In this document: in pieces, positions 1 to 64,000 of the stretch
Layout of the letters: each line of letters opens with the position of its first letter
How positions within the stretch are numbered: the first letter of the stretch is position 1
From: an uncultured Nitrososphaerales archaeon
GTDB taxonomy: Archaea > Thermoproteota > Nitrososphaeria > Nitrososphaerales > Gagatemarchaeaceae
Length of the DNA stretch: 64,000 nucleotides
Direction of reading: 5' to 3'
NCBI GenBank assembly: GCA_963706445.1
Contig: OY970160.1
Coordinates: forward strand, 1,088,001-1,152,000
Position numbers and translations under genes: made by a program
Notes under the pieces: generated by a model
Told to the model about the DNA's origin: nothing
Databases searched by the model: none
What the model saw: only the letters and a program-made list of their open reading frames with translations

Positions 1-1
1 C

Positions 2-721
<720 letters not shown>

Positions 722-863
722 CTAATCAGGTTCCACTCTGAGCTAATTGCTTACCGGGCCGGAACCCACGATTCAAAGGAGGCAGATTTGCAGATTATGG
801 TGGTCAAATCTCGACGGGCCCGCTTGACACTATGTGCAAGTAGTTGAATCCCCACCCCACATG

Positions 864-888
864 TTGGGTGAGAGTCCCACCCCCCGCA
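864..888 (+). other. degenerate 3' fragment of tRNA-Leu (putative att site)
   Basis: TTGGG-TGAGAGT-CCCAC-CCCCCGC-A matches the T-arm, acceptor 3' strand and discriminator of archaeal tRNA-Leu (GTGGG-TTCGAGT-CCCAC-CCCCCGC-A); no 5' half present. Confidence 0.6.
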
Positions 889-942
889 TATCGATTTCGT
901 CAGACCTTTGCTTAGGAATCTCAGTCGAGTTTTCCTTTGAAA

Positions 943-1488
943 TCAGTTCGTGGAAATGGCCGGAGGCGGGGTCTTGGCTGTTTCCTCATCCTCAGGTCCC
1001 TCGTCGTCGTTCCAAAGGGAATTCTTTCCAAAGAAAAGGAGGTAGCTTATCACGACGAAGTCGACCAGAATGGCCGCATGCATTATCGTGCAATACACGC
1101 AGATGGCGTGCAGCAGGAAGAGCTCTACAAATATGAGGTACGGGACTATGGCCACCCCAAGGAAGCGCCAAGCGAACAGGACGTTGGTCGTGGTCCTGGC
1201 TGCCCTTTCAGGACCGAAGGCAATTATGAACACCATGGAGACGTTGACGAGGAAGTAGACCAGTGCGAGAACCTCCAGCGGGATGCCGAACACCTTGCTG
1301 TAGGAGCTCGACAGGACCTCTCCGCAGTCAAGCCGGATGTTGAATCCAAAGATGTTATAATTTCCCGTAGGGCAAAGCGGCAATTGCTGGCCAAGCGTGT
1401 AGAAGATGACCAGGACCGTCGAAGACGCCCATATACCGACGGCGGACATCGCCAGCAGAATGATGAGCTTCAGCTTCGAGATTCTCAA
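943..1488 (-). CDS. vitamin K epoxide reductase (VKOR) family protein
   Basis: Loop Cys pair (LCP...DCGEVLSSSYSKVFGIP), TM helices, active-site CVYC. Confidence 0.9.
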   Translation of the reverse strand: MRISKLKLIILLAMSAVGIWASSTVLVIFYTLGQQLPLCPTGNYNIFGFNIRLDCGEVLSSSYSKVFGIPLEVLALVYFLVNVSMVFIIAFGPERAARTTTNVLFAWRFLGVAIVPYLIFVELFLLHAICVYCTIMHAAILVDFVVISYLLFFGKNSLWNDDEGPEDEETAKTPPPAISTN

Positions 1489-1552
1489 CTAGCTCGCCTT
1501 TGGTTCCACGATGATCGCCACGCCCCGGAGGCAGGTCATGTTAGACGTCCGC

Positions 1553-2449
1553 TCAACCAAACCGCTTCGCGGAAGGGGGCCCGGACGGGGTCTGCACCAG
1601 AATGGGAGAGGTGGCCTGAGAAAGCACAGACAATGCACCATAGGTCGGTCCGGCAATGGCCGAAGTGGCTGAGCCTATGGGGGGCGCAGAGCAGACGGCG
1701 GCCGGCGAACCAGACGTTGCTTTGCAAATGACGGCCGTAATCATGTTTGCCGCTTGACGGATCTGTAGCCCTGTGCTGTCTGATGTCGATATTTCATTCA
1801 GGATGCTTGTCCAGTTCCCTCCCGTCAATATGTCGGGGAAGGCGAGAAGGGAGACCTTGATGACGTACGTGTTACCCATGTTCACAAAAGGAAAGCCGTT
1901 CCCAAATGTCGTCCATACCGAAGAGTAGTTGGCTGGGACCGTCTGGAGAGCGTTTCCCGCCCTGTCCTCAGCCTCGAAGGCCTTGAAGACGATGTAGTTG
2001 CTGGAATAGCTGCTCCCGACGAAGGTGAAAGTCGCGTAGTCCCCCTCGTCGTTGGCTGCAGTCATATAATGGAGGTTCGTAAAGTTGCCGAAGCGGTTCA
2101 ACGCCATTATGAGAGCCCACCGCTCGACGGCGCAGTACGGGCAGAATTCGCCGCCCACGAACACCAACTCTGGCTTCCCGTTGGAGACGTAGGGCGACTG
2201 AGCATAATTGTCGACGTCACTCTGCATGGTGGAGGACGGAGCCGGCCCGTACGGCTGACGGCTCACGCTCTGCAGCCCGGCCATTACGGTCGAAGAAATG
2301 GGTACGTTGTCGTACTTGTCCAGGACAGAACCCCCGGAGGCCGTTGAGACGAAGTAGACCCCGACGGCTATGGAGGCGGCGATTATCGCGACTGTCACGT
2401 AGATGGTAATCCTGCGGGTCCTGTCCTTCTTCTTCTGGCGTGCACGCAT
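1553..2449 (-). CDS. DUF929 family membrane-anchored thioredoxin-like protein
   Basis: N-terminal TM; GGEFCPYCAVERW.L..AL.RFG.F motif; C-terminal IC...P..VC. Confidence 0.8.
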   Translation of the reverse strand: MRARQKKKDRTRRITIYVTVAIIAASIAVGVYFVSTASGGSVLDKYDNVPISSTVMAGLQSVSRQPYGPAPSSTMQSDVDNYAQSPYVSNGKPELVFVGGEFCPYCAVERWALIMALNRFGNFTNLHYMTAANDEGDYATFTFVGSSYSSNYIVFKAFEAEDRAGNALQTVPANYSSVWTTFGNGFPFVNMGNTYVIKVSLLAFPDILTGGNWTSILNEISTSDSTGLQIRQAANMITAVICKATSGSPAAVCSAPPIGSATSAIAGPTYGALSVLSQATSPILVQTPSGPPSAKRFG

Positions 2450-2541
2450 CTTACGGACACCTTCCCGACGACCTATGTTTAAGCAACTCGGACGCTTTGG
2501 GAGGCAAGGCTTTTAGTCGAATCGCACGCCAGAGCCTCGTT

Positions 2542-4101
2542 TTGCTTTCTTCGGACTTCCAAGCGAGGGAATACCAGAAAAGAATCGCTGACATCGCGGC
2601 GTCAACCAACACCCTGGTGGTGCTCCCCACAGGCCTTGGGAAGACAATCGTCGCCATAATGGTCGCCGCTGAGATGCTCCGCAGGTACCCCGAATCGAAA
2701 GTGTTGGTCCTCGCCCCCACGAGACCGCTGGTGCTACAGCACCTAAGAGCGTTCGGCGCAGAATTGAAGGGACAGGAGGGTCTGATGGCGGCCCTGACGG
2801 GGACGATAGACCCTGGGGAGAGGGAACTGCTCTGGGTGAAATCGAGGTTCATCTTCGCGACCCCGCAGACGGTCTACAACGACGTCCGGTATGGGAGGGT
2901 GTCATTGCGCGATGTGGTGCTGGCCGTGTTCGACGAGGCCCACAGGAGCGTGAAGGACTACACCTACACGAAGTTGGCCACAGCCTACCGCGAAAGCGCA
3001 GAGAACCCGCGCATTCTGGGGCTGACAGCGTCCCCGGGGGCGTCCAAGGAGAAGATCAATGAGATCAAGCGGAACCTGTTCATCGAAGCAGTCGAGGCCA
3101 GGAGCGAGGAGAGCGAGGACGTCAAAGGCTACGTCGAAAAGACAAGTGTCGAGACCATAAGGGTCAAGGTCCCTGACGAATACTACGAGACAACCCTGAG
3201 AATTAGAGAACTCTACAACGACAAGGTCAAGAAGCTGCTCAACGGCGGTTTCCTGAGGAGCAATAGGGTCTCGAAGAAGGCGCTCCTCGAAGCCAGGATC
3301 GCGATCTCCGCACGATTGAGGTCGGCCCAGGCAAGCGGGGGCCAGAGGGGGTACATCTTCGGGGCGATAATGAACCAGGCCCAGGCGGTAGCGATACTCC
3401 ATGCTCTGGAGATGATAGAGACCCAGGGAGCGCCTCCTCTTCTCAGATATCTGGAGAAGATGCGCGAGAGGCCTGACAAGGGCAAAGCAATCACTTCGTT
3501 GATCCGGGACCCGAAGTGGCTCAATGTACAGGAGGAGGCTGAGAAGCTCGCGTCCATCCCTCACCCCAAGGTCGCGGTTGCCCTCGACATCGTGAAGAAG
3601 CAGTTACAAAAGAAGCCTGGCTCCAAAACCATCGTGTTCACCCAGTACAGGGACACCATAGAAGACATCGTGAGGGCGTTCGACAAGGAAGGGATCAGCG
3701 TACAGCGATTCGTCGGGCAGTCGGACAGGGAGGGGAGCAAGGGGATGGACCAGCAGTTGCAGACGAAGACCCTGGACCTGTTCCGAAAGGGGGAGTTCGC
3801 GGTCCTCGTGAGCAGTAGTATCGGGGAGGAGGGGCTCCACGTCCCCGACGTCGACCTTGTGATATTCTACGAAGCCGTCCCTTCGGAGATCCGCTACATC
3901 CAGCGGCGGGGGAGGACAGGAAGGACGACAGAAGGGAGGGTGGTCATACTCCTTGCCGAAGGGACGGTCGACGAGGCATACTACTACAGCACCCTGATGA
4001 AGGAAAGCAGGATGAAGGAATTGGTTAGGGAGACCAACCAGAAACCGACGAAGAGAAGGAGTAGGAACCCGACGCTGATGGATTTCGTGCCGGAATCCTA
4101 G
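2542..4101 (+). CDS. hef: Hef/FANCM-type SF2 helicase (no nuclease domain)
   Basis: REYQ, LPTGLGKT, FDEAHR, LTASPG, QRRGRTGR; TTG at 2542 is the likely start (ORF track starts at 2440). Confidence 0.85.
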   Translation: MLSSDFQAREYQKRIADIAASTNTLVVLPTGLGKTIVAIMVAAEMLRRYPESKVLVLAPTRPLVLQHLRAFGAELKGQEGLMAALTGTIDPGERELLWVKSRFIFATPQTVYNDVRYGRVSLRDVVLAVFDEAHRSVKDYTYTKLATAYRESAENPRILGLTASPGASKEKINEIKRNLFIEAVEARSEESEDVKGYVEKTSVETIRVKVPDEYYETTLRIRELYNDKVKKLLNGGFLRSNRVSKKALLEARIAISARLRSAQASGGQRGYIFGAIMNQAQAVAILHALEMIETQGAPPLLRYLEKMRERPDKGKAITSLIRDPKWLNVQEEAEKLASIPHPKVAVALDIVKKQLQKKPGSKTIVFTQYRDTIEDIVRAFDKEGISVQRFVGQSDREGSKGMDQQLQTKTLDLFRKGEFAVLVSSSIGEEGLHVPDVDLVIFYEAVPSEIRYIQRRGRTGRTTEGRVVILLAEGTVDEAYYYSTLMKESRMKELVRETNQKPTKRRSRNPTLMDFVPES

Positions 4102-5504
4102 GCTCTGCTGCCGACGACCGAGACCTTGATCAGGTTGGTCGTGCCCTTCATTCCGGGGGTCCCGGAGGTGACGACGATGCGCTCCCCTTTCTTCGCCAGC
4201 CCGAGTTGCTCTGCCGCCAGGTCCGCCCGTTCGAATAGCCAGTCCAAGGTCTTTGCCTGTCTGGAGACTAGGGGGACTACTCCGCGGAATAGTATCAGCC
4301 TCCTGGCGACTGCGTAGTCGGTGCAGATGGCAACGATGGGTTGCCGGGGCCTGTACATCGACACCCTTCTGGCTGTGGAACCGGTCTGCGTTGGGGCTAC
4401 TATCGCCTTGGCACCGACGTAATCGGCGAGCCTGCACGAGGCGCGTGCGATGGCCGAAGCGGTATCGCTGGTTTCCGGTTCGACCAGGGTCCTCGCGTAG
4501 GACTGCATCGACCTCTCCGTAGACCGGGATATCTTGTCGAGCATCCTGACAGCCTCCACTGGATACTTTCCGACCGTTGTCTCATCGGAGAGCATGACAG
4601 CATCAGTCCCGTCCAGGATCGCGGTAGAAACGTCAGTGACCTCTGCCCTGCTCGGGACCGGGAAGTTCACCATGCTGAGGAGCATCTGGGTGGCTACGAT
4701 CACAGGCTTGCCGGCCCCGTTGCATTTCGCTATGATCTCCTTCTGGATAGCTGGAACCGCCTCGATGGGCACCTCGATCCCCAGGTCTCCCCTGGCGACC
4801 ATGATCCCGTCTGCCTCCGAGAGGATTGAGTCGAAGTTGCGGACTGCTTCCTTCTTCTCAATCTTCGCGATCAGCAATGGACCGCCCGCAGGGAGAAGCT
4901 TCCTCACCGCCTTGACATCTGACGGACTCCTGACGAATGACAGTGCAAGGTAGTCGACTCCGTGTCGCACGCCGAACCGGATGTGGCCGAGGTCTTTGCT
5001 AGTGGGGTACTCGATCTTCAGCTTGACGCCGGGAGCATTTACCCCCTTCCCTGAGCTTAGGACCCCGCCAGCCAGCACCGTGCAGATGGCCCCTTCCTTG
5101 GTTGTCTCCTCCACTCTGATCCTGATGGTCCCGTCGGCTAGGTGAAGTAGGTCTCCCTTCTCCACAGACTTTAGCAGCTCCGGGTTGTTGATCGGGATGC
5201 GGGAGGCGTCTCCCTCCACATCAGACGAGGTCAGAAGGACCTGTGAGCCGCGGACGAGGTCGACGGCTCCGTTGACCATCTTCCCCACACGGATTTTCGG
5301 GCCGGGGAGGTCCTGCAGTAACGCAACGGTCATTGCTGCACGCCTAGCCTCCTGCCTGATGGTCCTGATCTCTTCCAGGTGGCTCGGGTGGTCGCCATGG
5401 GAGAAGTTTATCCTGAACAGGTCGACCTTGGTAACTAGCCTGCGGACGATGCGCGGGTCCCTGCTCGACGGACCGATGGTTGCGATGATCTTTGTCTTTC
5501 TCAT
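4098..5504 (-). CDS. pyk: pyruvate kinase
   Basis: RKTKIIATIGP, DLPGPKIR, IMVARGDLGIE, ATQML.SM. Confidence 0.97.
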   Translation of the reverse strand: MRKTKIIATIGPSSRDPRIVRRLVTKVDLFRINFSHGDHPSHLEEIRTIRQEARRAAMTVALLQDLPGPKIRVGKMVNGAVDLVRGSQVLLTSSDVEGDASRIPINNPELLKSVEKGDLLHLADGTIRIRVEETTKEGAICTVLAGGVLSSGKGVNAPGVKLKIEYPTSKDLGHIRFGVRHGVDYLALSFVRSPSDVKAVRKLLPAGGPLLIAKIEKKEAVRNFDSILSEADGIMVARGDLGIEVPIEAVPAIQKEIIAKCNGAGKPVIVATQMLLSMVNFPVPSRAEVTDVSTAILDGTDAVMLSDETTVGKYPVEAVRMLDKISRSTERSMQSYARTLVEPETSDTASAIARASCRLADYVGAKAIVAPTQTGSTARRVSMYRPRQPIVAICTDYAVARRLILFRGVVPLVSRQAKTLDWLFERADLAAEQLGLAKKGERIVVTSGTPGMKGTTNLIKVSVVGSRA

Positions 5505-5548
5505 GTCTGGAGGCCTCTACCTGTCTCAGGGTCGGAATAAAGCTAGAC

Positions 5549-6115
5549 CTATGGGGTGTGCTTGGGCCCCTTGGGCGACCGTTGGGCGGGGCCAGCCTCG
5601 GAGAGCTGGGAATCGATCCATTCCAACTGGTTTCCGAGCGCCAGCCGCAGCTCGCGGAGCATGGGCGTCCTCTCTTCCTCTGGCAATTCGGCCACCTTCT
5701 GCTTGAAGACCTCGCCGCCATCCTTAATGCGCCTCAACATCATTGGGACGAAGACGCTCCCCGGGAGCAATTCTGCGAAAAGCCTCCCCATCACGGGCTC
5801 CTTCCTCCCAAGCCCGGCGATCATCCGCCGCGCTTCGTCGAGGCTCCTTTTCCCCTTCGCTGTCAGCGCGTAAGTCTTGCTTACGCCCCCGCCGGACCCA
5901 CCCGACAGCTTCACAAGGCCCTCCTTGAGCAGGCCCTTCAGAAGCGGGTACAAGGTCCCCGCCCCAGGCTTCCACGCACCCTCAGTCTTCTCGTCGATGG
6001 TCTGGATGATAGAGTAACCGGTCTGCGGGCTCCGCGAAAGAAGTGTCATGATGTAGAGCCTCAGGAACCCGCGGGGGACTGTCTGCGGGTGTAGCCAATG
6101 GCGGGGGCTTACCAT
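5549..6115 (-). CDS. PadR family transcriptional regulator
   Basis: GY.I...I....GAWKPGAGTLYPLL...YALT.KG; divergent from the ABC operon. Confidence 0.9.
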   Translation of the reverse strand: MVSPRHWLHPQTVPRGFLRLYIMTLLSRSPQTGYSIIQTIDEKTEGAWKPGAGTLYPLLKGLLKEGLVKLSGGSGGGVSKTYALTAKGKRSLDEARRMIAGLGRKEPVMGRLFAELLPGSVFVPMMLRRIKDGGEVFKQKVAELPEEERTPMLRELRLALGNQLEWIDSQLSEAGPAQRSPKGPKHTP

Positions 6116-6208
6116 CTGCCATCACACTCGAACAGGTGTTATTTAAGTAGCATTAGATATCGTATTAGATAATACTTATATTCCCAATTCCTAAGGGATT
6201 AGGGAGAC

Positions 6209-7234
6209 TTGCCTGACGTCATTAACGTAGAAGACCTCGTCCTTGTCTATTCAGACGGTACGAAGGCCGTGGACGGGATTTCGTTCCAGGTCAACGAAGG
6301 GGAGTTCTTCGGGTTCCTCGGTCCGAATGGTGCAGGCAAGAGCACGACGATCAAGGTTGTCACCACGCTCCTCAAGAAGACCGCGGGGAAGGTCTCGGTC
6401 GAAGGCTTCAACATCGAGAAGGACGCGGAAAAGATCAGGAGGCTGATCGGAGTCCAAAGCCAGGAGACCGTGCTCGATCCGGACCTCACCGCCAAGGAGA
6501 ACATGATGCTTCAGGGCCACCTCCACCAGATGAGCGGGGAGGAGCTCAGGAAGCGGGTGGACGAACTCCTGGGACTCGTGGAATTGACCGACGTCGCTGA
6601 CAAGAGGGCAGGTCGCTTTTCCGGGGGGATGAAGAAGCGGCTGGATCTCGCTTCAGCATTGGTTCACAAGCCAAAGCTGCTCTTCCTTGACGAGCCTACG
6701 ACTGGGCTAGACCCCCAGTCAAGGGCCACCATCTGGGAGTACCTCACCAAGCTCAACAAAGACGAGGGGATTACGATTTTCCTGACCACGCAATACATGG
6801 AAGAGGCTGACAAGCTGTGCAAGAGGCTGTTCATCATAGATCAGGGGAAGATAGTCGCCAACGGGACGCCAGAATCGCTGAAACGCGAGGTGGGGGCCGA
6901 CTCGATCACAATGAAGCTCGAAGATGGAGGATCGTCACCTGAGACCAAGGAGAAAGCGAAACTGGTGCTCGCAGGGATTGAGGGCGTCAGCAAAATCATC
7001 GACTCAGAAGAGGGGATCACTGTCTACGCAAAGAACGCCGGGGCCACTATCGCCAGCATAGTGAGGGCCCTTGACTCGAGCAACATCCACTTGTCGTCTG
7101 TGAACTTCGCATCGCCGACCCTCGACGACGTATTTCTCCAGCACACAGGGAGGAGGATAAGGGCAGAGGAGCTGAACTCCAAGAAGACAACGTTCGCAAG
7201 GTTCGGTGCGGCAAGGAGGCCCATCAGGCAATGA
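6209..7234 (+). CDS. ABC exporter ATP-binding protein (DrrA-like)
   Basis: GPNGAGKST, FSGGM, LFLDEPTTGLDP. Confidence 0.95.
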   Translation: MPDVINVEDLVLVYSDGTKAVDGISFQVNEGEFFGFLGPNGAGKSTTIKVVTTLLKKTAGKVSVEGFNIEKDAEKIRRLIGVQSQETVLDPDLTAKENMMLQGHLHQMSGEELRKRVDELLGLVELTDVADKRAGRFSGGMKKRLDLASALVHKPKLLFLDEPTTGLDPQSRATIWEYLTKLNKDEGITIFLTTQYMEEADKLCKRLFIIDQGKIVANGTPESLKREVGADSITMKLEDGGSSPETKEKAKLVLAGIEGVSKIIDSEEGITVYAKNAGATIASIVRALDSSNIHLSSVNFASPTLDDVFLQHTGRRIRAEELNSKKTTFARFGAARRPIRQ

Positions 7235-8027
7235 GCCTAGCTTCCGACACCTGGCACCTGTTCGTCCGAGCGCTCAAGAAGGTCCTCCGCAACCCGATTC
7301 TGCTCTTCTTCTCCCTGCTCCAGCCCATCATATTCCTGGTCCTTTTCACACAACTCTTCTCAAGGTTCTCTCAGGTGCCGGGTCTCTTTCCACCGGGTAT
7401 CACCTACCTCGAATACGCGACTCCCGGTATCCTGCTGCAGAACGGATTCAGCAGCGCGCTTCAGTCAGGGACATCAATCGTCGACGAGCTCAACTCCGGG
7501 ATGCTCGAGAAGATGCTTGTCACGCCGGTAAATCGGTCGGCGATCCTGCTTGGAAGGCTCCTGTCGGACGCTTTCAGAGTGGTGGTCCAGTCCGTAATCA
7601 TCCTCGTCCTCGCGTACATCCTAGGGTTCAAAGTGGCGGCAGGGGCCGGGGGATCCTCTCGATGCTTGTAGTGATCGCCTTCTTCGGACTTGCCTGGTCC
7701 GGCATATCACTGGCGATAGGGCTGAGGACACGAAGTGCAGAGACCGTGTTCGGCATAGGCGGGTTCCTGACTTTTCCGCTTCTGTTCATGAGCGACGCCC
7801 TGGTTCCCACGTCGGCCATGCCGTCTTGGATGGCGACGGTCTCAGGGTTCAATCCGATCAGCTACGCGGTCGACGCGGTCAGGAGCGTATCGTTGCCGTC
7901 CACCTCCCTCTCCGTCCTGAGCCTCTCCTTGCCTGGAAACGTAGTCACCGCGTTGGTGTACATCGCCGGGATAGCAGTGGTAACACTCGGAGCGACTTTA
8001 TACCTGTTCAGGAAGGTCGTGAAATAG
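7231..8027 (+). pseudogene. ABC-2 permease, frameshifted at a G run (7648-7652)
   Basis: N-half is in ORF 7231..7671 and C-half in the frame ending at 8027; adding one G to GGGGG joins them as ...AAGAGGILSMLVV...; may be a sequencing error. Confidence 0.8.
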
Positions 8028-8960
8028 ATGGCACCGTCGCTGGAAGCGGTCAATGTCACGAAGAAGTTTGGAAGTTTCACAGCCGTCAATGACCTCAACC
8101 TGAAAATCACGGGCGCGAAGTGCGTAGGGTTCCTTGGGCCGAACGGGGCCGGTAAGACCACCACCATGAAGATGTTCACGGGCCTCATAACAGCCACGAA
8201 GGGAAATACCCTGATCAACGGGGTGGATGTCAGGAAGGACAAGAAGGCGGCCCTCGCTTCCTGCGCCACACTCATCGAGACGCCCGAGATCTACCCGTCC
8301 CTCACTCCGCGGGAAGCCCTTACGATGCTCTGTGAAATCAGAGGGGTGTCCAAGGAGGACAGGAACAAGAGAATCGACGAGGCGCTCGCTCAGGTGAAGA
8401 TGCAGGACTGGGAGGACAAGAAGACTGGAAGCTTCTCCAAGGGGATGAAGCAGAGGGTAAATGTCGCGTCTACCTTGCTGAGCGACCCGGAGGTCATCAT
8501 ACTCGACGAACCCTCGACCGGGTTGGACCCCAGGGGGATGAGTGAGGTCAGGGATATTGTCAAATCACTTGGCAACAGGCTAGTGTTCATGAGCTCCCAT
8601 CTGCTGGCCGAGGTGACTGAGGTGTGCCAAGAGGTTGCGCTCATAGACCACGGGAAACTGCTGGTCTACGACACGATAGACAACATCACGTCGAAGTTCG
8701 CGAGAGGGAGCGGGGAGGTCAGGATTGGTTTCGCCAGGCCCGTAGACCTTCAGACCGGGACGAAGATTTCCAACCTTGCGGGGGTCACCTCGTACAGCAG
8801 AGTCAGCGACAGGCAGATGGTCGTCAAGTTCGACCCCACAATAATCCCACAGGAGAAGCTCTTCGAGACGATAGCCGGACTAAAGGCCGGGGCCCAGACC
8901 ATCGAGTCGAGCTCAGGGCTCGAAGACGCTTACCTTAGCCTGGTAAAGGAGACGCTCTAA
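8028..8960 (+). CDS. ABC transporter ATP-binding protein
   Basis: GPNGAGKTT, FSKGM, DEPSTGLDP. Confidence 0.95.
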   Translation: MAPSLEAVNVTKKFGSFTAVNDLNLKITGAKCVGFLGPNGAGKTTTMKMFTGLITATKGNTLINGVDVRKDKKAALASCATLIETPEIYPSLTPREALTMLCEIRGVSKEDRNKRIDEALAQVKMQDWEDKKTGSFSKGMKQRVNVASTLLSDPEVIILDEPSTGLDPRGMSEVRDIVKSLGNRLVFMSSHLLAEVTEVCQEVALIDHGKLLVYDTIDNITSKFARGSGEVRIGFARPVDLQTGTKISNLAGVTSYSRVSDRQMVVKFDPTIIPQEKLFETIAGLKAGAQTIESSSGLEDAYLSLVKETL

Positions 8961-8963
8961 GCC

Positions 8964-9827
8964 ATGGAAGCGAGCGACACGCTCCACGCCCGAGTGGGGA
9001 CCCTCACCCAAATCGGGACCATCACGAAATACAACTTCCTGAACTACTTCAGGGCTCGCAGGTTCTACGTCATGCTGGCGATCATCGTCATAATCTCGGG
9101 GCTCCTGACCGGGCTTGTGGCGTATTATCAACCAGCAGCTTTTATCGGAGGAGGCCCCCTGGGATTCTACGGTGCGGGGTGGGGAAGCTTTGCTACGTTC
9201 GTTGTGGTACTCTCTGCGGCTTTCTTCGGCGGCGACGCCATATCAGGGGAGTTCCAGAACAGGACTGGATACTTTCTAGTCCCCAACCCAATCCGGAGGT
9301 CTGCCATCTACGTCGGCAAGTACCTGGCTGCCCTCGCCGCCTCTTCGATAATCCTGGGAGTATTCGCCCTCATAATGATCGGCAACGGACTGTACTACTT
9401 CCCGGGACAATTGCCATGGGAGTTCGTCCAATCGATAATGTACGCCTGGGTCTACCTTATAGCCGCACTTTCGCTCACGTTTGCCTTCAGCTCGCTCTTC
9501 AAGAGCAGCTCAATTTCGATCCTGATGAGCGTGATTCTGCTATTGTTTGTGTTCAATGTGGTTGATGAGGTGGCAACTATCGTGGCAGGCATCGAACCCT
9601 GGTTCTCGATCACCTACGGAGCGGGGATAGTCGCCGACATCCTCAACATCCCCTATCCTATGCACTTCAGCTCTGCGCCCATCTCGGCAGGCGGACCGGG
9701 ATCGAGGTTCAATATATCGACATACCACGCGGGGGTTCCCGAGGGATTGGTGATTCTCGCCATCTACTTTGTGGTTATGGCCATCTTAGGCCTGTGGCTT
9801 TTCGAGAAGAAAGAGTTCACATCCTAG
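8964..9827 (+). CDS. ABC-2 family permease
   Basis: Multiple TM helices, DAISGEFQNRTG...P..R motif, follows the ATPase. Confidence 0.9.
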   Translation: MEASDTLHARVGTLTQIGTITKYNFLNYFRARRFYVMLAIIVIISGLLTGLVAYYQPAAFIGGGPLGFYGAGWGSFATFVVVLSAAFFGGDAISGEFQNRTGYFLVPNPIRRSAIYVGKYLAALAASSIILGVFALIMIGNGLYYFPGQLPWEFVQSIMYAWVYLIAALSLTFAFSSLFKSSSISILMSVILLLFVFNVVDEVATIVAGIEPWFSITYGAGIVADILNIPYPMHFSSAPISAGGPGSRFNISTYHAGVPEGLVILAIYFVVMAILGLWLFEKKEFTS

Positions 9828-10273
9828 CCAGAGCTCGCTTCTATAGCATTCGTGATTCCCGAGAAGATATCGGCGACTTTCTTCGTAGCGAACCCCTTCA
9901 GCAGGGTGGAACCGATTCCCGCCATGACACCGGTGATTTCTGCGTCAGCCGTCCAAGTCATCGTGGTCGGGTTGTCCCCGGAAAGGTCGAACCTGCTTTC
10001 TATCTTCATGTTGCTCCCGCTGCCGGCGCCTTCGGCATTCATGGTGGCCTTGGATTGAGGGTCGGTCTTGCTCACTGTCATTTTCATCTTAATGGCGGCC
10101 GAGACCACGGCTATTCTCAGCTTGATCTTCGCCTCGAGGCTAGAGCCGTCTAGGACGTGGACGTCCTCTGCGTCGGGGAGCGTCTTCGCCAGGAAGTTCG
10201 GGTCTGTGAGGAGAGAGTAAACCTTCTCCCTTGGAGAGTTGATGGAGGTTGATCCTTCAAGGTGGAGTTGCAT
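9824..10273 (-). CDS. CoxG/SRPBCC family protein
   Basis: I.SPREKVY.LLTDP..LAK.LP pattern of CoxG. Confidence 0.8.
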   Translation of the reverse strand: MQLHLEGSTSINSPREKVYSLLTDPNFLAKTLPDAEDVHVLDGSSLEAKIKLRIAVVSAAIKMKMTVSKTDPQSKATMNAEGAGSGSNMKIESRFDLSGDNPTTMTWTADAEITGVMAGIGSTLLKGFATKKVADIFSGITNAIEASSG

Positions 10274-10304
10274 GTTTTCTCAATTCCCTCTGGTCGAGAT
10301 AAGC

Positions 10305-11528
10305 TCACCGATAGGCTTCGAACTGCCTTCCCAGTACGGAATATGCGATCTTGAGCTCCATTATCTCGTCCGTCCCTTCGTAGATTCTTGCGACCCGCGT
10401 GTCAAGGAAGTGCTTGGCCACGGGCGAAAGGAGGGAGTACCCGAACCCTCCAAAGCACTGGATGGCCCTGTCGGCTGATTCGAATGCGTATCTGGAGGAC
10501 ATGTACTTCGCCACTGCCGAAAGTCTGTCAGCTTCGAGCCTTAGTCCGAGGTTCTTCGGGTCCTTTTCGTATTCGTCCTTTTTCAGTGCGGCACGGTAAA
10601 TTAGCCACCTGCAGGCCTCAAGGCTCGATTCGATGTAGGCGACGTGTTTCTGGATGAGCTGGTGCTTCCCTATCTGCTTGCCGTGTTGGACCCTCGCGGT
10701 CACCCTCTCTTTGACCTGATTGAGACAGTCCTCCATGACCCCGACGCACCCCGATCCTATGCCGATCCTCCCGTTCAGGAGCGCGGAGTAGGCCACCGAC
10801 AGTCCCTTTCCCTCTGCCCCAAGGACGTCTTCTTTGGAGACATGGGCATCCTCGAGCGCAAGCATAGAGGTGTCGGACGTGAACAGTCCTATCTTCTCCT
10901 CCAGTCTCATGTCGACGCTGAACCCCCTGTCCTTCGTGTCGAGGATGAAAGCTGTGACCCCGCCCTCGCCCTCCTGCGGACGGGCGAAAGCGATCAGATG
11001 TGACGCGATGGAACCGTTGGAAATCAGATACTTAGAGCCCGTCAGGCGGAATCCGTCGCCGTCCTTGGTGTACGTGGTCTTCAGTGAGGCGGGGTCAGAA
11101 CCTGCTTCGGGCTCCGTGAGTCCATAGGCAAAGACGATGTCCCCCTTCGCAGCCGCCGGAAGGTACCTCGACTTCTGCTCTTCGCTCCCCCAATCCTGGA
11201 CCGCCAGACTCCCGAGGCACTGGTGGACGTCTGAGAAAGTGATGACTCCCATCCCAGTCTGCCCCATCCTCTCCATGAACAGGGCCTCCACAAGCTGCCG
11301 GCCCCCACGGCCACCGTACCGTTCGTGGATGGGGACCCCCATGAGGTTGTGGCGTTTGAGGACCTCCTTGATCTCGGGGTTGTACTTGCGTTCGACGTAT
11401 CTCTCAAACTCAGACACAACGAGCTCGTTAGCCGCGTCGTCGGCATCTTCCAGTATGGCCAGCTCCTTCTTTTCCAGCCCGACGAGATTCGACACCTCGT
11501 CCACAGATGATTGAAAGAGCGCCTCCAA
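10305..11528 (-). CDS. acyl-CoA dehydrogenase
   Basis: YGLTEPEAGSD, GSKYLISNG, QCFGGFGY, IYEGT. Confidence 0.95.
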   Translation of the reverse strand: MEALFQSSVDEVSNLVGLEKKELAILEDADDAANELVVSEFERYVERKYNPEIKEVLKRHNLMGVPIHERYGGRGGRQLVEALFMERMGQTGMGVITFSDVHQCLGSLAVQDWGSEEQKSRYLPAAAKGDIVFAYGLTEPEAGSDPASLKTTYTKDGDGFRLTGSKYLISNGSIASHLIAFARPQEGEGGVTAFILDTKDRGFSVDMRLEEKIGLFTSDTSMLALEDAHVSKEDVLGAEGKGLSVAYSALLNGRIGIGSGCVGVMEDCLNQVKERVTARVQHGKQIGKHQLIQKHVAYIESSLEACRWLIYRAALKKDEYEKDPKNLGLRLEADRLSAVAKYMSSRYAFESADRAIQCFGGFGYSLLSPVAKHFLDTRVARIYEGTDEIMELKIAYSVLGRQFEAYR

Positions 11529-11658
11529 ACCTGACCACCCGAGGTGGGTGGGCCGAGCCTTTAATCCTCTCGCAAAAGCACCCCTTTAGTACAAGAGCTG
11601 TTTTCTTCAACTCGGTGGATGAATTGAGGCGACAAGCTTGAAGACGAAGGTCTCCCCT

Positions 11659-11841
11659 ATGTTCCTGACTTACTTCATGGTGCAGTGGGACGGCGTGAAG
11701 CAAAAGCCTAGCGACCAGAAGTGCACTCTGTGCGGCAAGCCCCTGTCACGGACGGAGTTTTTCACCGATGAGAAGGGGGTCAACTACGAGGGTTACGTCT
11801 GCCACCCTGACAAGCAGGTGACCTGGTTGAGGTCGGCCTAG
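11659..11841 (+). CDS. small putative Zn-binding protein
   Basis: CTLC...CHPD; fills the gap between the acyl-CoA dehydrogenase and MazG-like genes. Confidence 0.6.
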   Translation: MFLTYFMVQWDGVKQKPSDQKCTLCGKPLSRTEFFTDEKGVNYEGYVCHPDKQVTWLRSA

Positions 11842-12164
11842 GGACCCGTTGCCTTCTTCGGCCTGAAACCTTCCCCATATTGGAATGATCGGCCCATGTT
11901 CTTCGACCACTTCTTCTCGAAGACGAGGTCCAGGTCGGCGTTCGGGTCAATCAGCCTCGAAGCGTCTAGGACGTAGAATATCACGTCGATGAGCTCCTCG
12001 ATAGTCTCCTCGGTCGGCTTTCCCTTCTTCCAGGAGTCGCCTGCCTCCCCGAGCTCGATGAAAGCGAAGAGCAGCTTGTTGGCGATCTCGTCAGGAGTAT
12101 TTCCGAATCCCTTCGCCAGAACGAGTTCTTCGACCTTCTTCTTGGACTGTTCTAGAGTCGGCAC
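11838..12164 (-). CDS. MazG-like all-alpha NTP pyrophosphohydrolase
   Basis: ELGE...EELIDV motif. Confidence 0.85.
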   Translation of the reverse strand: MPTLEQSKKKVEELVLAKGFGNTPDEIANKLLFAFIELGEAGDSWKKGKPTEETIEELIDVIFYVLDASRLIDPNADLDLVFEKKWSKNMGRSFQYGEGFRPKKATGP

Positions 12165-12187
12165 GGGCCCGGGCGTCGGTTGAAGTC

Positions 12188-12880
12188 CTAAGAAGCTTTA
12201 CGCTTCGGAGCGACCACCGTTCGATAATACTCGCATGTACCTGTCAGGGTGCAGGAGTCGCAGCGCGGGCCTATGGGTTTGCAGGTGGTCTGTCCGAACC
12301 TCACAAACAGATCGTTCAGTTCGAGCCAATATCGCTTCGGGACCGACTTCACAAGCGCCGCCTCGGTATCCTCGGGTTTCTTTGTCTTGACCAAACCGAG
12401 CCTGTTCGAAATCCTGTGGACGTGGGTGTCCACGGGGATCGCAGGCTTGTTGAAAGCGTACACGAGGACGCAGTTCGCCGTCTTCCGGCCCACCGCCCTC
12501 AGCTTCAGCAGGTCCTCCTCGTTGTCCGGGACCACCCCTCCGAACTGTTCGACGAGCTGGCGGGAGGCTATCATTATGTTCTTGGTCTTCATATTGTAAA
12601 ACCCCGAGGGGCGTATGAGCTTCCTCACAATCGCAGGGCTGGCCGACGCCAGCTCCTCGGGTGTCTTGTATTTTGAAAACAGATTTTCAGTCGCTTTCGT
12701 CGTGTTTTCATCCTTCGTCCTGTGAGAAAGGATTGTCCCGATGAGTATGCGGAAGGGGTCCCCTCCCTCGGCGTCCTGGAGCTGGGCAAGGGCGGTGGCC
12801 CTCTTGTCCGTGGAGTCGTACACCATCTTCCGCATCTCTCCCAGAATCTGAGAGATCCCTAAGCGCCTTCTGCTACCCAA
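12188..12880 (-). CDS. nth: endonuclease III
   Basis: HhH (VGRKTAN), VDTHVHR, C-x6-C-x2-C-x5-C Fe-S motif. Confidence 0.95.
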
Positions 12881-13782
12881 GGTTCCTTCTTGTACCAGTT
12901 CGCGATTTCATCGGAGGTGCTCTTCAGGGTGTATGCGGGGGAGTAACCGAGACCCTTCCAGCTATCCTGATCGCCCATTCGCGGGCAAGCCTTCAGCTGA
13001 TTCGAAGTGTACTTGGACAGAGACGACGAAGAGAACATCCCCTGGCCCTTGATTTCCGCCTCCTTTCCCGTGGAGGCAATGATTGCGCGGGCAAGGTCTC
13101 CCGGGGTCGCGTCGAACGACTTCACCAGGTAGCTGCTTCCGGTAGGTGCTTGGCCCGTGGCTGCCTTGTACATGGCCTGTCCGATGTCTTTTGGATGTGA
13201 AAATGACATCGCGTCACTGGGGGGCAGGACGACCTTTCCGTCTCCTATCATGCGCAGAATTGGGATGACCAAAGACTCGTCCCTCGAGCCCACTGCTTTG
13301 GCTGACCTAATCACCGCAACCCTGGGGGTCGCATTCCTTTTCGAAAACTCAGCCAGAAGCCGCTCTGCTTCTGCCTTTGACCTTTGGTATTCGTCTGACG
13401 GGTTGATTGGCGTCGTTGCGTCGATGACCTTCGCCCCGAACCCGTAGATGTCAATCGTGCTCAGATGGACGAAAGCCTTCACCTTGGACTCTGTCGCGAC
13501 CTCCAAGAGGTTCAGGAGCCCTTCTGTGTTTGATTTCTGGAAGTCTGAATCAGAGTCAGGCATCGGGGACGCCATGTTGTAGACGACCTCTATGTCCTCC
13601 ATCGCTTCATGGAGTGAATGATGGTCAAGCAGGTCCGCTTCCAGACCCTGGACGCCGTTGGCATCCATTATCTTGAGGTGTGAGCCCTTCCGGAACACTC
13701 CCTTCGAAATCTCCCCCTGCTGGAAGAGGTACTCTACGACATGCCCGCCTACAAAGCCGGTGGCGCCTACCAGGAGGTTCAA
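12859..13782 (-). CDS. NAD-dependent epimerase/dehydratase
   Basis: GATGFVG and YQRSK. Confidence 0.85.
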
Positions 13783-14096
13783 TGCTGCCCCCCTTCCTCA
13801 CCGAGGTGTAGATGGTGGTGGTGCTCGTCTTTTCCTGGCTTGGCTTCGAAATCACCTCTTACTAGCTTGAGCTGAAGGTCCTCTTCGAACTTCGGGAAAT
13901 CTCCCGTTAGGGTCGTGAGAGTGCCCTTTGCCGCCCGGCTGAACTGCGGGGAGAAATTCTGTCCCCCGAACCTGCCGTAGGCGACCCCGGAGAATCGGAC
14001 TTTCTCCCCCTTGATTTCGATGTAGCCTCGTATCAGGTTCGCAATCTCACCCTCGCTCACATAATCAATGGTGACCTGATATGGTGGCAGGCTCAA
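13779..14096 (-). CDS. hypothetical protein with His-rich C-terminus
   Basis: ORF overlaps the next gene by 4 nt; ends in [15 protein letters not shown]. Confidence 0.7.
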   Translation of the reverse strand: MSLPPYQVTIDYVSEGEIANLIRGYIEIKGEKVRFSGVAYGRFGGQNFSPQFSRAAKGTLTTLTGDFPKFEEDLQLKLVRGDFEAKPGKDEHHHHLHLGEEGGQH

Positions 14097-14153
14097 TGAT
14101 AGTTTGACCCCTTCTTTTCCCGCTTAAAGCCAGTTACTGACCCTGAAGCTCTG

Positions 14154-14582
14154 TCACATCTCAAAGTCAGGCGGACGGTAGCGTGCCTGGACCATCTCCT
14201 TCAGGGAGGTGACCAGCGCGAAGCTCGAGTTGACGATGTCGGTTTGGGTGATTATTCCGACTAGCCTACCTTCGTCCATCACAGGGAGCTTCTTCACTCC
14301 GGCGTCAGCCATGGTCTTGGCCGCCACTTCGAGCCGTTCTTCTGGGGACACTGTGATGAGCTTCTTGCGCCCTACTGTGACCGTGGTCGAGTCTGGGTCC
14401 ATTCCCTTCGCCACGAACCTCGAGATGTCCCCTTCTGTGAGGATTCCAACGGGGTTCGGACCCTTCAAGACGACCAGCGCTCCGATCCTCCACTTGGCCA
14501 TTGCTCTTGCAGCCTCACTGACGGTTGCACCCGCTTCGGTCGTCCTCACTTTTGTCGTCATGACGTCCTTGACGTAGATCAT
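14154..14582 (-). CDS. CBS domain pair protein
   Basis: VKDVMT, VGILTEGDI, LVGIITQTDI. Confidence 0.9.
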   Translation of the reverse strand: MIYVKDVMTTKVRTTEAGATVSEAARAMAKWRIGALVVLKGPNPVGILTEGDISRFVAKGMDPDSTTVTVGRKKLITVSPEERLEVAAKTMADAGVKKLPVMDEGRLVGIITQTDIVNSSFALVTSLKEMVQARYRPPDFEM

Positions 14583-14586
14583 GACG

Positions 14587-15042
14587 TCATCTCGCAATCA
14601 GAACTGCGCATGGTGAGTGGTTCACCAAACCGGACGAGACGCTTCCGAGAATCAACTTCCTGAATCCGGTCATCCCCCTCGTCCCCGCGATTATCAGGTC
14701 TGCCTTCTCAGCGGCAGCGAGCTCGACCAGCGCCTGGACGACGGATGGTGCTTCGATCAGTTCACCCTTGGCTCTGATCCCCTGCTCATTTGCCAGCTGC
14801 ACTCCTCTTGCGAGTACTCCCTTGGCTGATTCCCTCTTCGCCTCCTCGAGCTCGGTGTAGTCAGGGACTGGTATCCCCGAACCTCCGGTGAACCCGATGG
14901 TAGGGGAGGAGAACACGTGCACTAGAATCACATCCGACCCGAACTTCGAAGAGATCGACCCGGCGAGCCTGACTGCATTCTCAGAGTCCTTCGAACCGTC
15001 GAAGGCCACGAGCACCTTGGCGAACTCATTGTTGCTGACCAT
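14587..15042 (-). CDS. universal stress protein (UspA family)
   Basis: VLVAFDGS, DLIIAGTRG, LGSVS...SPCAVL. Confidence 0.95.
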   Translation of the reverse strand: MVSNNEFAKVLVAFDGSKDSENAVRLAGSISSKFGSDVILVHVFSSPTIGFTGGSGIPVPDYTELEEAKRESAKGVLARGVQLANEQGIRAKGELIEAPSVVQALVELAAAEKADLIIAGTRGMTGFRKLILGSVSSGLVNHSPCAVLIAR

Positions 15043-15090
15043 GTTCTCGGTTGCTCGGAGTGCATGTCATTATTTAATGCGGGGGGGCTA

Positions 15091-15106
15091 TTCCCAGGAT
15101 TGAGAA
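15091..15106. promoter_or_regulatory. palindromic site TTCCCA-GGAT-TGAGAA upstream of the usp promoter
   Basis: 13 nt upstream of minus-strand TTAAATA (15077-15071). Confidence 0.65.
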
Positions 15107-15243
15107 ACGGCGGCACGATACCGCTTGGTGTGTGGATTGCTCACTGTTTGGGGCAAACTCTGACCTAAGCAATGAGGGAGACTCGCATCGTGGGATTCGT
15201 CGAATGAAACGATTCTCTTCCTCCAGCGGTTCCCCAAAACTGA

Positions 15244-15259
15244 TTATCAGATACGAAAA
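15244..15259. promoter_or_regulatory. weaker copy of the same motif (TTATCA-GATA-CGAAAA)
   Basis: 13 nt upstream of TTATAT at 15273. Confidence 0.4.
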
Positions 15260-15301
15260 TCGTCTCAGGACGTTATATGCCCGCCAATGTCGGCACGGTC
15301 T

Positions 15302-15862
15302 ATGGAAAACGTAACTGCAACACGAACCACCAATGGCAAGTGGGCCGGGAGATTCATCTGGGCCTCTGTCATTCAGGGACTCATCGCAGTCATAGCCACC
15401 ATCCTCATTATCGAGCCTTGGAGCTTCTTTGGCATCAACTCCTACTTCTCGCCATCAAAGGTCATCGCAGCAAATGGAGCCGGGACCTGGATGTTCACCG
15501 GTTACATCGCGTTCTTGGTCGTAGGCGTAGTCGCGACAGCAGTAACCGCTATCTTCTACTTCTACATTGAAGGCATCCAAGGCAAAGTGTACAAAGGATT
15601 CTCGAACCTGCTAGCTTGGGGCCACCTACTCTTCATGAACGTCGGAGTCGCCGGGGCCATGATCATAATGATGTATCAAGGCTACCTGGCCGGCGTTGCC
15701 GCGACCCCAATTGCAAGCGGCGGCCTGGGATACAACGCAGGGCAGATTCACGTCAATATTCTAAGCTGGACGGTCGACCCAATCGGGGGGCTCATCCTCC
15801 TCGCGTGCGTCGGATCCATACTTGGTGGTCTCGGGTACTTTCTGAGAAGCGCGTCCAAGTAG
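15302..15862 (+). CDS. 4-TM membrane protein resembling the C-terminal helices of heme-copper oxidase subunit I
   Basis: TWMFTGY...VVG.V..A..A.FY.Y.....GK.Y....LAWGHL.FMNVG; ATG 15302 fits TATA spacing (ORF track starts at 15287). Confidence 0.6.
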   Translation: MENVTATRTTNGKWAGRFIWASVIQGLIAVIATILIIEPWSFFGINSYFSPSKVIAANGAGTWMFTGYIAFLVVGVVATAVTAIFYFYIEGIQGKVYKGFSNLLAWGHLLFMNVGVAGAMIIMMYQGYLAGVAATPIASGGLGYNAGQIHVNILSWTVDPIGGLILLACVGSILGGLGYFLRSASK

Positions 15863-15940
15863 GACACGCTTCCTCCCTGTTTTTCAGTATCGGCAGCGCC
15901 TGAATAAACTCAAATACGCTGAGACTCCGCTTTCAACCGT

Positions 15941-16303
15941 TTGGAGATTACCGACCAGTCTAGAGTCCAGGCGCTAGTCCAGGGACTCGCAGATGAATAC
16001 TCGAGGAAGATACTGCTCTCCGCCATACCGAAGGCGAAGTCAGTGGAGGACATGAGCAGGGAGAACGACATCCCGCTCAGCACCTGCTACAGGAGGGTGC
16101 ACGAGCTGCTGGACGGGCAGATACTTGTCGTCGAGAAGATAATCGTGACCCCCGATGGGAAGAAGTACGAGCTCCTCAGGAGCGCATTCAGGTCAGTCAG
16201 CGTGTCATTCGACGGCGGGGTTATGAAGGTCGACGCGACCATCAATGAGGATGTCGCAGAGAAACTCAGAAGGATGTGGCTGTCCATGAGGGAGACGGCG
16301 TGA
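15941..16303 (+). CDS. archaeal winged-helix (ArsR-like) transcriptional regulator
   Basis: LADEYSRKIL, KSVEDMS...IPLSTCYRRVHEL. Confidence 0.85.
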   Translation: MEITDQSRVQALVQGLADEYSRKILLSAIPKAKSVEDMSRENDIPLSTCYRRVHELLDGQILVVEKIIVTPDGKKYELLRSAFRSVSVSFDGGVMKVDATINEDVAEKLRRMWLSMRETA

Positions 16304-16319
16304 TTGCCACCCATGGGAA
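16304..16319. promoter_or_regulatory. motif copy TTGCCA-CCCA-TGGGAA
   Basis: 12 nt upstream of TTTTAA at 16332. Confidence 0.55.
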
Positions 16320-16362
16320 TCGGCTCCAAGGTTTTAAGGGGATGCGGAGGTGAGTTCGCATA

Positions 16363-16641
16363 GTGTTAGATCCAATCTATCTTGACGTAGCGCAAGCGCT
16401 AATCCTCATATTCGGTGGCGTCGTAGTCTTCTACGCACTCCGCTCGTACCGGAGGACGAAGAGCCAATCGATGCTGCTCTTGGCGCTGGGGTTCGCCTGC
16501 GTCGCCATCGGGGCGGTAGTGGCGGGAATCATCTACAACCTGAATACAGCAGACCTCAGCACACCGGTGACCGTGCAGGCGTACAGCCAGGCACTCGGCT
16601 TCCTCATCATCCTGTTTTCGCTGGCCAGAGCCAAGAGCTGA
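16363..16641 (+). CDS. small 3-TM membrane protein
   Basis: Hydrophobic; A.RSYRRT.S.SML.LALGF pattern recalled from proteins paired with archaeal wHTH genes. Confidence 0.75.
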   Translation: MLDPIYLDVAQALILIFGGVVVFYALRSYRRTKSQSMLLLALGFACVAIGAVVAGIIYNLNTADLSTPVTVQAYSQALGFLIILFSLARAKS

Positions 16642-16666
16642 AGATCTCAGGGCCGGGTGAGTCCCA

Positions 16667-16682
16667 GTTCCAATCCTGGGAA
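16667..16682. promoter_or_regulatory. motif copy GTTCCA-ATCC-TGGGAA
   Basis: 13 nt upstream of TTTTAA at 16696. Confidence 0.6.
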
Positions 16683-16730
16683 CTGTGAGGTCGACTTTTA
16701 ACCCGGCCGGGCGGCAGGACACAGATCGCG

Positions 16731-19415
16731 ATGATTGAAAAGTTCGAGGGGGACGTCGTCCTCAAGGACGGGTCCCTGGTCCATGTGAGAAGAGCCGCAG
16801 AGGAAGACAGAGTGCTCCTTGGAGATTTCCTCGACGGCCTTGCGGCGGGAACGATCGCCTCGAGGTTCCCAGGAAAGGCAGCCAGGGGGAGGGAGCTCCT
16901 GCCAGAGATATTTTCGCCCGACTCCAAGCTGAGCCTGATAGCCCTCAGAGACCAAAAGGTGGTGGCAGAGGCCGACTACAGGAAGACTGCGGCGAAGTCG
17001 GCGGTCGCAGGGGTCGCAGTATCAGAGGCATACCAGAGGAAAGGACTGGGCACGATTCTCCTCGCACAGCTGTCACAGGCAGCTGCGGCTGCGGGGATCA
17101 CAGACTTCACCATAATCGTCCCGGCCGACGCGCACTACAAACTGAATTTCGTACAGGAGATGGGATATCCTGTCCACGTCGGCGCCCCCAGGGGGTTCGT
17201 CCAGGTCACGTTTCCCACCTCGATCAAGCCGGAAGGGCTGGAGGCCTTCGAGAAGAGCGAGGCGTACTACGCCTCGACGGCCGTCGGATATTTTCTAAAG
17301 CCTGAGAGCATCGCCGTCATCGGTGCTTCGAGGGAAAAGAACTCCATAGGCGGAGCGCTCTTCGCGAACATCATCGAAGGGGGATTCAAAGGGCCGGTCT
17401 ATCCGGTGAACAGGGAAGCAGGCTACGTGCAGTCGGTGGCCGCCTTCAAGTCAGTGAGCGACTGTCCAGGCCCAGTCGGCCTGGCGTTCGTTGTGGTGCC
17501 CGCAAGGTTCGTCCCGTCGGTGGTCAGGGAGTGCGCCCAGAAGGGGGTCAGGGCGATAGTCGTGATTTCCTCAGGGTTCGCCGAAGTGGGCGGGGATGGC
17601 AAGAAGCTGCAGGAGGAGCTGGTCGGGGTCTGCAGAGAGACGGGCATCCGAATGATAGGCCCCAACTGCATGGGGATAATCAACACGGAGGGCAACGTCA
17701 TGCTCAACGGGCAGTTCTCCCCTGTTAAGCCCACCCAGGGTGACGTTGGGTTCCTTTCGCAGTCCGGGGCGCTCGGCTACGCGATAATCGACCAGATGGG
17801 GCGCCTTGGGCTTGGGATGTCGAGCTTTGTCTCGGTGGGGAACAAGGCGGACATCTCTGGGAACGACTTGATACAGTACTGGGAGAACGACGAGAAGACT
17901 GGGGTAATCCTCCTTCATCTGGAGTCCTTCGGGCACCCGAGGAAGTTCGCCAGGTTGGCGAAGAGGATTGCGAGGAAGAAGCCCATGGTTATCGTGAAGA
18001 GCGGGAGGTCTGCCGCGGGGTTCAGGGGGACCCAATCCCACACGGGCGCCATCGTCGCCTCCTCGGACATCACCGTGGACGCCCTCTTCAGGCAGTCCGG
18101 GGTGTCTCGGACCGACACCCTGGAAGAGATGTTCGACCTGGCGGCGTTCTATTCGACTCAGCCCCTCCCCAGGGGGGACAGGGTCGCGATCATCACGAAC
18201 GCCGGGGGGCCGGGCATCCTCGCTGCGGACGCATGCGAGAGCCTTGGGCTGAAGGTCCCCGTGCTCTCCGAGAAGACAAAGGCCGAACTCAGGAAGTTCC
18301 TCCTCCCCATCGCAGGGACCAGCAATCCGGTCGACATGACCTCCGTGGCATCGGGGGATGACTACTCCAGCGCAATCCGCGTCATCTCCAAGGATCAGAA
18401 CGTTGACGCTCTAATCGTGATATTCATACCTCCAATCGCAGTACGAACAGAAGACGTAGCAAGGGGGATCGTCGGCGCGGTCGGGGACCTGAAGGGGGAG
18501 ATGCCCGTGATCGCGACGTTCATGGCCGCCAAGGGGATATCGGGTCAGCTATCCGGCGGGTCGGTGAAGGTCCCAGCCTACCAATTCCCCGAGTCGGCTG
18601 CCCGGGTCCTCGCCCATGCGACCAACAGGAGGAGATGGCTCGACGCACCAAGGGGGAAGGTGATCGAGTATCCCGAGGCCAGAAGGCTCGAAGCGGCGGC
18701 GCTCGTCTCGAGGGCCCTTGAGGAAGGGAGAGGATGGCTAACTCCGGCGGAGAACCATGAGCTGCTGTCGTGCTACGGCATAAGGGAGGCGAGGAGTGCC
18801 ACCGTGGACACCCCCGAGGCAGCCTCCAATGCGGCTAGGGAGATCGGCGGGAGAGTGGCGCTGAAGGCGGCGGCCCCCGGACTGGTCCACAAATCGGAGG
18901 TTGGAGGGGTAAGGACAGGGCTGGCACCAGGCGAAGTGGAGGCGGCCGCGGTGGAGATGGAACAGAGGCTCGAAGGTCAGGGGATCAAGGACGCTCGGTT
19001 CGTGGTCCAGGAAATGGTCGAGGAAGGCGTTGAGATGTTCGTCGGCATGACGAACGACCCCAGCTTCGGGCCGCTCTTGGCCTGCGGGGCTGGAGGGAAG
19101 CTGGTCGAACTCATCAAGGACGTCTCAGTCAAGCTGACACCGCTGAATGACGTCGATGCTGCGGAGATGGTACGGTCCCTGAAGACATTCCCGGTCCTGG
19201 ACGGGTACAGGGGGGACCCAAAGCGAGACGTCGGTGCGTTGGAAGACACGATTCTCAGGCTGGGAGCCCTCGTCGAGGACATCCCAGAGCTCGCTGAGCT
19301 GGACCTCAACCCGGTGTTTGTCCTGAACAAAGGGAAAGGAGCCGTCGTCGCCGACGCCAGGATAAGGGTCGCCGAGGGGGACCTTCCCCTCCCTCTGGGC
19401 GCCAAGAAAAGATAG
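16731..19415 (+). CDS. N-terminal GNAT fused to ADP-forming acyl-CoA synthetase alpha/beta (Pat/ACD family)
   Basis: GNAT: VVLKDG, YQRKGLGT; ACD: PESIAVIGAS, GPNCMG, SQSGA, SHTGA, ATP-grasp HKSEVGGV, LDLNP. Confidence 0.9.
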   Translation: MIEKFEGDVVLKDGSLVHVRRAAEEDRVLLGDFLDGLAAGTIASRFPGKAARGRELLPEIFSPDSKLSLIALRDQKVVAEADYRKTAAKSAVAGVAVSEAYQRKGLGTILLAQLSQAAAAAGITDFTIIVPADAHYKLNFVQEMGYPVHVGAPRGFVQVTFPTSIKPEGLEAFEKSEAYYASTAVGYFLKPESIAVIGASREKNSIGGALFANIIEGGFKGPVYPVNREAGYVQSVAAFKSVSDCPGPVGLAFVVVPARFVPSVVRECAQKGVRAIVVISSGFAEVGGDGKKLQEELVGVCRETGIRMIGPNCMGIINTEGNVMLNGQFSPVKPTQGDVGFLSQSGALGYAIIDQMGRLGLGMSSFVSVGNKADISGNDLIQYWENDEKTGVILLHLESFGHPRKFARLAKRIARKKPMVIVKSGRSAAGFRGTQSHTGAIVASSDITVDALFRQSGVSRTDTLEEMFDLAAFYSTQPLPRGDRVAIITNAGGPGILAADACESLGLKVPVLSEKTKAELRKFLLPIAGTSNPVDMTSVASGDDYSSAIRVISKDQNVDALIVIFIPPIAVRTEDVARGIVGAVGDLKGEMPVIATFMAAKGISGQLSGGSVKVPAYQFPESAARVLAHATNRRRWLDAPRGKVIEYPEARRLEAAALVSRALEEGRGWLTPAENHELLSCYGIREARSATVDTPEAASNAAREIGGRVALKAAAPGLVHKSEVGGVRTGLAPGEVEAAAVEMEQRLEGQGIKDARFVVQEMVEEGVEMFVGMTNDPSFGPLLACGAGGKLVELIKDVSVKLTPLNDVDAAEMVRSLKTFPVLDGYRGDPKRDVGALEDTILRLGALVEDIPELAELDLNPVFVLNKGKGAVVADARIRVAEGDLPLPLGAKKR

Positions 19416-19421
19416 TATCTG

Positions 19422-19435
19422 CCGAAGCGCTTCGG
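19422..19435 (+). other. perfect palindrome CCGAAGCGCTTCGG between acd and acs
   Basis: 14-nt palindrome; terminator or operator, function unknown. Confidence 0.3.
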
Positions 19436-19471
19436 GAGAACCCGTATATTCGCAACGAATATCTGAAGCCC

Positions 19472-21505
19472 ATGGAGCCATCGGAAGCCAAACAGTCCCA
19501 GATAGACGTCCACTGGAAGGAGGAGGCCCTCGTTGAGCCTCCGACGAAGTTCGTCAGGCAGGCAAACGCGCCAGACAAGAGCATCTACGACAGATTCTCT
19601 GAACGGAACTTCCCTGGCTGTTTCGACGAGTACGCGGAAATGCTGTCATGGGACACGAAGTGGCACACGACCCTTGACACGAGCAAGCCCCCCTTTTGGA
19701 AGTGGTTCGTCGGAGGGAAGCTGAACGTTTCGTACAACTGCGTCGACAGGCACATTGACAAGAACGGGGACAAGGCGGCCATCATATTCGTCCCTGAGCC
19801 CGAGACAGAGGCGCACCAGAAGATAACCTACAGGGAGCTCTATGAGAAGGTGAACGAGTTCGCGCTTGTCCTGAAGGAGTTCGCGGGACTGAAAGCAGGG
19901 GACAGAGTGACGTTCCACCTCCCCATGATCGCTGAGCTCCCCATCTCCATGCTCGCATGCGCTAGGCTGGGCATCATCCACAACGAGGTCTTCGGCGGGT
20001 TCAGCGCCAAGGCGTGTGCTGATAGAGTCATCGACTCGAAAAGCAACATTCTGGTGACATGCGACGGCTACTACCGCAACGGCCAGTTGATCGACAAGAA
20101 GAAGGACGCCGACGGGGCAGTCGAAGAGGCCGCAAAGATGGGAGTCAAGATAGACAAGGTGCTCGTCTGGAGAAGATATCCGGGCAAGTACGTCTCCGCC
20201 ACTCCGATGGTGGAGGGCCGGGACTACTTCGTGGACGACCTGATGCAGAAGTACGCCGGGAAGTCCGTCGCTCCGGTTTCGATGGACGCCGAGGATCCGC
20301 TGTTCCTCATGTACACCAGCGGATCGACGGGCAAGCCGAAGGGGGTGCAGCACAGGACCGCAGGATACCTTGCCTACGTCACGGGGACAGCAAAGTACGT
20401 CCTCGACATACACCCCGATGACATCTACTGGTGCCTCGCTGACATCGGTTGGATCACAGGCCACTCGTACATCGTCTACGGCCCACTTTCGCTTGGGACG
20501 ACCACCGTGATATACGAAGGGGTCCCCACGTATCCCGACTCGGCCAGGTGCTGGAGGATCGCCGAGAAGCTGGGGGTCAACATATTCCACACCGCCCCGA
20601 CCACGATCAGGATGCTGAGAAAGGCGGCGCCAGACGCCCCGGCCAAGTACAACTATCACTTCAAGAGCATGACGACCGTCGGGGAGCCCATAGAGCCCGA
20701 GTCTTGGAAGTGGTACTACGAGGCCGTAGGAAAAGGGGAGGCGGTAATCACCGACACCTGGTGGCAGACAGAGACCGGGGGGTTCCTCTGCAGCACTGTG
20801 CCTGGGGCTATCCCCATGAAGCCCGGGAGCGCGGGTCCTGGGGTCCCTGGGATCTACCCGGTGGTCTATGACGACGACGGGAAGGAAGTGAAGGGCGGGG
20901 AAGGTGCGGCGGGGAACATATGCATCAGAAACCCCTGGCCTGGGATAATGCAGACAATCTGGGGGGACCCGGAGAGGTTCGTCAAAAGCTACTACGACAA
21001 GTACTGCAAGGACAAGAGCAGCACCGATTGGAGGGACTGGCCATACCTTTCGGGGGACGGGGCCGTCGAGAGCACCGACGGCTACTTCAGGATCCTCGGG
21101 AGGATAGATGACGTCATCAAGGTCGCAGGGCATAGGCTTGGGACCAAGGAGCTGGAAAACGCGGCTCTGACGACCCCTGAGGTTGGGGAGGCTGCGGCTG
21201 TGGCCGTGGTGGACGAGCTGAGAGGGCACATGCCCCTCATCTTCGTCTCGCTGAAGCCAGGGTTCGAGGCGACCAAGGAGCTCGCAGATAGGGTCAGGAA
21301 CAACGTGGCCAAGGAACTGGGACCCATTGCCAGACCGAAGGCGGTCTACATCGTGTCCGACCTTCCGAAGACGAGGTCAGGCAAGATAATGCGAAGGATA
21401 CTCGTCTCCATTTCCGAAGGGAAGGACTACGGGGACGCTTCGACGCTGGCCAACCCTGAGGTCGTCGAGAAGATCAAGCAGCAGGTCCAGGGACCTGCGA
21501 ACTGA
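19472..21505 (+). CDS. acs: acetyl-CoA synthetase (AMP-forming)
   Basis: YTSGSTGKPKG, DTWWQTETG, PKTRSGKIMRR. Confidence 0.95.
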   Translation: MEPSEAKQSQIDVHWKEEALVEPPTKFVRQANAPDKSIYDRFSERNFPGCFDEYAEMLSWDTKWHTTLDTSKPPFWKWFVGGKLNVSYNCVDRHIDKNGDKAAIIFVPEPETEAHQKITYRELYEKVNEFALVLKEFAGLKAGDRVTFHLPMIAELPISMLACARLGIIHNEVFGGFSAKACADRVIDSKSNILVTCDGYYRNGQLIDKKKDADGAVEEAAKMGVKIDKVLVWRRYPGKYVSATPMVEGRDYFVDDLMQKYAGKSVAPVSMDAEDPLFLMYTSGSTGKPKGVQHRTAGYLAYVTGTAKYVLDIHPDDIYWCLADIGWITGHSYIVYGPLSLGTTTVIYEGVPTYPDSARCWRIAEKLGVNIFHTAPTTIRMLRKAAPDAPAKYNYHFKSMTTVGEPIEPESWKWYYEAVGKGEAVITDTWWQTETGGFLCSTVPGAIPMKPGSAGPGVPGIYPVVYDDDGKEVKGGEGAAGNICIRNPWPGIMQTIWGDPERFVKSYYDKYCKDKSSTDWRDWPYLSGDGAVESTDGYFRILGRIDDVIKVAGHRLGTKELENAALTTPEVGEAAAVAVVDELRGHMPLIFVSLKPGFEATKELADRVRNNVAKELGPIARPKAVYIVSDLPKTRSGKIMRRILVSISEGKDYGDASTLANPEVVEKIKQQVQGPAN

Positions 21506-21521
21506 GGATATCGGACTCTCT

Positions 21522-22103
21522 CTACGTCCGGGGGAAGACGGGGAGGACTATCCTGCCGTACATTTCATTCAGAAGGGTCGCGATGGAGGTATACATGGCA
21601 CTAAGGCCGCAGACGACCCCTTCGTATCCCGCGAACTGCAGGACGTTCGAATTGCTCCAGGCGTTCCCCGCGGCGAGCAGGAAGAACAGGATGAACAGTG
21701 AGCCGAAAACGAACATCAGTGCTCCGCTGAGCTTCAGGGTGCCGAAGAACATCAGGAGCGTGAAGAGCCCCCAGATGAAAAGGTAGGCCGCGATGGAAGC
21801 GGGTGTGAACGTGGCGAGCCCCATCCCTGCGAAGAGGACTATGAAGGCGAAAGACTCCCAGAATAGCCCGTAAGAGAGGAACGCCATCATCCCGAAGGTG
21901 TTCCCTTTCCTGAACTCGAGGACCCCCGCTAGGATCTGAGCGAGGCCCCCGTAGAAAAGCCCCATCGTTATGATCGGTGAGCCGAGAGGGTAGAGGTTGG
22001 CATTGGCGAGGTTCAGCAGGACGGTGGTGGTGCCGAACGCCATCAGGCCGAGTGAGGCGGGGTTCGCGAGCAGGACGTCGGTCCTCGCGGGACTTGAAGC
22101 CAT
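21522..22103 (-). CDS. satP: acetate uptake transporter (SatP/GPR1/FUN34/YaaH)
   Basis: LANPASLGLMAFG, YGGLAQ, GNTFG, YG.FW. Confidence 0.9.
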   Translation of the reverse strand: MASSPARTDVLLANPASLGLMAFGTTTVLLNLANANLYPLGSPIITMGLFYGGLAQILAGVLEFRKGNTFGMMAFLSYGLFWESFAFIVLFAGMGLATFTPASIAAYLFIWGLFTLLMFFGTLKLSGALMFVFGSLFILFFLLAAGNAWSNSNVLQFAGYEGVVCGLSAMYTSIATLLNEMYGRIVLPVFPRT

Positions 22104-22232
22104 CAGCGAGAAATGGCCATGCGGCCATATTAAGGCGAGTCCCGAATGGGTTCGGACGCTGTCCCTAGGGAGCACTTAAGAGACGAACAGGCTGCACGCG
22201 CCTCACAGTTGCGATTCAAGAAAAGGGGCGCC

Positions 22233-23186
22233 ATGAGCTCGGCCGGCACCGTCGTATTCCTCCTGCTCCTGGCGCTCGTGGCAGTCTCCATCGAGTACAT
22301 CTCGTCGACCCAATCGACGTCCGACCAGCTTAGCACCCAGAACCAGCAGATCTCCTCCCTGCAGACTGAACTGCAGAGGCTGACGTCGGAGTTCCCGTTC
22401 GGCCAGGGGGTTGTGGGAGCCAACTTCACTCTTCCAGTGATGAACCAGGCACCCACCATCAGGACCGTCCGGGAGACCTGGTACCTTTCGCCTTCGGCCC
22501 ACCAGGACAGGTTCGACCCGGCATACATCATAGCAAACCAGGGGGACACGATCAGGTTGACGCTGATTGACAACGATACAGTCGCCCACGACTTCGTCAT
22601 CGGACCTCCATACAACATTATCGTGAACGCGACGGTCCCGGGCCTTGTCAACGACCTGACTGGTCAGGAGTTCACCACCCCGTCCCGCAGCAACTCACCC
22701 GGCGTCACGGTCACGGGCACCCCCGGAAACGTTACGGCGTCCTACACTTTCACAGCAGCCTATTCGGGGATCTACGAATTCGTATGCACTTACCATGCCC
22801 AGGTGGGCATGATAGGATACCTTGTGGTCCTGCCGAACGCCGCTTACAGTCAGGTTACTTCTAGCACTACAGCCACAGCGTCGGCTACTGGCGCCGTGTC
22901 GGTGAGCATCGCGTCGGGACAGACGTCCTATCCAAACAAGGGCTTCGCACCTGACAATGTAACGGTCGTGATGGGCATCAACAACACGGTCACCTGGACA
23001 AACAACGACGCGAACATCCACACCGTGACGTCGACTACAATACCTACTGGTGTGGCGCCCTTCACATCAGGCTACCTAAATCAAGGCCAGTCGTTCACAT
23101 ACACATTTACGAAACCCGGCGTATACGAGTATCACTGCACCATCCATCCGTGGATGGTCGGATTCGTCATTGTGAAAGCGGGCTAG
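22233..23186 (+). CDS. membrane-anchored two-domain cupredoxin
   Basis: N-terminal TM; two type-1 Cu ligand sets (AHDF...CTYHAQVGM; IHTV...CTIHPWM). Confidence 0.85.
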   Translation: MSSAGTVVFLLLLALVAVSIEYISSTQSTSDQLSTQNQQISSLQTELQRLTSEFPFGQGVVGANFTLPVMNQAPTIRTVRETWYLSPSAHQDRFDPAYIIANQGDTIRLTLIDNDTVAHDFVIGPPYNIIVNATVPGLVNDLTGQEFTTPSRSNSPGVTVTGTPGNVTASYTFTAAYSGIYEFVCTYHAQVGMIGYLVVLPNAAYSQVTSSTTATASATGAVSVSIASGQTSYPNKGFAPDNVTVVMGINNTVTWTNNDANIHTVTSTTIPTGVAPFTSGYLNQGQSFTYTFTKPGVYEYHCTIHPWMVGFVIVKAG

Positions 23187-23506
23187 CGAAGGGCTTCGGC
23201 CTGGATAAGCTCTAAGAGCTTCTGGAAATACAGCCGCGTAGCCATTGGCATCTCGTCAAGGTTCCTGTCGATGGCCTCGACGACGTACTTGATTGCCCGC
23301 CTGGACGTCTTGAACTCGAACTTCATCGGGAGGATTGGGTCCTGGATGACGTCGATGGAATCGGTAAGGTGTCTCGGGGCCTCGGCTTTCGCGTCGTTTG
23401 CTACCTTCTGATACCAGCCCCAGAGGACCTCAGGGTCAAGCCCAAGCTTGAGGTCCTCTATCTCTTGCAGGAGCTTGTTGAGGAACAGCATCTCTTCGTT
23501 TGCCAA
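23183..23506 (-). CDS. hypothetical protein
   Basis: 107-aa ORF with a TATA-like box upstream. Confidence 0.65.
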   Translation of the reverse strand: MANEEMLFLNKLLQEIEDLKLGLDPEVLWGWYQKVANDAKAEAPRHLTDSIDVIQDPILPMKFEFKTSRRAIKYVVEAIDRNLDEMPMATRLYFQKLLELIQAEALR

Positions 23507-23600
23507 TGGAGCCGCAAGGATGTAACTCGGGTGGCGGGTTTAAGGGAAAGAGTGTGAAAAGATATTGAGTCCCAAATCGGAAACAGGTTCGAGGACGGTC

Positions 23601-24041
23601 CTAACTACAGCGCATCTGGAAGATCTCGGTCTTCTCGTACTCGGCTTCCCACACGTGTGTGCTGTTCCTTCCTCGGCGGACCGCAAGTAGCGTGTAGCCT
23701 TCGGGAGCTTCGGTGTAGGCCCGCCCGAGAATGGACATGGCCGGCTCGTCGTATTCGTCGAAGCTCTGGACGATGTGCTGCCGGAACTTCTCTACCTCCT
23801 TCATGTAGTCGTTCAGGCAGAGCGTCTTTCCCTGGAGCCGCGAGGATGTCAGGAGCTTCACCTCGTTCCCGCAGACTTCGCACTTGACCCTTGTCATCCC
23901 GTCGCTGAGGCAGACCCTGCCTACTCCGATGACCATCAGGAAGGTGCCCGGCTGAGTCTCCATGGCCCCGCAGATGGCGCACTTCGCAAGGCCCTTGGAT
24001 GAAGCGTGCTGCAATTCGGGCACGAAGGACGCGTCAACCAA
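23601..24041 (-). CDS. hypothetical double Zn-finger-like protein (start probably about 24014-24023)
   Basis: Two CxxC...CxxD units. Confidence 0.65.
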   Translation of the reverse strand: MVDASFVPELQHASSKGLAKCAICGAMETQPGTFLMVIGVGRVCLSDGMTRVKCEVCGNEVKLLTSSRLQGKTLCLNDYMKEVEKFRQHIVQSFDEYDEPAMSILGRAYTEAPEGYTLLAVRRGRNSTHVWEAEYEKTEIFQMRCS

Positions 24042-24071
24042 TTTAAGGTTGCCTCGGCGGCGATGAGATTC

Positions 24072-25157
24072 ATGAGGCTAGAGTCGGTTGAGGCGTTCTC
24101 GATCAGCCTCAAGATGGGCGAGACCCTCAAGGGAGGTACCTTCGCCTATACGCACTACCAGACCGTACTTGTAAGGGCCGTTGTCGACGGGGTAGAAGGG
24201 TGGGGGGAGGCCATGACGAGATTCGACCCCGACGCCACCGCATTGTTAGTCAGATTCCTCGGGAAATCCCTGGTCGGCCAGGAGTTCGAGACTGTGAAGG
24301 GGGCCTGGGATAGGGCCTGGAGGGAGCTCAGGGTCCGGGGCCACACGCGGGGCACAGACGTCGAAGCGCTCAGCGGGATCGAGATAGCTCTGTATGACTG
24401 CCTAGGGCGCATCGAAAGGAAGCCGCTCGGCAAGTTGTTTTCTCGTTCGCCTTCGGCCGACGTGCCAGTCTTCGCCGGCTCGCTGTTCGCTTCAAGGAGG
24501 CCGTTGGATGATCAAGTGGAGAAGGCGAAGAGCGAGGGGCTAGCAGGGGCGAAGGTGAAGATCGGTTTCGGAGTTGAAGAAGACAGAAGGATCCTGACTT
24601 CGGTCCGGAAGCTGTGGCCTGAGGGGATGCTTGTGGCAGATGCGAACGGGGCATACGAATCGTCGGCTGCTTCCAAGGCGTGCAAGGCGTTCGAGGACCT
24701 GGACCTGGCATGGTTCGAGGAGCCTGTCCTTTCAGATGATTTCTCTGGTTACGCAGAACTGAGAAAGTCGAAGGTGAGGATAGGCGCCGGTGAGAGCTGG
24801 TTCGTCGGAGACTTCGATGGCGCCATAGCAAAGAAGCTGATAGGGGTCTTGGAGCCCAGCGTCAGCAGGTGCGGCGGGGTCAGCGTGCTGATGGACGTAG
24901 CCGAGAGGGCGGGGAGCAGAGGGATAGCGTTCTCTCCAATGACTGGGATGAATTCTGTGGTTTCGCTTGCTGCTTCACTTCATGCCGCATCGGCGCGGCC
25001 GTCCCTGGGAGTCGAGTTCAATCCGTTCACGAACCCGCTGCAGTCCGAGCTGGCTTCGGGGATAGGGGAGCCAAAGAAGGGGAAAATCGAAGTCCCCCGG
25101 GGGTACGGCCTGGGGATAGAGGTAGACTCAGTATACGTCAAGGCTCATTCCAGGTGA
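24072..25157 (+). CDS. mandelate racemase/muconate lactonizing enzyme family protein
   Basis: G.GE, ALSGIEIALYD, KVKIG, DAN, EEP, GES. Confidence 0.9.
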   Translation: MRLESVEAFSISLKMGETLKGGTFAYTHYQTVLVRAVVDGVEGWGEAMTRFDPDATALLVRFLGKSLVGQEFETVKGAWDRAWRELRVRGHTRGTDVEALSGIEIALYDCLGRIERKPLGKLFSRSPSADVPVFAGSLFASRRPLDDQVEKAKSEGLAGAKVKIGFGVEEDRRILTSVRKLWPEGMLVADANGAYESSAASKACKAFEDLDLAWFEEPVLSDDFSGYAELRKSKVRIGAGESWFVGDFDGAIAKKLIGVLEPSVSRCGGVSVLMDVAERAGSRGIAFSPMTGMNSVVSLAASLHAASARPSLGVEFNPFTNPLQSELASGIGEPKKGKIEVPRGYGLGIEVDSVYVKAHSR

Positions 25158-25165
25158 GCCAGAGA

Positions 25166-25945
25166 CTAAAGTAGCCCGACTATCTCGTCGACGTTCGACA
25201 GTTTAGCCAGCAGGTCGAGCTTTCCTGCGTCCTGGTCAATCCCGCTCGTGACAAGGATGGCGTCTATGCCGGCCCTGTGGGCGCCGGCTATGTCTGTGTC
25301 AGCCTGATCTCCTATCATTACCGCTTGATTCTTGTTACTGCCTGCGCGCTCGAGTGCGATTTTGAACATCAGTGGAGAAGGCTTCCCTATGACGGTCGCA
25401 CGCTTGCTGCTCCCGTACTCGATGGCCTTGACGAGGGGACCCGTCGCCATGGCAGGCCCAGTCTTGTACATGTAGAGCCGCGAAGAGTGGGTGGCGATTA
25501 TGCCCGCTCCGTTCCTCGCTAGCCTGGCTGCCCTGTCGAGCTTCTCATAGGTTATCTCCCTGTCCAGTCCGACGACGACGAAGTCCGCCTTCTCTCCAAG
25601 TACCCTCCGGTGCCCGAATCTCTTCATTTCTGCCTGTAGGCCCTCTTCCCCCACGAGGAAGTAGTCGACCTTGCCGTGTTTCTCCCTAAGATACTCCGCT
25701 GTGAGAAGACCGCTGGTCAGGACCTCTTCTCTTCTGACAGGTATCCCGAACTCCTCGAGGCGGGAGAAGATGGTCTCCGAGGAATCGGTGGAGTTGTTTG
25801 TCAGGATGAAGAGCTTCCTCCCCGAGGCTCTTACGGCCTCGATGGCCTTGGTGCCGCCGATCTTGACCCTGGTTTCCTTTCCCTTGTAGAAGACACCGTC
25901 GAGGTCGAACAGGAAGAGCTTCTTGTCCTTCAGGAGCCTCTTCAT
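25166..25945 (-). CDS. HAD-IIA hydrolase (NagD-like)
   Basis: FDLDGV, LTNN, GKPS, IGDQ..TDI. Confidence 0.9.
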   Translation of the reverse strand: MKRLLKDKKLFLFDLDGVFYKGKETRVKIGGTKAIEAVRASGRKLFILTNNSTDSSETIFSRLEEFGIPVRREEVLTSGLLTAEYLREKHGKVDYFLVGEEGLQAEMKRFGHRRVLGEKADFVVVGLDREITYEKLDRAARLARNGAGIIATHSSRLYMYKTGPAMATGPLVKAIEYGSSKRATVIGKPSPLMFKIALERAGSNKNQAVMIGDQADTDIAGAHRAGIDAILVTSGIDQDAGKLDLLAKLSNVDEIVGLL

Positions 25946-26364
25946 TACTTCCCCCTCACCTCGCCTTTCGTCGCGTCGAGGACGACATCTTCGCCGTTCA
26001 CGATGCCGGAGTAGACGGTCCTGGGGATGCCGGATACGACTGGGATGCTCTTCTTGTATATCAGTTGGGCCATGGTCGACCCTATCACCGCGGAAAGGTC
26101 GACCCCCTCGGTCACGATGCCGGCGGGGTGGTTCCCGAGCCGGACTGTTTCGAGGAACCAGGAAGACGCGGTGGTCGACCCTTTTCCGAAGGGATAGAAC
26201 AGGATCCTACCTTTGACGTTCATCCCCCTTATGTCGCTGCGGACGTCTGTGACACTCCCCGTCTGGGGATCGACCCCGTGGGCGAAGGTGAACGCCTTCT
26301 TCGAGACCAGTGCCCTCCCTTCGGCAGACCCCTTCACGAGGCCCCTGCCCCTCATTGGTCCCAT
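25945..26364 (-). CDS. aconitase X small (swivel, DUF126) subunit
   Basis: G.AEG.ALVS, GVDP.TG, GKGST. Confidence 0.9.
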   Translation of the reverse strand: MGPMRGRGLVKGSAEGRALVSKKAFTFAHGVDPQTGSVTDVRSDIRGMNVKGRILFYPFGKGSTTASSWFLETVRLGNHPAGIVTEGVDLSAVIGSTMAQLIYKKSIPVVSGIPRTVYSGIVNGEDVVLDATKGEVRGK

Positions 26365-26366
26365 CT

Positions 26367-27575
26367 TCAGCGGGTGACCTCCGCCATGATGTCTTTTTGG
26401 GATGAATAGCGCATCTTGATCTCTCCTTCTGAGGAAACGATCTCGGCAAGCTTAGCCGAATTGGTCATGACGGTCTTGAACCCGAGCTTTCTGAGCGGGG
26501 ATATCTCGGCGTCGGTGCTGTGGGTTATCCTTGCTCCCGACCTCTCGATGGTCGAGGCGATCCCCGTCCTTTGTGCCATGTCATAGGCCTGGGATGAGGT
26601 GTAGGCGTACATCTTCACTCCGGCCTTCAGCTTCCTCCCCTCGAGCATCTTCGCCAGCTCCCCGAGTTCCCCGGCTGATAGGTGTGGGACCCCGAAAGCG
26701 ACGAGGTCGGGGGGCTCTGAGGTCTGGTTGAGGTCTGACTTGATGTCGTCCAGGCCAGACCTTGTCACCTCGATTTCTTCGAGTTCCTCGCCCGCGGCGG
26801 CGTCCGAGGCGGTCGAAGTCCCCGGAGTGATGCCGGGGAGATGAATCATGGTCACGGGGCCAGCAGCGGCGGCTCCGGCGCCAAGGTGCTTGATCTGGTC
26901 GGAGGAGATTGACCCCGGTAGGCCAAGGAGGACTGGGACCCGGGCTCCGGCATTCCTTCCGATGAAAAAGCCTATCGACCTGTAGTCAAGGTCGTCCAGA
27001 TCTCTGATCCCAAGTTTGAAGGAGACTTTGGCTACCCTGTTCTCGTTTTCCAGCATGCCGAACTTGGGGGTCAGGCCGAGGACGGCGCAGGCCAAGTCCA
27101 TGCCTGCAGTGATCTTGTTGGACCTACACCCCAGGACTGAGTTGGCGAAGACCACGGCGCTGGACTCGGCCCAGGCCACGGTCTCCCCCTGCTTTGGGAA
27201 GTTGCACACCTGATACTGGACGCAGGTCCAGCACTTCATCCCCCCCATTTTGGCGTAGGCATCGCAGAGCCTGAACTGCTGGTGGGCGTACTCCTCGGGG
27301 ATGCCGAAGCTCTTCCAGTTCTGAAGGTCGATGCTCGCGGGGTCTACAGAGGTGGGGACGGCGAACTTCCCCCCGGAGTCGGCGAACCGTTCTAAGACCT
27401 CCACCCCGGCGTCGTGTAGGCTGCTGTAATGCGCTAGGACGTGGGCCGATTTGATCGGGACGAGGCTGTCCGCTCCGACCGCGTCGCCAACCTTGGTGAC
27501 TATCTCCATGGCAAACTGCTTAGCTTCTCCGCCTTCACCGTGCAGCAGCTTCTCCTGAGAGGAGTCGAGGTGCAA
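26367..27575 (-). CDS. aconitase X large (DUF521) subunit, atypical
   Basis: L.GE.G.A...AM, LVPIKSAH, AWAESSAVVFANSVLG.R.N, TNSAK. Confidence 0.9.
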   Translation of the reverse strand: MHLDSSQEKLLHGEGGEAKQFAMEIVTKVGDAVGADSLVPIKSAHVLAHYSSLHDAGVEVLERFADSGGKFAVPTSVDPASIDLQNWKSFGIPEEYAHQQFRLCDAYAKMGGMKCWTCVQYQVCNFPKQGETVAWAESSAVVFANSVLGCRSNKITAGMDLACAVLGLTPKFGMLENENRVAKVSFKLGIRDLDDLDYRSIGFFIGRNAGARVPVLLGLPGSISSDQIKHLGAGAAAAGPVTMIHLPGITPGTSTASDAAAGEELEEIEVTRSGLDDIKSDLNQTSEPPDLVAFGVPHLSAGELGELAKMLEGRKLKAGVKMYAYTSSQAYDMAQRTGIASTIERSGARITHSTDAEISPLRKLGFKTVMTNSAKLAEIVSSEGEIKMRYSSQKDIMAEVTR

Positions 27576-27629
27576 CTATCCGCTTCGCCCCGGGAATTGG
27601 TTAAAAAGCCATTTCACAATCAACGCCCG

Positions 27630-28778
27630 TTGAAGTTCTCCTATTTTCTTCCGACCAGACTTTCCTTCGGGTTCGGGGCCATCGAAGGGCTGGGCGCCGA
27701 GGCAAAGGGGCTCGGAGGGACAAAGGTTCTCATTGTGACCGACAAGGTCATGATGAAGACAGGGATCGTGCAGAAGGTCACCAATCGGATGGGTGGATTG
27801 ACGTTGGACGTGTTCGATGAAGTCGAGGCCGAGCCTAGGATCGAGGTTGCACAGGCCGTGGCGGACAAGGTGAGATCGGCCGCCTACGATCTTGTCGTCG
27901 GGGTGGGAGGGGGGAGCTCCATGGACATGGCGAAGGTCGCTTCCGGATTTGCCACCAACGAAGGCCTCGCGCAGTCTTTCGTAGGGAACAACCTGTTCTC
28001 GAAGAAGCCGCTGACTTCCATCATGGTCCCCACAACGGCGGGTACAGGGGCGGAGCTCACTGTCACTTCGATGGTCACCGTGGGAGGGCACAAGCAATGG
28101 GTCAACAGTCCGCTCCTGCTCCCGTCGGTGGCGGTGGTCGACCCGGAGCTGACCATGAGCATGCCCCCTGGGGTCACGGCGGCTACTGGGATGGACGCAC
28201 TGTGCCACAACACGGAGGCATATCTGTCGGGGCTCGCCAGCCCCATAACAGACTCCGCCGCCCTAGAGGGGATTAGTATGATCGTACAGAACCTGGAAAA
28301 GGCGTACAGCTCCGGCAATGATAGGATGGCGAGGGAGGCAATGAGCCTCGGTGCACTTATGGGAGGGATAGCGCTCCAGGCAAAGATGGTCTACGGTCAC
28401 TCGATCGGCTACACGATCGCGACAAGGTTCAAGCTCCCGCACGGGGTCTCCTGCGGGCTTCCTCTCCCGTACGTCATATCGAACTACGCCGTAGCCTGCG
28501 GGCGAAAGATGAAGAAGCTCGCAGCGGCATACGGCGTTGCCAACGACGGTGAGCCTTCGGCACTTGGGATGGCGGTTGCTGGAAAGGCTAGGGCCTTGGC
28601 CGCGAGCGTCAAGATCCCGGCATCACTGAAGGAAATCGGGGTGCAAGAGGCGGACCTTGGTGCACTTGCTGAAGAGTGCATGACGATGTACCCCAGGCCC
28701 AACAGCACCCTGGTCTTCGACGGGAAGAGCATGGCAGCCCTCTACAGACGCATGTGGGAAGGAAGCCTCGAGGCCTAG
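27630..28778 (+). CDS. iron-containing alcohol dehydrogenase
   Basis: GGGSSMD.AK, PTTAGTG.E, DALCH, H.I, PHG. Confidence 0.9.
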   Translation: MKFSYFLPTRLSFGFGAIEGLGAEAKGLGGTKVLIVTDKVMMKTGIVQKVTNRMGGLTLDVFDEVEAEPRIEVAQAVADKVRSAAYDLVVGVGGGSSMDMAKVASGFATNEGLAQSFVGNNLFSKKPLTSIMVPTTAGTGAELTVTSMVTVGGHKQWVNSPLLLPSVAVVDPELTMSMPPGVTAATGMDALCHNTEAYLSGLASPITDSAALEGISMIVQNLEKAYSSGNDRMAREAMSLGALMGGIALQAKMVYGHSIGYTIATRFKLPHGVSCGLPLPYVISNYAVACGRKMKKLAAAYGVANDGEPSALGMAVAGKARALAASVKIPASLKEIGVQEADLGALAEECMTMYPRPNSTLVFDGKSMAALYRRMWEGSLEA

Positions 28779-28823
28779 CGAGAAATTTATACGGATGGGC
28801 AAAGGGTCGGACACCGATTCATC

Positions 28824-30290
28824 ATGAAGATGTTCATACAGGGCCAGCCTGCCGATGCTGAAAGTGCGGCCACCTTCAATGTGTCCAATCCAGCGACAGG
28901 AGAGATAGTCGATTCCGTCCCCAAAGGGGCGAGGGAGGACGCCAAGCGGGCCATAGACTCGGCCCTGGACGCGTTCAAGGTCTGGTCCGAAAAGCCGTCG
29001 ATCGAGCGATCGAGGACATTGCTGAAGATTGCCGAGGTCATGAGAGCCAACGTCGAGGAACTTGCGACAAGCCTGACCTTGGAGCAGGGGAAGCCGATGG
29101 GGGAGTCAAGGAGCGAAATCAATTCGTTCGCAAACACATGTGAGTATTACGCTGGTGTCATCGGGAGGCAGAGGGGAGCTCATACTCCGTTCTCGACGGG
29201 CGAGGGTTTCTTCATCGTCACAAAGCGTCCGATCGGAGTTGTGGGTGCGATCCTGCCATGGAACTTCCCTGTGTCTCTGATGGGGTGGAAGGTCGCTCCG
29301 GGGCTCGCGGCAGGGAACACTTTCGTCGTCAAGCCTGCCAGCACGACCCCCATCACTGACATCAAGGCTGCAAGCCTGATGGTCAAGGCAGGCCTGCCGC
29401 CGGGGGCCGTCAATGTGGTCACAGGCCCAGGTGGGGTAGTCGGGGAGGAGTTGCTGGACAACCCGAAGGTATCTAAAATCGCCTTCACTGGGGAGACCGC
29501 CACAGGCAGAAGGATCATGGCGGGGGCTTCGAAGTACATCAAGAGGCTGACCCTGGAACTCGGAGGCTCTGACCCCATGATAGTCTGCGACGATGCGGAC
29601 CTTCAACTGGCCGTAGAGGGCGCCGCTTGGGGCAGGTTCAGGAACTGCGGGCAGTCGTGCACATCGGTCAAGCGGCTGTTCCTGTTCGATTCGATTGCAG
29701 ACGAGTTCGTCAAAGCTTTCGCTGACAAGGTGAAGACGATAAGGGTAGGCAACGGGATGGACAAGGCGACCCACATGGGGCCCATCCATACCGAGGAGCA
29801 GAGGGAGAAGGTCGAGTCGATGGTCGAGGACGCTGAGAACCGGGGGGCCAAGGACCTGGTCAAGGGGGGGAGGCCGACAGAAAAGGACCTGGCCCGCGGG
29901 AACTTCTACACCCCCACGGTGCTCACCGATGTGAACTATGACGCTCAAATAGCGAAGGAGGAGTGCTTCGGTCCTGCATTGCCGATCTTCGTCGTGAAGG
30001 ACCTTGAGGAGGCCATTGAGCGGGCCAACGACACACCCTATGGTCTGGGGTCATCGGTCTGGACCAAGAACGTGGAAAGGGCCTACCACGCGGCCGAACG
30101 GATACAGGCAGGGACCACCTGGGTCAACTCGCCCCCCATCGCGAGGGCGGAGGTTCCCTTCGGAGGGTTCAAGCAGAGCGGGTTCGGAAGGGAGCTCGGC
30201 ATCGAAGGGCTGGACCACTATTACGAAACCAAGAGCATCCAGGTCCTAGAATACGGCAAAGGGAAGAAGTGGGCCTTCCCCATCGGCTAG
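28824..30290 (+). CDS. aldehyde dehydrogenase
   Basis: PWNFP, FTGET, LELGG, GQSC, EECFGP. Confidence 0.95.
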   Translation: MKMFIQGQPADAESAATFNVSNPATGEIVDSVPKGAREDAKRAIDSALDAFKVWSEKPSIERSRTLLKIAEVMRANVEELATSLTLEQGKPMGESRSEINSFANTCEYYAGVIGRQRGAHTPFSTGEGFFIVTKRPIGVVGAILPWNFPVSLMGWKVAPGLAAGNTFVVKPASTTPITDIKAASLMVKAGLPPGAVNVVTGPGGVVGEELLDNPKVSKIAFTGETATGRRIMAGASKYIKRLTLELGGSDPMIVCDDADLQLAVEGAAWGRFRNCGQSCTSVKRLFLFDSIADEFVKAFADKVKTIRVGNGMDKATHMGPIHTEEQREKVESMVEDAENRGAKDLVKGGRPTEKDLARGNFYTPTVLTDVNYDAQIAKEECFGPALPIFVVKDLEEAIERANDTPYGLGSSVWTKNVERAYHAAERIQAGTTWVNSPPIARAEVPFGGFKQSGFGRELGIEGLDHYYETKSIQVLEYGKGKKWAFPIG

Positions 30291-30384
30291 GTCGCAGACG
30301 TCAGGGCCACTTGGACAGACTGTAGCATAAGCATTCCAAATTCTCCCCTGAGCCCCAAATGTTTTTGTCGGGCATGCACCCGCT

Positions 30385-30795
30385 GTGGAACAATTGAGTT
30401 CAGCCGTAGCCATGAATTTCGTAGGAAGAATCAACGCCCACGACCTGGATGGCTTGGTCTCTCTAATGGCCAAAGACCATATTTTCATCGACTCTCTCGG
30501 AAATCAATCAGCCCGACCCGGCATCGAGACAGGTTGGAGGCAGTACTTCGAGATGGTCCCCGACTACTGGATCAGAATCGACAGGATGAACGTGCAGGGC
30601 AAAGGAACCGTGCTGATAGGTGCTGCCGGAGGCACCTACGTCTCAAAAGGCGGAAAGCCCCTTGCCGAGAACAGATGGGAGACGCCGGCCGTTTGGACGG
30701 CCGTGATTGTAAACAAGAAGGTGGCGGTGTGGCGGATATATTCAGACGACGAGCCAATCAGGGCAAGGATGAGAGAATCCGGGCCGCCGGACTGA
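30385..30795 (+). CDS. SnoaL-like NTF2 family protein
   Basis: FV..INAHDLD.L..LM..DH.FID. Confidence 0.8.
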   Translation: MEQLSSAVAMNFVGRINAHDLDGLVSLMAKDHIFIDSLGNQSARPGIETGWRQYFEMVPDYWIRIDRMNVQGKGTVLIGAAGGTYVSKGGKPLAENRWETPAVWTAVIVNKKVAVWRIYSDDEPIRARMRESGPPD

Positions 30796-30807
30796 AGGAG
30801 GGGTCCC

Positions 30808-31224
30808 CTAGGTTTGCGGCTTCGAGGTGATGTTGACCATCCAATGGATACCGAACTTGTCGGTCAGCTGCCCGTAGGTGTCGCCCCAGAACTGCTTTGC
30901 CAGAGGCATGTCGACCTTCCCGCCTTGTGCGAGCCCGTTGAAGATCTTGGTAAGCTTCTCAGCGTCGTCTCCGCCTAGGCTCATGTGCATATTGTCTCCG
31001 AACTTCGCCTGTCGGCTAGGCATAGAATCGCTGGCCATGAAGATCAGCCCTTCGTTCTTCAGTGTCGCATGTATGATCAGGTCGTTCTCCTCAGGCCTCT
31101 GGGCCATCTTCGACTCGGCGAACGTCTGCATCGTCAGCTCTCCTCCGAGGATTGAGTGGTAGAATTTCATCGCTTCGGCAGCCTTCCCGTTGAAAGTCAG
31201 GTAAGGAGTGAGAACTGTGTCCAT
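30808..31224 (-). CDS. VOC/PhnB family protein
   Basis: LTPYL.FNG.A.EA..FY, FWG..YG.LTDKFG..WM. Confidence 0.9.
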   Translation of the reverse strand: MDTVLTPYLTFNGKAAEAMKFYHSILGGELTMQTFAESKMAQRPEENDLIIHATLKNEGLIFMASDSMPSRQAKFGDNMHMSLGGDDAEKLTKIFNGLAQGGKVDMPLAKQFWGDTYGQLTDKFGIHWMVNITSKPQT

Positions 31225-31376
31225 GGAACCAAAGGCCCGTCGTTCATATTTAAGTGGTGACAGGTGCCACAAGATAGGAAGAGAGGTAGTGGGCCACCTC
31301 CTCCTCTCATGTCACATTGGGCGGCAAGTTTCCGGGCAACGTCTAAATACGTTCACCCGACGCGGTCGTAAAGAAG

Positions 31377-31688
31377 ATGCCACAGTTCGCCAGGATAAAG
31401 CTCACAAGCACCAACCTCCCTGAATTGGAGAAAGTAGCCAACGATATCAGAGAGATCGCGGACAAGACAGGGGTCAAGGTCCGAGGGCCTCAGCCCCTCC
31501 CGACGAAGAAGCTCAAGATTACGACTCGCAGGGCCCCGACGGGCGAGGGGAGCCACACATTCGACCACTGGCAACTAAGAGTGCATAGACGGATCCTAGA
31601 CGTCCAACCTGACGACAGGACCATGAGGCAGATCACAAAGCTCAGGATCCCCGAAGATGTAAAGGTAGAACTGATACTTACTTCCTAG
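31377..31688 (+). CDS. rpsJ: 30S ribosomal protein uS10 (archaeal type)
   Basis: ARIKLTS, GPQPLPTK, GEGS.TFD.W..RVHRR. Confidence 0.97.
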   Translation: MPQFARIKLTSTNLPELEKVANDIREIADKTGVKVRGPQPLPTKKLKITTRRAPTGEGSHTFDHWQLRVHRRILDVQPDDRTMRQITKLRIPEDVKVELILTS

Positions 31689-32578
31689 GTCTGCTTCTTC
31701 ACCCAGTCGATGGTCCGCTGGAGTCCCTGCTCCAAGGTCAGCTCGTGGACGTACTCGAGCTCGTTCCTGACGCGGTCCAGGGACGGGTAGCTTATCTGGG
31801 GCTCCGCTTCTAGCTGGGTTCTCGGAGGAGCCAAGTTCAGCGTGGATTTGGAACCTGTCAGCTGTTTGACCGTCTCGGCCAATTCTCTAATGGTCACGGG
31901 CCGCTCGCCGCCGAAGTTGTAGGCCCTGCCCGCTGACTTGTCTTCCTTCAGAATGGTCAGTGCCAGCTTGGCGAAGTTGGAAGCGTGAGTTGGAGATGTG
32001 GTGTCCTTGCCGCCGTTGAAGAGCGTGAGCGGCTCGTCCTTGAGGCAGGCCCGGATGAACCTGATGGTGGCGCGGCTCGGTTGGTCGTATTCACCGAAGA
32101 GGAGCCAGCTCCGGGTCAGCGACACTGGGAGCCCCTTGGACTTGTAGAAGCTCATCGCCATGTTCTCCAGGACGACCTTGGAGTAGTCGTAGGGGACCCG
32201 GGGGTCGAAGGGAGCATCCTCTGAGACGGGGTTTGTCTTCGGGGCGCCGTAGACGTTGGCGCTGCTCGTGCACAGGATTCTCCTGACCTTCTTCCGGTGG
32301 GCTAGCTCCAGCATGTTGAGGGAGCCGACGCAGTTGACTTCGAAGCAGAGCTTGGGGTCCTCGACGGTCTTCTTGATCTCCGTGATTGCGGCCATGTGGA
32401 TGATGGCGTCGAACTCCAGAGAGGCCAGCTTTCCGAAGACAAAGTCCTTGTCAAGGAGGTTTCCTGAGACTTCCCACCCTGAGAGGTCCGTAGGGATCGT
32501 CTCGACCCCCTTCTGCTGAAAGTAGGCGAGAAGGTTCCTTCCGACCATGCCGGACGCGCCAGTGATTAGGACTCTCAT
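31685..32578 (-). CDS. NAD-dependent epimerase/dehydratase
   Basis: ITGASGMVG, SSANVYG, YDYSK. Confidence 0.9.
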   Translation of the reverse strand: MRVLITGASGMVGRNLLAYFQQKGVETIPTDLSGWEVSGNLLDKDFVFGKLASLEFDAIIHMAAITEIKKTVEDPKLCFEVNCVGSLNMLELAHRKKVRRILCTSSANVYGAPKTNPVSEDAPFDPRVPYDYSKVVLENMAMSFYKSKGLPVSLTRSWLLFGEYDQPSRATIRFIRACLKDEPLTLFNGGKDTTSPTHASNFAKLALTILKEDKSAGRAYNFGGERPVTIRELAETVKQLTGSKSTLNLAPPRTQLEAEPQISYPSLDRVRNELEYVHELTLEQGLQRTIDWVKKQT

Positions 32579-32607
32579 CCTGTCGCCCCGCCCGACTCAC
32601 ATTCTAT

Positions 32608-33000
32608 TTAAGCAGAGGAAGGGATTCCAGACTTCTTAGAGAGCTCGGCGACCAACTCAGGCTCTATCACCCCGTACCCCATCTCCTCCTTTCCGTCGGG
32701 CATTGAAATTGGAATCCTTGAGACGTAGTAGGGGACCTCGTACTCTCCTAGTTTCCCCTCTTCCGCCTCGAAAATCCGTGCCCAGGACCCTCCCTTCTGT
32801 TCATAACAGCGGACCACGATCACCTTTCTTTCTCCGAAGCCGCCGCCCCTTCCACCTCCGGCCAGAGACCCTTCCCCTATCTTCAGAAGGAAGAGTCTGT
32901 TGTCAGGCGACTGGGGCCTTAGGTCAACGTCCCTTGATGCGATTATCACGGCCCTGGACGTACCAGTAAGATTAGAGACGAGTTCTTCGAGCCCGCACAA
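32608..33000 (-). CDS. hypothetical protein
   Basis: Host-like ORF between same-strand genes; Gly-rich GGGRGGGFG. Confidence 0.6.
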   Translation of the reverse strand: MCGLEELVSNLTGTSRAVIIASRDVDLRPQSPDNRLFLLKIGEGSLAGGGRGGGFGERKVIVVRCYEQKGGSWARIFEAEEGKLGEYEVPYYVSRIPISMPDGKEEMGYGVIEPELVAELSKKSGIPSSA

Positions 33001-33043
33001 CTTTGTGAGCTCGGGTCGTGTCCGTATAAAACCCAGCGGCCAG

Positions 33044-33565
33044 CTACTTCGGTGCGCTTTGCCTCTTGAGGTAATCGGTAAGCAGTATAACAGCGTCCGG
33101 GGTCATCGTGTCCCCGCCCATCATCCTCCGGAGCTGAGGCTCGGTGACCTCCTTGACTGCCTCCACCTCCTCTGGGTCGGATCGCCAGGGGAGGTCGCTG
33201 CGGGCGACATAGAAGGAGACCCACTCCTTTTCGGTGAGGTTCCCGGATTGAATCGGGGGGAGGAGGCACTTCCTGACTTGAACCAGCTTTGCGCTGAGCC
33301 CAAGTTCCTCCAGGAGCTCCCTGGCTGCCGCCGCTTCATAGCTCTCCCCTGCCTTCACATGGCCGGTGCTCGAGATGGTCCAGAGCCCAGGATGCCAGAC
33401 GTCGCTCTTGCTCCTTTGCTGGAGGAGATACTGCCCGTTGCTCCGCATCACGAGGACGGCGACTGCCCTGTGCAGGAGACCCTTTTCCAGGCACTCTTTG
33501 ACCGTGGCCTGGCCGCTCACCCTGTCGTGCTCGTTGACGATGCTCACCAGTTCATCTCCAGTCAT
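33044..33565 (-). CDS. NUDIX hydrolase (IPP isomerase type-1-like fold)
   Basis: LHRAV, LQQRS..., GHV..GESY..AA.REL.EELG. Confidence 0.85.
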   Translation of the reverse strand: MTGDELVSIVNEHDRVSGQATVKECLEKGLLHRAVAVLVMRSNGQYLLQQRSKSDVWHPGLWTISSTGHVKAGESYEAAAARELLEELGLSAKLVQVRKCLLPPIQSGNLTEKEWVSFYVARSDLPWRSDPEEVEAVKEVTEPQLRRMMGGDTMTPDAVILLTDYLKRQSAPK

Positions 33566-33773
33566 CTGATGCTCGCTTTCAACCGAACGCTTGATTGATG
33601 AGGCAAAAAGCTCTTCGAAAATCAGACGACCCTGCGGCGGTGCTCGAATGCTTATATCGCCAACAGAAAAAAGCGCGAGGGCGGTTCAAGATCCTGGTTT
33701 CTCGTCTGGTTGAACTGCATAGGAAACGGGCGGTCATCTTCAACCCCTTCGGGTTCTTGTTCAGGGGAGCGAT

Positions 33774-34715
33774 TTGTTGATGGGAAGCTCTGGGTTCACA
33801 GGAAGGGACGTCATCAGCGCAAGGGACTTTAGTAGAGTGGATTTCGAACGCATTTTCAAACTAGTCGACGGACTTGAGGCGGCCCCTGGGTCCATGGATG
33901 GAGTCCTCGGAGGCAAGCTTGCAGCCCTGCTCTTCTTCGAGCCTTCCACGCGGACCTATTCATCGTTCCAGATCGCGGCGGAGAGACTAGGAATGAAAGT
34001 CACAGGCTTCGCGGGTCCGACGGGCTCCTCGGTGACAAAGGGAGAAACACTCCACGACACCGTAAGGATGTTCGAGGGGTACGGAGCGGATGTGTTCATC
34101 ATAAGGCACCCCAAGATGGGAGCCGCAAGGTTCGCTGCGGAGATCACAGACACCCCGGTGGTCAGCGCAGGGGACGGCAGCAGGGAGCACCCTACCCAGG
34201 CGATGCTGGACCTCCACGCCATCAGGAAGGCTTTCGGAAAGGTCGACGGGTTGAAGGTGGGGATGCTGGGGGACCTTCGGTACGGAAGGACATCATCCTC
34301 CCTCGCATATGCGCTCTCGAACTTCGACGTCGAGATGACGTTCATCGCTCCCGACTCGCTCCAGATGAGGTCTGAGGTGTCCCATTTCCTGAGCCGCCGT
34401 GGCGTCAAGCCGAAGGTCGAGACTGCACTGAAGAACGTAGTTGGGTCGCTGGACGTGCTCTACGTGACCAGGATCCAGAAGGAGCGGATCCCCGACCCGA
34501 CAGAGTTCGAGAAAGTAAAGGGGTTGTACGAAGTCAACCTCGAAACGCTGAGGGACGCCAAGCCGACCCTGAAGGTGATGCACCCCCTCCCGAGGGTGGA
34601 TGAGCTCTCTACTGAGGTGGACGAGACAGACCATGCACACTACTTCGTCCAGGCGGCGGGCGGACTCCCCCTCAGGATGGTCATCCTCAACCTGGTCCTT
34701 GGAGGAGCCTCATGA
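33774..34715 (+). CDS. pyrB: aspartate carbamoyltransferase catalytic subunit
   Basis: FFEPSTRT, HPTQ, RIQKER, MHPLPR. Confidence 0.97.
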   Translation: MLMGSSGFTGRDVISARDFSRVDFERIFKLVDGLEAAPGSMDGVLGGKLAALLFFEPSTRTYSSFQIAAERLGMKVTGFAGPTGSSVTKGETLHDTVRMFEGYGADVFIIRHPKMGAARFAAEITDTPVVSAGDGSREHPTQAMLDLHAIRKAFGKVDGLKVGMLGDLRYGRTSSSLAYALSNFDVEMTFIAPDSLQMRSEVSHFLSRRGVKPKVETALKNVVGSLDVLYVTRIQKERIPDPTEFEKVKGLYEVNLETLRDAKPTLKVMHPLPRVDELSTEVDETDHAHYFVQAAGGLPLRMVILNLVLGGAS

Positions 34716-35203
34716 CCGAGGAGAGGGAGGGCGAACACCTCCTCGTCAGCAGGATAGAGGATGGGACGGTTATCGACCACATCCCCGACTGGAAGGCCGA
34801 GACAGTGACGAGGGTGCTCGGGCTCGACAGGAAGGCGATGATGAAGGCGAACGCTTCGGTCGCCATGCTTCAGAATGTGGCGAGCAGGCAGCTTGGGAGG
34901 AAGGACATCGTGAAGGTAGACAGGTGGCACGTGAAAGAAGGAGACGCGGACATCCTGTGCCTGGTCTTCCCGAGCATCACCGTGAACTACATTACGAATG
35001 GGAGCGTCGCAAAGTACTCACCCAGCGTCCCCGACCTGATACATGGAAGAATTAGGTGCCCGGAACTATCTTGCATATCCAACGCCGAGAGGGAGCCGGT
35101 GACCTCCGAGTTCGTCACCCTGAAGGCTGACCGCATGCTGCAGTGCGCCTACTGCGACACCCTGCTGGGTTTCGACAGCGTCCCCGAGCACGTAAGGACC
35201 TGA
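34712..35203 (+). CDS. pyrI: aspartate carbamoyltransferase regulatory subunit
   Basis: GTVIDHIP, KDIVK, CP...CI, C.YC. Confidence 0.95.
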   Translation: MTEEREGEHLLVSRIEDGTVIDHIPDWKAETVTRVLGLDRKAMMKANASVAMLQNVASRQLGRKDIVKVDRWHVKEGDADILCLVFPSITVNYITNGSVAKYSPSVPDLIHGRIRCPELSCISNAEREPVTSEFVTLKADRMLQCAYCDTLLGFDSVPEHVRT

Positions 35204-35209
35204 AGCAGG

Positions 35210-36481
35210 ATGGAGCACGACCTTGTCCTCGAAGGGAGGGTCGTGACCGACGAAGGAATCGTTGAGGAAGAGATTGGGGTATCCGATGGAAAGATTGCGG
35301 ACATTGGCCATGGGCTCAAGGGCTCCAGGAGGACAAGGACCGGGAGGAGCCTTATCTTTCCGGGATTCATCGACATGCATGTCCACCTCAGAGAGCCCGG
35401 ATGGGAGCACAAGGAAGATTTCAGGACCGGAACCGCGGCCGCGGTACATGGAGGGGTCACGACCGTGGTCGACATGCCAAACAATCCGGACCCGGCGGTC
35501 TCCAATTCGACTCTCGATGTCAAGAGACGGCTTGCCGGAGAGAAGGCGCTTGTTGACGTCCTGCTCTATGGAGGGGTAGACCCGCAGAACCTCCAGCTCG
35601 TTCCTACAATATCGGGGGCAGTGGTTGGGTACAAGATCTACCTCTCTGAGACCACGGGATCCCATGGGTTTCCGGAAGATAGGCTGGAGGAGGCCGTCCG
35701 CATGATCGCAGAGACAGGGCGTCCGGCGAGCTTCCACTGCGAAGATCAGAGGACCATCGATGAGGCGAAGAGGCGGCTCGGAGACATGAGGAGGCAGGTT
35801 CCTTACGCCGACCTCAGACTTCCTGAGTCGGAACTTGCGGCCGTCAGTACCGTCGCGGCGGCCCTGACGAAGCAGCACGTTTCGGCGAACGTCTGCCATG
35901 CCTCGCTCGGTGAGACGCTTTCGATGGTAGGTCGGGCAAGGTCGGGGGGACTGGATCTCAATTGCGAGGCAACCCTCCACCACCTTTACTTCAGCAGGAG
36001 GGATCTAGACCGGAACCCGATGCTGAAGACGAACCCGCCACTTAGGTCGGAAGAGGACCGGGAGGCCCTGATCCAAGGGGTCAGACTGGGGAATGTTTCG
36101 TTCGTTGTAACCGACCACGCACCTCACACGATGGCGGAAAAGATGGAGAAGGGAGCGGCCGGAGTCCCAGGCCTGGACGACTTCAGCCATGTCGTTTCCT
36201 GGTTGATCAGGGATCAGGGGGTGGATCCGACTGCAATTTCAAAGGCCGCTTCCACCCGTCCAGCGCGATTCCTCGGGATGAAGGACAGGGGAGGCCTTGC
36301 AGTGGGGATGAGAGGAGACTTCTCGGTACTCGATTTGCACTCTCCAGAGAAGGTCGAAGGAGAGTCGTTGCGGACGAAATGTGGATGGTCTCCCTACGAA
36401 GGAAGAGAATTCCCCGGAAGGGCCAGATGGACCCTGGTGGCTGGTGAAGCGCTTCTGGACGACTTCGAGTTCGTCAGATAG
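35210..36481 (+). CDS. pyrC: dihydroorotase
   Basis: DMHVHLREPG, DMPN, NPPLR, TDHAPH; in the pyrBI operon. Confidence 0.9.
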   Translation: MEHDLVLEGRVVTDEGIVEEEIGVSDGKIADIGHGLKGSRRTRTGRSLIFPGFIDMHVHLREPGWEHKEDFRTGTAAAVHGGVTTVVDMPNNPDPAVSNSTLDVKRRLAGEKALVDVLLYGGVDPQNLQLVPTISGAVVGYKIYLSETTGSHGFPEDRLEEAVRMIAETGRPASFHCEDQRTIDEAKRRLGDMRRQVPYADLRLPESELAAVSTVAAALTKQHVSANVCHASLGETLSMVGRARSGGLDLNCEATLHHLYFSRRDLDRNPMLKTNPPLRSEEDREALIQGVRLGNVSFVVTDHAPHTMAEKMEKGAAGVPGLDDFSHVVSWLIRDQGVDPTAISKAASTRPARFLGMKDRGGLAVGMRGDFSVLDLHSPEKVEGESLRTKCGWSPYEGREFPGRARWTLVAGEALLDDFEFVR

Positions 36482-36845
36482 CGGACGCCGCTGGCGTGCC
36501 TCCGCCTGAGGGTTGCGGCGTCGTGGCGGCCGCGTACATCCTCGGTGTCCTCCCCAGATAGACGTTCACAATGATCAGGGCCACTATCGCAAGCAGGATC
36601 AGGGCGACGGTATAGGCGAGGGGGATGAAGTAGGAAAGAGACAGTATCGCGGCTACGACACCCCAGCCCAGGTAGTAGTTCCTCTCCTTTCGCTCAACGA
36701 TCGCGAAGGCAGCGATTGCCGTCCACAGGCCGCCAAGCAGAAGGGCCATCGATAACAAGCCGGAGAAGCTTATGATGCCAAACAGGTAGACGGCTACTGA
36801 GACCAGGACAGAGACGATTATCCCGATACCCCAACCTGGTTTCAT
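36474..36845 (-). CDS. hypothetical membrane protein
   Basis: About four hydrophobic segments. Confidence 0.65.
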   Translation of the reverse strand: MKPGWGIGIIVSVLVSVAVYLFGIISFSGLLSMALLLGGLWTAIAAFAIVERKERNYYLGWGVVAAILSLSYFIPLAYTVALILLAIVALIIVNVYLGRTPRMYAAATTPQPSGGGTPAASAI

Positions 36846-36896
36846 TCGGTTCGCCTATCTCGGCGGGTTTTCAGGCTCGTATTAAGTAATCCCCGG

Positions 36897-38294
36897 CTAC
36901 TCTTCTGGAATCGGGGGCGTAGGGAAGAGGCCGAATCGCGCCTCGTAGGCTTGGGCGAGCTCCAGGACACCTGCCTCATCGAAGAGCTTCCCCACGACTT
37001 GGACCCCCACGGGGACCCCCCTCACCAACCCAGAAGGCATCGAGACGGCGGGGAACCCGATGTAGTTGAACGGCAGCGTAAGGCTGTTAAGGGCAGAATA
37101 GACCGCGATCTTCTTGCCCCTAATCTCTGCTTCGGTTTGCCCGATCTTCGGAGCAGCAATGCGGGTGCAAGGGACAGCGACAAAGTCCACCTTTCCCATT
37201 GCCTGGGAAAACCTCTCGATAATTGACGGACGGGAGTTCAGGGCGTTGACGTAGTCGATGGCGAGGACCCTCTTGCCCAGCTCGAGGTTCTTTCTCACAT
37301 CGTCCCCGTATAGCTCTGGTGAAGTCTCGAGCCACCTCCGGTGGAAGGCGGTGGCCTCGGCCCTCCTGATGGTGAGCCACTTGTCGTATACGTCCTTGAC
37401 GTCGCCGAGGTCCACTTCTTGGGTCGTGCACCCGATCTCCCGGATTCTGGTGAGAAACGCCGAGAAATCCTCTTCAACGTCTACATCGATATTGTCATGG
37501 AAGTAGCCTGCAGGCACCCCCACCCGTGCGCCAGCGAAGGGCTTGGCGAGGGCTCGTAGGAAATCGGGTACGGGTGTGTCAGAGGTGGTGATGTCACCCA
37601 CACCGGGCCCTGCCATCGCCTGTAGCATCGCCGCGGCGTCCCAGGCGCTCTGAGTCAGGGTCCCTATGGTGTCGAGGGAGGAAGCCAGGGGGATTACCCC
37701 CAGCCTGCTTATCCTGCCATAGGTCGGCTTCAGGCCGAGGACACCGCAGTATGCCGCAGGTATCCTCACTGAGCCGGCCGTGTCCGTCCCGATGGCACCT
37801 TCGGCCATCCCCGAGGCGACTGCCACGGCGGACCCTCCGCTCGAGCCTCCGGCGACGCATGAAACGTCCCAGGGGTTCCTGACGGCGCCGTAGTGCGGGT
37901 TGACGCTCGTCACTCCGGCGGCGAACTCGTGCATGTTGGTTGTCCCCACGATCACTGCGCCGGCAGCCTTCAGCCTCTTGACTGCCGAGGAGTCGTATCC
38001 CGCGATATTGTCCGCCAGGATTTTTGACCCTGCTGTGCACTTCACTCCTTCGATGTAGAATACGTCCTTGACAGCGATGGGGACCCCGTCAAGAGGGCCG
38101 ATGGGGCTACCCTCCTTGAGCCTCTTCTCAGATTCTTCTGCTGCACGGATGGCTGAATCGCCCAGGATGGTAATGAAACTTTTCAGACGCGGGTTCAGAG
38201 AGGCTATCCTCTCCAGACATTCGCGGGTGGTCGCGACAGGGTAGGCGGTACTTGTCCTGTAAGCCTCCGAGAGTTCCTTGATCGTCCTAGGCAT
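36897..38294 (-). CDS. amidase signature family enzyme
   Basis: PIAVKD, GGSSGGS, GTDTAGSVRIP. Confidence 0.92.
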   Translation of the reverse strand: MPRTIKELSEAYRTSTAYPVATTRECLERIASLNPRLKSFITILGDSAIRAAEESEKRLKEGSPIGPLDGVPIAVKDVFYIEGVKCTAGSKILADNIAGYDSSAVKRLKAAGAVIVGTTNMHEFAAGVTSVNPHYGAVRNPWDVSCVAGGSSGGSAVAVASGMAEGAIGTDTAGSVRIPAAYCGVLGLKPTYGRISRLGVIPLASSLDTIGTLTQSAWDAAAMLQAMAGPGVGDITTSDTPVPDFLRALAKPFAGARVGVPAGYFHDNIDVDVEEDFSAFLTRIREIGCTTQEVDLGDVKDVYDKWLTIRRAEATAFHRRWLETSPELYGDDVRKNLELGKRVLAIDYVNALNSRPSIIERFSQAMGKVDFVAVPCTRIAAPKIGQTEAEIRGKKIAVYSALNSLTLPFNYIGFPAVSMPSGLVRGVPVGVQVVGKLFDEAGVLELAQAYEARFGLFPTPPIPEE

Positions 38295-38457
38295 GAGAAA
38301 GCCCGGCTGCGTTCATTCCGCCATAAGCTTAGTGCCGGGGGTAGAATGCCGGATAGGACTGCTTGACAGCGACGAAGAGCCCGTCCATGGATGCTGTCAC
38401 GACTCCTGGTCACAATTCCGTAAGGATATTATCGAGGGCTGATTCGCCAAGAAGTGC

Positions 38458-40072
38458 ATGTCCGACCTCGCCGAGAGGGAACTCTCCAAGCTTCAGATAG
38501 GAACCAGCGCCAACGGTCCGTTCACGGTCGATGCGAACCTCATTGTCACGGGGAGGAACTGCGTACTTGGAAGCAGCGGGAGTGGGAAGAGCTACGCTGT
38601 CGGGGTGCTCTGCGAGGAACTCTGCAGGAACGAGGTCCCGTTTGCCATAGTGGACACCGAGGGGGAGCACACCGGCCTCAAGGAGAAGTTTGAGGCCATC
38701 TGGGTGGGAGAAGAGAGGGATAGCGATCTCTCGTGGGGGAGCCTCGACCTAAAAGACCTGGCCAGCCAGGCGCCCGACATCTCACCGCTGATACTCGACG
38801 TGTCTGACCTCACGGACCCGAAAGAGAAGGTCTCGACCTTCATTACAGCTTTGTACGAGACGCTCACTGAGAGGCGGACCCCATACCTGGTGGTGGTTGA
38901 GGAGGCGGACAAGTTCATCCCCCAGTACGGACAGAGGGTCCCCATCTTCGCCGAAGTGGCCAGGAGAGGGAGGAAAAGGGGGATGGGGCTGATGATATGC
39001 TCTCAGAGGCCTTCGCTGGTCGACAAGAACGTCCTCAGCCAGTGCGGGAACCAGCTGATTGGAAAACTGATCATACAGAATGACCTTCAGTCTGTGGCCC
39101 AATTCTTCCCGGGGAAGGGGCTGCCGAAGGAGCTCACGGGGCTCAGGGCCGGCCAGTTCTTCGCCATGGGAGGGTTCTCGCCGACCCCCGTCGATGGTGT
39201 CCATCAAGAAGCGGGTGACAAGACCGGGAGGGGTGACCCCATCCCTCGACAAGAGGGTCGTGAAGAAATACGTGGGACCCATGAATGTCAGGGCCGTGGA
39301 AGGGGCGGATGACGAACAGGAGCCCAAGGGCAAGGTCAAGGGGAAGTCTGGAATCGGGCTGGCGCCATCGGTGAGGGCGGACGACGTTCCAACAATAGTC
39401 CGGAGAGAGCGGAGCTTCGGAATCTTTGGTCCAAGGGAGACTGTGACTGAGGTCACCCCCCAATACAGGACCCTGATACAGCTGGGGGTCAGGAAGAGGC
39501 GGGGACTCTTCAAGAGAAGGTTCGAGACCGTCTACGCCTATCTGGACGGGGGCTCAGGGAAGGGGGGCTCAGGGAAGGGGGTCTCAGTCAACAGGGGGTT
39601 AGAGGTGGTGAAGGGGTTCGAGAAGTTCCTCGGACTGACGACCTTGCAGGTCGAGGTGCTTAGGGAGGTCAAGCCTGACAGCGACACCAGCGCCCTGGAC
39701 ATAGCCAGTGCTCTGGGGGAGTCAAAGTCGACGGTCTCCAGGGTACTCGGCTTCCTCAACGACAAGAGACTCGTCAGGACCATTGAGGTCAGGAACCGGA
39801 TGCTGTACAGGCGGCTTGCCGAACTCCCGGGTGAGCCTTCCGAATCTGTCCCGCTCGAGCTGACTGAAGTGGACGTGAGTAAAGTGAGTGTCCTCCCTCC
39901 GAAGATACAGGAGTCCGACGTGAGGGACGCGGTGAAAGGCATGTGGGAGGGGGCGGACGTCGAAAGCTTCGAGGCCTTCCTGTATCCTGTGTTCAAGGTA
40001 GAATTGGTGGTCAGGAGGAAGCACCGGCAGGTCCTGATAGACGGTCGGAGCGGTAAGGAACTCTCGTTCTAG
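38458..40072 (+). pseudogene. HerA/DUF87 ATPase with C-terminal wHTH-containing region, frameshifted at a C run (39185-39189)
   Basis: GSSGSGKS, VD.EGEH, VVEEAD, RGRKRG, SQRP; removing one C joins ...GGFSPTP-SMVSIKKR... to the frame ending at 40072. Confidence 0.8.
39548..39577 (+). repeat. perfect in-frame 15-bp tandem duplication (GGGGGCTCAGGGAAG x2)
   Basis: Encodes GGSGK-GGSGK; a partial third copy follows. Confidence 0.9.
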
Positions 40073-40120
40073 CACGGCCTGGACGTGCACAGGTGCCGGG
40101 GGGATTGGGGATCAGAGGAT

Positions 40121-40825
40121 CTAGAGAGGAAGTTCCTCGATGATCTTCGCACCGGAGCTTGTGCCTATTCTGTCAGCTCCTGCCCTGACCATCTCCAGGG
40201 CCTTGGCGAGTGTCCCAATTCCCCCGGCCGCCTTCACTCCTGTCCCCTTCCTGAGCGTCATTCGGATTAGGGCGACGTCCGCCGCGGTCGCGCCTCCTGT
40301 CCCGAATCCGGTCGAGGTCTTGACATAATTCGCACCTGCCCGCTCGGCGATCCGCGCCCCTCTTACCTTCTCTTCGTCCGTCAGGAAGCAGCACTCAAGT
40401 ATCACCTTGAGAATCACTCCAGAGCGCCCGCAGCAGGCCGCAAGTTGGTTGACGTCGGCGAAGAAGGCGGTGTCGTCCCCAGATTTTAACGCGCCGATGT
40501 TCGAGACCATATCTATCTCACTGGCCCCGTCTGCGATGGCTCTCCGTGCTTCCATCAGCTTTACCTCCGTTGCGCTCGTGCCTTGGGGGAAACTGACGAC
40601 GGAGCAGACCCTGGTGGCAGTGCCCGCTAGTCGGTCGGCTGCTAGCCTCACGTGGAGTGGGTTGACGCACACGCTCCAGAGGTCGTAGCTCGTCGCCTCG
40701 TCGCAGAGGCTTTCTATCTCCGCCGGTGTGGCAAATGGTTTGAGCAGGGTGTGGTCGATCATCCTGGCGAGGTCGGATCTCCTCGTGAGATGGATTGGCG
40801 GGACCAGCTCTCCCATAGTCTTCAA
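40121..40825 (-). CDS. deoC: deoxyribose-phosphate aldolase
   Basis: IDHTLLKP, EIDMV, KVILE, KTSTGF, VKAAGGI, RIGTS. Confidence 0.97.
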   Translation of the reverse strand: MKTMGELVPPIHLTRRSDLARMIDHTLLKPFATPAEIESLCDEATSYDLWSVCVNPLHVRLAADRLAGTATRVCSVVSFPQGTSATEVKLMEARRAIADGASEIDMVSNIGALKSGDDTAFFADVNQLAACCGRSGVILKVILECCFLTDEEKVRGARIAERAGANYVKTSTGFGTGGATAADVALIRMTLRKGTGVKAAGGIGTLAKALEMVRAGADRIGTSSGAKIIEELPL

Positions 40826-40865
40826 ACCGGGCCCACCAGATGGCCTTCATAAACCGCCAACACAA

Positions 40866-40881
40866 TTCTCAAGGCTGAAAA
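40866..40881. promoter_or_regulatory. motif copy TTCTCA-AGGC-TGAAAA (deoC side)
   Basis: 12 nt upstream of minus-strand TTTATGAA starting at 40853. Confidence 0.5.
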
Positions 40882-40915
40882 ACGGCTGGCCAACGCGGAA
40901 GGGGCCTCTCGGGAC

Positions 40916-40931
40916 TTCTCAATCTTGGGAA
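40916..40931. promoter_or_regulatory. motif copy TTCTCA-ATCT-TGGGAA (CBS side)
   Basis: 12 nt upstream of TTTATAA at 40944. Confidence 0.65.
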
Positions 40932-40985
40932 TTGTGTCCGTTGTTTATAATGAAGAGCGGTCGTTTTTCTTTTCTCGGCGATAGA

Positions 40986-41795
40986 ATGCAGAGGCATGCA
41001 GATCCGATGGCGAGGGAGTTCATGAGCAAGGGAGTAGTATCAATCAATCAGGATTCGACCGTCAAGAAGGCGATCGTGACCATGGACGAACACAACATCG
41101 GGAGCGTCGTGCTCACCGACAGCCTAGGCCCCTGCGGCGTCTTCACCGAAAGGGATCTAGTGAGCAGGGTCCTCGCCAGAGGAAAGGACCCCGAGGAGAC
41201 GTCTCTGTCCGAGGTCGCGTCCCCGAAGTTCCCGTCAATCGTCCCCACTTTGACACTGGAGGAGACCGCGAGGGCGATGATTGACAGGAAGAGCAGGCTG
41301 ATGGTCTTCGAAGGAGCTGACCTGGCGGGGATGGTCACCCCCACGGACATCGTTAGGGTGCTCAAAGGAGTGGAGTATGATTTCTCAATCCTTCGGGTGA
41401 TATCCACCCGGATGGTGACCGTGGACCCTGATTCCCATCTCGACGAAGTCGTCAAGCTGATGGACGAGCGCAAGACAGGTAGCGTACTACTAACCGAAGA
41501 CGGGAGATGGACGGGGATTTTCACCGAAAGGGACCTGGTCAAGCGGGTCCTCGCAGCTGGCAGGAGGCTCGACGTGAAGGTGAAGGAGGTCGCGACGACA
41601 CCACTCGTGACGGCGCCACCAGGGATCTTCGGCAGGGAAGTCGCGGGCATCATGTCTCTTCACGGGTTCAAGCGCCTGCCACTCGCCATTGAAGGGGAGG
41701 GGGTAGGAATCGTGACAGCCAGGGACCTCGTCGAAGCCTACGCCCTCGCCAAGAAGCTGCGCCCTCCGCGGGTCGACTGGGTCCAGTGGAACTGA
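40986..41795 (+). CDS. protein with four CBS domains
   Basis: GVFTERDL, GMVTPTDI, GIFTERDL, GIVTARDL. Confidence 0.9.
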   Translation: MQRHADPMAREFMSKGVVSINQDSTVKKAIVTMDEHNIGSVVLTDSLGPCGVFTERDLVSRVLARGKDPEETSLSEVASPKFPSIVPTLTLEETARAMIDRKSRLMVFEGADLAGMVTPTDIVRVLKGVEYDFSILRVISTRMVTVDPDSHLDEVVKLMDERKTGSVLLTEDGRWTGIFTERDLVKRVLAAGRRLDVKVKEVATTPLVTAPPGIFGREVAGIMSLHGFKRLPLAIEGEGVGIVTARDLVEAYALAKKLRPPRVDWVQWN

Positions 41796-41807
41796 GATAC
41801 CTCGCGT

Positions 41808-43130
41808 CTAGGCTAATTTCTGGAGACGCTTATTGCGGCGGATGAGACTCTCCAGCTTGCGCCCGCCGATTTCAGAGGCCTCGAACCTGACGCGGGCTAC
41901 GGGTCTCTTGATGTGGAACATCCGTGTGAGGTCAGATGGGGTCCCGAGGACCACAGCGTCCGCTGCCACGCCGTTGATGCTCCTTTCAAGCTCCTTCAGC
42001 TGTCCCTTGCTGTAGCCGAGCGCGGGGATTACCTTGCCAAGCTTTGGGAAGCGCTCGTAGGCCCTCTTGATCGAACCCACCGCTTTGCTCCTCGGGTCGA
42101 CCATGGTGCCCTTCGCAGCCTTCACCGCCACCGCACCTGCTGCCTCTGATAGCCCGCCGTGAGTCACGGTCGGACCGTCCTCCACGACGACCACCCTCTT
42201 CCCCTTCACTAGCTCTGGCTTGTCCAGGGTAGCCAAAGAGTTGGTCCTGACTATCACCGCCCTGGGATTCAGGGCACGGCAAGCCTTCTCCACCTTCAGG
42301 ACTGCCTGCCGAGAGGCGACATTCACCTTGTTCACCACGATGGCGTCGGCCAGGCGCACGTTCGTCTCGCCGGGGTAGTATCTCGACTCGTCTCCCGGCC
42401 TCATGGGGTCGACGACAGTTATTGTGAGGTCGGGGAGGTAGAAGCTGAAGTCGTTGTTCCCCCCGTCCCAGATGACGACGTCCCCTTCCTTCTCGGCTTG
42501 GGCGAGGATGGCTCCATAGTCGACTCCTGCGTAGACGACGATGCCGTTGTCGATGTGCCCCTCATACTCCTCCCTCTCCTCGATGGTCGCGTGGAATCGG
42601 TCGAGGTCGTCGTGGGTGGCGAACCTCTGTACCGCGATGCTCAGGTCCACGTACGGCATCGGGTGCCTCACCACCACGGGCTTCAGGCCCATCTTCAACA
42701 GTATCCTGACGACCATCCGACTGATGGTGCTCTTGCCGGCTCCTGTCCTGTCGGCGACCACAGCCACCACGGGCTTGGACGACTTCAACATCGTGTCCCT
42801 GGGTCCGAGGAGATGGAAGCTCGCCCCCTTTGACTGGGCGATGGCGGCCAAACTCATGACGTACGCCCCGGAGACGTCGCTGTAGGCGAAGTAGACATTC
42901 TGCACCCCGTGCTTCTCGATCAGCCCTGCCAGTTCCTCCTCGGGATGGATCGGTATCCCTTCGGGGTAGAGGCGCCCGGCCACCGAGGCAGGGTAGGTCC
43001 GGTTCGAAATGTAGGGGATCTGGGTGGCGGTGAAGGCGACGACCTTGTATTCGGGGTTGTCCCGGAAGAAGACATTGAAATCATGGAAGTCGCGGCCGGC
43101 AGCACCCATTATGATCACGTTTCTTGTCAT
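41808..43130 (-). CDS. COG2403 P-loop protein, arginine synthetase ArcE-like (cDPG synthetase superfamily)
   Basis: IMGAAGRDFH, VAFTATQIP, RTGAGKS, RHPMPY, EEREEYE, WDGGNND, EDGPT.THGG. Confidence 0.8.
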   Translation of the reverse strand: MTRNVIIMGAAGRDFHDFNVFFRDNPEYKVVAFTATQIPYISNRTYPASVAGRLYPEGIPIHPEEELAGLIEKHGVQNVYFAYSDVSGAYVMSLAAIAQSKGASFHLLGPRDTMLKSSKPVVAVVADRTGAGKSTISRMVVRILLKMGLKPVVVRHPMPYVDLSIAVQRFATHDDLDRFHATIEEREEYEGHIDNGIVVYAGVDYGAILAQAEKEGDVVIWDGGNNDFSFYLPDLTITVVDPMRPGDESRYYPGETNVRLADAIVVNKVNVASRQAVLKVEKACRALNPRAVIVRTNSLATLDKPELVKGKRVVVVEDGPTVTHGGLSEAAGAVAVKAAKGTMVDPRSKAVGSIKRAYERFPKLGKVIPALGYSKGQLKELERSINGVAADAVVLGTPSDLTRMFHIKRPVARVRFEASEIGGRKLESLIRRNKRLQKLA

Positions 43131-43228
43131 CCTGCAAGACACCTGAATGGCCTCCCTCCCGTGGCGTATATAATTGGAGAGCCGATTCCTATCCTTGAGA
43201 ACGCCGGGGTGTCTGAGCAGCGAGCTTC

Positions 43229-44170
43229 TCAAACGGTCTTGTGATTCAATCTAGGCCTTGGGTGTGACCTTAGGGCCAAATCGGCTCCGAGGAGGACTCC
43301 GACCAGGGAATCTGTCCCCGAAGTCTCGCCGATCGAGATCACGTCAACCGTAGACCGCCTGACTTCGGACGCTCCTCCGGTGTAGATCGCCTCGACAAGT
43401 CTGACTATCTTTTCGTTTGCCCTTCCTGACGCTGCCTGTTGGAGGAATTCGAAGCTCAGTTCTGAGGTTCTCCCCTTCGACGAGCCTACGATCGCGTTCG
43501 CAAGTCCGCTGGCTTCAATGCCTCGCAATCCGTTCCGGTCGCCCAGGACGAGACAGACCATCAGCCCAGAGAGCAGGTCATCGGCCGACGGGGTCAGTCC
43601 GATGCCAAGGCCGGCAAGCTTCGAGGCCGCTTTCTTGACTCCGGCACGGTCGTGCCTTCGAATGGCCACGACAAGGGAGTCCACGGCGGGAGCTGCAGAG
43701 GCGGTGAAAGGATTCGTGTCCCGCAGTCCCCTTGCGGGACCGGTTCCGATGACTTCGAGCAGCGCACCGAGCCCTTCAAGGTGACCGGCGAGAAGACCGA
43801 CCGTCCTTGACTCTGTCACGTTCCTTGCCAGCTGTTTTGGGGACAGCGGTTTAGAAGCGAACAGGCCGTCAGGGGCGTAGCGCTGGGCGTTCCTTAGCGA
43901 AATCCTTTGGCCCTCCTCGAACGCAAGCTCCTCCATCCCCAGCTTTACTCGGCCGCCGGACCTTGGGAAGGGGGCACCGAGGGCTTTGAAATCCACGTTG
44001 ACGTTCAGGGGGCCCCTCCCTGTCTCCCTTGGGACGACGCTCACGAGCCCGAGGCTTGTTCGCACGTTTATCGCGCCTCTGTAGGAAGAATGGACTAGCC
44101 CCTGAGGGTCGGCATGGGCGACCCTGTCGAATGCCTCAGTGCCGATTGAATACGCCTCTACGGCGATCGT
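43229..44170 (-). CDS. DUF2877 (YlbF/AllH-like) protein; start uncertain
   Basis: L.GLG.GLTPS.DD.L.G, T..LS, G.TSG.D...G; the frame continues past the GTG at 44065 with SIG...G.VHS. Confidence 0.75.
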   Translation of the reverse strand, partial: TIAVEAYSIGTEAFDRVAHADPQGLVHSSYRGAINVRTSLGLVSVVPRETGRGPLNVNVDFKALGAPFPRSGGRVKLGMEELAFEEGQRISLRNAQRYAPDGLFASKPLSPKQLARNVTESRTVGLLAGHLEGLGALLEVIGTGPARGLRDTNPFTASAAPAVDSLVVAIRRHDRAGVKKAASKLAGLGIGLTPSADDLLSGLMVCLVLGDRNGLRGIEASGLANAIVGSSKGRTSELSFEFLQQAASGRANEKIVRLVEAIYTGGASEVRRSTVDVISIGETSGTDSLVGVLLGADLALRSHPRPRLNHKTV

Positions 44171-44201
44171 ATTGTCGACGGCTTTGTTGGACTTGATGAC
44201 G

Positions 44202-44390
44202 CTATCCCACCATGAAAGTCGTGGTTCTCCGCTTACATCCCGACCGGTGTGCGCACCCTTTGGGGATAAGAAAGCTCTGCTCCTCGCCTACTCCGAAGGA
44301 GGGCTGCTCTGCGAAGTCGATCCTAGCGGCAGATCTCCTTCCTCTCAAGTGAGAGTGACACTCGGGGCGTGGATTTAGCGGTTGCCTAGG
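44202..44390 (-). pseudogene. possible decayed cupin gene
   Basis: Minus frame reads ECHSH...RIDF...GEEQSFLIPKGCAHR, resembling cupin motifs 1 and 2; no intact start. Confidence 0.3.
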
Positions 44391-44455
44391 TCATTTCACC
44401 GACCCAGAGACAGCAATAATTGGGACCCCAGACGGACAGGGTGTCGAGTCGTCAA

Positions 44456-45382
44456 ATGAAAGCGTTGCAGGCGGATAAGCTCACCAAGGTCTACAAGAAG
44501 TCAAAGCAGCCTGCGTTAGACTCCCTTGACCTCGACGTAGAGTCGGGGCAGATATTCACCATGCTCGGGAGGAACGGGGCCGGGAAGACGACATTCCTTA
44601 GGATTGCGAGCACCCAACTCATGCCGACTTCTGGGACCATAACGGTCTTGGGCCTTGACGCCGTGAAAGAGGCGAAGACCCTCAGGGAGAGGATCGCCAT
44701 CACCCCTCAGGAAGCTGAGACCATCTACCCGTTGACCCCCCGGGACCATATCCTCCTCAACCTCCGGATGAGGGGGATCCCGAAGGAGGAGGCGAAGAGG
44801 AGGGCGCAGGAGGCCCTCGATGACCTGGAGCTTACGGAAGTCGCCGACACCAACTCCGACTGGCTCTCCGGAGGGCTCAAACAAAGAGTCATAGTAGCCA
44901 TGGCGCTCAAGACCGATGCCGACCTGATATTCCTCGACGAGCCCACCATCGGGCTTGACCCGCTCAACCGAAGGAAAGTGTGGGACCAGTTGACGAAGCT
45001 CAAAAAGGAAGGAAAGACCATAATCCTCACCACCCATTACATGGACGAGGCCGAGGCGCTCTCTGACAATCTGGTAATCATGAGCAAGGGTAAGGTCGTG
45101 GCGTCCGGGACCCCCCAGAGCGTCAAGGCGGCAGTCACCGACAGTAGCACACGTGTCGACGTATACGACAAGTTCACTCAATCTGAGCTAGGAAGGTACG
45201 GGCACGTCACCCCCATCGCTGGGAGGTTCAGGGTGCTGACAGATGAGACGGGGGCCAGGGGCCTGGGGGAAGATGCGCTTTCCCGGGGGGCAAGAATCGC
45301 GCTGAGTCCCGTGACCCTGGACGACGTGTTCGTCGACGTCGTAGGGGAGGCGGAGAAGGAGGACGAGAATGAGCGCGAGTAA
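44456..45382 (+). CDS. ABC transporter ATP-binding protein
   Basis: GRNGAGKTT, LSGG, DEPTIGLDP. Confidence 0.95.
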   Translation: MKALQADKLTKVYKKSKQPALDSLDLDVESGQIFTMLGRNGAGKTTFLRIASTQLMPTSGTITVLGLDAVKEAKTLRERIAITPQEAETIYPLTPRDHILLNLRMRGIPKEEAKRRAQEALDDLELTEVADTNSDWLSGGLKQRVIVAMALKTDADLIFLDEPTIGLDPLNRRKVWDQLTKLKKEGKTIILTTHYMDEAEALSDNLVIMSKGKVVASGTPQSVKAAVTDSSTRVDVYDKFTQSELGRYGHVTPIAGRFRVLTDETGARGLGEDALSRGARIALSPVTLDDVFVDVVGEAEKEDENERE

Positions 45383-46106
45383 GAGGCTCCGCTCACTGTG
45401 GGCGATAATGTACTACCTCGGTTTCATCCCGATGCTTAGGAACCCGCTGTTCATCGCGTTCGTTTTTTCCACCCCGTTCACCCTACTCTTCATCCTGTTC
45501 GTGGCCAGCAACGGGGCCGCCCTGCCATACGGCCTTGCAGGGGCCCTGACCATGATAACCACCGAGCTCGGCCTGTTTGTAGGGACTGACCTTGCCTCGT
45601 ATAAAATCCAAAACAGGTTTCAGGATATCGTGGTGGCGTCCCCGGTCAATCCGCTCACCTACATGTTTGGGGTCGCACTTTCGGAGCTGATATTCGGCTC
45701 CCCTGCAATCATAATACTGTTCGCGCTGATAGCAAGTCAAGGCGCCTCAGCCCTTTCGCTGGCGGCGTGCCTGGGTGTTGTCATCCTGCTCTGGGTGACG
45801 TCAACGAGCCTGGGGTTCTTCTTCTCGGCCTTCGCCCCCAACACTCAGAACGCGTTTATCATAAACGGCTTCATCACGACGCTCCTTTCCGTGCTTCCGC
45901 CTGTCTATTACTCGATCAACGTGCTTCCAAAGTTCTTGGTCCCGGTCGCTGAAATCTTGCCTACAACCGAAGCCTCGGCGCTCTTTCAGGGGACCATAGG
46001 TCTGGGGTACTCGATCCCCCCGGCGTCGGGGTTCATCGTCCTTCTCGCGGCGACAGTTATCACGCTCTCTCTGGTCGCGTTCAGGATGAGATGGCGCGAG
46101 CCCTGA
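45369..46106 (+). CDS. ABC-2 permease
   Basis: About 6 TM helices, PVYY...LP, overlaps the ATPase. Confidence 0.88.
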   Translation: MSASKRLRSLWAIMYYLGFIPMLRNPLFIAFVFSTPFTLLFILFVASNGAALPYGLAGALTMITTELGLFVGTDLASYKIQNRFQDIVVASPVNPLTYMFGVALSELIFGSPAIIILFALIASQGASALSLAACLGVVILLWVTSTSLGFFFSAFAPNTQNAFIINGFITTLLSVLPPVYYSINVLPKFLVPVAEILPTTEASALFQGTIGLGYSIPPASGFIVLLAATVITLSLVAFRMRWREP

Positions 46107-46124
46107 GAGGGACTCGATTTTGAG

Positions 46125-46220
46125 CGCCGGGAGTAGGATTCGAACCCACGCGACCCGAAGGTCACGGGCTTTCTTTTGGTGGACTCAAGGCCCGCGCATT
46201 AACCACTCTGCCACCCCGGC
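46125..46220 (-). tRNA. tRNA-Ser(TGA) with 13-nt intron at 37/38 (46171-46183)
   Basis: GCCGGGG/TCCCGGC acceptor, CGGGC-CT-TGA-G[intron]A-GCCCG, long variable arm GACC-TTCG-GGTC, GTGGG-TTCGAAT-CCTAC, G73. Confidence 0.93.
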
Positions 46221-46276
46221 GCAACTGCAGACCCGAGGGATTCCTTCTTATTCTTTGGTCGACGACCCGGGCCCAG

Positions 46277-47122
46277 TTGGAACCGAAGGTTAGGCCCGCC
46301 CGCAAGGTGGATAAGCCTCCACTCATGTCATTCATCAAGGACGTTTGGGGAGGACATGACTACATCCCCGAGGTCTGGGACGAATGGCTCAAAGACAAGG
46401 AAGGGAAGATGTTCGTGGTCGTGGTGGGCGGAGTCCCGGTTGGCATGAACAGGCTGACCTTCCTTGATGACGGGTCGGCTTGGTTCCAGGGGGTAAGGGT
46501 TCACCCGGATTACCGAGGGAGGGGCCTGGCCACGATGCTCGGTGAGAACTCAATGAGGATCGCCAGAGAAAACGGCATCAGGTTGTTCAGGCTGACCACG
46601 GCCTCCCGGAACTATGCTTCTCGGAGGCAGAGCGCAAGGATGGAATTCAAGGAGGTCGCAAGGTTCAGCATCTACGAGCCACCGAACAGGAAGTTTGAGG
46701 ACTTCGGAGCCGAGAAGGTTTCCTCAAAGGATTTGGATGCAACCATGCAGCTCATCAGGGCGTCAAAGGAGTTCAAACTAGGCTCAGGGGTCTACTGGCA
46801 CAATTTCGGCGCCTCGTCGTTGACCCGGGGGGTGGTGGGGAGTCTAGTCAGCGAGGGATCAGTGAGGAGACTGGGAGAGGCAGTCGCCGTCGTGAAGCCC
46901 GGAGGGGAGGGCAAGGAGGTTTGGGAACAGGTCTGTTTCGTCGGCGGACCGGTCAAAGAAGCTGTGCAGCTGGTGAAGTCTTCAGTCCGACGAGTGAAGC
47001 GGGCGGAAGCAAGGTGGGTATTCGTTCCAAAATGGTCTCCCATCATCCCTGGACTGCGGAATGAGGGCTTCCGAAGGGAGTTCTCGCAGATCCTGTTCGA
47101 ACGCAAGGCGACGAACGGTTAA
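46277..47122 (+). CDS. GNAT family N-acetyltransferase
   Basis: W.G.DY.P..W..W, GVRVHPDYRGRGLA. Confidence 0.85.
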   Translation: MEPKVRPARKVDKPPLMSFIKDVWGGHDYIPEVWDEWLKDKEGKMFVVVVGGVPVGMNRLTFLDDGSAWFQGVRVHPDYRGRGLATMLGENSMRIARENGIRLFRLTTASRNYASRRQSARMEFKEVARFSIYEPPNRKFEDFGAEKVSSKDLDATMQLIRASKEFKLGSGVYWHNFGASSLTRGVVGSLVSEGSVRRLGEAVAVVKPGGEGKEVWEQVCFVGGPVKEAVQLVKSSVRRVKRAEARWVFVPKWSPIIPGLRNEGFRREFSQILFERKATNG

Positions 47123-47147
47123 AACGAGCACATCGGTCTGGCGGGAT

Positions 47148-48038
47148 ATGGCCAACAGTTCAGGAAAGATCACCGTTCTTGGGGCAGGACTGATGGGTCA
47201 CGGCATAGCCCAGGTCGCTTCTCAGATAGGAGGGTACGAGGTTTCGATTTTGGACGTCGAACAGAGATTCCTGGACAACGGCATGAAGATGATCACAGGT
47301 AGCGTCGACAAGTTCGTCGAGAAGGGGAAGCTAACGAAGGAACAGGGAGACGAAGTTTTGGGCCGGATCAGCCCGACGCTCGATCTGGCCGAGGCTATCA
47401 AAGGGAGCTTCTTGGTGATCGAGGCGGCCACAGAAGACCCGAAGCTCAAGATGGACCTGTACCGACGGGTCTCTGAGCTCGTTTCTCCAGACACCATTGT
47501 GGCGTCGAACACATCGTCAATCAGCATCACACTCTTGGCTTCAGCCTTGAAGAATCCAGAGAATGTTTGCGGCATGCACTTCTTCAACCCGCCGCAGCTC
47601 ATGCCCCTGATTGAGATAATCAAGGGGAAGAAGACTTCGGACGAGACCGTCCAGAAAGTCAGGGAGGTATCTGCCAAGTTGGGTAAGGAGACGGTGCTCT
47701 GCAAGAAGGATTCCCCAGGCTTCATAGTCAACAGGATCCTCGTCCCAGCGCTGAACGAGGCCACGTTCCTTGTCCAGGAAGGCGTCGCAGACCCAGAAGA
47801 TATCGACAAGGCGGTCAAACTCGGGCTGAACTGGCCCATGGGTCCTCTGACACTACTGGATTACGTGGGCCTCGACACAACCTTCAACATAACTCAGGTC
47901 TTCATGTCGGAATTCCAGGACTCGAAATTTAGGCCCAGCCCCTTACTCAGAGAGATGGTCAGGGCGGGGATGCTCGGACGGAAAAGCGGGAAGGGATTCT
48001 ACGAATGGGGCTCTGCCGGCTCTACTAAGACGAAGTGA
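47148..48038 (+). CDS. 3-hydroxyacyl-CoA dehydrogenase (Hbd/PaaH-like)
   Basis: GAGLMGHGIA, SNTSS, GMHFFNP, PGFIVNR, PMGP. Confidence 0.95.
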   Translation: MANSSGKITVLGAGLMGHGIAQVASQIGGYEVSILDVEQRFLDNGMKMITGSVDKFVEKGKLTKEQGDEVLGRISPTLDLAEAIKGSFLVIEAATEDPKLKMDLYRRVSELVSPDTIVASNTSSISITLLASALKNPENVCGMHFFNPPQLMPLIEIIKGKKTSDETVQKVREVSAKLGKETVLCKKDSPGFIVNRILVPALNEATFLVQEGVADPEDIDKAVKLGLNWPMGPLTLLDYVGLDTTFNITQVFMSEFQDSKFRPSPLLREMVRAGMLGRKSGKGFYEWGSAGSTKTK

Positions 48039-48429
48039 GTCTTTCTCGCAGTTCTGGGGAGAAGGGTACCGTACTTCCATGCTTGTTCATCAGAGCATGT
48101 ACGGTATGCCCTGTGGCCAGGAGCTTCATCTCGGGGAGCTTGTAGACCTCGTTCTCGAAGCGGATGCTCTTATTGCCTATGGACGCGATCTTCGTCTTCA
48201 CAAGAATCACGTCGTCGAAGCGGGCTGACGCCTTGTAATCGGCGTGGGCCTGTACTACGGGGAACTGGATCTCGCGCTTAACCCATTCAGAATAGCCGAA
48301 ACCGATGTCCCGCAGAAGTCCGACTCTACCCACCTCCAGCCAAACCAGGAATTTCGCGTAGTACACGACCCCCATGGTGTCGGTCTCCTCGTAGCGGACA
48401 CGGAGCCTCTGCTCATGCCAGCTTCCCAT
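48025..48429 (-). CDS. acyl-CoA thioesterase (YbgC/4HBT family)
   Basis: RVRYEETDTMGVVY. Confidence 0.9.
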   Translation of the reverse strand: MGSWHEQRLRVRYEETDTMGVVYYAKFLVWLEVGRVGLLRDIGFGYSEWVKREIQFPVVQAHADYKASARFDDVILVKTKIASIGNKSIRFENEVYKLPEMKLLATGHTVHALMNKHGSTVPFSPELRERLTSS

Positions 48430-48507
48430 GGCTGACCGGAGGTTTCTAGCTTCTTTAACGTGACGAGCGCAGTAGAGTTATTACAATCACGAGTTGGCCT
48501 TCGACTC

Positions 48508-49284
48508 ATGGGGTATGAAACGATACTGACCTCAAAACTGGGCAACGTTGGCATTATCACCCTTAACAGACCCCAGGCAATGAACGCTCTGAGCACCAAG
48601 CTGGTCGCAGAGATGATCTCTGCCCTGTCGGAATTCGAGAAGGACGACGAGGTGCGGTGCCTCGTGATAACAGGGAGCGAGCGCGCGTTTTCTGCGGGAG
48701 CTGACATCAAGGAGATGGCCGACATGACGGCGGTCCAGATGACGATGACAGGGCACTTCTTCCCGCTCTGGGACAAGGTGGGGAGGTTTCCGAAGCCCAT
48801 CGTCGGGGCGCTGAGCGGTTTCGTACTCGGAGGAGGGCTTGAGCTGGCGATGAGCCTAGACGTCCTTGTCGCTTCAGAAACGACCCAGCTCGGGCAGCCG
48901 GAGATCGACATCGGTGTCATGCCGGGGGGTGGGGGGACGCAGAGGCTCACCAGGGCGGTCGGGAAGTACAAGGCGATGGAGATGATTCTGACTGGGAAAA
49001 GGATCGGAGCGGAGGAAGCGAAGACCCTGGGGCTTGTGAGCAGGGTAGTCCCGAAGGAGGCGTACCTCCTGGAGGCGATGAAGGTCGCCTATGAGATAGC
49101 TTCGAAATCGCCGGTCGCCATCAGGCTCGCGAAAATGGCGGTGAACAAGGCCTTCGAAATGGGTCTGACCCAGGGAATCGACTTCGAAAGGGAGCTGTTC
49201 TACCTCCTCTTCGCGTCCGAGGACAAGGAGGAGGGCATGAAGGCCTTCATGGAAAAGAGGAAGCCGGAATTCAAGGGAAAGTAG
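48508..49284 (+). CDS. enoyl-CoA hydratase (PaaF-like)
   Basis: LNRP.AMNAL, AGADIKEM, GGG.E, GQPE, GGTQRL. Confidence 0.92.
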   Translation: MGYETILTSKLGNVGIITLNRPQAMNALSTKLVAEMISALSEFEKDDEVRCLVITGSERAFSAGADIKEMADMTAVQMTMTGHFFPLWDKVGRFPKPIVGALSGFVLGGGLELAMSLDVLVASETTQLGQPEIDIGVMPGGGGTQRLTRAVGKYKAMEMILTGKRIGAEEAKTLGLVSRVVPKEAYLLEAMKVAYEIASKSPVAIRLAKMAVNKAFEMGLTQGIDFERELFYLLFASEDKEEGMKAFMEKRKPEFKGK

Positions 49285-49285
49285 G

Positions 49286-50080
49286 ATGGAGCACGAGACA
49301 GTCAAGGCAGAGCTCAATAACGGGGTGGAATGGATCTGGCTCAACAGGCCGGACAAGCTCAACGCCTTCAACGAACAGATGGGAGACGACCTTCAGGAGG
49401 TCCTGAAGGAATCCGAAAGGAGACCCGACGTGAGATGCCTGGTGCTCACCGGGGAGGGAAGAGCGTTTTCGGTAGGCGAGGACCTGAGCACGAACAGGGC
49501 GACCTACGACAGCGGAAAGCCGATGTTACTGGGCGAGGTCATCAAGAAAAAGTACAACCCCATAGTGGGCAGGATCAGGAGGATGGAGAAGCCGGTCATC
49601 GCGGCGGTTAATGGGGTGACAGCCGGCGCGGGGCTGGGGCTAGCTCTCGCCTGTGACCTAAGGGCCGCGTCAGACAAGGCGACGTTTCATGAAGCGTTCA
49701 TCAAGGTGGGACTCGCGCCAGACTCGGGGACGAGCTTCTGGCTGACGAGGATCCTAGGGCTGGGCAAGGCGTTGGAGATCGGAATGCTCGGAGAGCCCAT
49801 TGACGCTACGAGGGCGTTTAACCTGGGGTTGGTCAACTGGGTCTTCCCGGAGGGCGAGCTAATGATGCAGGTCACCAAAATAGCCGAGAAGCTTGCGAAG
49901 GGACCGACGAAGGCCATCGGCTTGACCAAGCGGGCCATGAACAGGGCGGTGGTCGTCGACATGGACTCCTCGTTAGAGTACGAGATGTATCTTCAGGACA
50001 TAGCCGGGAGGACGAAGGACCACATCGAAGGGGTCAAGGCGTTCTTCGACAAACGAGACCCGAACTTCATAGGCGAGTAG
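49286..50080 (+). CDS. enoyl-CoA hydratase/isomerase (PaaG-like)
   Basis: YNP, GAG.GLALACD, F.KVGL.PDSG (Asp rather than Glu). Confidence 0.85.
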   Translation: MEHETVKAELNNGVEWIWLNRPDKLNAFNEQMGDDLQEVLKESERRPDVRCLVLTGEGRAFSVGEDLSTNRATYDSGKPMLLGEVIKKKYNPIVGRIRRMEKPVIAAVNGVTAGAGLGLALACDLRAASDKATFHEAFIKVGLAPDSGTSFWLTRILGLGKALEIGMLGEPIDATRAFNLGLVNWVFPEGELMMQVTKIAEKLAKGPTKAIGLTKRAMNRAVVVDMDSSLEYEMYLQDIAGRTKDHIEGVKAFFDKRDPNFIGE

Positions 50081-50129
50081 GAACCCAGCCCCAGCAAAGA
50101 AGATAAGCGGCAGGCAGCCGTGGCATCCC

Positions 50130-51329
50130 ATGAAAGCGGAGGTCGTCGTCATCGACGCAGTAAGGACCCCCATAGGAAAGTATGGCGGGATCCTGAAGTC
50201 GGTGCGTCCAGACGACTTGGGTGCGCTCGTCCTGAGGTCCGTGTTGGCAAGGTCGAAGGTCGATGCGTCATCGATAGACGACGTGTATTTCGGCTGCTCC
50301 AATCAGGCCGGAGAGGACAACAGGAACGTGGCAAGGATGGCGACCCTGTTGGCGGGGATGCCCTACTCCGTGCCCGCAGCCACAGTGAACAGGCTGTGCG
50401 GTTCGGGATTGGAGGCGGTGAACTCCGCGGCCAGAGTCATAATGTCTGGGGAGGGGGAGGTCTTGGTGGCTGGCGGTGTGGAGAGCATGACCAGGGCGCC
50501 TTTGGTCATGCTGAAACCAGAGACCGGCTACAAGAGGGGGACCGAGACCCTGGTCGACTCCACCATAGGATGGCGCTTCGTGAACCCGGCTTTCCCCCGG
50601 GACTACCCTTCCATCTCGATGGGCGAAACGGCCGAGAACCTGGCCGAAAAATACAAGATTGACAGAAGGGCACAGGACGAGTTCGCATTAGAGAGCCACC
50701 GAAAAGCGGTGGATGCCAGGAAAAAGGGGAGGTTCGACGATGAGTTGGTCCAAGTGAAGACCCCCGAGAATCCCGAGGGGGTCGGTGCGGATGAGGGGCC
50801 CAGGGAAGATACTTCGATGGAGAAGCTTGGGGAACTCAGGCCTGCATTCCGGAAGGACGGGACAGTTACCGCAGGGAACTCATCGGGGATCAACGACGGA
50901 GCTGCGGCACTTGTGCTCATGAGCTCCGAAAGGGCGGATAAGTTGGGGTTGAAACCAATTGCCAGGTGCATCGGGTCTGCGACCGCTGGTGTCCATCCGA
51001 GCTACATGGGCATTGGACCGGTTTTTTCGACAAGAAAGCTCATTGCGGGGATAGGAATAAGCTTGGACGAATTCGGAGTCGTAGAGCTGAACGAAGCGTT
51101 CGCGGCCCAGGTCTTGGCCTGCGTGAAAGAGGAACCAGGATTCGACCTGAAGAAGATGAACCCCAACGGGGGCGCGATCGCTCTGGGTCACCCTCTCGGT
51201 TGCAGCGGCGCCAGGCTCGCCACAACTCTAGTCCACCAGATGAAGCGGACCGGGACGAGATACGGCCTGGCCACCATGTGTATCGGGGTTGGGCAGGGAA
51301 TCTCGGCGGCCTTCGAGCTCGTGAAGTAA
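50130..51329 (+). CDS. thiolase (PaaJ/PcaF 3-oxoadipyl-CoA thiolase-like)
   Basis: NQAGEDNRNVARM, NRLCGSG, NEAF, GHPLG, CIGVGQG. Confidence 0.92.
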   Translation: MKAEVVVIDAVRTPIGKYGGILKSVRPDDLGALVLRSVLARSKVDASSIDDVYFGCSNQAGEDNRNVARMATLLAGMPYSVPAATVNRLCGSGLEAVNSAARVIMSGEGEVLVAGGVESMTRAPLVMLKPETGYKRGTETLVDSTIGWRFVNPAFPRDYPSISMGETAENLAEKYKIDRRAQDEFALESHRKAVDARKKGRFDDELVQVKTPENPEGVGADEGPREDTSMEKLGELRPAFRKDGTVTAGNSSGINDGAAALVLMSSERADKLGLKPIARCIGSATAGVHPSYMGIGPVFSTRKLIAGIGISLDEFGVVELNEAFAAQVLACVKEEPGFDLKKMNPNGGAIALGHPLGCSGARLATTLVHQMKRTGTRYGLATMCIGVGQGISAAFELVK

Positions 51330-51353
51330 GGGTTATGACCGACCCGGAAGCAG

Positions 51354-52826
51354 GTGAGCGGAGCCTTGCAAGCTGAGACTGTACCGAACTACGAGATGTT
51401 CATCGACGGCGCCTGGGTCCCGTCTCATTCAGGGAGGCACTACCCTGTGTTCAACCCGGCCAAGGGGCAGGTGCTGGCTCATGTCCCGAAGGGGGACTCG
51501 GAGGACGTGATGATGGCGGTAGACGCAGCACGAGAGGCTTTCGAAGACCCGGCGTGGAGGGGGATGGACCCGAGCAAGAGGGGGAGGCTCCTGAATAAAG
51601 TCTCACAGCTCCTAAGAGAAAGGCTGGCTGATTTCGCGAAGCTCGAGACCCTGAACAACGGCAAGCCGCTGGGACAGGCGAAGGGGGACATCGCGATGTC
51701 AGCGAGACATTTCGAGTATTTCGCAGGGTTGGCCGACAAGATTCAGGGGAGCACCATCCCCGTCCCGGGGAACCGGCTCGACTACACCGTCAAGGAGCCA
51801 TTGGGGGTCACAGCCCACGTCGTCCCGTGGAACTACCCTCTGGTGATGGCAGCCAGGAGCATAGCCCCAGCGCTTGCTGCCGGAAACACCGTCGTCGCTA
51901 AGCCTGCCTCATTCACCCCATTGACTCTGCTGAAGCTCGCCGAGCTCTGCAAGGAGGCGGGTTTCCCGGACGGAGTGGTCAACGTCGTTACCGGCGGAGG
52001 GGACGACGTAGGAGGCACCCTGATCAAGCACCCAGACGTGAGGCTGACCACTCTCACAGGCTCCGTGGAAACGGGAAGGAAGGTCATGGAGCTCGCATCC
52101 AGCAACCTGTCCAAGGTCGTGCTTGAGCTGGGAGGAAAGAACCCCCACATCGTGTTCTCCGGCGCTGATATTGAAAAGGCGGCCAAGGCAGTGCTGAACG
52201 GGATCTTCACGAATGCCGGGCAGATGTGCTGGGCAGGGTCGCGGCTCCTCGTGGAGGCTAGCGTGAAGGACGTCCTCCTGGAGAAGCTTGTCAACGGTGC
52301 GAACGCGATGAAGCTTGGAGACGGCCTCCAGCCCGACACCACCATGGGGCCCTTGGTGGCGGATTCGCAGAGGAAGAAGGTCGCAGGATACGTCGAGATA
52401 GGTAAGGGCGAAGGTGCAAAAATAGCCGCGGGGGGCGAGGCTCCACAGGCTGATGAGCTGAAGGCCGGCTACTTCTATCGGCCTACGATACTCGACGGGG
52501 TGACTCAGGACATGAAGGTCGCTAGGGAGGAGATATTCGGCCCCGTGCTTACGGTGACGACATTCGACGGACAGGATGACGCGGTAGCGAAGGCGAACGA
52601 CGCGGACTACGGGCTTTGGGCGGGCGTCTGGACGAAGGACCTCCGTAGGGCTCACACAGTCGCGGCGAAGATCGAGGCGGGCATCGTCGCGGTCAATGAG
52701 GAGCCGACAACGTTCCCGCAGACGCCCTTCGGGGGCTTCAAGATGAGCGGCAACGCATCAGAGCAGGGGATGGACGCAGTGAACACCTACGTGCGCGTGA
52801 AGAACGTCTCAGTGAACCTGGACTAG
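51354..52826 (+). CDS. aldehyde dehydrogenase
   Basis: PWNYP, LELGGKNP, NAGQMC, EEIFGP. Confidence 0.95.
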   Translation: MSGALQAETVPNYEMFIDGAWVPSHSGRHYPVFNPAKGQVLAHVPKGDSEDVMMAVDAAREAFEDPAWRGMDPSKRGRLLNKVSQLLRERLADFAKLETLNNGKPLGQAKGDIAMSARHFEYFAGLADKIQGSTIPVPGNRLDYTVKEPLGVTAHVVPWNYPLVMAARSIAPALAAGNTVVAKPASFTPLTLLKLAELCKEAGFPDGVVNVVTGGGDDVGGTLIKHPDVRLTTLTGSVETGRKVMELASSNLSKVVLELGGKNPHIVFSGADIEKAAKAVLNGIFTNAGQMCWAGSRLLVEASVKDVLLEKLVNGANAMKLGDGLQPDTTMGPLVADSQRKKVAGYVEIGKGEGAKIAAGGEAPQADELKAGYFYRPTILDGVTQDMKVAREEIFGPVLTVTTFDGQDDAVAKANDADYGLWAGVWTKDLRRAHTVAAKIEAGIVAVNEEPTTFPQTPFGGFKMSGNASEQGMDAVNTYVRVKNVSVNLD

Positions 52827-53356
52827 CCTCTCCAGATGTCTTCTTTGGACCCTGCCTGCTTGTTCGCCCATCGGGAGAGGTTGAACAAGTACGAAGAAAG
52901 CCGGTTGAAGAAGGGTAGAAGCTCCGAGTTCATCTCGTAAGACTTCGAGGCTGCCACGATCCTTCTTTCGGCCCGCCTGCAGACGGACCTTGCGACCTGA
53001 AGCGCAGCCCCGGTCTGGGAGCCTCCTGGAAGGATGAAGTTGCTCAAAGAGGGGAGCTTGCCGAGCAGCTCGTCGGTCATCCTCTCCACCTTGGAGGTGT
53101 CCCCTGGCCCTATCCTGGGGACCTTTTGAAGCCCTTCCAGGTCTGCGGCGGCGTCCGCCCCCGCGACGAATAGCAACTTCTGGATTTCTCTCAATGACCC
53201 CCTGAGGGATTTCGACTTCGATTCTGAGATTACGAATCCTAGCACGCTGTTGAGCTCGTCGATGGTGCCGTAGGCCTCGACCCTCAGGTCGTCCTTGGGG
53301 ACGCGTTTCGACCCGTACAGCCCAGTCTCCCCTTTGTCTCCCCTCCGCGTGTACAA
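52823..53356 (-). CDS. ATP:cob(I)alamin adenosyltransferase (PduO type)
   Basis: YTRRGDKGET, YGTIDELNS, FILPGG, RRAER, NRLS. Confidence 0.93.
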   Translation of the reverse strand: MYTRRGDKGETGLYGSKRVPKDDLRVEAYGTIDELNSVLGFVISESKSKSLRGSLREIQKLLFVAGADAAADLEGLQKVPRIGPGDTSKVERMTDELLGKLPSLSNFILPGGSQTGAALQVARSVCRRAERRIVAASKSYEMNSELLPFFNRLSSYLFNLSRWANKQAGSKEDIWRG

Positions 53357-53558
53357 CGTAGGTCCGCCGGGAGGGCGAATTATTAACGATGACAGGAGTC
53401 AGGAGGACCATAGCCCCATAGATTCTCTATGGGGATTCTTTGGGTCAACCGATTTGGTATCCCTTGCCAATTCTTTTCCAGTTGGAACTTTCTTATGCTA
53501 AGGAACTAGCAAGGCGGAGGCGAGTTATATAACGACGTTCGAGCCAGAAGAAGTCCAT

Positions 53559-53948
53559 TTGTTCACACCGCAGGAGGCGTCAAGACTTCTTCCGGACATC
53601 AAGCCGAAGGTAAAGGAACTCATCGAGCGCAAGAAGGCAGTGGCGAAGCTTCACGACGAGATCGAGAAGTACAACCTGTTCGGCTTCAGGACCGCCGAGG
53701 TGGCTGAGAAGGCGGCACAGCTAGACGCCCTCGTAGAGGACATGACAAGGAAGATCTCCGAGCTGGAAGACCTCGGGGTCGAGGTGAAGGACCTGGAATA
53801 CGGCCTCGTCGACTTCCCAGCTGAAAGGTACGGAGAGAGCGTGATGCTCTGCTGGCGCTATGGGGAGCCCGAAGTGGCGTTCTGGCACAAGCCGGACGAC
53901 GGCTACAGCGGCAGGAAATCTCTGAAGCTGCAGCTGATCCAGCCCTAG
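53559..53948 (+). CDS. DUF2203 family protein
   Basis: FT..EA..LLP, VKD...GLVDFP, LCWRYGE..V.FWH....G..GR. Confidence 0.85.
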   Translation: MFTPQEASRLLPDIKPKVKELIERKKAVAKLHDEIEKYNLFGFRTAEVAEKAAQLDALVEDMTRKISELEDLGVEVKDLEYGLVDFPAERYGESVMLCWRYGEPEVAFWHKPDDGYSGRKSLKLQLIQP

Positions 53949-54814
53949 CCAGCGAGGAGCCTCTTCGCGTTGGCCGTGAGGAGTTTGTCTCCAACACCCG
54001 GTTTCAGCTTCGGGGCCAGGCTAGTCCTGTAATCGTCCATCCACTCCATGTGCCTCAGCATTGGGTAGTCGGTGCCGAACAAGAACCTGTCCTGCAGAAT
54101 GCCGTTCAGGTACGGCAATACCGACGGAGGGATGTACTTTGGTTTCCAACCGGAAACGTCGATGAAAACGTTGGGGTTCCTGAGCGCGATCGCTATCGCC
54201 ACCTCGGGCCAAGGCCAGCCGAAGTGAGCCATGACCACCTTCAGGTCGGGGAAACTCTGGCACACCTCGTCCACCAGCTCTGTCTTGCTGTACTTGATCT
54301 CGCAGTCCCCCAGGCCGGTCGTTCCAGTGTGGAAGAGGATCGGCAGGCCCTCTTCTTGACAGAACTCGTAGATTGGGAACATAAGCTTCCTGTCGTTGAT
54401 ATAGACGGAGTTGGCGCTACTGTGGACCTTCAGACCCCTCATCCCGAGCGTTTTGACAGCCCGCTTGAGTTCGGCGAGCGCCTGTCTCCCTGAGTTAGGG
54501 TCCACTCCAGCAAAGGCGACCAGCCTCCCTTTGGACTTCGACGCGATCCTTGCCACCTCGTCGTTTCTGAGCGTGTAGCTCTTGAAGGCGGGGTTCCTTG
54601 TCGCGTGGGTATCCTGGCCGAGGATCACGGCCCCTGCCACGCCTGCCTCGTCCATCTCATCCAAGATCTGGTCAGAGGTGGCGGGGAGCTTTGAGACGTC
54701 TAGCTTGAAGAAATCACACGCTTTCATTATCGGTCCGTTCTTCTTCATGAAAGCCTTGGTCCACGGGTGGACATGGACGTCGAACGACATTCGAGACCGC
54801 CTCATGGGCAACAA
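53945..54814 (-). CDS. amidohydrolase 2 family protein
   Basis: DVHVH, GLK.H, FHTG, AHFG.P, FGTDYP. Confidence 0.9.
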   Translation of the reverse strand: MLPMRRSRMSFDVHVHPWTKAFMKKNGPIMKACDFFKLDVSKLPATSDQILDEMDEAGVAGAVILGQDTHATRNPAFKSYTLRNDEVARIASKSKGRLVAFAGVDPNSGRQALAELKRAVKTLGMRGLKVHSSANSVYINDRKLMFPIYEFCQEEGLPILFHTGTTGLGDCEIKYSKTELVDEVCQSFPDLKVVMAHFGWPWPEVAIAIALRNPNVFIDVSGWKPKYIPPSVLPYLNGILQDRFLFGTDYPMLRHMEWMDDYRTSLAPKLKPGVGDKLLTANAKRLLAG

Positions 54815-54852
54815 TCATTAACTTTTTTTGGTGGTCCTTTGGGCGCAGACCC

Positions 54853-55329
54853 ATGAAATCGACCACAAAGGAACTCGCCGTGGGGGACCGAGCGCCGGAC
54901 TTCGAGATCTCTTCCACCGCCGGGAAGCCGATCAAACTGAGCTCATTGAAAGGGAAGAAAGTTGTGTTGTACTTCTATCCAAAAGACGACACCACTGGGT
55001 GCACAATAGAAGCGTGCGCATTCAGAGACAACCTGTCGAAGTTCGACGGAATGGACGCCGTCATCCTCGGAGTTAGCAAGGACTCCCTCGACTCGCATGC
55101 CAAGTTCATCGGCAAGTATTCTCTCAACTTCACTCTTCTCAGCGACGGGGACGGGGTGGCCCACAAGTTGTACGACACCTGGAAGCTGAAGAACAACTAC
55201 GGCCGGAAGTACTGGGGGACCGAGAGGTCGACCTTCGTTATCGGGACGGATGGGAAGATCAAGAAGATCTTCAGAAAAGTGAACCCCCAGGGGCATGAGG
55301 CCGAAGTCCTTGCGGCCCTAGAGGCCTAG
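54853..55329 (+). CDS. bcp: peroxiredoxin Bcp
   Basis: YFYPKDDT.GCT.EAC, ERSTF. Confidence 0.95.
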   Translation: MKSTTKELAVGDRAPDFEISSTAGKPIKLSSLKGKKVVLYFYPKDDTTGCTIEACAFRDNLSKFDGMDAVILGVSKDSLDSHAKFIGKYSLNFTLLSDGDGVAHKLYDTWKLKNNYGRKYWGTERSTFVIGTDGKIKKIFRKVNPQGHEAEVLAALEA

Positions 55330-55341
55330 GATCATAGCAAC

Positions 55342-56055
55342 TTGGGCTCGTTTTTCGCGGGAGTAAAAGCAGGGACGCTGGGAGGCATAGTGTACGTTGG
55401 AGGCATGGCCATCTTCAACGTCATACTCCTCTATGCTCTCGAGCCCCAAGTCAACGCCCTGATAACGAACCAGTACTACAGCGTCTGCACCAGCGGTTCA
55501 ACCATCGCGCAGTGCTTCGGCTCGGTGATCTCCGTCGACGTCCCCTACGTTGCTTTCGTAGCTTTCTTCATCGCCCTGATCTACTCCGGGGTCTTCGGCA
55601 TGTTCTACGACTCCTTGCCTGGCAGGACGTACCTTTGGAAAGGGGAGTTCTTCGCAGCCATCATAGGCGCGAATCTAGCCATCTTCGGGTTCTCGGGGTT
55701 CTACTTCTCCACAGAGTCGACCATCGCCACCAGCGCGTTCGTCATAGGATGGACCGTTGTGTTCGGCTATTTTCTGGGAGTCCTCTACAGGAAGTACACG
55801 AGGGTCATTCAGATCTCCAGCGAGAACCCCGCCCTCCTGAAGGTCTTCGTAGACCAGAGGGACGTCACGGGGAAGACGAGGACGTTCGCCGCGACTTCTA
55901 GCCACAAGATCAGGGGGGAGGTGGCGAGCGATGCGTCTTTCAAAGAGTGGGCGGCAAACGGTGGGATCACACTGGAAGACCCGAGGTCCTTCGACACCAC
56001 ATTCGAAGTAACCGGAGATGGGACCTTGAGAGGAAAGGTCGGCACTAAGTATTAG
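55342..56055 (+). CDS. hypothetical membrane protein with soluble beta-rich C-terminal domain
   Basis: Four hydrophobic segments, then F.EW...GG...DP....T. Confidence 0.7.
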   Translation: MGSFFAGVKAGTLGGIVYVGGMAIFNVILLYALEPQVNALITNQYYSVCTSGSTIAQCFGSVISVDVPYVAFVAFFIALIYSGVFGMFYDSLPGRTYLWKGEFFAAIIGANLAIFGFSGFYFSTESTIATSAFVIGWTVVFGYFLGVLYRKYTRVIQISSENPALLKVFVDQRDVTGKTRTFAATSSHKIRGEVASDASFKEWAANGGITLEDPRSFDTTFEVTGDGTLRGKVGTKY

Positions 56056-56076
56056 CCAAATGCCGTATTGTTGAAT

Positions 56077-56466
56077 CTATGGGTGATTCTCCTTGACCGT
56101 TGCATCGCGGTTGATTGCCTCTTCAAGCATCGCTAACCACTTGTTCTGACCCTGAATCCCGACTCCCGCGACCTGTGCGGGAGTCTGCCCATCCAAAGCC
56201 TGATGAGGCTTGACGAAATTGTAGTGAATCCTCGCTCCTTCCGCGAGAGGGGTCTTCATGGTCTTCCACCCTCTCTGAACCTTGACCCGTTCCCTCAGAG
56301 TCCCGTTGAGCCGTTCTATGCGGTTGTTGTTCGAGTCCTTTTTCCTGACCCCTGCCTTTGCTATGTGATTGATTCCTTCCCTGAAAGCCTGTCTGACCGC
56401 TTCGGGATAGCCCCTCAGAGCGTCCGTGTAGATTCGTTCAGGTTCCGAACCCTTCGAGGCCTTCGT
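56077..56466 (-). pseudogene. DDE transposase (IS6-like) C-terminal remnant
   Basis: Frame reads PERIYTDAL.GY...NNNRIERLNGTLRER...HYNFVKPH.AL.G.TPA; N-terminal half and first Asp are missing. Confidence 0.88.
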
Positions 56467-56537
56467 TCAGCCAACCACGCCTCGTGGTCGGCTCTCTCGT
56501 CAGCGTCCAATTCGTAGCGGAGTTGTTCTGTGCTCAT
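56415..56537 (-). CDS. small chimeric ORF at the deletion junction (MSTEQLRYELDADERADHEAWLAE...)
   Basis: ATG about 25 nt downstream of a TATATA box; runs out of frame into the transposase remnant. Confidence 0.35.
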   Translation of the reverse strand: MSTEQLRYELDADERADHEAWLAERRPRRVRNLNESTRTL

Positions 56538-56540
56538 ACC

Positions 56541-56595
56541 TGACGGTATATTACTGCCAGTATATACGAGTTTACTTGACGGTAATATCCCATCA
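56541..56595. promoter_or_regulatory. two 19-bp imperfect palindromes (TGACGGTA-N3-TACCGTCA-like) in a divergent promoter
   Basis: 56541-56559 TGACGGTATATTACTGCCA and 56577-56595 TGACGGTAATATCCCATCA; TATA boxes at about 56561 and 56605. Confidence 0.6.
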
Positions 56596-56629
56596 GGGAA
56601 GGAGTTTATATACTGTTAATATGATACCG

Positions 56630-56818
56630 ATGGGTATGGAAATCACGCTCAAAGGATGGAAGTGCGAGAGGTGCGGTCATGCGTGGGTTCCCGTGTCCAC
56701 GGAGAAGCCCCGTGTCTGCCCCAAGTGCAAGTCCCCATACTGGGATACACCGAGACGTTCCGAGGTTGGAGCGAAGTCGGTCAGGGAGCAAAAAGTCAGG
56801 GAAGGGAAGGTCAGATGA
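56630..56818 (+). CDS. small Zn-ribbon protein, putative DNA-binding regulator
   Basis: CERCGHAW.P....P..CPKCKSPYW..PR. Confidence 0.8.
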   Translation: MGMEITLKGWKCERCGHAWVPVSTEKPRVCPKCKSPYWDTPRRSEVGAKSVREQKVREGKVR

Positions 56819-57258
56819 ACGGGAAACCCAAGCGAGCCTTCACCAAGTCGGACGACTACGCCACCGTCCACGCGGACGGGGTGATAGTGCAGAACACGGT
56901 CTCTGACTCCCGTCTCGTCTTCTACCAACGGGAGTTGGAGCCTGACGATTCCAAGGAGAAGTTCACGACCGACCCAGAGCGCATCACCTTGAAGTTCGAA
57001 GTCAGAGTTCCGCGCTTCATCCTCTATGGCCTTGCGAAGAACATCGAAGCCGACACTACATTCAGGGGCGAAGTCGGGAACCTATCGCGGGACGCTGATG
57101 AAGACCGCGAAGTGCTCGAATCGTGGAACGCCCTGACGGACAAATTGGACAGGGTGGTGCTCGACGATGAAGGCAAGGACATCGGCGACATCCACCGCGC
57201 GGACTTGAAGGCAGAATACGACAGGCTCGCAGGCCACAAACGAAACAGGGCGCAGTAA
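56815..57258 (+). CDS. passenger protein, DUF3467-like
   Basis: ATGA overlap with the upstream gene; Y..VHADG.......D.RL.F...EVRVP pattern. Confidence 0.55.
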   Translation: MNGKPKRAFTKSDDYATVHADGVIVQNTVSDSRLVFYQRELEPDDSKEKFTTDPERITLKFEVRVPRFILYGLAKNIEADTTFRGEVGNLSRDADEDREVLESWNALTDKLDRVVLDDEGKDIGDIHRADLKAEYDRLAGHKRNRAQ

Positions 57259-57259
57259 G

Positions 57260-57505
57260 ATGCAGAACACAGAGAGATGCCCTAAGTGCAACGGTCGGCT
57301 CATCGCCGAGGAACTTCCCGAACATGTCTGCATGGGGTCGGTCAAGGAGACGCTCCTGTTCCCGTGGGGAGAGGCATATGCCTCGGACGGCCTGAGGTGG
57401 TATCGCTGGTTCCCATCACCTGACGCGCAACATCCGCAGAAATCACCCAGAGATTCAACACTACGCCAAATGCCGAAGCCCTGCAAAGTGTTTGCCGTAT
57501 TTTAA
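57260..57505 (+). CDS. small Zn-finger-like passenger protein reading through the right TIR
   Basis: CPKC...IAEE...HVC; stop codon lies in flanking DNA. Confidence 0.55.
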   Translation: MQNTERCPKCNGRLIAEELPEHVCMGSVKETLLFPWGEAYASDGLRWYRWFPSPDAQHPQKSPRDSTLRQMPKPCKVFAVF

Positions 57506-57532
57506 ATACCAGAGAGCGAACCGTCGTCCAAG

Positions 57533-57685
57533 TTGCTCCTTACCGCTGCCCCAGAGGAGGAATACTGCATCAAGTCGCAAAAGCATTCCTTGGCGAAGCA
57601 GGCGAAGTACGTCATCTGCTACAGGTGTATGTTGATGGTAGGGAGAGCCAAAGAGCTTCACCTCGGAAGCTTGCTTGACTACTAA
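57533..57685 (+). CDS. unlisted 50-aa ORF (MLLTAAPEEEYCIKSQKH...ICYRC...GSLLDY)
   Basis: TTG about 30 nt after TTTAAATA (57501); Cys/His-rich; fills the gap up to the convergent GNAT stop. Confidence 0.45.
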   Translation: MLLTAAPEEEYCIKSQKHSLAKQAKYVICYRCMLMVGRAKELHLGSLLDY

Positions 57686-58143
57686 GGACTCTTTCCCAAC
57701 AGATTCGTCAGCGCCCTGAACCCTCGCTTCGCGTAGAAGCGGTTCGCGATTTCGTTCTGAGCCGGGACGTCGGCGACGATGATCTGTGCCCCCATCTTCT
57801 TCAGCTCGCCAGATGCCTGCTGGACCATATCGTTCCCCAGGGCCTTCCTCCTATACTCAGGGAGGATGTAGAAGTCGGTGATGAGCCCCTCCTGGTGCGG
57901 CTCGTAGAAGAGCCTCGTGTGCATCTCGGCTCTTATCACCCCGACGACCTTCTGCCCTTCGACGGCGACCAGAAGTAGTTTGTCTGGTGCGTCGATTGAC
58001 GCTGTGACGTGCTTTTCCGCCCTGGCCTTGGCGTCGGAGACCACGGCGAAGAGAGGGTCGAACTCGTTGTTCAGCTTCTTTGTCCGGACTATCAGGTCCG
58101 CAACCGAGCCGAGGTCTTCCTTCTTGGCGCGACGAATCTGCAT
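57682..58143 (-). CDS. GNAT family N-acetyltransferase
   Basis: IRRA..ED, YILPEYRRK.LG, N..A..FY.K.GF. Confidence 0.88.
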   Translation of the reverse strand: MQIRRAKKEDLGSVADLIVRTKKLNNEFDPLFAVVSDAKARAEKHVTASIDAPDKLLLVAVEGQKVVGVIRAEMHTRLFYEPHQEGLITDFYILPEYRRKALGNDMVQQASGELKKMGAQIIVADVPAQNEIANRFYAKRGFRALTNLLGKSP

Positions 58144-58177
58144 CGCAGACCTACTCCCCAGGGGAGCAGATTTACGC

Positions 58178-59503
58178 TTATTCTGGAGGGTCAAGGATTA
58201 TCCCGTTCCGCCTAAGCGCATTCATAACCTTGCGCGAGTGTTCGATCATCTCCATGGCCACGCGGAGCGACTCCTTCTTCGAGAGCTTCTTCCGGGCGAC
58301 CCCTTCTTTGACTGCGGCCTGGCCCACGGTCGCAGCGACCCTTGGGTACACCTCCCATTGAAGCATGGTCGGGATGATGTAGTTCTTGTTTATCCCCTTC
58401 TCCCGGGCGAAGGCGGACAGCTGCTTGGCAGCCTCGATTACCATGGTGTCGGTGATCGTCCTGGCCCTGACGTCGAGGGCGCCTCGGAATATCGCCGGGA
58501 AGAGAAGGCTGTTGTTTACCTGGTTCGGGTAATCTGACCGTCCTGTAGCTATTATCTCAGCCCCGGCGGCATGGGCCGCAGGCGGGAGCATCTCGGGGAC
58601 CGGATTCGCAAGGAAGAAGGCGATCGCTCTCTTGTTCATCACCGCAATCTCATCCTTTCTGATCATGTCTGGCCCCTGGCCGGCGGCCGCGACGAGGGCG
58701 TCCGCACCCTTCAAGGCGTCCTTCAGTCCTCCGGAGATTCTGTCCCCATTCGTACGCATGGCGATGTCGTGCTTCCACTTGTTTCGGAGGAGGAGCTTGT
58801 CCATGTCCTCCCGTTCAGGGTGCAGTATGCCTTTGGAATCTAGCACTATCAGGTCCCTGGGGTCGGCTCCGGCCTTCACGAGGAGGCGTTCGGCCGCTAT
58901 GTTGGCTGCCCCCGCCCCGAAGAGGACGATTCTGGCTCCCCTCAGCTTGCGGCCCGTCAGCTCCAGGGCGTTGAAGAGCGCCGCGAGTGTGACGCCCGCG
59001 GTTCCCTGCTGGTCGTCGTGCCAGACAGGAATCTTCATCTCCGACCTGAGGCGTTCGAGGACGTTGAAGCACTTTGGGGACTCGATGTCTTCGAGGTTGA
59101 CCCCGCCGATGGAAGGCTCCAGCGCCTTCACGAATTCGATGATGCCCTCCTCGTCCTTGACCCTTATTGGAAGTGGGATGGCGTTGACTCCGCCGAGGTA
59201 GTTGTAGATCAGGGCCTTCCCCTCCATGACCGGGAGGGCGCCCTCGGGGCCTATGTTCCCTAGACCCAGGACCCGGCTTCCGTCAGTCACCACAGCGACT
59301 GTGTTCCATCTACCGGTGTACTCGAAGGAGAGTTCCGGGTCTGATTCGATGATCTTCGAGACCGCGGCGACCCCGGGAGTATACCAGATGGAGAAGTCAT
59401 CAAGGGACCTGACAGGCACATTCGGGGCCACGGTCACCTTGCCGCCGTAGAACTTGGAATAGTCGAGCGCCTTCTTGGAGGAGTCGTCCTTGTGTTCGAG
59501 CAA
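58178..59503 (-). CDS. NAD(P)-dependent malic enzyme
   Basis: YTPGVA, VLGLG.IG, PVMEGK, NLEDI, HDDQ.GT, GAGAA, NQVNN. Confidence 0.95.
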   Translation of the reverse strand: MLEHKDDSSKKALDYSKFYGGKVTVAPNVPVRSLDDFSIWYTPGVAAVSKIIESDPELSFEYTGRWNTVAVVTDGSRVLGLGNIGPEGALPVMEGKALIYNYLGGVNAIPLPIRVKDEEGIIEFVKALEPSIGGVNLEDIESPKCFNVLERLRSEMKIPVWHDDQQGTAGVTLAALFNALELTGRKLRGARIVLFGAGAANIAAERLLVKAGADPRDLIVLDSKGILHPEREDMDKLLLRNKWKHDIAMRTNGDRISGGLKDALKGADALVAAAGQGPDMIRKDEIAVMNKRAIAFFLANPVPEMLPPAAHAAGAEIIATGRSDYPNQVNNSLLFPAIFRGALDVRARTITDTMVIEAAKQLSAFAREKGINKNYIIPTMLQWEVYPRVAATVGQAAVKEGVARKKLSKKESLRVAMEMIEHSRKVMNALRRNGIILDPPE

Positions 59504-59550
59504 TCGGGAAGGCGGACCGCCTCGGGTATTTGTGCTCTCTCGGTAAACGG

Positions 59551-59706
59551 TTAGGGGCTTTCAGGTGCGGCGTACCTGTGGGGGTCCCCATCGAAGGTGC
59601 TTTTGCACCCGGTCGAGCAGAAGTAGAAGGTCCTGCCGTCGTGCTCGGACTTCAACTGGGCCTTCCTCTCGTCGACCATCATGCCGCAGATGGGGTCTTT
59701 CTGCAT
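59551..59706 (-). CDS. YHS/TRASH domain metallochaperone
   Basis: KDPICGM.VD...YFCS.GCK..F..DP..Y. Confidence 0.88.
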   Translation of the reverse strand: MQKDPICGMMVDERKAQLKSEHDGRTFYFCSTGCKSTFDGDPHRYAAPESP

Positions 59707-59809
59707 GGAAGGACGAAGACCGCGCCCAGATTTAGAACTTTGCCGAGAATCGGACTGGTTTCTAGGGAATGATTTAACCTCAAGCCGTAACGGCGGGTTT
59801 CGAAGCAAC

Positions 59810-61888
59810 TTGGCCAAGGACCCAGTCTGCGGAATGGCAGTCAACGAGGGACCTGGCGCCCTCAAAGCGACAGTGAGAGGGACCACGTTCTACTTCTGCA
59901 GCGAAGCCTGCATGCTCGAGTACACCATGCCTCAGAAGGAGCTTGCCAGGCTGAGGCTCCTCGTGGTTCTTGGTGCGGTCCTGACGGTTCCAATCCTGGC
60001 ATTCACCTACCTGCCTCTCCTACCTGGTCAGCCCTCGGCATACCTGCTGTTTCTGCTCGCCATACCAGTACAGTTCGTGGTCGGAGGGAGGTTCTACCGC
60101 GGGGCGTACCACGCGCTCCGGGCGAAGACCAGCAACATGGATGTCCTTGTTGCAGTTGGGACAACTGCTGCCTTCGGCTACAGCGCCGTGGCCACCCTTG
60201 TCCCCTCTGCCATCGGGGTCCAGGGGGTCTACTTCGACGCAGCCGCCGTCATAATCACTCTGATTCTTGCCGGGAGGCTCCTCGAACACCTGACAAAGGA
60301 AAGGGCGTCGGAGTCTGTCAGGAGCCTGCTCAAGCTCAAGCCCATGTTGGCTCATGTCACAAGAAACGGGAAGGAATCTGAAGTCCCTGTGGACGAGCTT
60401 GTCGAAGGGGACCTCGCGGTAGTCAGACCAGGCGAGAGGATCCCGACCGACGGCATTGTTATCGAAGGCTCTTCGGAGGCGGATGAATCGCTTCTGACAG
60501 GCGAGAGCGCCCCTGTGAAGAAGCTGAAGGGGAGCGAGGTCATCGGCGGGTCTCTCAACTCGGGGGGACGGTTGACGGTCAAATGCACGGCAGTAGGTCA
60601 GGACACAGTCCTTGGACAGATCACCAAGACTGTCGAGGAGGCGAAGGCTGGGAAGGCACCCATCCAGCGTCTTGCAGACAGGATAGCCCAGTATTTCGTG
60701 CCACTGATCCTCGCCATAGCTCTCATTGCGGCCCTTGGCTGGAGGCTCCTCGGAGGGGTTTCCGTCTCTACCTCAGTGCTGATCTTCGTCTCAGTAGTCA
60801 TAATCGCGTGCCCCTGTGCTCTCGGCATCGCGACGCCCGCCGCGCTCCTCGTCGGGACTGGGAACGCCGCTAAGAGAGGGATCTTGGTGAAAGGAGGGGA
60901 CGCGGTCGAGGCCGCGGCGAAGGTCGACACAGTCCTACTGGACAAGACAGGCACCATAACCGAGGGCAGGCAGCGTGTGGTCGAGGTCATCGGTGACAGC
61001 AAGGAGGAGATCCTGAGGCTGACCGCATCGCTCGAATCCGCTTCGGAGCATTCCATCGGCCGCGCCATAGTCAACGAGGCGGCCTCCATGGGATTGAAAA
61101 TGGTGGAGGTGAAGGACTTCCATTCGAGTCCCGGGGAGGGAGTCGCGGGGAGCGTGGAAGGGCATGTCGCGAGAGCAGGGAGACGAGATTTTGTGGGGCT
61201 CCAGGGCGCCTGGCCTGGGGACGAAACCGTAGCCAGGCTCCGGTCTGAAGGAAACACGGCGGTCTACGTTTCAATTGGAGGGCGGTTCGGAGCCATCTTG
61301 GTCGGGGACGCCGTGAAGCCCGACGCCGCAGGGGCGATTCGCGAGCTTTCCTCCATGGGGCTGAGAGTCATGATGCTCACAGGGGACGACCTGACCACCG
61401 CCGAAGCAGTCGCCAAGAAAGTCGGCATATCCGATGTTCGGGCTGGGTTGACTCCCCTGGGGAAGGAGAAGGAGGTGGAGAGCCTCCAGGCCCAGGGCAG
61501 GGTCGTTGCGATGGTAGGGGACGGAGTGAACGACGCTCCGGCCCTGGCCAGGGCCGACCTTGGCCTCGCCATAGGGAGCGGTACGGATGTGGCAAAAGAG
61601 ACCGGGGGGATCGTTCTGATAAAAGACAGGTTGTCCGATGTGGTGGACGCCTTGAAGATTGGGAGGGCCACACTGAGAAAGATAAGGCAGAACCTCATCT
61701 GGGCGTTCGGGTACAACATCATCCTTGTCCCCGTCGCGGCCGGCTTGTTGATTCCGTTCTATGGGGTGGGGGTCTACTCGTTCCTGCCATTCCTTTCGGG
61801 GGCGGCGATGGCCCTCAGCTCGGTGTCGGTTGTGGGCAACTCCCTGCTTCTCATGCGGTTCAATCCCAGGCCATCGTCTAACGTTTAA
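59810..61888 (+). CDS. copA: Cu(I)-translocating P1B-type ATPase with N-terminal YHS domain
   Basis: KDPVCGM, TGES, CPC, DKTGT, GDGVND, YN....P, MALSS. Confidence 0.93.
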   Translation: MAKDPVCGMAVNEGPGALKATVRGTTFYFCSEACMLEYTMPQKELARLRLLVVLGAVLTVPILAFTYLPLLPGQPSAYLLFLLAIPVQFVVGGRFYRGAYHALRAKTSNMDVLVAVGTTAAFGYSAVATLVPSAIGVQGVYFDAAAVIITLILAGRLLEHLTKERASESVRSLLKLKPMLAHVTRNGKESEVPVDELVEGDLAVVRPGERIPTDGIVIEGSSEADESLLTGESAPVKKLKGSEVIGGSLNSGGRLTVKCTAVGQDTVLGQITKTVEEAKAGKAPIQRLADRIAQYFVPLILAIALIAALGWRLLGGVSVSTSVLIFVSVVIIACPCALGIATPAALLVGTGNAAKRGILVKGGDAVEAAAKVDTVLLDKTGTITEGRQRVVEVIGDSKEEILRLTASLESASEHSIGRAIVNEAASMGLKMVEVKDFHSSPGEGVAGSVEGHVARAGRRDFVGLQGAWPGDETVARLRSEGNTAVYVSIGGRFGAILVGDAVKPDAAGAIRELSSMGLRVMMLTGDDLTTAEAVAKKVGISDVRAGLTPLGKEKEVESLQAQGRVVAMVGDGVNDAPALARADLGLAIGSGTDVAKETGGIVLIKDRLSDVVDALKIGRATLRKIRQNLIWAFGYNIILVPVAAGLLIPFYGVGVYSFLPFLSGAAMALSSVSVVGNSLLLMRFNPRPSSNV

Positions 61889-61924
61889 TTCCCGTCAGAA
61901 AGTGCCTCGAAATCAGAAGCCCGC

Positions 61925-63283
61925 ATGGTCAGCCAGAAATACGAGAAATACGTCGCCGACAACCTGGACGGTTTCGCGAAGGAAGTAATCAGGCTCGCTT
62001 CGCAACCAAGCGTGTCGGCAAGGAAGGAAGGGATTGAGGAGTGCGCCGGACTCGTGGAGCAGATGCTAGGCGGCATAGGAGCGACCACCAAGGTCCTCAG
62101 GATTGAGGGGGTAGCGCCTTTGGTCTACGGCGAGCTGAAGTCAAGCAGGTCATCCAAGACCCTCCTGTTCTACAACCACTATGACGTCCAGCCCGAAGAG
62201 CCTCTGGAGCTCTGGAAGTCGCCGCCGTTCAAGCCGGAGATACGTGACGGCGTCCTCTACGGGAGGGGGGTTTCAGATGACAAAGGGGAGCTGGTCTCGA
62301 GGCTGAAGATCGTGGAGTCGTACCTGAAAACCGAGGGGGAGCCACCGTGCAACGTGAAGTTCTGCTTTGAGGGAGAGGAGGAGACCGGGAGCGTACATCT
62401 CGGGGATTACATTTCGAAGTACAGCGACCTGTTCAAGGCGGACGCCGTCATCTGGGAGTATGGGACGGTGGACACCAAGGGGACCCCCATGGTCTCGCTA
62501 GGAGTGAAGGGGATGATCTATGTGGAGTTCGTCCTGAAGTCGCTTTCCCAGGACGCCCACAGCAGCTACGCGGCCATACTTCCGAGCGCGCCTTGGAGGA
62601 TGGTGAGGCTCCTCAACCTGCTCAAGGACGAGAACGAAATGATCAAGGTGCCGGGGTGGTACGACGCGGTGACGAACCTGGCGGAGGACGAGTTGGAGGT
62701 TCTGAAGTCGAACCAGTTCGACGGGGCGGAGTTCAAGCAGACCTATGGGGCAAAGCAGTTCCTCGGGGACATCGGGGACGAGCAGGCGAAGAAAGCCCTG
62801 GTCCAGCGGCCCACGGGGAACATCGCGGGCATCTATGCGGGATACGAAGGGCCCGGTTCGAAGACAGTCCTCCCAAAGGAGATACACGTCAAGATGGACT
62901 TCCGGCTGGTCCCCGAGCAGGACGAGCAGGACCTATGGAAGAAACTCAGAAAGTACCTCGACGACAATGGGTTCGCAGATGTGGAGATGCAACTCGAAAG
63001 CATGGAGCCTGCTGCACGCACCTCGTACAAGGACCCCTTCGCCCAGGCAGCCATCAAGGCAGGGGAGAAGGTGTATGGGAAGAAGCCGATCGTCGAGCTT
63101 GGTTCGCCGGGGACAGGGCCCCTCTATCTGTTCACGAGGAGGTACAACATGCCTTCGGTGGACATTGGGGTGTCGGCCGTGGACGGAGGGATACACGCCC
63201 CCAACGAGAACCTCAAGCTGGAGAACATGCGCAAAGGGATGCTCTGGATAGCTAACACGATGGAACTGTTCGCTGCTTCCTAG
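61925..63283 (+). CDS. M20 family metallopeptidase/desuccinylase-like
   Basis: HYDVQP, GRG.SDDKG, EGEEE.GS, HAPNE. Confidence 0.92.
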   Translation: MVSQKYEKYVADNLDGFAKEVIRLASQPSVSARKEGIEECAGLVEQMLGGIGATTKVLRIEGVAPLVYGELKSSRSSKTLLFYNHYDVQPEEPLELWKSPPFKPEIRDGVLYGRGVSDDKGELVSRLKIVESYLKTEGEPPCNVKFCFEGEEETGSVHLGDYISKYSDLFKADAVIWEYGTVDTKGTPMVSLGVKGMIYVEFVLKSLSQDAHSSYAAILPSAPWRMVRLLNLLKDENEMIKVPGWYDAVTNLAEDELEVLKSNQFDGAEFKQTYGAKQFLGDIGDEQAKKALVQRPTGNIAGIYAGYEGPGSKTVLPKEIHVKMDFRLVPEQDEQDLWKKLRKYLDDNGFADVEMQLESMEPAARTSYKDPFAQAAIKAGEKVYGKKPIVELGSPGTGPLYLFTRRYNMPSVDIGVSAVDGGIHAPNENLKLENMRKGMLWIANTMELFAAS

Positions 63284-63850
63284 TTACCACTTCGAGAAGT
63301 CGCCCTGCAGCAGCCCGAGGCCTCCCATGTGGGTCTGGTCGATGTGCTTCGACAGCTCCTCTCTTGTCTTCACGATGGCATTGCAGTAGGGGCAGGCGAA
63401 GGCGCTAGGCGGGGCGAGCTCTGGGAGGGGTATGCTCGTCTCTACGTTCCCGGTAACCATGGCCTTCTGAGTTATCATTCCGATTATCTTACCGCCCCTT
63501 GTGACTGCGAGCCTCCTCATGCCGAGCTTCGACATCCTTGCGATGGCCTCGCCCACCTTCGAGCCTTCATCGATTGTCTGCACAGGGGTGCTCATGATGT
63601 CCCGGACCTTGACAAGCGAAGGGTTCTCGCCCGCCGCCACGACCTTGTAGAGGATGTCCCTCTCGGTGACTATCCCTTCGGGTACAGACTCAATGGCGAC
63701 GATGGCCTCGGTCGCCCCAGCTTCCTGCATGATCCTCGCCGCGCGTGCCACAGAGTCGGAGGCGGACACCTTCGCGAACGAGGCAGATGCATACTTGGAG
63801 ACCGGGTCGTCGAGGGATTCCCGAAGACTCACAGTTCGAAGGCGGGGCAC
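63284..63850 (-). CDS. CBS domain pair plus C-terminal C2H2 zinc finger
   Basis: GIVTERDI, GMITQ; FACPYC...EELSKHIDQTH. Confidence 0.85.
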   Translation of the reverse strand: MPRLRTVSLRESLDDPVSKYASASFAKVSASDSVARAARIMQEAGATEAIVAIESVPEGIVTERDILYKVVAAGENPSLVKVRDIMSTPVQTIDEGSKVGEAIARMSKLGMRRLAVTRGGKIIGMITQKAMVTGNVETSIPLPELAPPSAFACPYCNAIVKTREELSKHIDQTHMGGLGLLQGDFSKW

Positions 63851-63909
63851 ATCCCTACTTAAGATGTGCAGACCGCCAACTCATAAGCGGGGTTGGCGAG
63901 GCCGACGCC

Positions 63910-64000
63910 GTGAAGGCGGCAGTTCTTGGTTCTGGGCTCATGGGCTCGGTTATCGGTTGGGACCTTGCGCGTTCCGAAGGTGTGGACGAGGTCGTCGTTG
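63910..64000 (+). CDS. Rossmann-fold dehydrogenase N-terminus (saccharopine dehydrogenase-like), partial
   Basis: GTG-start MKAAVLGSGLMGSVIGWDLARSEGVDEVVV. Confidence 0.6.
   Translation, partial: MKAAVLGSGLMGSVIGWDLARSEGVDEVVV

Follow-up and report, generated by a model that had tools for sequence, protein, structure and literature searches.

A 16-bp palindrome with the consensus TTCTCA-N4-TGAGAA, followed by TCG and then by a TATA box, very probably constitutes a genuine regulatory site and defines a regulon in a non-ammonia-oxidising soil member of the Nitrososphaerales. Our explanation as a whole, in which the palindrome marks a regulon of ~30 promoters, is read by a wHTH protein, activates transcription and is linked to stress, is in our judgement only slightly more probable than not. 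The window is the whole 64-kb stretch of DNA analysed (genome 1088001-1152000, in a genome of 1.82 Mb). The original prediction named seven palindrome copies within it, all of which are present, that at 15244 being weak and that at 15881 degenerate. These copies, an eighth, and the genes that surround them are listed below by window position.

14154..15042, minus strand: target operon, comprising Usp (14587-15042) and a CBS-pair protein (14154-14597), both by Pfam
15091..15106, minus strand: palindrome of the usp-CBS operon; PWM score 22.5; TATA box at 15070-15078 (minus strand), 12 nt downstream
15244..15259, plus strand: weak palindrome, PWM score 7.0, with a TTATCA half-site; TCG on its promoter side; 12-nt gap to a TATA box at 15272-15279
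15302..15862, plus strand: membrane protein of unassigned function, without Pfam match, upstream of the wHTH gene
15881..15896: degenerate copy in the wHTH gene promoter, PWM score 6.8, with a single good half-site and a 14-nt gap; excluded from the count
15941..16303, plus strand: wHTH protein P0003, 120 aa, candidate reader of the palindrome
16304..16319, plus strand: palindrome of the DUF7521 gene; PWM score 14.6; TATA box at 16332-16339
16363..16641, plus strand: DUF7521 small membrane protein (Pfam), conserved partner downstream of the wHTH gene
16667..16682, plus strand: palindrome of the Pat-like gene; PWM score 15.3; TATA box at 16695-16702
16731-19415: GNAT plus ADP-forming acyl-CoA-synthetase (Pat-like) gene, target of the palindrome at 16667
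40866..40881, minus strand: palindrome of deoC (40121-40825); PWM score 19.4; TATA box at 40846-40853
40916..40931, plus strand: palindrome of the gene for a four-CBS-domain protein (40986-41795); PWM score 24.0; TATA box at 40944-40951
41808-43142: protein of 444 aa that weakly matches a CobW/HypB-type NTPase, target of the palindrome at 43186
43186..43201, minus strand: eighth palindrome copy; PWM score 16.6; TATA box at 43166-43173

In every good copy of the window, 12 nt separate the palindrome from an 8-mer starting C/G/A-TT, which is equivalent to 13 nt to the TT. The palindrome at 40916-40931 has the top PWM score of the whole genome, and that at 16304-16319 starts immediately 3′ of the wHTH stop codon. 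The copy at 15244-15259 scores low and has the correct geometry; its target is the membrane-protein gene, whose real start is likely to be 15302 rather than 15287. Weak sites of this type are retained at the orthologous loci of three genomes (G007, G002 and G005), and a paralogue of the membrane protein at genome 1368817-1369359 is preceded by a palindrome of PWM score 13, with 68 nt from the TATA-like box to the called start.

Genome-wide, the exact pattern TTYYCA-N4-TGRRAA is found 16 times against once for a backwards control, and there are 81 matches with a PWM score of at least 12 against 20 in the reversed genome. AT-rich 8-mers show a sharp peak 10-13 nt downstream of the motif. Defining a composite site as a PWM score of at least 12 plus an AT-rich box at a gap of 11-13 yields 24 sites, compared with a mean of 2.4 (maximum 15) among 59 column-permuted palindromic PWMs. 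At a PWM score of at least 14 the genome holds 41 sites, 25 of them composite promoter sites; the other 16, of which 13 lie inside crude ORF calls, agree with a chance level of ~10. Altogether ~25-33 promoters have the composite architecture at the fixed 12-13 nt. The regulon of the original prediction thus stands as a genuine palindrome fixed relative to TATA, but it is not a local cluster of seven sites: it extends to ~30 promoters across the genome and recurs in several families.

Alignment of 33 sites shows C5 and A15-A16 in 100%, G12 in 97% and G19 in 91%, with the TT of the TATA box at +14/+15. All 33 dyads end 12-13 nt before TATA, and none overlaps TATA or BRE. Regulon promoters are poor in A across their BRE region (0.09-0.21, against 0.39-0.48 at -4/-5 in 64 general promoters). 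Start codons lie ~27-48 nt past the start of the TATA-like box, positions that are uncertain because the genes are crude longest-ORF calls, and we infer that the palindrome spans ~-59 to -44 relative to the transcription start.

The predicted conservation in orthologous promoters is found both within the genus and in other families. Across the genus, half-sites, spacing and TATA are invariant while the spacer and flanks drift. The gene for an HTH_10 protein carries the site in 17/17 promoters (those of 16 orthologues and of an additional gene copy in G005) at identical spacing; in the usp promoters (alignment A2, n=10 orthologues) the half-sites, G19 and TATA are invariant; and the DUF7521 promoter keeps its site, unchanged in position, in at least 13 genus genomes, as well as in G155. 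Counts of the exact pattern against the backwards control are typically 5-19 versus 0-1 in genus genomes, 64 versus 14 in family f4 and 191 versus 35 in family f7; an excess is also seen in many f12 genomes and in f15, and none in f2, f6, f8, f11 or f13. Elsewhere in the order, to which ammonia oxidisers also belong, further families show the promoter geometry. Among the ammonia oxidisers only ~4/16 sampled exact sites have this geometry and many exact sites are followed by GATCAT, and we therefore claim conservation in ammonia oxidisers only beside wHTH orthologues.

The targets include USP, several CBS proteins and a Pat-like acetyltransferase; PFOR, a GltD-like protein, GDH, a fumarate-reductase-like flavoprotein, a molybdoenzyme and Amt; a Dps-like ferritin, DsrE, TusA, VKOR and TatA; and three regulators, together with many membrane or secreted/envelope proteins. 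The core of the regulon consists of the USP and CBS-domain proteins, the DUF7521 membrane partner and the Pat-like acetyltransferase, and the wider set comprises oxygen-sensitive or redox enzymes, antioxidant and sulfur-relay proteins, two further regulators and many envelope proteins. A scan of the promoter of the second USP gene in the genome found no site, and 1/2 USP genes is thus a target. No site was seen close to two HSP20 Pfam matches, in a scan that ended short of the promoters because these matches sit in the C-terminal part of longer ORFs.

The palindrome is probably bound by the 120-aa wHTH protein encoded at 15941-16303. This protein had been proposed as the regulator, and it has held up as the best-supported candidate by virtue of phyletic match, composite sites in the promoters of orthologues, clustering of sites, paired changes in helix and half-site, conserved neighbours and a Phr/ArsR-like predicted fold. 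The wHTH profile is present in 29/32 genomes of f1, 7/7 of f4, 7/7 of f7, 32/32 of f12 and 30/31 of f15, compared with 0/1 of f2, 0/2 of f6, 0/1 of f8, 1/9 of f11 and 0/3 of f13, the families without motif excess. The match is coarse: this is a broad wHTH family, of which ammonia oxidisers have up to 11 paralogues, and genomes that are related do not count as independent. Against it stand f9, which has the wHTH without motif excess, and G003 (90% complete), which keeps three good sites and in which neither the wHTH nor DUF7521 was found. G017 was rejected as a further exception, with motif excess and no wHTH: most of its matches come from a single repeated element that precedes a multi-copy gene.

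In 15 genomes outside the genus, the 94 kb of sequence around wHTH homologues contain 8 exact sites where the site density of each genome would predict 1.03, an ~8-fold clustering. Across f1, f4, f7 and f12, wHTH homologues have USP, CBS, Pat-like and DUF7521 genes as neighbours; in f7 and f12, the USP promoters beside them carry the palindrome, a 12-nt gap and a TATA box, and adjacency of wHTH and DUF7521 extends over f1, f5, f7, f10, f14 and f17. The wHTH gene's own promoter is without a good site here and in most of the genus; the full composite is present in the promoters of wHTH orthologues in f7 (L111 and L112), f17 (L074) and f5 (L082), and in some f1 genomes (G012 and G008). One group of ammonia-oxidiser paralogues has the recognition helix SSVYKK instead of STCYRR, and carries TTCTAA-N4-TTAGAA at the same place in its own promoter. 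This variant palindrome occurs 10 times versus 1 in four ammonia-oxidiser genomes with the SSVYKK group, and 0 times in the genome studied here.

An AF2 model of P0003 (pLDDT 83.6) predicts a wHTH with a beta-sheet and a C-terminal helix. Foldseek places this model closest to Phr (2p4w, E 5e-5), followed by PH1932, ArsR, SmtB and CadC, and the predicted fold is Phr/ArsR-like. Dimers of the ArsR/SmtB type read inverted repeats one helical turn apart. P0003 scores 24.0 bits against Pfam HTH_20, for which the curated cut-off is 27, and many of its close homologues bear a precomputed PF12840 label; sequence searches of NCBIfam and PDB gave no match. Viewed overall, alignment A1 has no evident conserved Cys or His cluster. 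P0003 has a single cysteine, within the recognition helix; since other families have Ala, Ser or Val at this position, a thiol switch would hardly be a general feature.

It is unlikely that the palindrome, though real, has a different reader, mainly the HTH_10 protein or another regulator, with the wHTH protein only a target or neighbour. The HTH_10 protein (P0001; Bat/DmsR-type, 214 aa, genome 279228-279872) has attractions in this role: its own promoter holds the best-conserved site, which would fit autoregulation, its C-x10-C-x2-C motif would suit redox sensing, and its gene is retained along with the sites in G003. However, the complete genome G011, where the usp and DUF7521 sites are kept, yielded no homologue, and neither did representatives of f4, f12, f15, f9 and f10, the first three of which have motif excess. 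Its promoter also contains a second palindrome of different sequence, CCCTAA-N4-TTAGGG, together with a half-site at the start region; these could serve as the operator for the protein itself. The P0001 sequence had no match in PDB or NCBIfam. Because some complete or nearly complete genomes retain the sites but lack P0001, it was judged an unlikely reader. An ArsR protein (P0002) was also rejected: it has close orthologues in only 6/24 other genus genomes sampled and is taken as a target of the regulon.

With the wHTH protein as preferred reader, the proposed mechanism begins with a dimeric transcription factor that would bind the palindrome, extended by TCG on the promoter side. As the palindrome ends 12-13 nt from TATA, the factor would sit just upstream of the atypically A-poor BRE; from this fixed position it probably helps TFB and TBP to assemble, and would therefore activate. 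A role as activator is thus, in our estimate, reasonably likely. The original prediction had pointed out that archaeal activators often bind at such a position upstream of BRE/TATA, and published cases agree: a site placed there is associated with activation for TrmBL1/Tgr, Ptr2 and TFB-RF1 (PMC4158304) and for OxsR (PMC9426492).

Alternatively, the site could be the operator of a repressor or dual-function regulator that hinders TFB/TBP or bends DNA. Most characterised archaeal regulators are repressors (PMC4158304), and Phr, the closest structural relative of P0003, is named a repressor in NCBIfam. Several target TATA boxes also look strong, so that dependence on an activator is not evident. 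Yet known repressor sites lie at or downstream of TATA (PMC4158304, PMC9426492), whereas no composite site here overlaps TATA, BRE or the start region, and the rigid 12-13 nt spacing and A-poor BRE fit recruitment; we consider repression or a dual function improbable. Far less credible still is a non-regulatory origin of the pattern, by chance, as a general promoter element of the lineage or as a mobile-element remnant: although the loose pattern is not significantly enriched in the window alone (6 matches with at most 2 mismatches versus 3.2 expected) and the excess in G017 is mostly the repeated element, there ahead of a multi-copy 312-aa gene, composite sites are 10-fold above permuted motifs, flanks and spacer are unique to each site, half-sites are kept while flanks drift in orthologous promoters, and an element carried by only ~30 of roughly 1900 genes is not a general one.

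The gene content of the regulon suggests a programme for energy, redox or low-oxygen stress. In Nitrosopumilus-like sponge symbionts, hypoxia is reported to induce USP, CBS and PII proteins and two regulators (bioRxiv 10.1101/2023.02.27.530229). That energy, redox or low-oxygen stress is the signal here is a tentative proposal, to which we give somewhat less than an even chance. More speculative, and rather unlikely in full, is a switch common to the order Nitrososphaerales, ammonia oxidisers included, in which a mini-Phr-like, DUF7521-gated wHTH would activate USP, CBS and redox genes from a rigidly spaced upstream palindrome when oxygen or energy is limited. The conserved, co-regulated DUF7521 membrane partner would gate the wHTH protein, for example by sequestration at the membrane, and wHTH paralogues would diversify by a change of RR to KK in the helix, matched to a change of C to A in the half-site.

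Nitrososphaerales are dominant in nitrification and abundant in soils and oceans. Our literature searches found no transcription-factor regulon described for the order, and nothing relevant came up for the motif sequence itself or for promoter motifs of thaumarchaea. What is gained here is a cis-element, a strict promoter architecture and a named candidate regulator, orthologues of which occur in ammonia oxidisers, including lineages of which some are cultured. Stress sensing in Nitrososphaerales, possibly of low oxygen or energy shortage, thereby becomes directly testable. The rigid 12-13 nt spacing offers a clean system for the contacts of an archaeal activator with TFB and TBP, and the paired change of helix and half-site is a natural specificity experiment.

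Among known systems, the analogy to DosR, the mycobacterial hypoxia regulon, that had been drawn for this DNA is apt as a theme, with a palindrome upstream of many promoters and USP among the targets. It goes no further than theme, since the regulon involves no response regulator and has just one of two USP genes as a target: DosR is a two-component response regulator acting in a bacterial promoter context, whereas the wHTH, HTH_10 and ArsR candidates are without a receiver domain. Phr of Pyrococcus furiosus (PDB 2p4w), with PH1932 (1uly/2cwe), is the best structural match to the P0003 model, both continuing after the wHTH with further strands and a C-terminal helix, but sequence identity is only 12-16%. 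Phr is ~200 aa in length and is a repressor that acts at the start site. OxsR of Haloferax volcanii, a single-domain TrmB-family thiol sensor, is like P0003 a small single-wHTH regulator; its motif upstream of BRE/TATA is needed to activate stress genes, and position decides the sign of regulation, but its repeat is CG-rich and it has a conserved Cys24 at the dimer interface (PMC9426492). The glycolytic motif of Thermococcales, TATCAC-N5-GTGATA, is likewise a 6-nt inverted repeat, read by the wHTH dimer of TrmBL1/Tgr in a multi-operon regulon in which a site upstream of BRE/TATA is associated with activation (PMC4158304). The sequence and the spacer (N4) here differ; P0003 is a single-domain wHTH of 120 aa that lacks a sugar-binding domain and does not match TrmB in Pfam, and all good sites lie upstream of TATA at one distance, none being in a repressor position. 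Ptr2 of M. jannaschii is an Lrp/AsnC protein with two sites, TFB-RF1 of P. furiosus serves one operon, and neither has a genome-wide, rigidly spaced palindrome; both, however, recruit TBP or TFB from a binding position immediately upstream of the core promoter (cited in PMC4158304), and this is the same mechanism as that proposed here.

The palindrome TTCTCA-N4-TGAGAA recurs in the window upstream of TATA boxes, and the sequence of window 14700-17100 agrees with the original prediction, which had listed seven copies at a fixed gap of 12-13 nt to the TATA box. Five of the seven are good copies and that at 15244 is weak with the right spacing, but that at 15881 is degenerate; a further palindrome, absent from the earlier list, lies at 43186. 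The copies are as follows.

15091-15106, minus strand: good palindrome, usp promoter
15244-15259: weak palindrome, correctly spaced
15881-15896: degenerate palindrome, own promoter of the wHTH gene
16304-16319: good palindrome driving DUF7521 (a small membrane protein gene), starting at the wHTH stop codon
16667-16682: good palindrome
40866-40881, minus strand: good palindrome
40916-40931: good palindrome
43186-43201: further palindrome

In every good copy a TATA-like 8-mer begins 12 nt past the palindrome. Two paralogous membrane proteins of no known family are encoded at window 15287-15862, where the site is weak and correctly spaced, and at genome 1368817-1369359, where a palindrome of PWM score 13 lies farther from the called start; judging from where the TATA box lies, the window copy is likely to start at 15302, not 15287. 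Within the window alone, the loose pattern gives six matches against 3.2 expected, which is not significant, and a whole-genome test was therefore needed.

The window corresponds to bases 1088001-1152000 of the genome, a single contig of 1,817,757 bp with 58% G+C, which contains 16 exact matches to TTYYCA-N4-TGRRAA against one for the pattern read backwards. A palindromic PWM made from 17 seed sites gives 81 matches scoring at least 12, compared with 20 in the reversed genome, and AT-rich 8-mers downstream of the matches form a sharp peak at gaps of 10-13. The PWM scan with a test of TATA offset, as the original prediction had proposed, returned 24 composite sites (PWM score of at least 12 plus an AT-rich box at a gap of 11-13), against a mean of 2.4 and a maximum of 15 for 59 column-permuted palindromic PWMs. 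Promoter composites account for 25 of the 41 sites scoring at least 14; the other 16, of which 13 fall within our own crude longest-ORF gene calls, are at chance level. Alignment of 33 sites yields the consensus TTCTCA-N4-TGAGAA with an asymmetric TCG extension on the promoter side (G19 in 91%), an A-poor stretch where the BRE is expected, and the TT of the TATA box 13 nt past the motif. Start codons lie some 27-48 nt past the start of the TATA-like box, so leaders would be short or absent and the site would fall at roughly -59 to -44.

Conservation in orthologues, on which the original prediction had also staked its case, is seen at the HTH_10, usp and DUF7521 promoters. The gene for the HTH_10 regulator (genome 279228-279872) has the site with identical spacing in 17 of 17 promoters examined across the genus (16 orthologues, to which G005 adds a second copy); in an alignment of ten usp promoters the half-site cores, G19 and the TATA box are invariant while the 4-nt spacer and flanks vary; and the site between the wHTH stop codon and DUF7521 persists in 13 genomes or more. 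Very probably, then, the palindrome is a genuine cis-element, conserved and locked in position relative to the promoter, and its sites define a regulon.

Across the order Nitrososphaerales, where related genomes are non-independent samples, the exact pattern is commoner than its control everywhere in the genus, as well as in families f4, f7, f12, f14 and f15, with no excess in f2, f6, f8, f9, f11 and f13. AmoA is present in representatives of f4, f12 and f15 and absent from the source genome and f7; the order therefore includes ammonia oxidisers, of which the source organism is a non-oxidising relative. Close homologues are named Thaumarchaeota, Nitrososphaerota or Nitrososphaerales in databases. 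The count in G017 is inflated by three near-identical TTTTCA-N4-TGAAAA copies (L169, L171, L173) with common flanks before a repeated 312-aa gene, probably an insertion sequence with one end that resembles the motif. Many exact sites in ammonia oxidisers (L156, L157, L160; G106, G109) run straight into GATCAT, which suggests that the element in these organisms is longer or of another kind.

Nucleotide-sensing stress proteins are joined in the regulon by oxygen-sensitive, redox and antioxidant functions. Its members in the window are the Usp-CBS operon, a membrane protein, DUF7521, a GNAT plus ADP-forming acyl-CoA-synthetase (Pat-like) protein, DeoC, a protein with four CBS domains and one with a weak CobW/HypB-type match. 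Outside the window are the HTH_10 regulator; an ArsR regulator and a divergent small zinc protein with one palindrome in common; a GltD/SudA-like flavoprotein, glutamate dehydrogenase, the PFOR gamma-delta subunit, a fumarate-reductase-like flavoprotein and a molybdopterin oxidoreductase (redox and central metabolism); VKOR, DsrE-like, TusA-like, TatA and Dps-like ferritin proteins (antioxidant, sulfur relay and export); Amt and another CBS protein (transport and sensing); and DUF1684, an SDR, an SBP_bac_5 protein, an NHL protein and several family-less membrane or secreted proteins (other enzymes and envelope proteins). The palindrome at genome 1085893-1085908 has TATA boxes 13 nt off on either side, one for a 60-aa B-box-like zinc protein and one, on the opposite strand, for the ArsR regulator, and appears to act bidirectionally. 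A second island of motif promoters (genome 799900-810500; sites 799907, 800417, 800491, 806544 and 809420) holds DsrE-like and TusA-like genes, together with an ArsR-like gene at 802651-802848.

The motif is linked with three genes for regulators. The ArsR protein was rejected as reader, having close orthologues in just six of 24 other genus genomes sampled. The HTH_10 protein is an unlikely reader: searches of the complete genome G011 and of representatives of f4, f12 and f15 did not find it, yet these genomes all retain sites. The best-fitting candidate is P0003, the 120-aa wHTH protein (window 15941-16303, plus strand) favoured by the original prediction, and it probably binds the palindrome, judging by phyletic match, own-promoter composites, site density, neighbours and a helix/half-site change. 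Its family occurs in every family with motif excess and is missing or nearly so from five without; f9, with the wHTH and no excess, is the exception. The wHTH orthologues of f7, f17, f5 and some f1 genomes are themselves preceded by a complete composite site, and the density of exact sites near wHTH homologues is eight times that of those genomes as a whole (8 against 1.03 expected). In f1, f4, f7 and f12 the wHTH gene has USP, CBS and Pat-like genes as neighbours, and the adjacent USP promoters in f7 and f12 have the palindrome, a 12-nt gap and TATA (half-site variant TTATCA in f12). DUF7521 lies downstream in six families, with the palindrome between the two genes (window 15941-16641; L056-L077, L110-L112); from this arrangement the pair could be a module of regulator and membrane partner. 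Against P0003 as reader, its own-promoter copy is degenerate in the source genome, and wHTH and DUF7521 were not found in the 90%-complete assembly G003, yet sites are kept there.

Paralogues in ammonia oxidisers (L130, L131, L136; G106, G133, G109) have the recognition helix SSVYKK in place of the STCYRR of the P0003 group, and carry TTCTAA-N4-TTAGAA in the like position of their own promoters, 12-14 nt upstream of TATA. This looks like a matched change of protein and DNA. The variant occurs 10 times against one for the control in four ammonia-oxidiser genomes and not at all in the source genome, and its sites form a small regulon apart from the main one.

Another palindrome, CCCTAA-N4-TTAGGG, is found 14 times against three for the control with at most one mismatch, including window 6189-6204 and genome 279959, 226002, 236173, 443608, 444401, 1165213, 1229587, 1311004 and 1551314. 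It lies mostly between TATA box and start codon, a repressor position, shares promoters with the main motif (those of HTH_10, PFOR and one membrane protein), and is found directly past the TATA box in front of f15 and f7 homologues of the wHTH gene (L121, L122, L128). Another regulator, possibly the HTH_10 protein, is likely to use it as operator.

Sites upstream of BRE/TATA accompany activation by TrmBL1/Tgr, Ptr2, TFB-RF1 (PMC4158304) and OxsR (PMC9426492). By analogy, the regulator of the main palindrome is rather likely to be an activator: a factor at the fixed upstream site would recruit TFB and TBP, which fits the invariant spacing and A-poor BRE. A repressor or dual role at the palindrome is the less likely alternative. 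From gene content, we tentatively propose energy, redox or oxygen limitation as the signal; in Nitrosopumilus-like symbionts, one study found USP, CBS, PII and two regulators to be hypoxia-induced (bioRxiv 10.1101/2023.02.27.530229). The literature searched yielded no described regulon for the Nitrososphaerales. In the AF2 model of P0003 a wHTH is supplemented by a beta-sheet and, at the C-terminus, a helix, and this predicted fold is nearest to Phr and PH1932, with ArsR/SmtB next. The palindrome itself would belong to the known class of archaeal upstream activator sites.

What the first reader, a model, noticed from the sequence alone, without database searches (positions are those of the whole stretch)
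56056..57473. Cargo-carrying, internally deleted IS6-like transposon with intact TIRs and 8-bp TSD
Seen: left TIR CGTATTGTTGAATCTATGGGTGATT versus reverse-complemented right TIR CGTAGTGTTGAATCTCTGGGTGATT, with CCAAATGC duplicated on both sides. The insertion begins right after the stop codon at 56055. Inside are only the C-terminal half of a DDE transposase and an opposite-strand three-gene operon. Known: IS6 elements make 8-bp TSDs, are normally transposase-only and usually begin with GG. Inference: a member of a little-described archaeal passenger-gene transposon family; this copy is non-autonomous.
Basis: partly seen in the sequence, partly recalled or inferred. Interest (0 to 1): 0.78.

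Follow-up and report, generated by a model that had tools for sequence, protein, structure and literature searches.

The report
Deleted archaeal IS6-like transposon copy
This is a real but crippled copy of a jumping gene from a large, apparently undescribed archaeal branch of the IS6 family, and its three "cargo" genes are a conserved companion operon of that branch, not random passengers.

Summary
A 1,402-bp element (56064-57465) has 25-nt inverted ends (23/25) abutted by CCAAATGC on both sides, and same-genus genomes carry the uninterrupted site.

It holds only the last ~129 of ~391 transposase codons. The SWIM finger, zinc ribbon, HTH and first catalytic Asp are gone, as is the end of a small upstream ORF, so about 0.8 kb is missing.

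The host is a Nitrososphaerota (Thaumarchaeota) MAG. I delimited 51 related elements by GGTTCTGT-type ends plus a perfect (one 7/8) 8-bp duplication. Complete ones measure 2.0-5.7 kb and occur in Nitrososphaerota (including cultured Ca. Nitrosotalea devanaterra), Bathyarchaeia, Thermoplasmatota and Archaeoglobaceae.

The operon (Zn-ribbon ORF1, ORF2, C2HC ORF3 reading out through the right end) recurs next to intact transposases of two subclades. It is therefore a lineage module, function unknown.

One third of the elements sit 3-12 nt upstream of a TATA box; this copy sits 27 nt upstream.

The scan had already found this family elsewhere in the same genome (e1-5606796). Novelty: new variant of a known kind. 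Interest about 0.5.

The parts
56056..56063 (.). Left copy of the 8-bp target-site duplication, CCAAATGC
   Evidence: One similar copy is present at the empty site of relative G009.
56064..56088 (+). Left terminal inverted repeat (IRL), CGTATTGTTGAATCTATGGGTGATT. It has an outer TGTT core and an inner GGGTGATT motif. The transposase stop codon (56077-56079) lies inside it.
   Evidence: The inner motif is shared with G006a, G006c, G019a, G043a and G065a.
56077..56466 (-). Transposase remnant: 129 codons plus stop, still an open frame. It corresponds to residues ~263-391 of the 391-aa relatives. It keeps the second Asp (IYTD) and the Glu (NNRIERLNG) but lacks the first Asp, HTH, zinc ribbon and SWIM finger.
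   Evidence: Translation. PF13610 E 4.7e-8 and NF033587 E 6.4e-8. 72.8% identical to the G006a transposase by tblastn. Alignment A2.
56466..56537 (-). First 24 codons of the conserved upstream ORF (MSTEQLRYELDADERADHEAWLAE). After the deletion joint near 56460-56470 the frame runs on out of register to a stop at 56415.
   Evidence: Intact 31-34-aa upstream ORFs coupled by ATGA to the transposase are seen in E1, E2, G006a, G006b, G006d, G019a and G043a.
56538..56620 (.). AT-rich divergent promoter region with two imperfect palindromes sharing TGACGGTA and a TTTATATA box at 56605-56612.
   Evidence: Inverted repeats I2 and I3; sequence. The promoter role is inferred.
56621..56818 (+). ORF1, a 60-65-aa four-Cys zinc-ribbon protein (the start is probably ATG 56636, leaderless). 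Presumed DNA-binding regulator.
   Evidence: Only sub-threshold zinc-ribbon Pfam hits. Relatives in the same position in L112 (Ca. Nitrosotalea devanaterra), L113 and L124.
56815..57258 (+). ORF2, 147 aa, no known family. The model shows a three-stranded beta-meander plus a three-helix bundle.
   Evidence: 41 cluster representatives at E<=1e-3. AlphaFold pLDDT 91.8. No informative Pfam, PDB or fold match.
57260..57505 (+). ORF3, 81 aa, with a C2HC zinc knuckle (C7, C10, H22, C24) and a small beta-sheet. Its tail is encoded by the right end and the duplicated target, and its stop lies in flanking DNA inside the neighbour's TATA box.
   Evidence: Alignment A4. jackhmmer finds relatives as the terminal gene in 15 of 51 elements. 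Model pLDDT 70 with a disordered tail.
57441..57465 (-). Right terminal inverted repeat (IRR), CGTAGTGTTGAATCTCTGGGTGATT on the minus strand.
57466..57473 (.). Right copy of the 8-bp target-site duplication, CCAAATGC
57501..57508 (+). Context: TTTAAATA box of the downstream small conserved ORF (57533-57685), 27 nt beyond the duplication.
   Evidence: Box conserved in relatives (alignment A1); offsets.

Best explanation
Window 56064-57465 is a non-autonomous, internally deleted copy of an archaeal IS6-like transposon.

Inferred history: a parent of about 2.2 kb inserted between the stop codon of a membrane-protein gene and the promoter of a small downstream gene. A DDE transposase made a staggered cut, which duplicated 8 bp (CCAAATGC). 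A later deletion of about 0.8 kb removed the end of the upstream ORF and transposase residues 1 to about 262. That took out the SWIM finger, zinc ribbon, HTH and first catalytic Asp, so the copy can no longer move itself.

The three plus-strand genes are not accidental cargo. They are a conserved accessory operon of this transposon lineage, laid out as a small DNA-binding protein, then an ORF2-family protein, then a C2HC ORF3-family protein that is translated out through the right end. I infer that ORF1 represses the divergent promoters through the TGACGGTA palindromes. I also infer that ORF2 and ORF3 act in transposition control or target choice; their biochemical function is not shown.

Shown: the ends, the duplication, the empty site, the deletion, the family and the recurrence of the operon. 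Inferred: the order of events, the regulation and the role of ORF2/ORF3.
For: Ends and duplication:
- 23/25 TIR with 0 chance matches expected, and the 8-mer abuts both tips.

Empty site:
- In G005, G009 and G017 the orthologous stop codon is followed by about 38 nt and the conserved TTAAATA box. G009 has one target-like copy, GGCAGATGCCGAATTCC, against the window's GCCAAATGCCGAAGCCC.

Remnant:
- PF13610 33.7 bits (cut-off 27). 72.8% identical to the 391-aa G006a transposase.
- It aligns to that protein's last 129 residues (A2).
- The element is collinear with G006a over positions 13-268.
- The frame is still open over 129 codons, which suggests a recent deletion.

Family:
- 51 elements delimited by TIR plus an 8-bp duplication (perfect in all but G019a, 7/8). 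All are 2.0-5.7 kb except this copy and G006c (1,287 bp), which also has a broken transposase.
- 565 tblastn-confirmed transposase stretches in genome contigs.

Operon recurrence:
- L124: ORF1 48%, ORF2 55%, ORF3 68% identity, next to an intact N-terminal transposase part.
- L125: MazE-like protein, then ORF2 37%, then ORF3 48%.
- G043a: 392-aa transposase, a small 59-aa first gene (not scanned), ORF2-like and ORF3-like genes, duplication CTCGAAGT.
- L112 in Ca. N. devanaterra: ORF1-like, ORF2-like (29% over 87 aa, E 1e-4) and ORF3-like genes.
Against: - No full-length copy of this exact IS (same ends) was found in the genome or by exact-end search of metagenome and viral contigs. The parent is therefore inferred from relatives that are 67-73% identical in protein.
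- The tips are CG, whereas IS6 ends are defined by GG (PMC7986276).
- The full-length relatives score just under the NCBIfam IS6 cut-off: 119.3 and 89.7 against 125.
- The function of ORF1-3 is untested. ORF2 and ORF3 have no informative family or fold match.
- ORF2 relatives were found in only 2 of 55 same-genus genomes with this query.
Confidence: 0.85

Rival explanations
1. The three genes are true passenger cargo. On this reading they are host-benefit genes captured by chance, with no role in the element's life cycle.
For: - The middle and left-hand gene content of family members varies a great deal. Examples are a membrane protein, a DUF5678 plus aspartyl-protease pair, and a large 658-aa protein in L113.
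- ORF2 relatives are rare in the genus: 2 of 55 genomes with this query.
Against: - The same gene order recurs at the same place, divergent from the transposase and ending in the right end. It does so in elements whose transposases share only about 30-35% identity.
- ORF3 relatives are always the last gene and read through the IRR.
- Every contig I inspected with an ORF2 relative also carried an ORF3 relative next to it.
Confidence: 0.1
2. The element is a recombinant. It would have formed by recombination between two different family members, a G006a-type left end and an operon from an E1/E2-type element. The 'deletion joint' would then be a recombination joint.
For: - The remnant is 70-73% identical to G006a-type transposases but only 42-45% to E1/E2.
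- By contrast, 33 nt at the upstream-ORF start are 88-94% identical to E1/E2 of the same genome.
- The closest ORF1-3 operon (L124) is attached to an E1/E2-type transposase, 57-58% identical to E1/E2.
Against: - Both ends are of one type: 23/25 to each other, and both carry the GGGTGATT inner motif of the G006a group.
- G006a-type elements also have upstream ORFs and ORF3-type terminal genes (G043a, G006c, G065a, G019a).
- Outside the 33 nt there is no DNA similarity to E1/E2 in the operon.
Confidence: 0.12
3. The copy is still mobile as a MITE-like element. It would be driven in trans by another family transposase, or it would be kept because its operon is useful.
For: - Both ends are intact and all three ORFs are uninterrupted.
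- An 88-bp MITE of the family, with an 8-bp duplication, exists in the same genome.
- A second deletion derivative, G006c, also keeps its ends plus ORF3.
Against: - It is single-copy in the genome.
- The only intact family transposases in this genome (E1, E2) belong to the other subclade and have different ends that lack GGGTGATT.
Confidence: 0.1
4. It is not a mobile element at all: the inverted and direct repeats arose by chance around ordinary genes.
For: None beyond the fact that an 8-mer repeated twice in 64 kb is unremarkable on its own.
Against: - 0 chance matches are expected for the 25-mer pair.
- Relatives have the empty site.
- The remnant carries an IS6-type DDE domain.
- Fifty further elements share the same end motif and 8-bp duplication.
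Confidence: 0.01

Closest known systems
IS6/IS26 family insertion sequences, especially the long zinc-finger clades h and i (Clostridia) of Varani et al. 2021 (PMC7986276)
   Same: - A DDE transposase whose best family hit is IS6 (NF033587 and PF13610).
- An 8-bp target duplication.
- Short ends with the TGTT core, and GG tips in relatives.
- An N-terminal zinc-finger extension, as in clades h and i.
   Different: - The host is archaeal, not clostridial.
- The transposase adds a SWIM finger and is preceded by an ATGA-coupled upstream ORF of about 31 aa.
- Complete elements are 2.0-5.7 kb, against 0.7-0.9 kb for typical IS6.
- They carry a divergent multi-gene operon, and their last gene is often translated through the right end (32 of 51).
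- Full-length scores fall just under the NCBIfam IS6 cut-off.
- This copy has CG tips and lacks two thirds of its transposase.
ISDsp3 (Dehalococcoides sp. BAV1), the only IS6 member listed with a passenger gene (PMC7986276)
   Same: An IS6-type element that carries a non-transposase gene inside its ends.
   Different: ISDsp3 has one hypothetical gene, is single-copy and is bacterial. Here there is a recurrent three-gene operon in many archaeal lineages.
Classical archaeal IS6 elements (clades Ai-Aiv: Halobacteria, Thermococcales, Sulfolobales)
   Same: Archaeal hosts and IS6-type chemistry.
   Different: Those are the shortest IS6 members (700-750 bp), encode only the transposase and have no zinc-finger extension (PMC7986276). 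The elements here are three or more times longer.
Thaumarchaeal IS-like transposons surveyed by Krupovic et al. 2019 (PMC6563490)
   Same: The same host phylum, and IS6 is among the 13 IS families counted there.
   Different: That survey describes IS-like transposons as 1-2 genes. It states that passenger-carrying transposons had not been detected in archaea.
MITEs and other internally deleted non-autonomous IS derivatives
   Same: Intact ends and duplication, with no working transposase.
   Different: Most MITEs are non-coding and multi-copy. This copy is single and keeps a complete three-gene operon.

Membership tests
IS6 family | DDE transposase of IS6 type (HTH plus DDE-K/R catalytic domain) | tested here: inconclusive
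   The remnant hits PF13610 DDE_Tnp_IS240 at 33.7 bits (cut-off 27), and NF033587 is its best NCBIfam hit at 32.6 bits (cut-off 125). Intact relatives score 119.3 (E2) and 89.7 (G006a) against 125, covering profile positions 1-201 of 202 (E2) and 2-186 (G006a). The result is IS6-like but just below the curated threshold.
IS6 family | 8-bp target-site duplication | tested here: met
   CCAAATGC flanks both ends. Of the other 50 delimited elements, 49 have a perfect 8-bp duplication and one has 7/8. Those elements were selected by that criterion.
IS6 family | Short (15-20 bp) terminal inverted repeats with GG tips and a cTGTt motif (PMC7986276) | tested here: inconclusive
   The TGTT core is present and the ends match at 23/25. 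However, both tips of this copy are CG, not GG. Most relatives start GGTTCTGT.
IS6 family | Transposase-only element of about 0.7-0.9 kb | tested here: not met
   Complete family members are 2.0-5.7 kb with two or more extra genes. This copy is 1.4 kb with three extra genes.
IS6 family | Replicative cointegrate (copy-in) transposition | not testable with these tools
   This needs a transposition assay.
Non-autonomous deletion derivative of an IS | Both ends and the duplication retained, with transposase catalytic or DNA-binding parts missing | tested here: met
   The remnant aligns only to residues ~263-391. The first Asp, HTH, zinc ribbon and SWIM finger are absent (A2). No other copy of this transposase type is in the genome.
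tIS (an IS carrying passenger genes unrelated to transposition) | Internal genes with no role in transposition | tested here: inconclusive
   The genes lie inside the ends. Their recurrence in fixed order and position across divergent elements argues that they are a core accessory module. No functional test was possible.

The most novel reading that the evidence does not exclude
The ORF1-ORF2-ORF3 operon is a transposon-encoded control and targeting module. ORF1 would switch the divergent promoters. ORF2 and ORF3, the C2HC protein whose tail is written by the right end, would guide the SWIM/zinc-finger transposase to the upstream edge of archaeal TATA/BRE promoters. That would explain why a third of family members sit 3-12 nt upstream of a TATA box and why they stack on one 8-bp site. 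It would be a promoter-directed targeting system without precedent in the IS6 family.
Probability: 0.15. Interest if true: 0.8.

Novelty: new variant of a known kind. Interest (0 to 1): 0.5.

Why it matters
Archaeal transposons that carry more than a transposase are said to be unknown (PMC6563490), and the IS6 family is treated as essentially transposase-only (PMC7986276).

This copy is itself a dead relic. Even so, it led to a widespread archaeal IS6-like lineage, with 565 confirmed transposase stretches and 51 delimited elements across at least four archaeal phyla or classes. The lineage has these features:
- a SWIM/zinc-finger transposase;
- a translationally coupled upstream ORF in several members;
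- a conserved companion operon of unknown function;
- in most members, a last gene that is translated across the element's end;
- a statistically strong habit of landing just upstream of TATA boxes.

One member lies in a cultured ammonia oxidiser (Ca. Nitrosotalea devanaterra), so expression could be checked experimentally. For genome annotation, the result shows that these small ORFs and the orphan transposase fragment belong to one mobile unit.

Tried and rejected
- Exact-end search (GTANTGTTGAATCTNTGGGTGATT) in metagenome contigs gave one hit, in an AT-rich contig with no transposase or ORF1-3 similarity. I treat it as chance or a coding coincidence. Viral contigs gave none, so no full-length twin of this IS was found.
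- The word-based homologue search for ORF3 found nothing. Relatives appeared only through jackhmmer on the collected elements.
- ORF2 had no Pfam family and no PDB sequence match below E 0.01. Foldseek on the PDB found nothing at E<=0.001. The VIA-align wide search returned only generic three-helix bundles, Z up to 8.3. The atlas search returned archaeal hypotheticals and DUF3467 at TM about 0.5. I draw no function from any of these.
- The ORF3 model (pLDDT 70) gave no Foldseek match at E<=0.001.
- Rfam found nothing in 55800-57800.
- GC content does not set the element apart from the host: 0.51-0.59 against 0.58.
- The genome-wide duplication-first scan also returned a 7.4-kb pair at 1039277-1046667. 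It lacks the GG..TGT tip and I treat it as chance. An inverted pair at 738862/742072 is an inverted gene duplication, not element ends.
- My strict regular expression for the upstream ORF found it in only 8 of 51 elements. By eye it is present in 8 of the first 12. I therefore do not claim it is universal.
- The sigma-70 promoter scanner was not used, because the host is archaeal.
Full report
**1. The observation**

Reading 55900-57650 shows the stop codon TAG at 56053-56055. It is followed by CCAAATGC and then CGTATTGTTGAATCTATGGGTGATT. At the other side the sequence is AATCACCCAGAGATTCAACACTACG, followed by CCAAATGC.

The repeat finder reports this as the longest inverted pair in the region (I1). 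A degenerate 25-mer search with up to 3 mismatches finds exactly these two sites in 64 kb, with 0 expected from shuffles. CCAAATGC occurs only at these two places. Its count alone is not significant. An identical 8-mer abutting both tips of a fixed inverted pair has a chance of about 4^-8.

The direct repeat can be stretched to 11 nt, but only the 8-bp reading keeps both ends in register.

**2. What lies inside**

On the minus strand an open frame of 129 codons (56080-56466, stop inside the left end) reads ...IYTDALRGY...NNRIERLNGTLRER...HYNFVKPHQAL....
- It hits PF13610 DDE_Tnp_IS240 at 33.7 bits (cut-off 27).
- Its best NCBIfam hit is the IS6 model NF033587.

Upstream, in another frame, lies MSTEQLRYELDADERADHEAWLAE....

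On the plus strand three tightly packed ORFs follow an AT-rich region with palindromes:
- ORF1 is a four-Cys zinc ribbon.
- ORF2 is 147 aa.
- ORF3 is 81 aa. It runs through the right end and the duplicated target and stops at 57503-57505, in flanking DNA.

**3. It is an insertion**

A 3.5-kb DNA query against 40 relatives found both flanks adjacent in several same-genus genomes. In the alignment (A1) G005, G009 and G017 go from the orthologous stop codon through about 38 nt to the conserved TTAAATA box. G009 has one target-like copy, GGCAGATGCCGAATTCC, against the window's GCCAAATGCCGAAGCCC. Removing 56064-57473 from the window restores that arrangement.

**4. What is missing**

The genome (1.82 Mb, one contig) has two intact relatives 0.9 Mb away, E1 and E2, with transposases of 377 and 376 aa. 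Same-genus genomes hold closer ones. The remnant is 72.8% identical to the 391-aa G006a transposase and 66.7% identical to that of G043a. The element is collinear with G006a over positions 13-268.

In the protein alignment A2 the remnant covers only the last 129 residues. It keeps the second Asp and the Glu. It lacks the first Asp (TWHADE), the HTH region, an IS1/IS1595-type zinc ribbon and a SWIM finger (PF04434 hits the E2 transposase, and the CxCPD...CKH motif is conserved in alignment A2; NF050000).

Intact elements also carry an upstream ORF of 31-34 aa (for example MSQDEIRAEMGDEEYFERLEAR...) whose stop overlaps the transposase start. The window keeps its first 24 codons. The deletion therefore runs from about codon 25 of that ORF to about codon 262 of the transposase, roughly 0.8 kb. 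The parent would have been about 2.2 kb, like G006a (2,189 bp) and G043a (2,118 bp).

The remnant frame is still open, which suggests that the deletion is recent (inference).

**5. The family**

A script looked for identical 8-mers flanking inverted ends. It delimited 51 elements:
- three in this genome;
- nine more in same-genus genomes;
- the rest among 79 loci returned by a profile scan of one genome per species.

Record titles place them in Nitrososphaerota (Nitrososphaerales, Nitrosocosmicus, Nitrosotalea including cultured Ca. N. devanaterra LN890280), Bathyarchaeia, Thermoplasmatota and Archaeoglobaceae. Transposase-only matches also came from Methanosarcinales and Methanoperedens records.

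Same-genus genomes G006 and G016 correspond to records titled 'uncultured Nitrosopumilales archaeon' and 'uncultured archaeon MFD01231.bin.c.7'. The host is therefore a Nitrososphaerota MAG lineage.

The ends read GGTTCTGT..., often followed by TCTnnGGGTGATT. Lengths are 2.0-5.7 kb, except for the window's copy (1,402 bp) and G006c (1,287 bp), which also has a broken transposase. The window's ends fit the consensus apart from the CGTA tips. Both ends share those tips, so they were probably already present in the parent (inference).

**6. The 'cargo' is a conserved module**

- jackhmmer over all ORFs of the 51 elements finds ORF3 relatives in 15. In every case it is the last plus-strand gene and crosses the right end.
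- Alignment A4 shows invariant C7, C10, H22 and C24. The tail ...KSPEDSTEP is simply the translation of the inverted repeat.
- ORF1 relatives sit first in the operon in L112 and L113.
- ORF2 has 41 cluster representatives in 1.8 billion proteins.
- The contig of the best one (L124) carries ORF1 (48%), ORF2 (55%) and ORF3 (68%) next to the N-terminal 293 residues of a transposase.
- The next one (L125) has a MazE/AbrB-type protein, then ORF2, then ORF3.
- G043a has a 392-aa transposase, a small 59-aa first gene that I did not scan, ORF2-like and ORF3-like genes inside ends, and the duplication CTCGAAGT.
- The N. devanaterra element has ORF1-like, ORF2-like (29% over 87 aa, E 1e-4) and ORF3-like genes.

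The operon occurs with both transposase subclades (G006a-type and E1/E2-type, about 35% identical to each other). It is therefore either old or exchanged between elements.

In 32 of 51 elements some ORF of at least 50 aa is translated across the right end.

**7. Function of the operon**

This remains open.
- The ORF2 model is confident (pLDDT 91.8) and shows a beta-meander plus a three-helix bundle. No Pfam, PDB-sequence or fold match is informative.
- The ORF3 model is moderate (pLDDT 70) and has no match.
- I infer that ORF1 regulates the divergent promoters through the TGACGGTA palindromes (this is also the subject of scan note e1-5606924).
- I infer that ORF2 and ORF3 act in control or target choice.

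**8. Target choice**

I followed a lead from the earlier scan report on E1/E2 (e1-5606796) and tested the 51 elements. Sixteen have an outward-facing TATA-like box starting 3-12 nt beyond the duplication. About 1.2% would be expected for random positions in the same loci (binomial P about 8e-19). The elements are related, and the pattern was chosen by me, so the P value overstates the case.

The window's copy sits 27 nt upstream of the TTTAAATA box of a small conserved ORF. That is the same side and sense, but further away than is typical.

**9. Comparison with what is known**

Varani et al. 2021 (PMC7986276) define IS6 by an 8-bp duplication, GG...TGTT ends and a transposase-only structure. 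They list one element with a passenger gene (ISDsp3). They describe archaeal members as the shortest, and place zinc-finger transposases in clostridial clades h and i.

Krupovic et al. 2019 (PMC6563490) count IS6 among thaumarchaeal IS. They describe IS-like transposons as 1-2 genes and state that passenger-carrying transposons were not detected in archaea.

On this basis the lineage is IS6-like in chemistry and in its ends. It differs in size, gene content, transposase architecture and host. Intact members score just under the curated IS6 threshold. I could not query ISfinder.

**10. Verdict**

The copy itself is a dead, single-copy relic. Its value is as a further, independent witness of an apparently undescribed archaeal IS6-like lineage that this scan had already met elsewhere in the same genome.

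Interest is 0.5. Novelty is 'new variant of a known kind'.

Noticed in passing
G000:C1:1458951-1459054 (same genome, outside the window): An 88-bp MITE of the same family: GGTTCTGTTAACTT ends, only 88 bp from tip to tip, flanked by the 8-bp duplication GGCGGCCC. Its ends match those of full elements in G016 (L093) and a Bathyarchaeia MAG (L106).
   Followed up: partly
L117:2891-8982 (Bathyarchaeota MAG CAVXDO010000002.1): Two elements appear stacked on one target: TTGAATAT, a 3,503-bp element, TTGAATAT, a second element of about 2.6 kb, TTGAATAT. This is inferred from two outer pairs that share the left end; the internal junction was not read. If correct, it is the same arrangement as E1/E2 in this genome (GGAAAACA three times, L006:3790-10306). 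L115 shows a similar stack of an 84-bp end-pair plus a full element on ACCGCAAG.
   Followed up: partly
L026:4735-6021 (G006:C1): A second deletion derivative (1,287 bp, duplication TCTCATGA). Its ends are the closest to the window's (GGTTCTGTTGAATCTTTGGGTGATT). It has a broken transposase but an intact ORF3-type terminal gene. Both short derivatives kept ORF3.
   Followed up: partly
window 57533-57685: A small 50-aa ORF (MLLTAAPEEEYCIKSQKH...CYRC) with a TTTAAATA box at 57501-57508. Both are conserved in same-genus genomes. ORF3 of the transposon ends inside this TATA box, so transcription out of the element could interfere with it.
   Followed up: no
L006:6823-7648 (element E2, same genome): The left-hand cargo of E2 is a DUF5678 protein (PF18929, E 5.5e-14) next to a retropepsin-like aspartyl protease (PF13650, just above the cut-off).
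   Followed up: partly
G000:C1:537113-538008 (same genome): A fourth, more distant IS6-like transposase (33% identical to E1/E2). It is split over two ORFs (102 and 215 aa), with a small downstream gene overlapping its 3' end.
   Followed up: no
L123:4895-4918 (metagenome contig Ga0214919_10005304): An exact 24-nt match to the window's left end (GGTATTGTTGAATCTATGGGTGATT, with a GG tip) in an AT-rich contig that has no transposase or ORF1-3 similarity. It may be chance, a coding coincidence or a solo end.
   Followed up: partly
window 56504-56539 versus L006:5749-5782 and 8927-8959: Thirty-three nt around the upstream-ORF start (GAAGCGGAGTTGTTCTGTGCTCAT) are 88-94% identical between this element and E1/E2. 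Their transposases are only 42-45% identical. This could be a conserved regulatory site or a trace of exchange between elements.
   Followed up: partly
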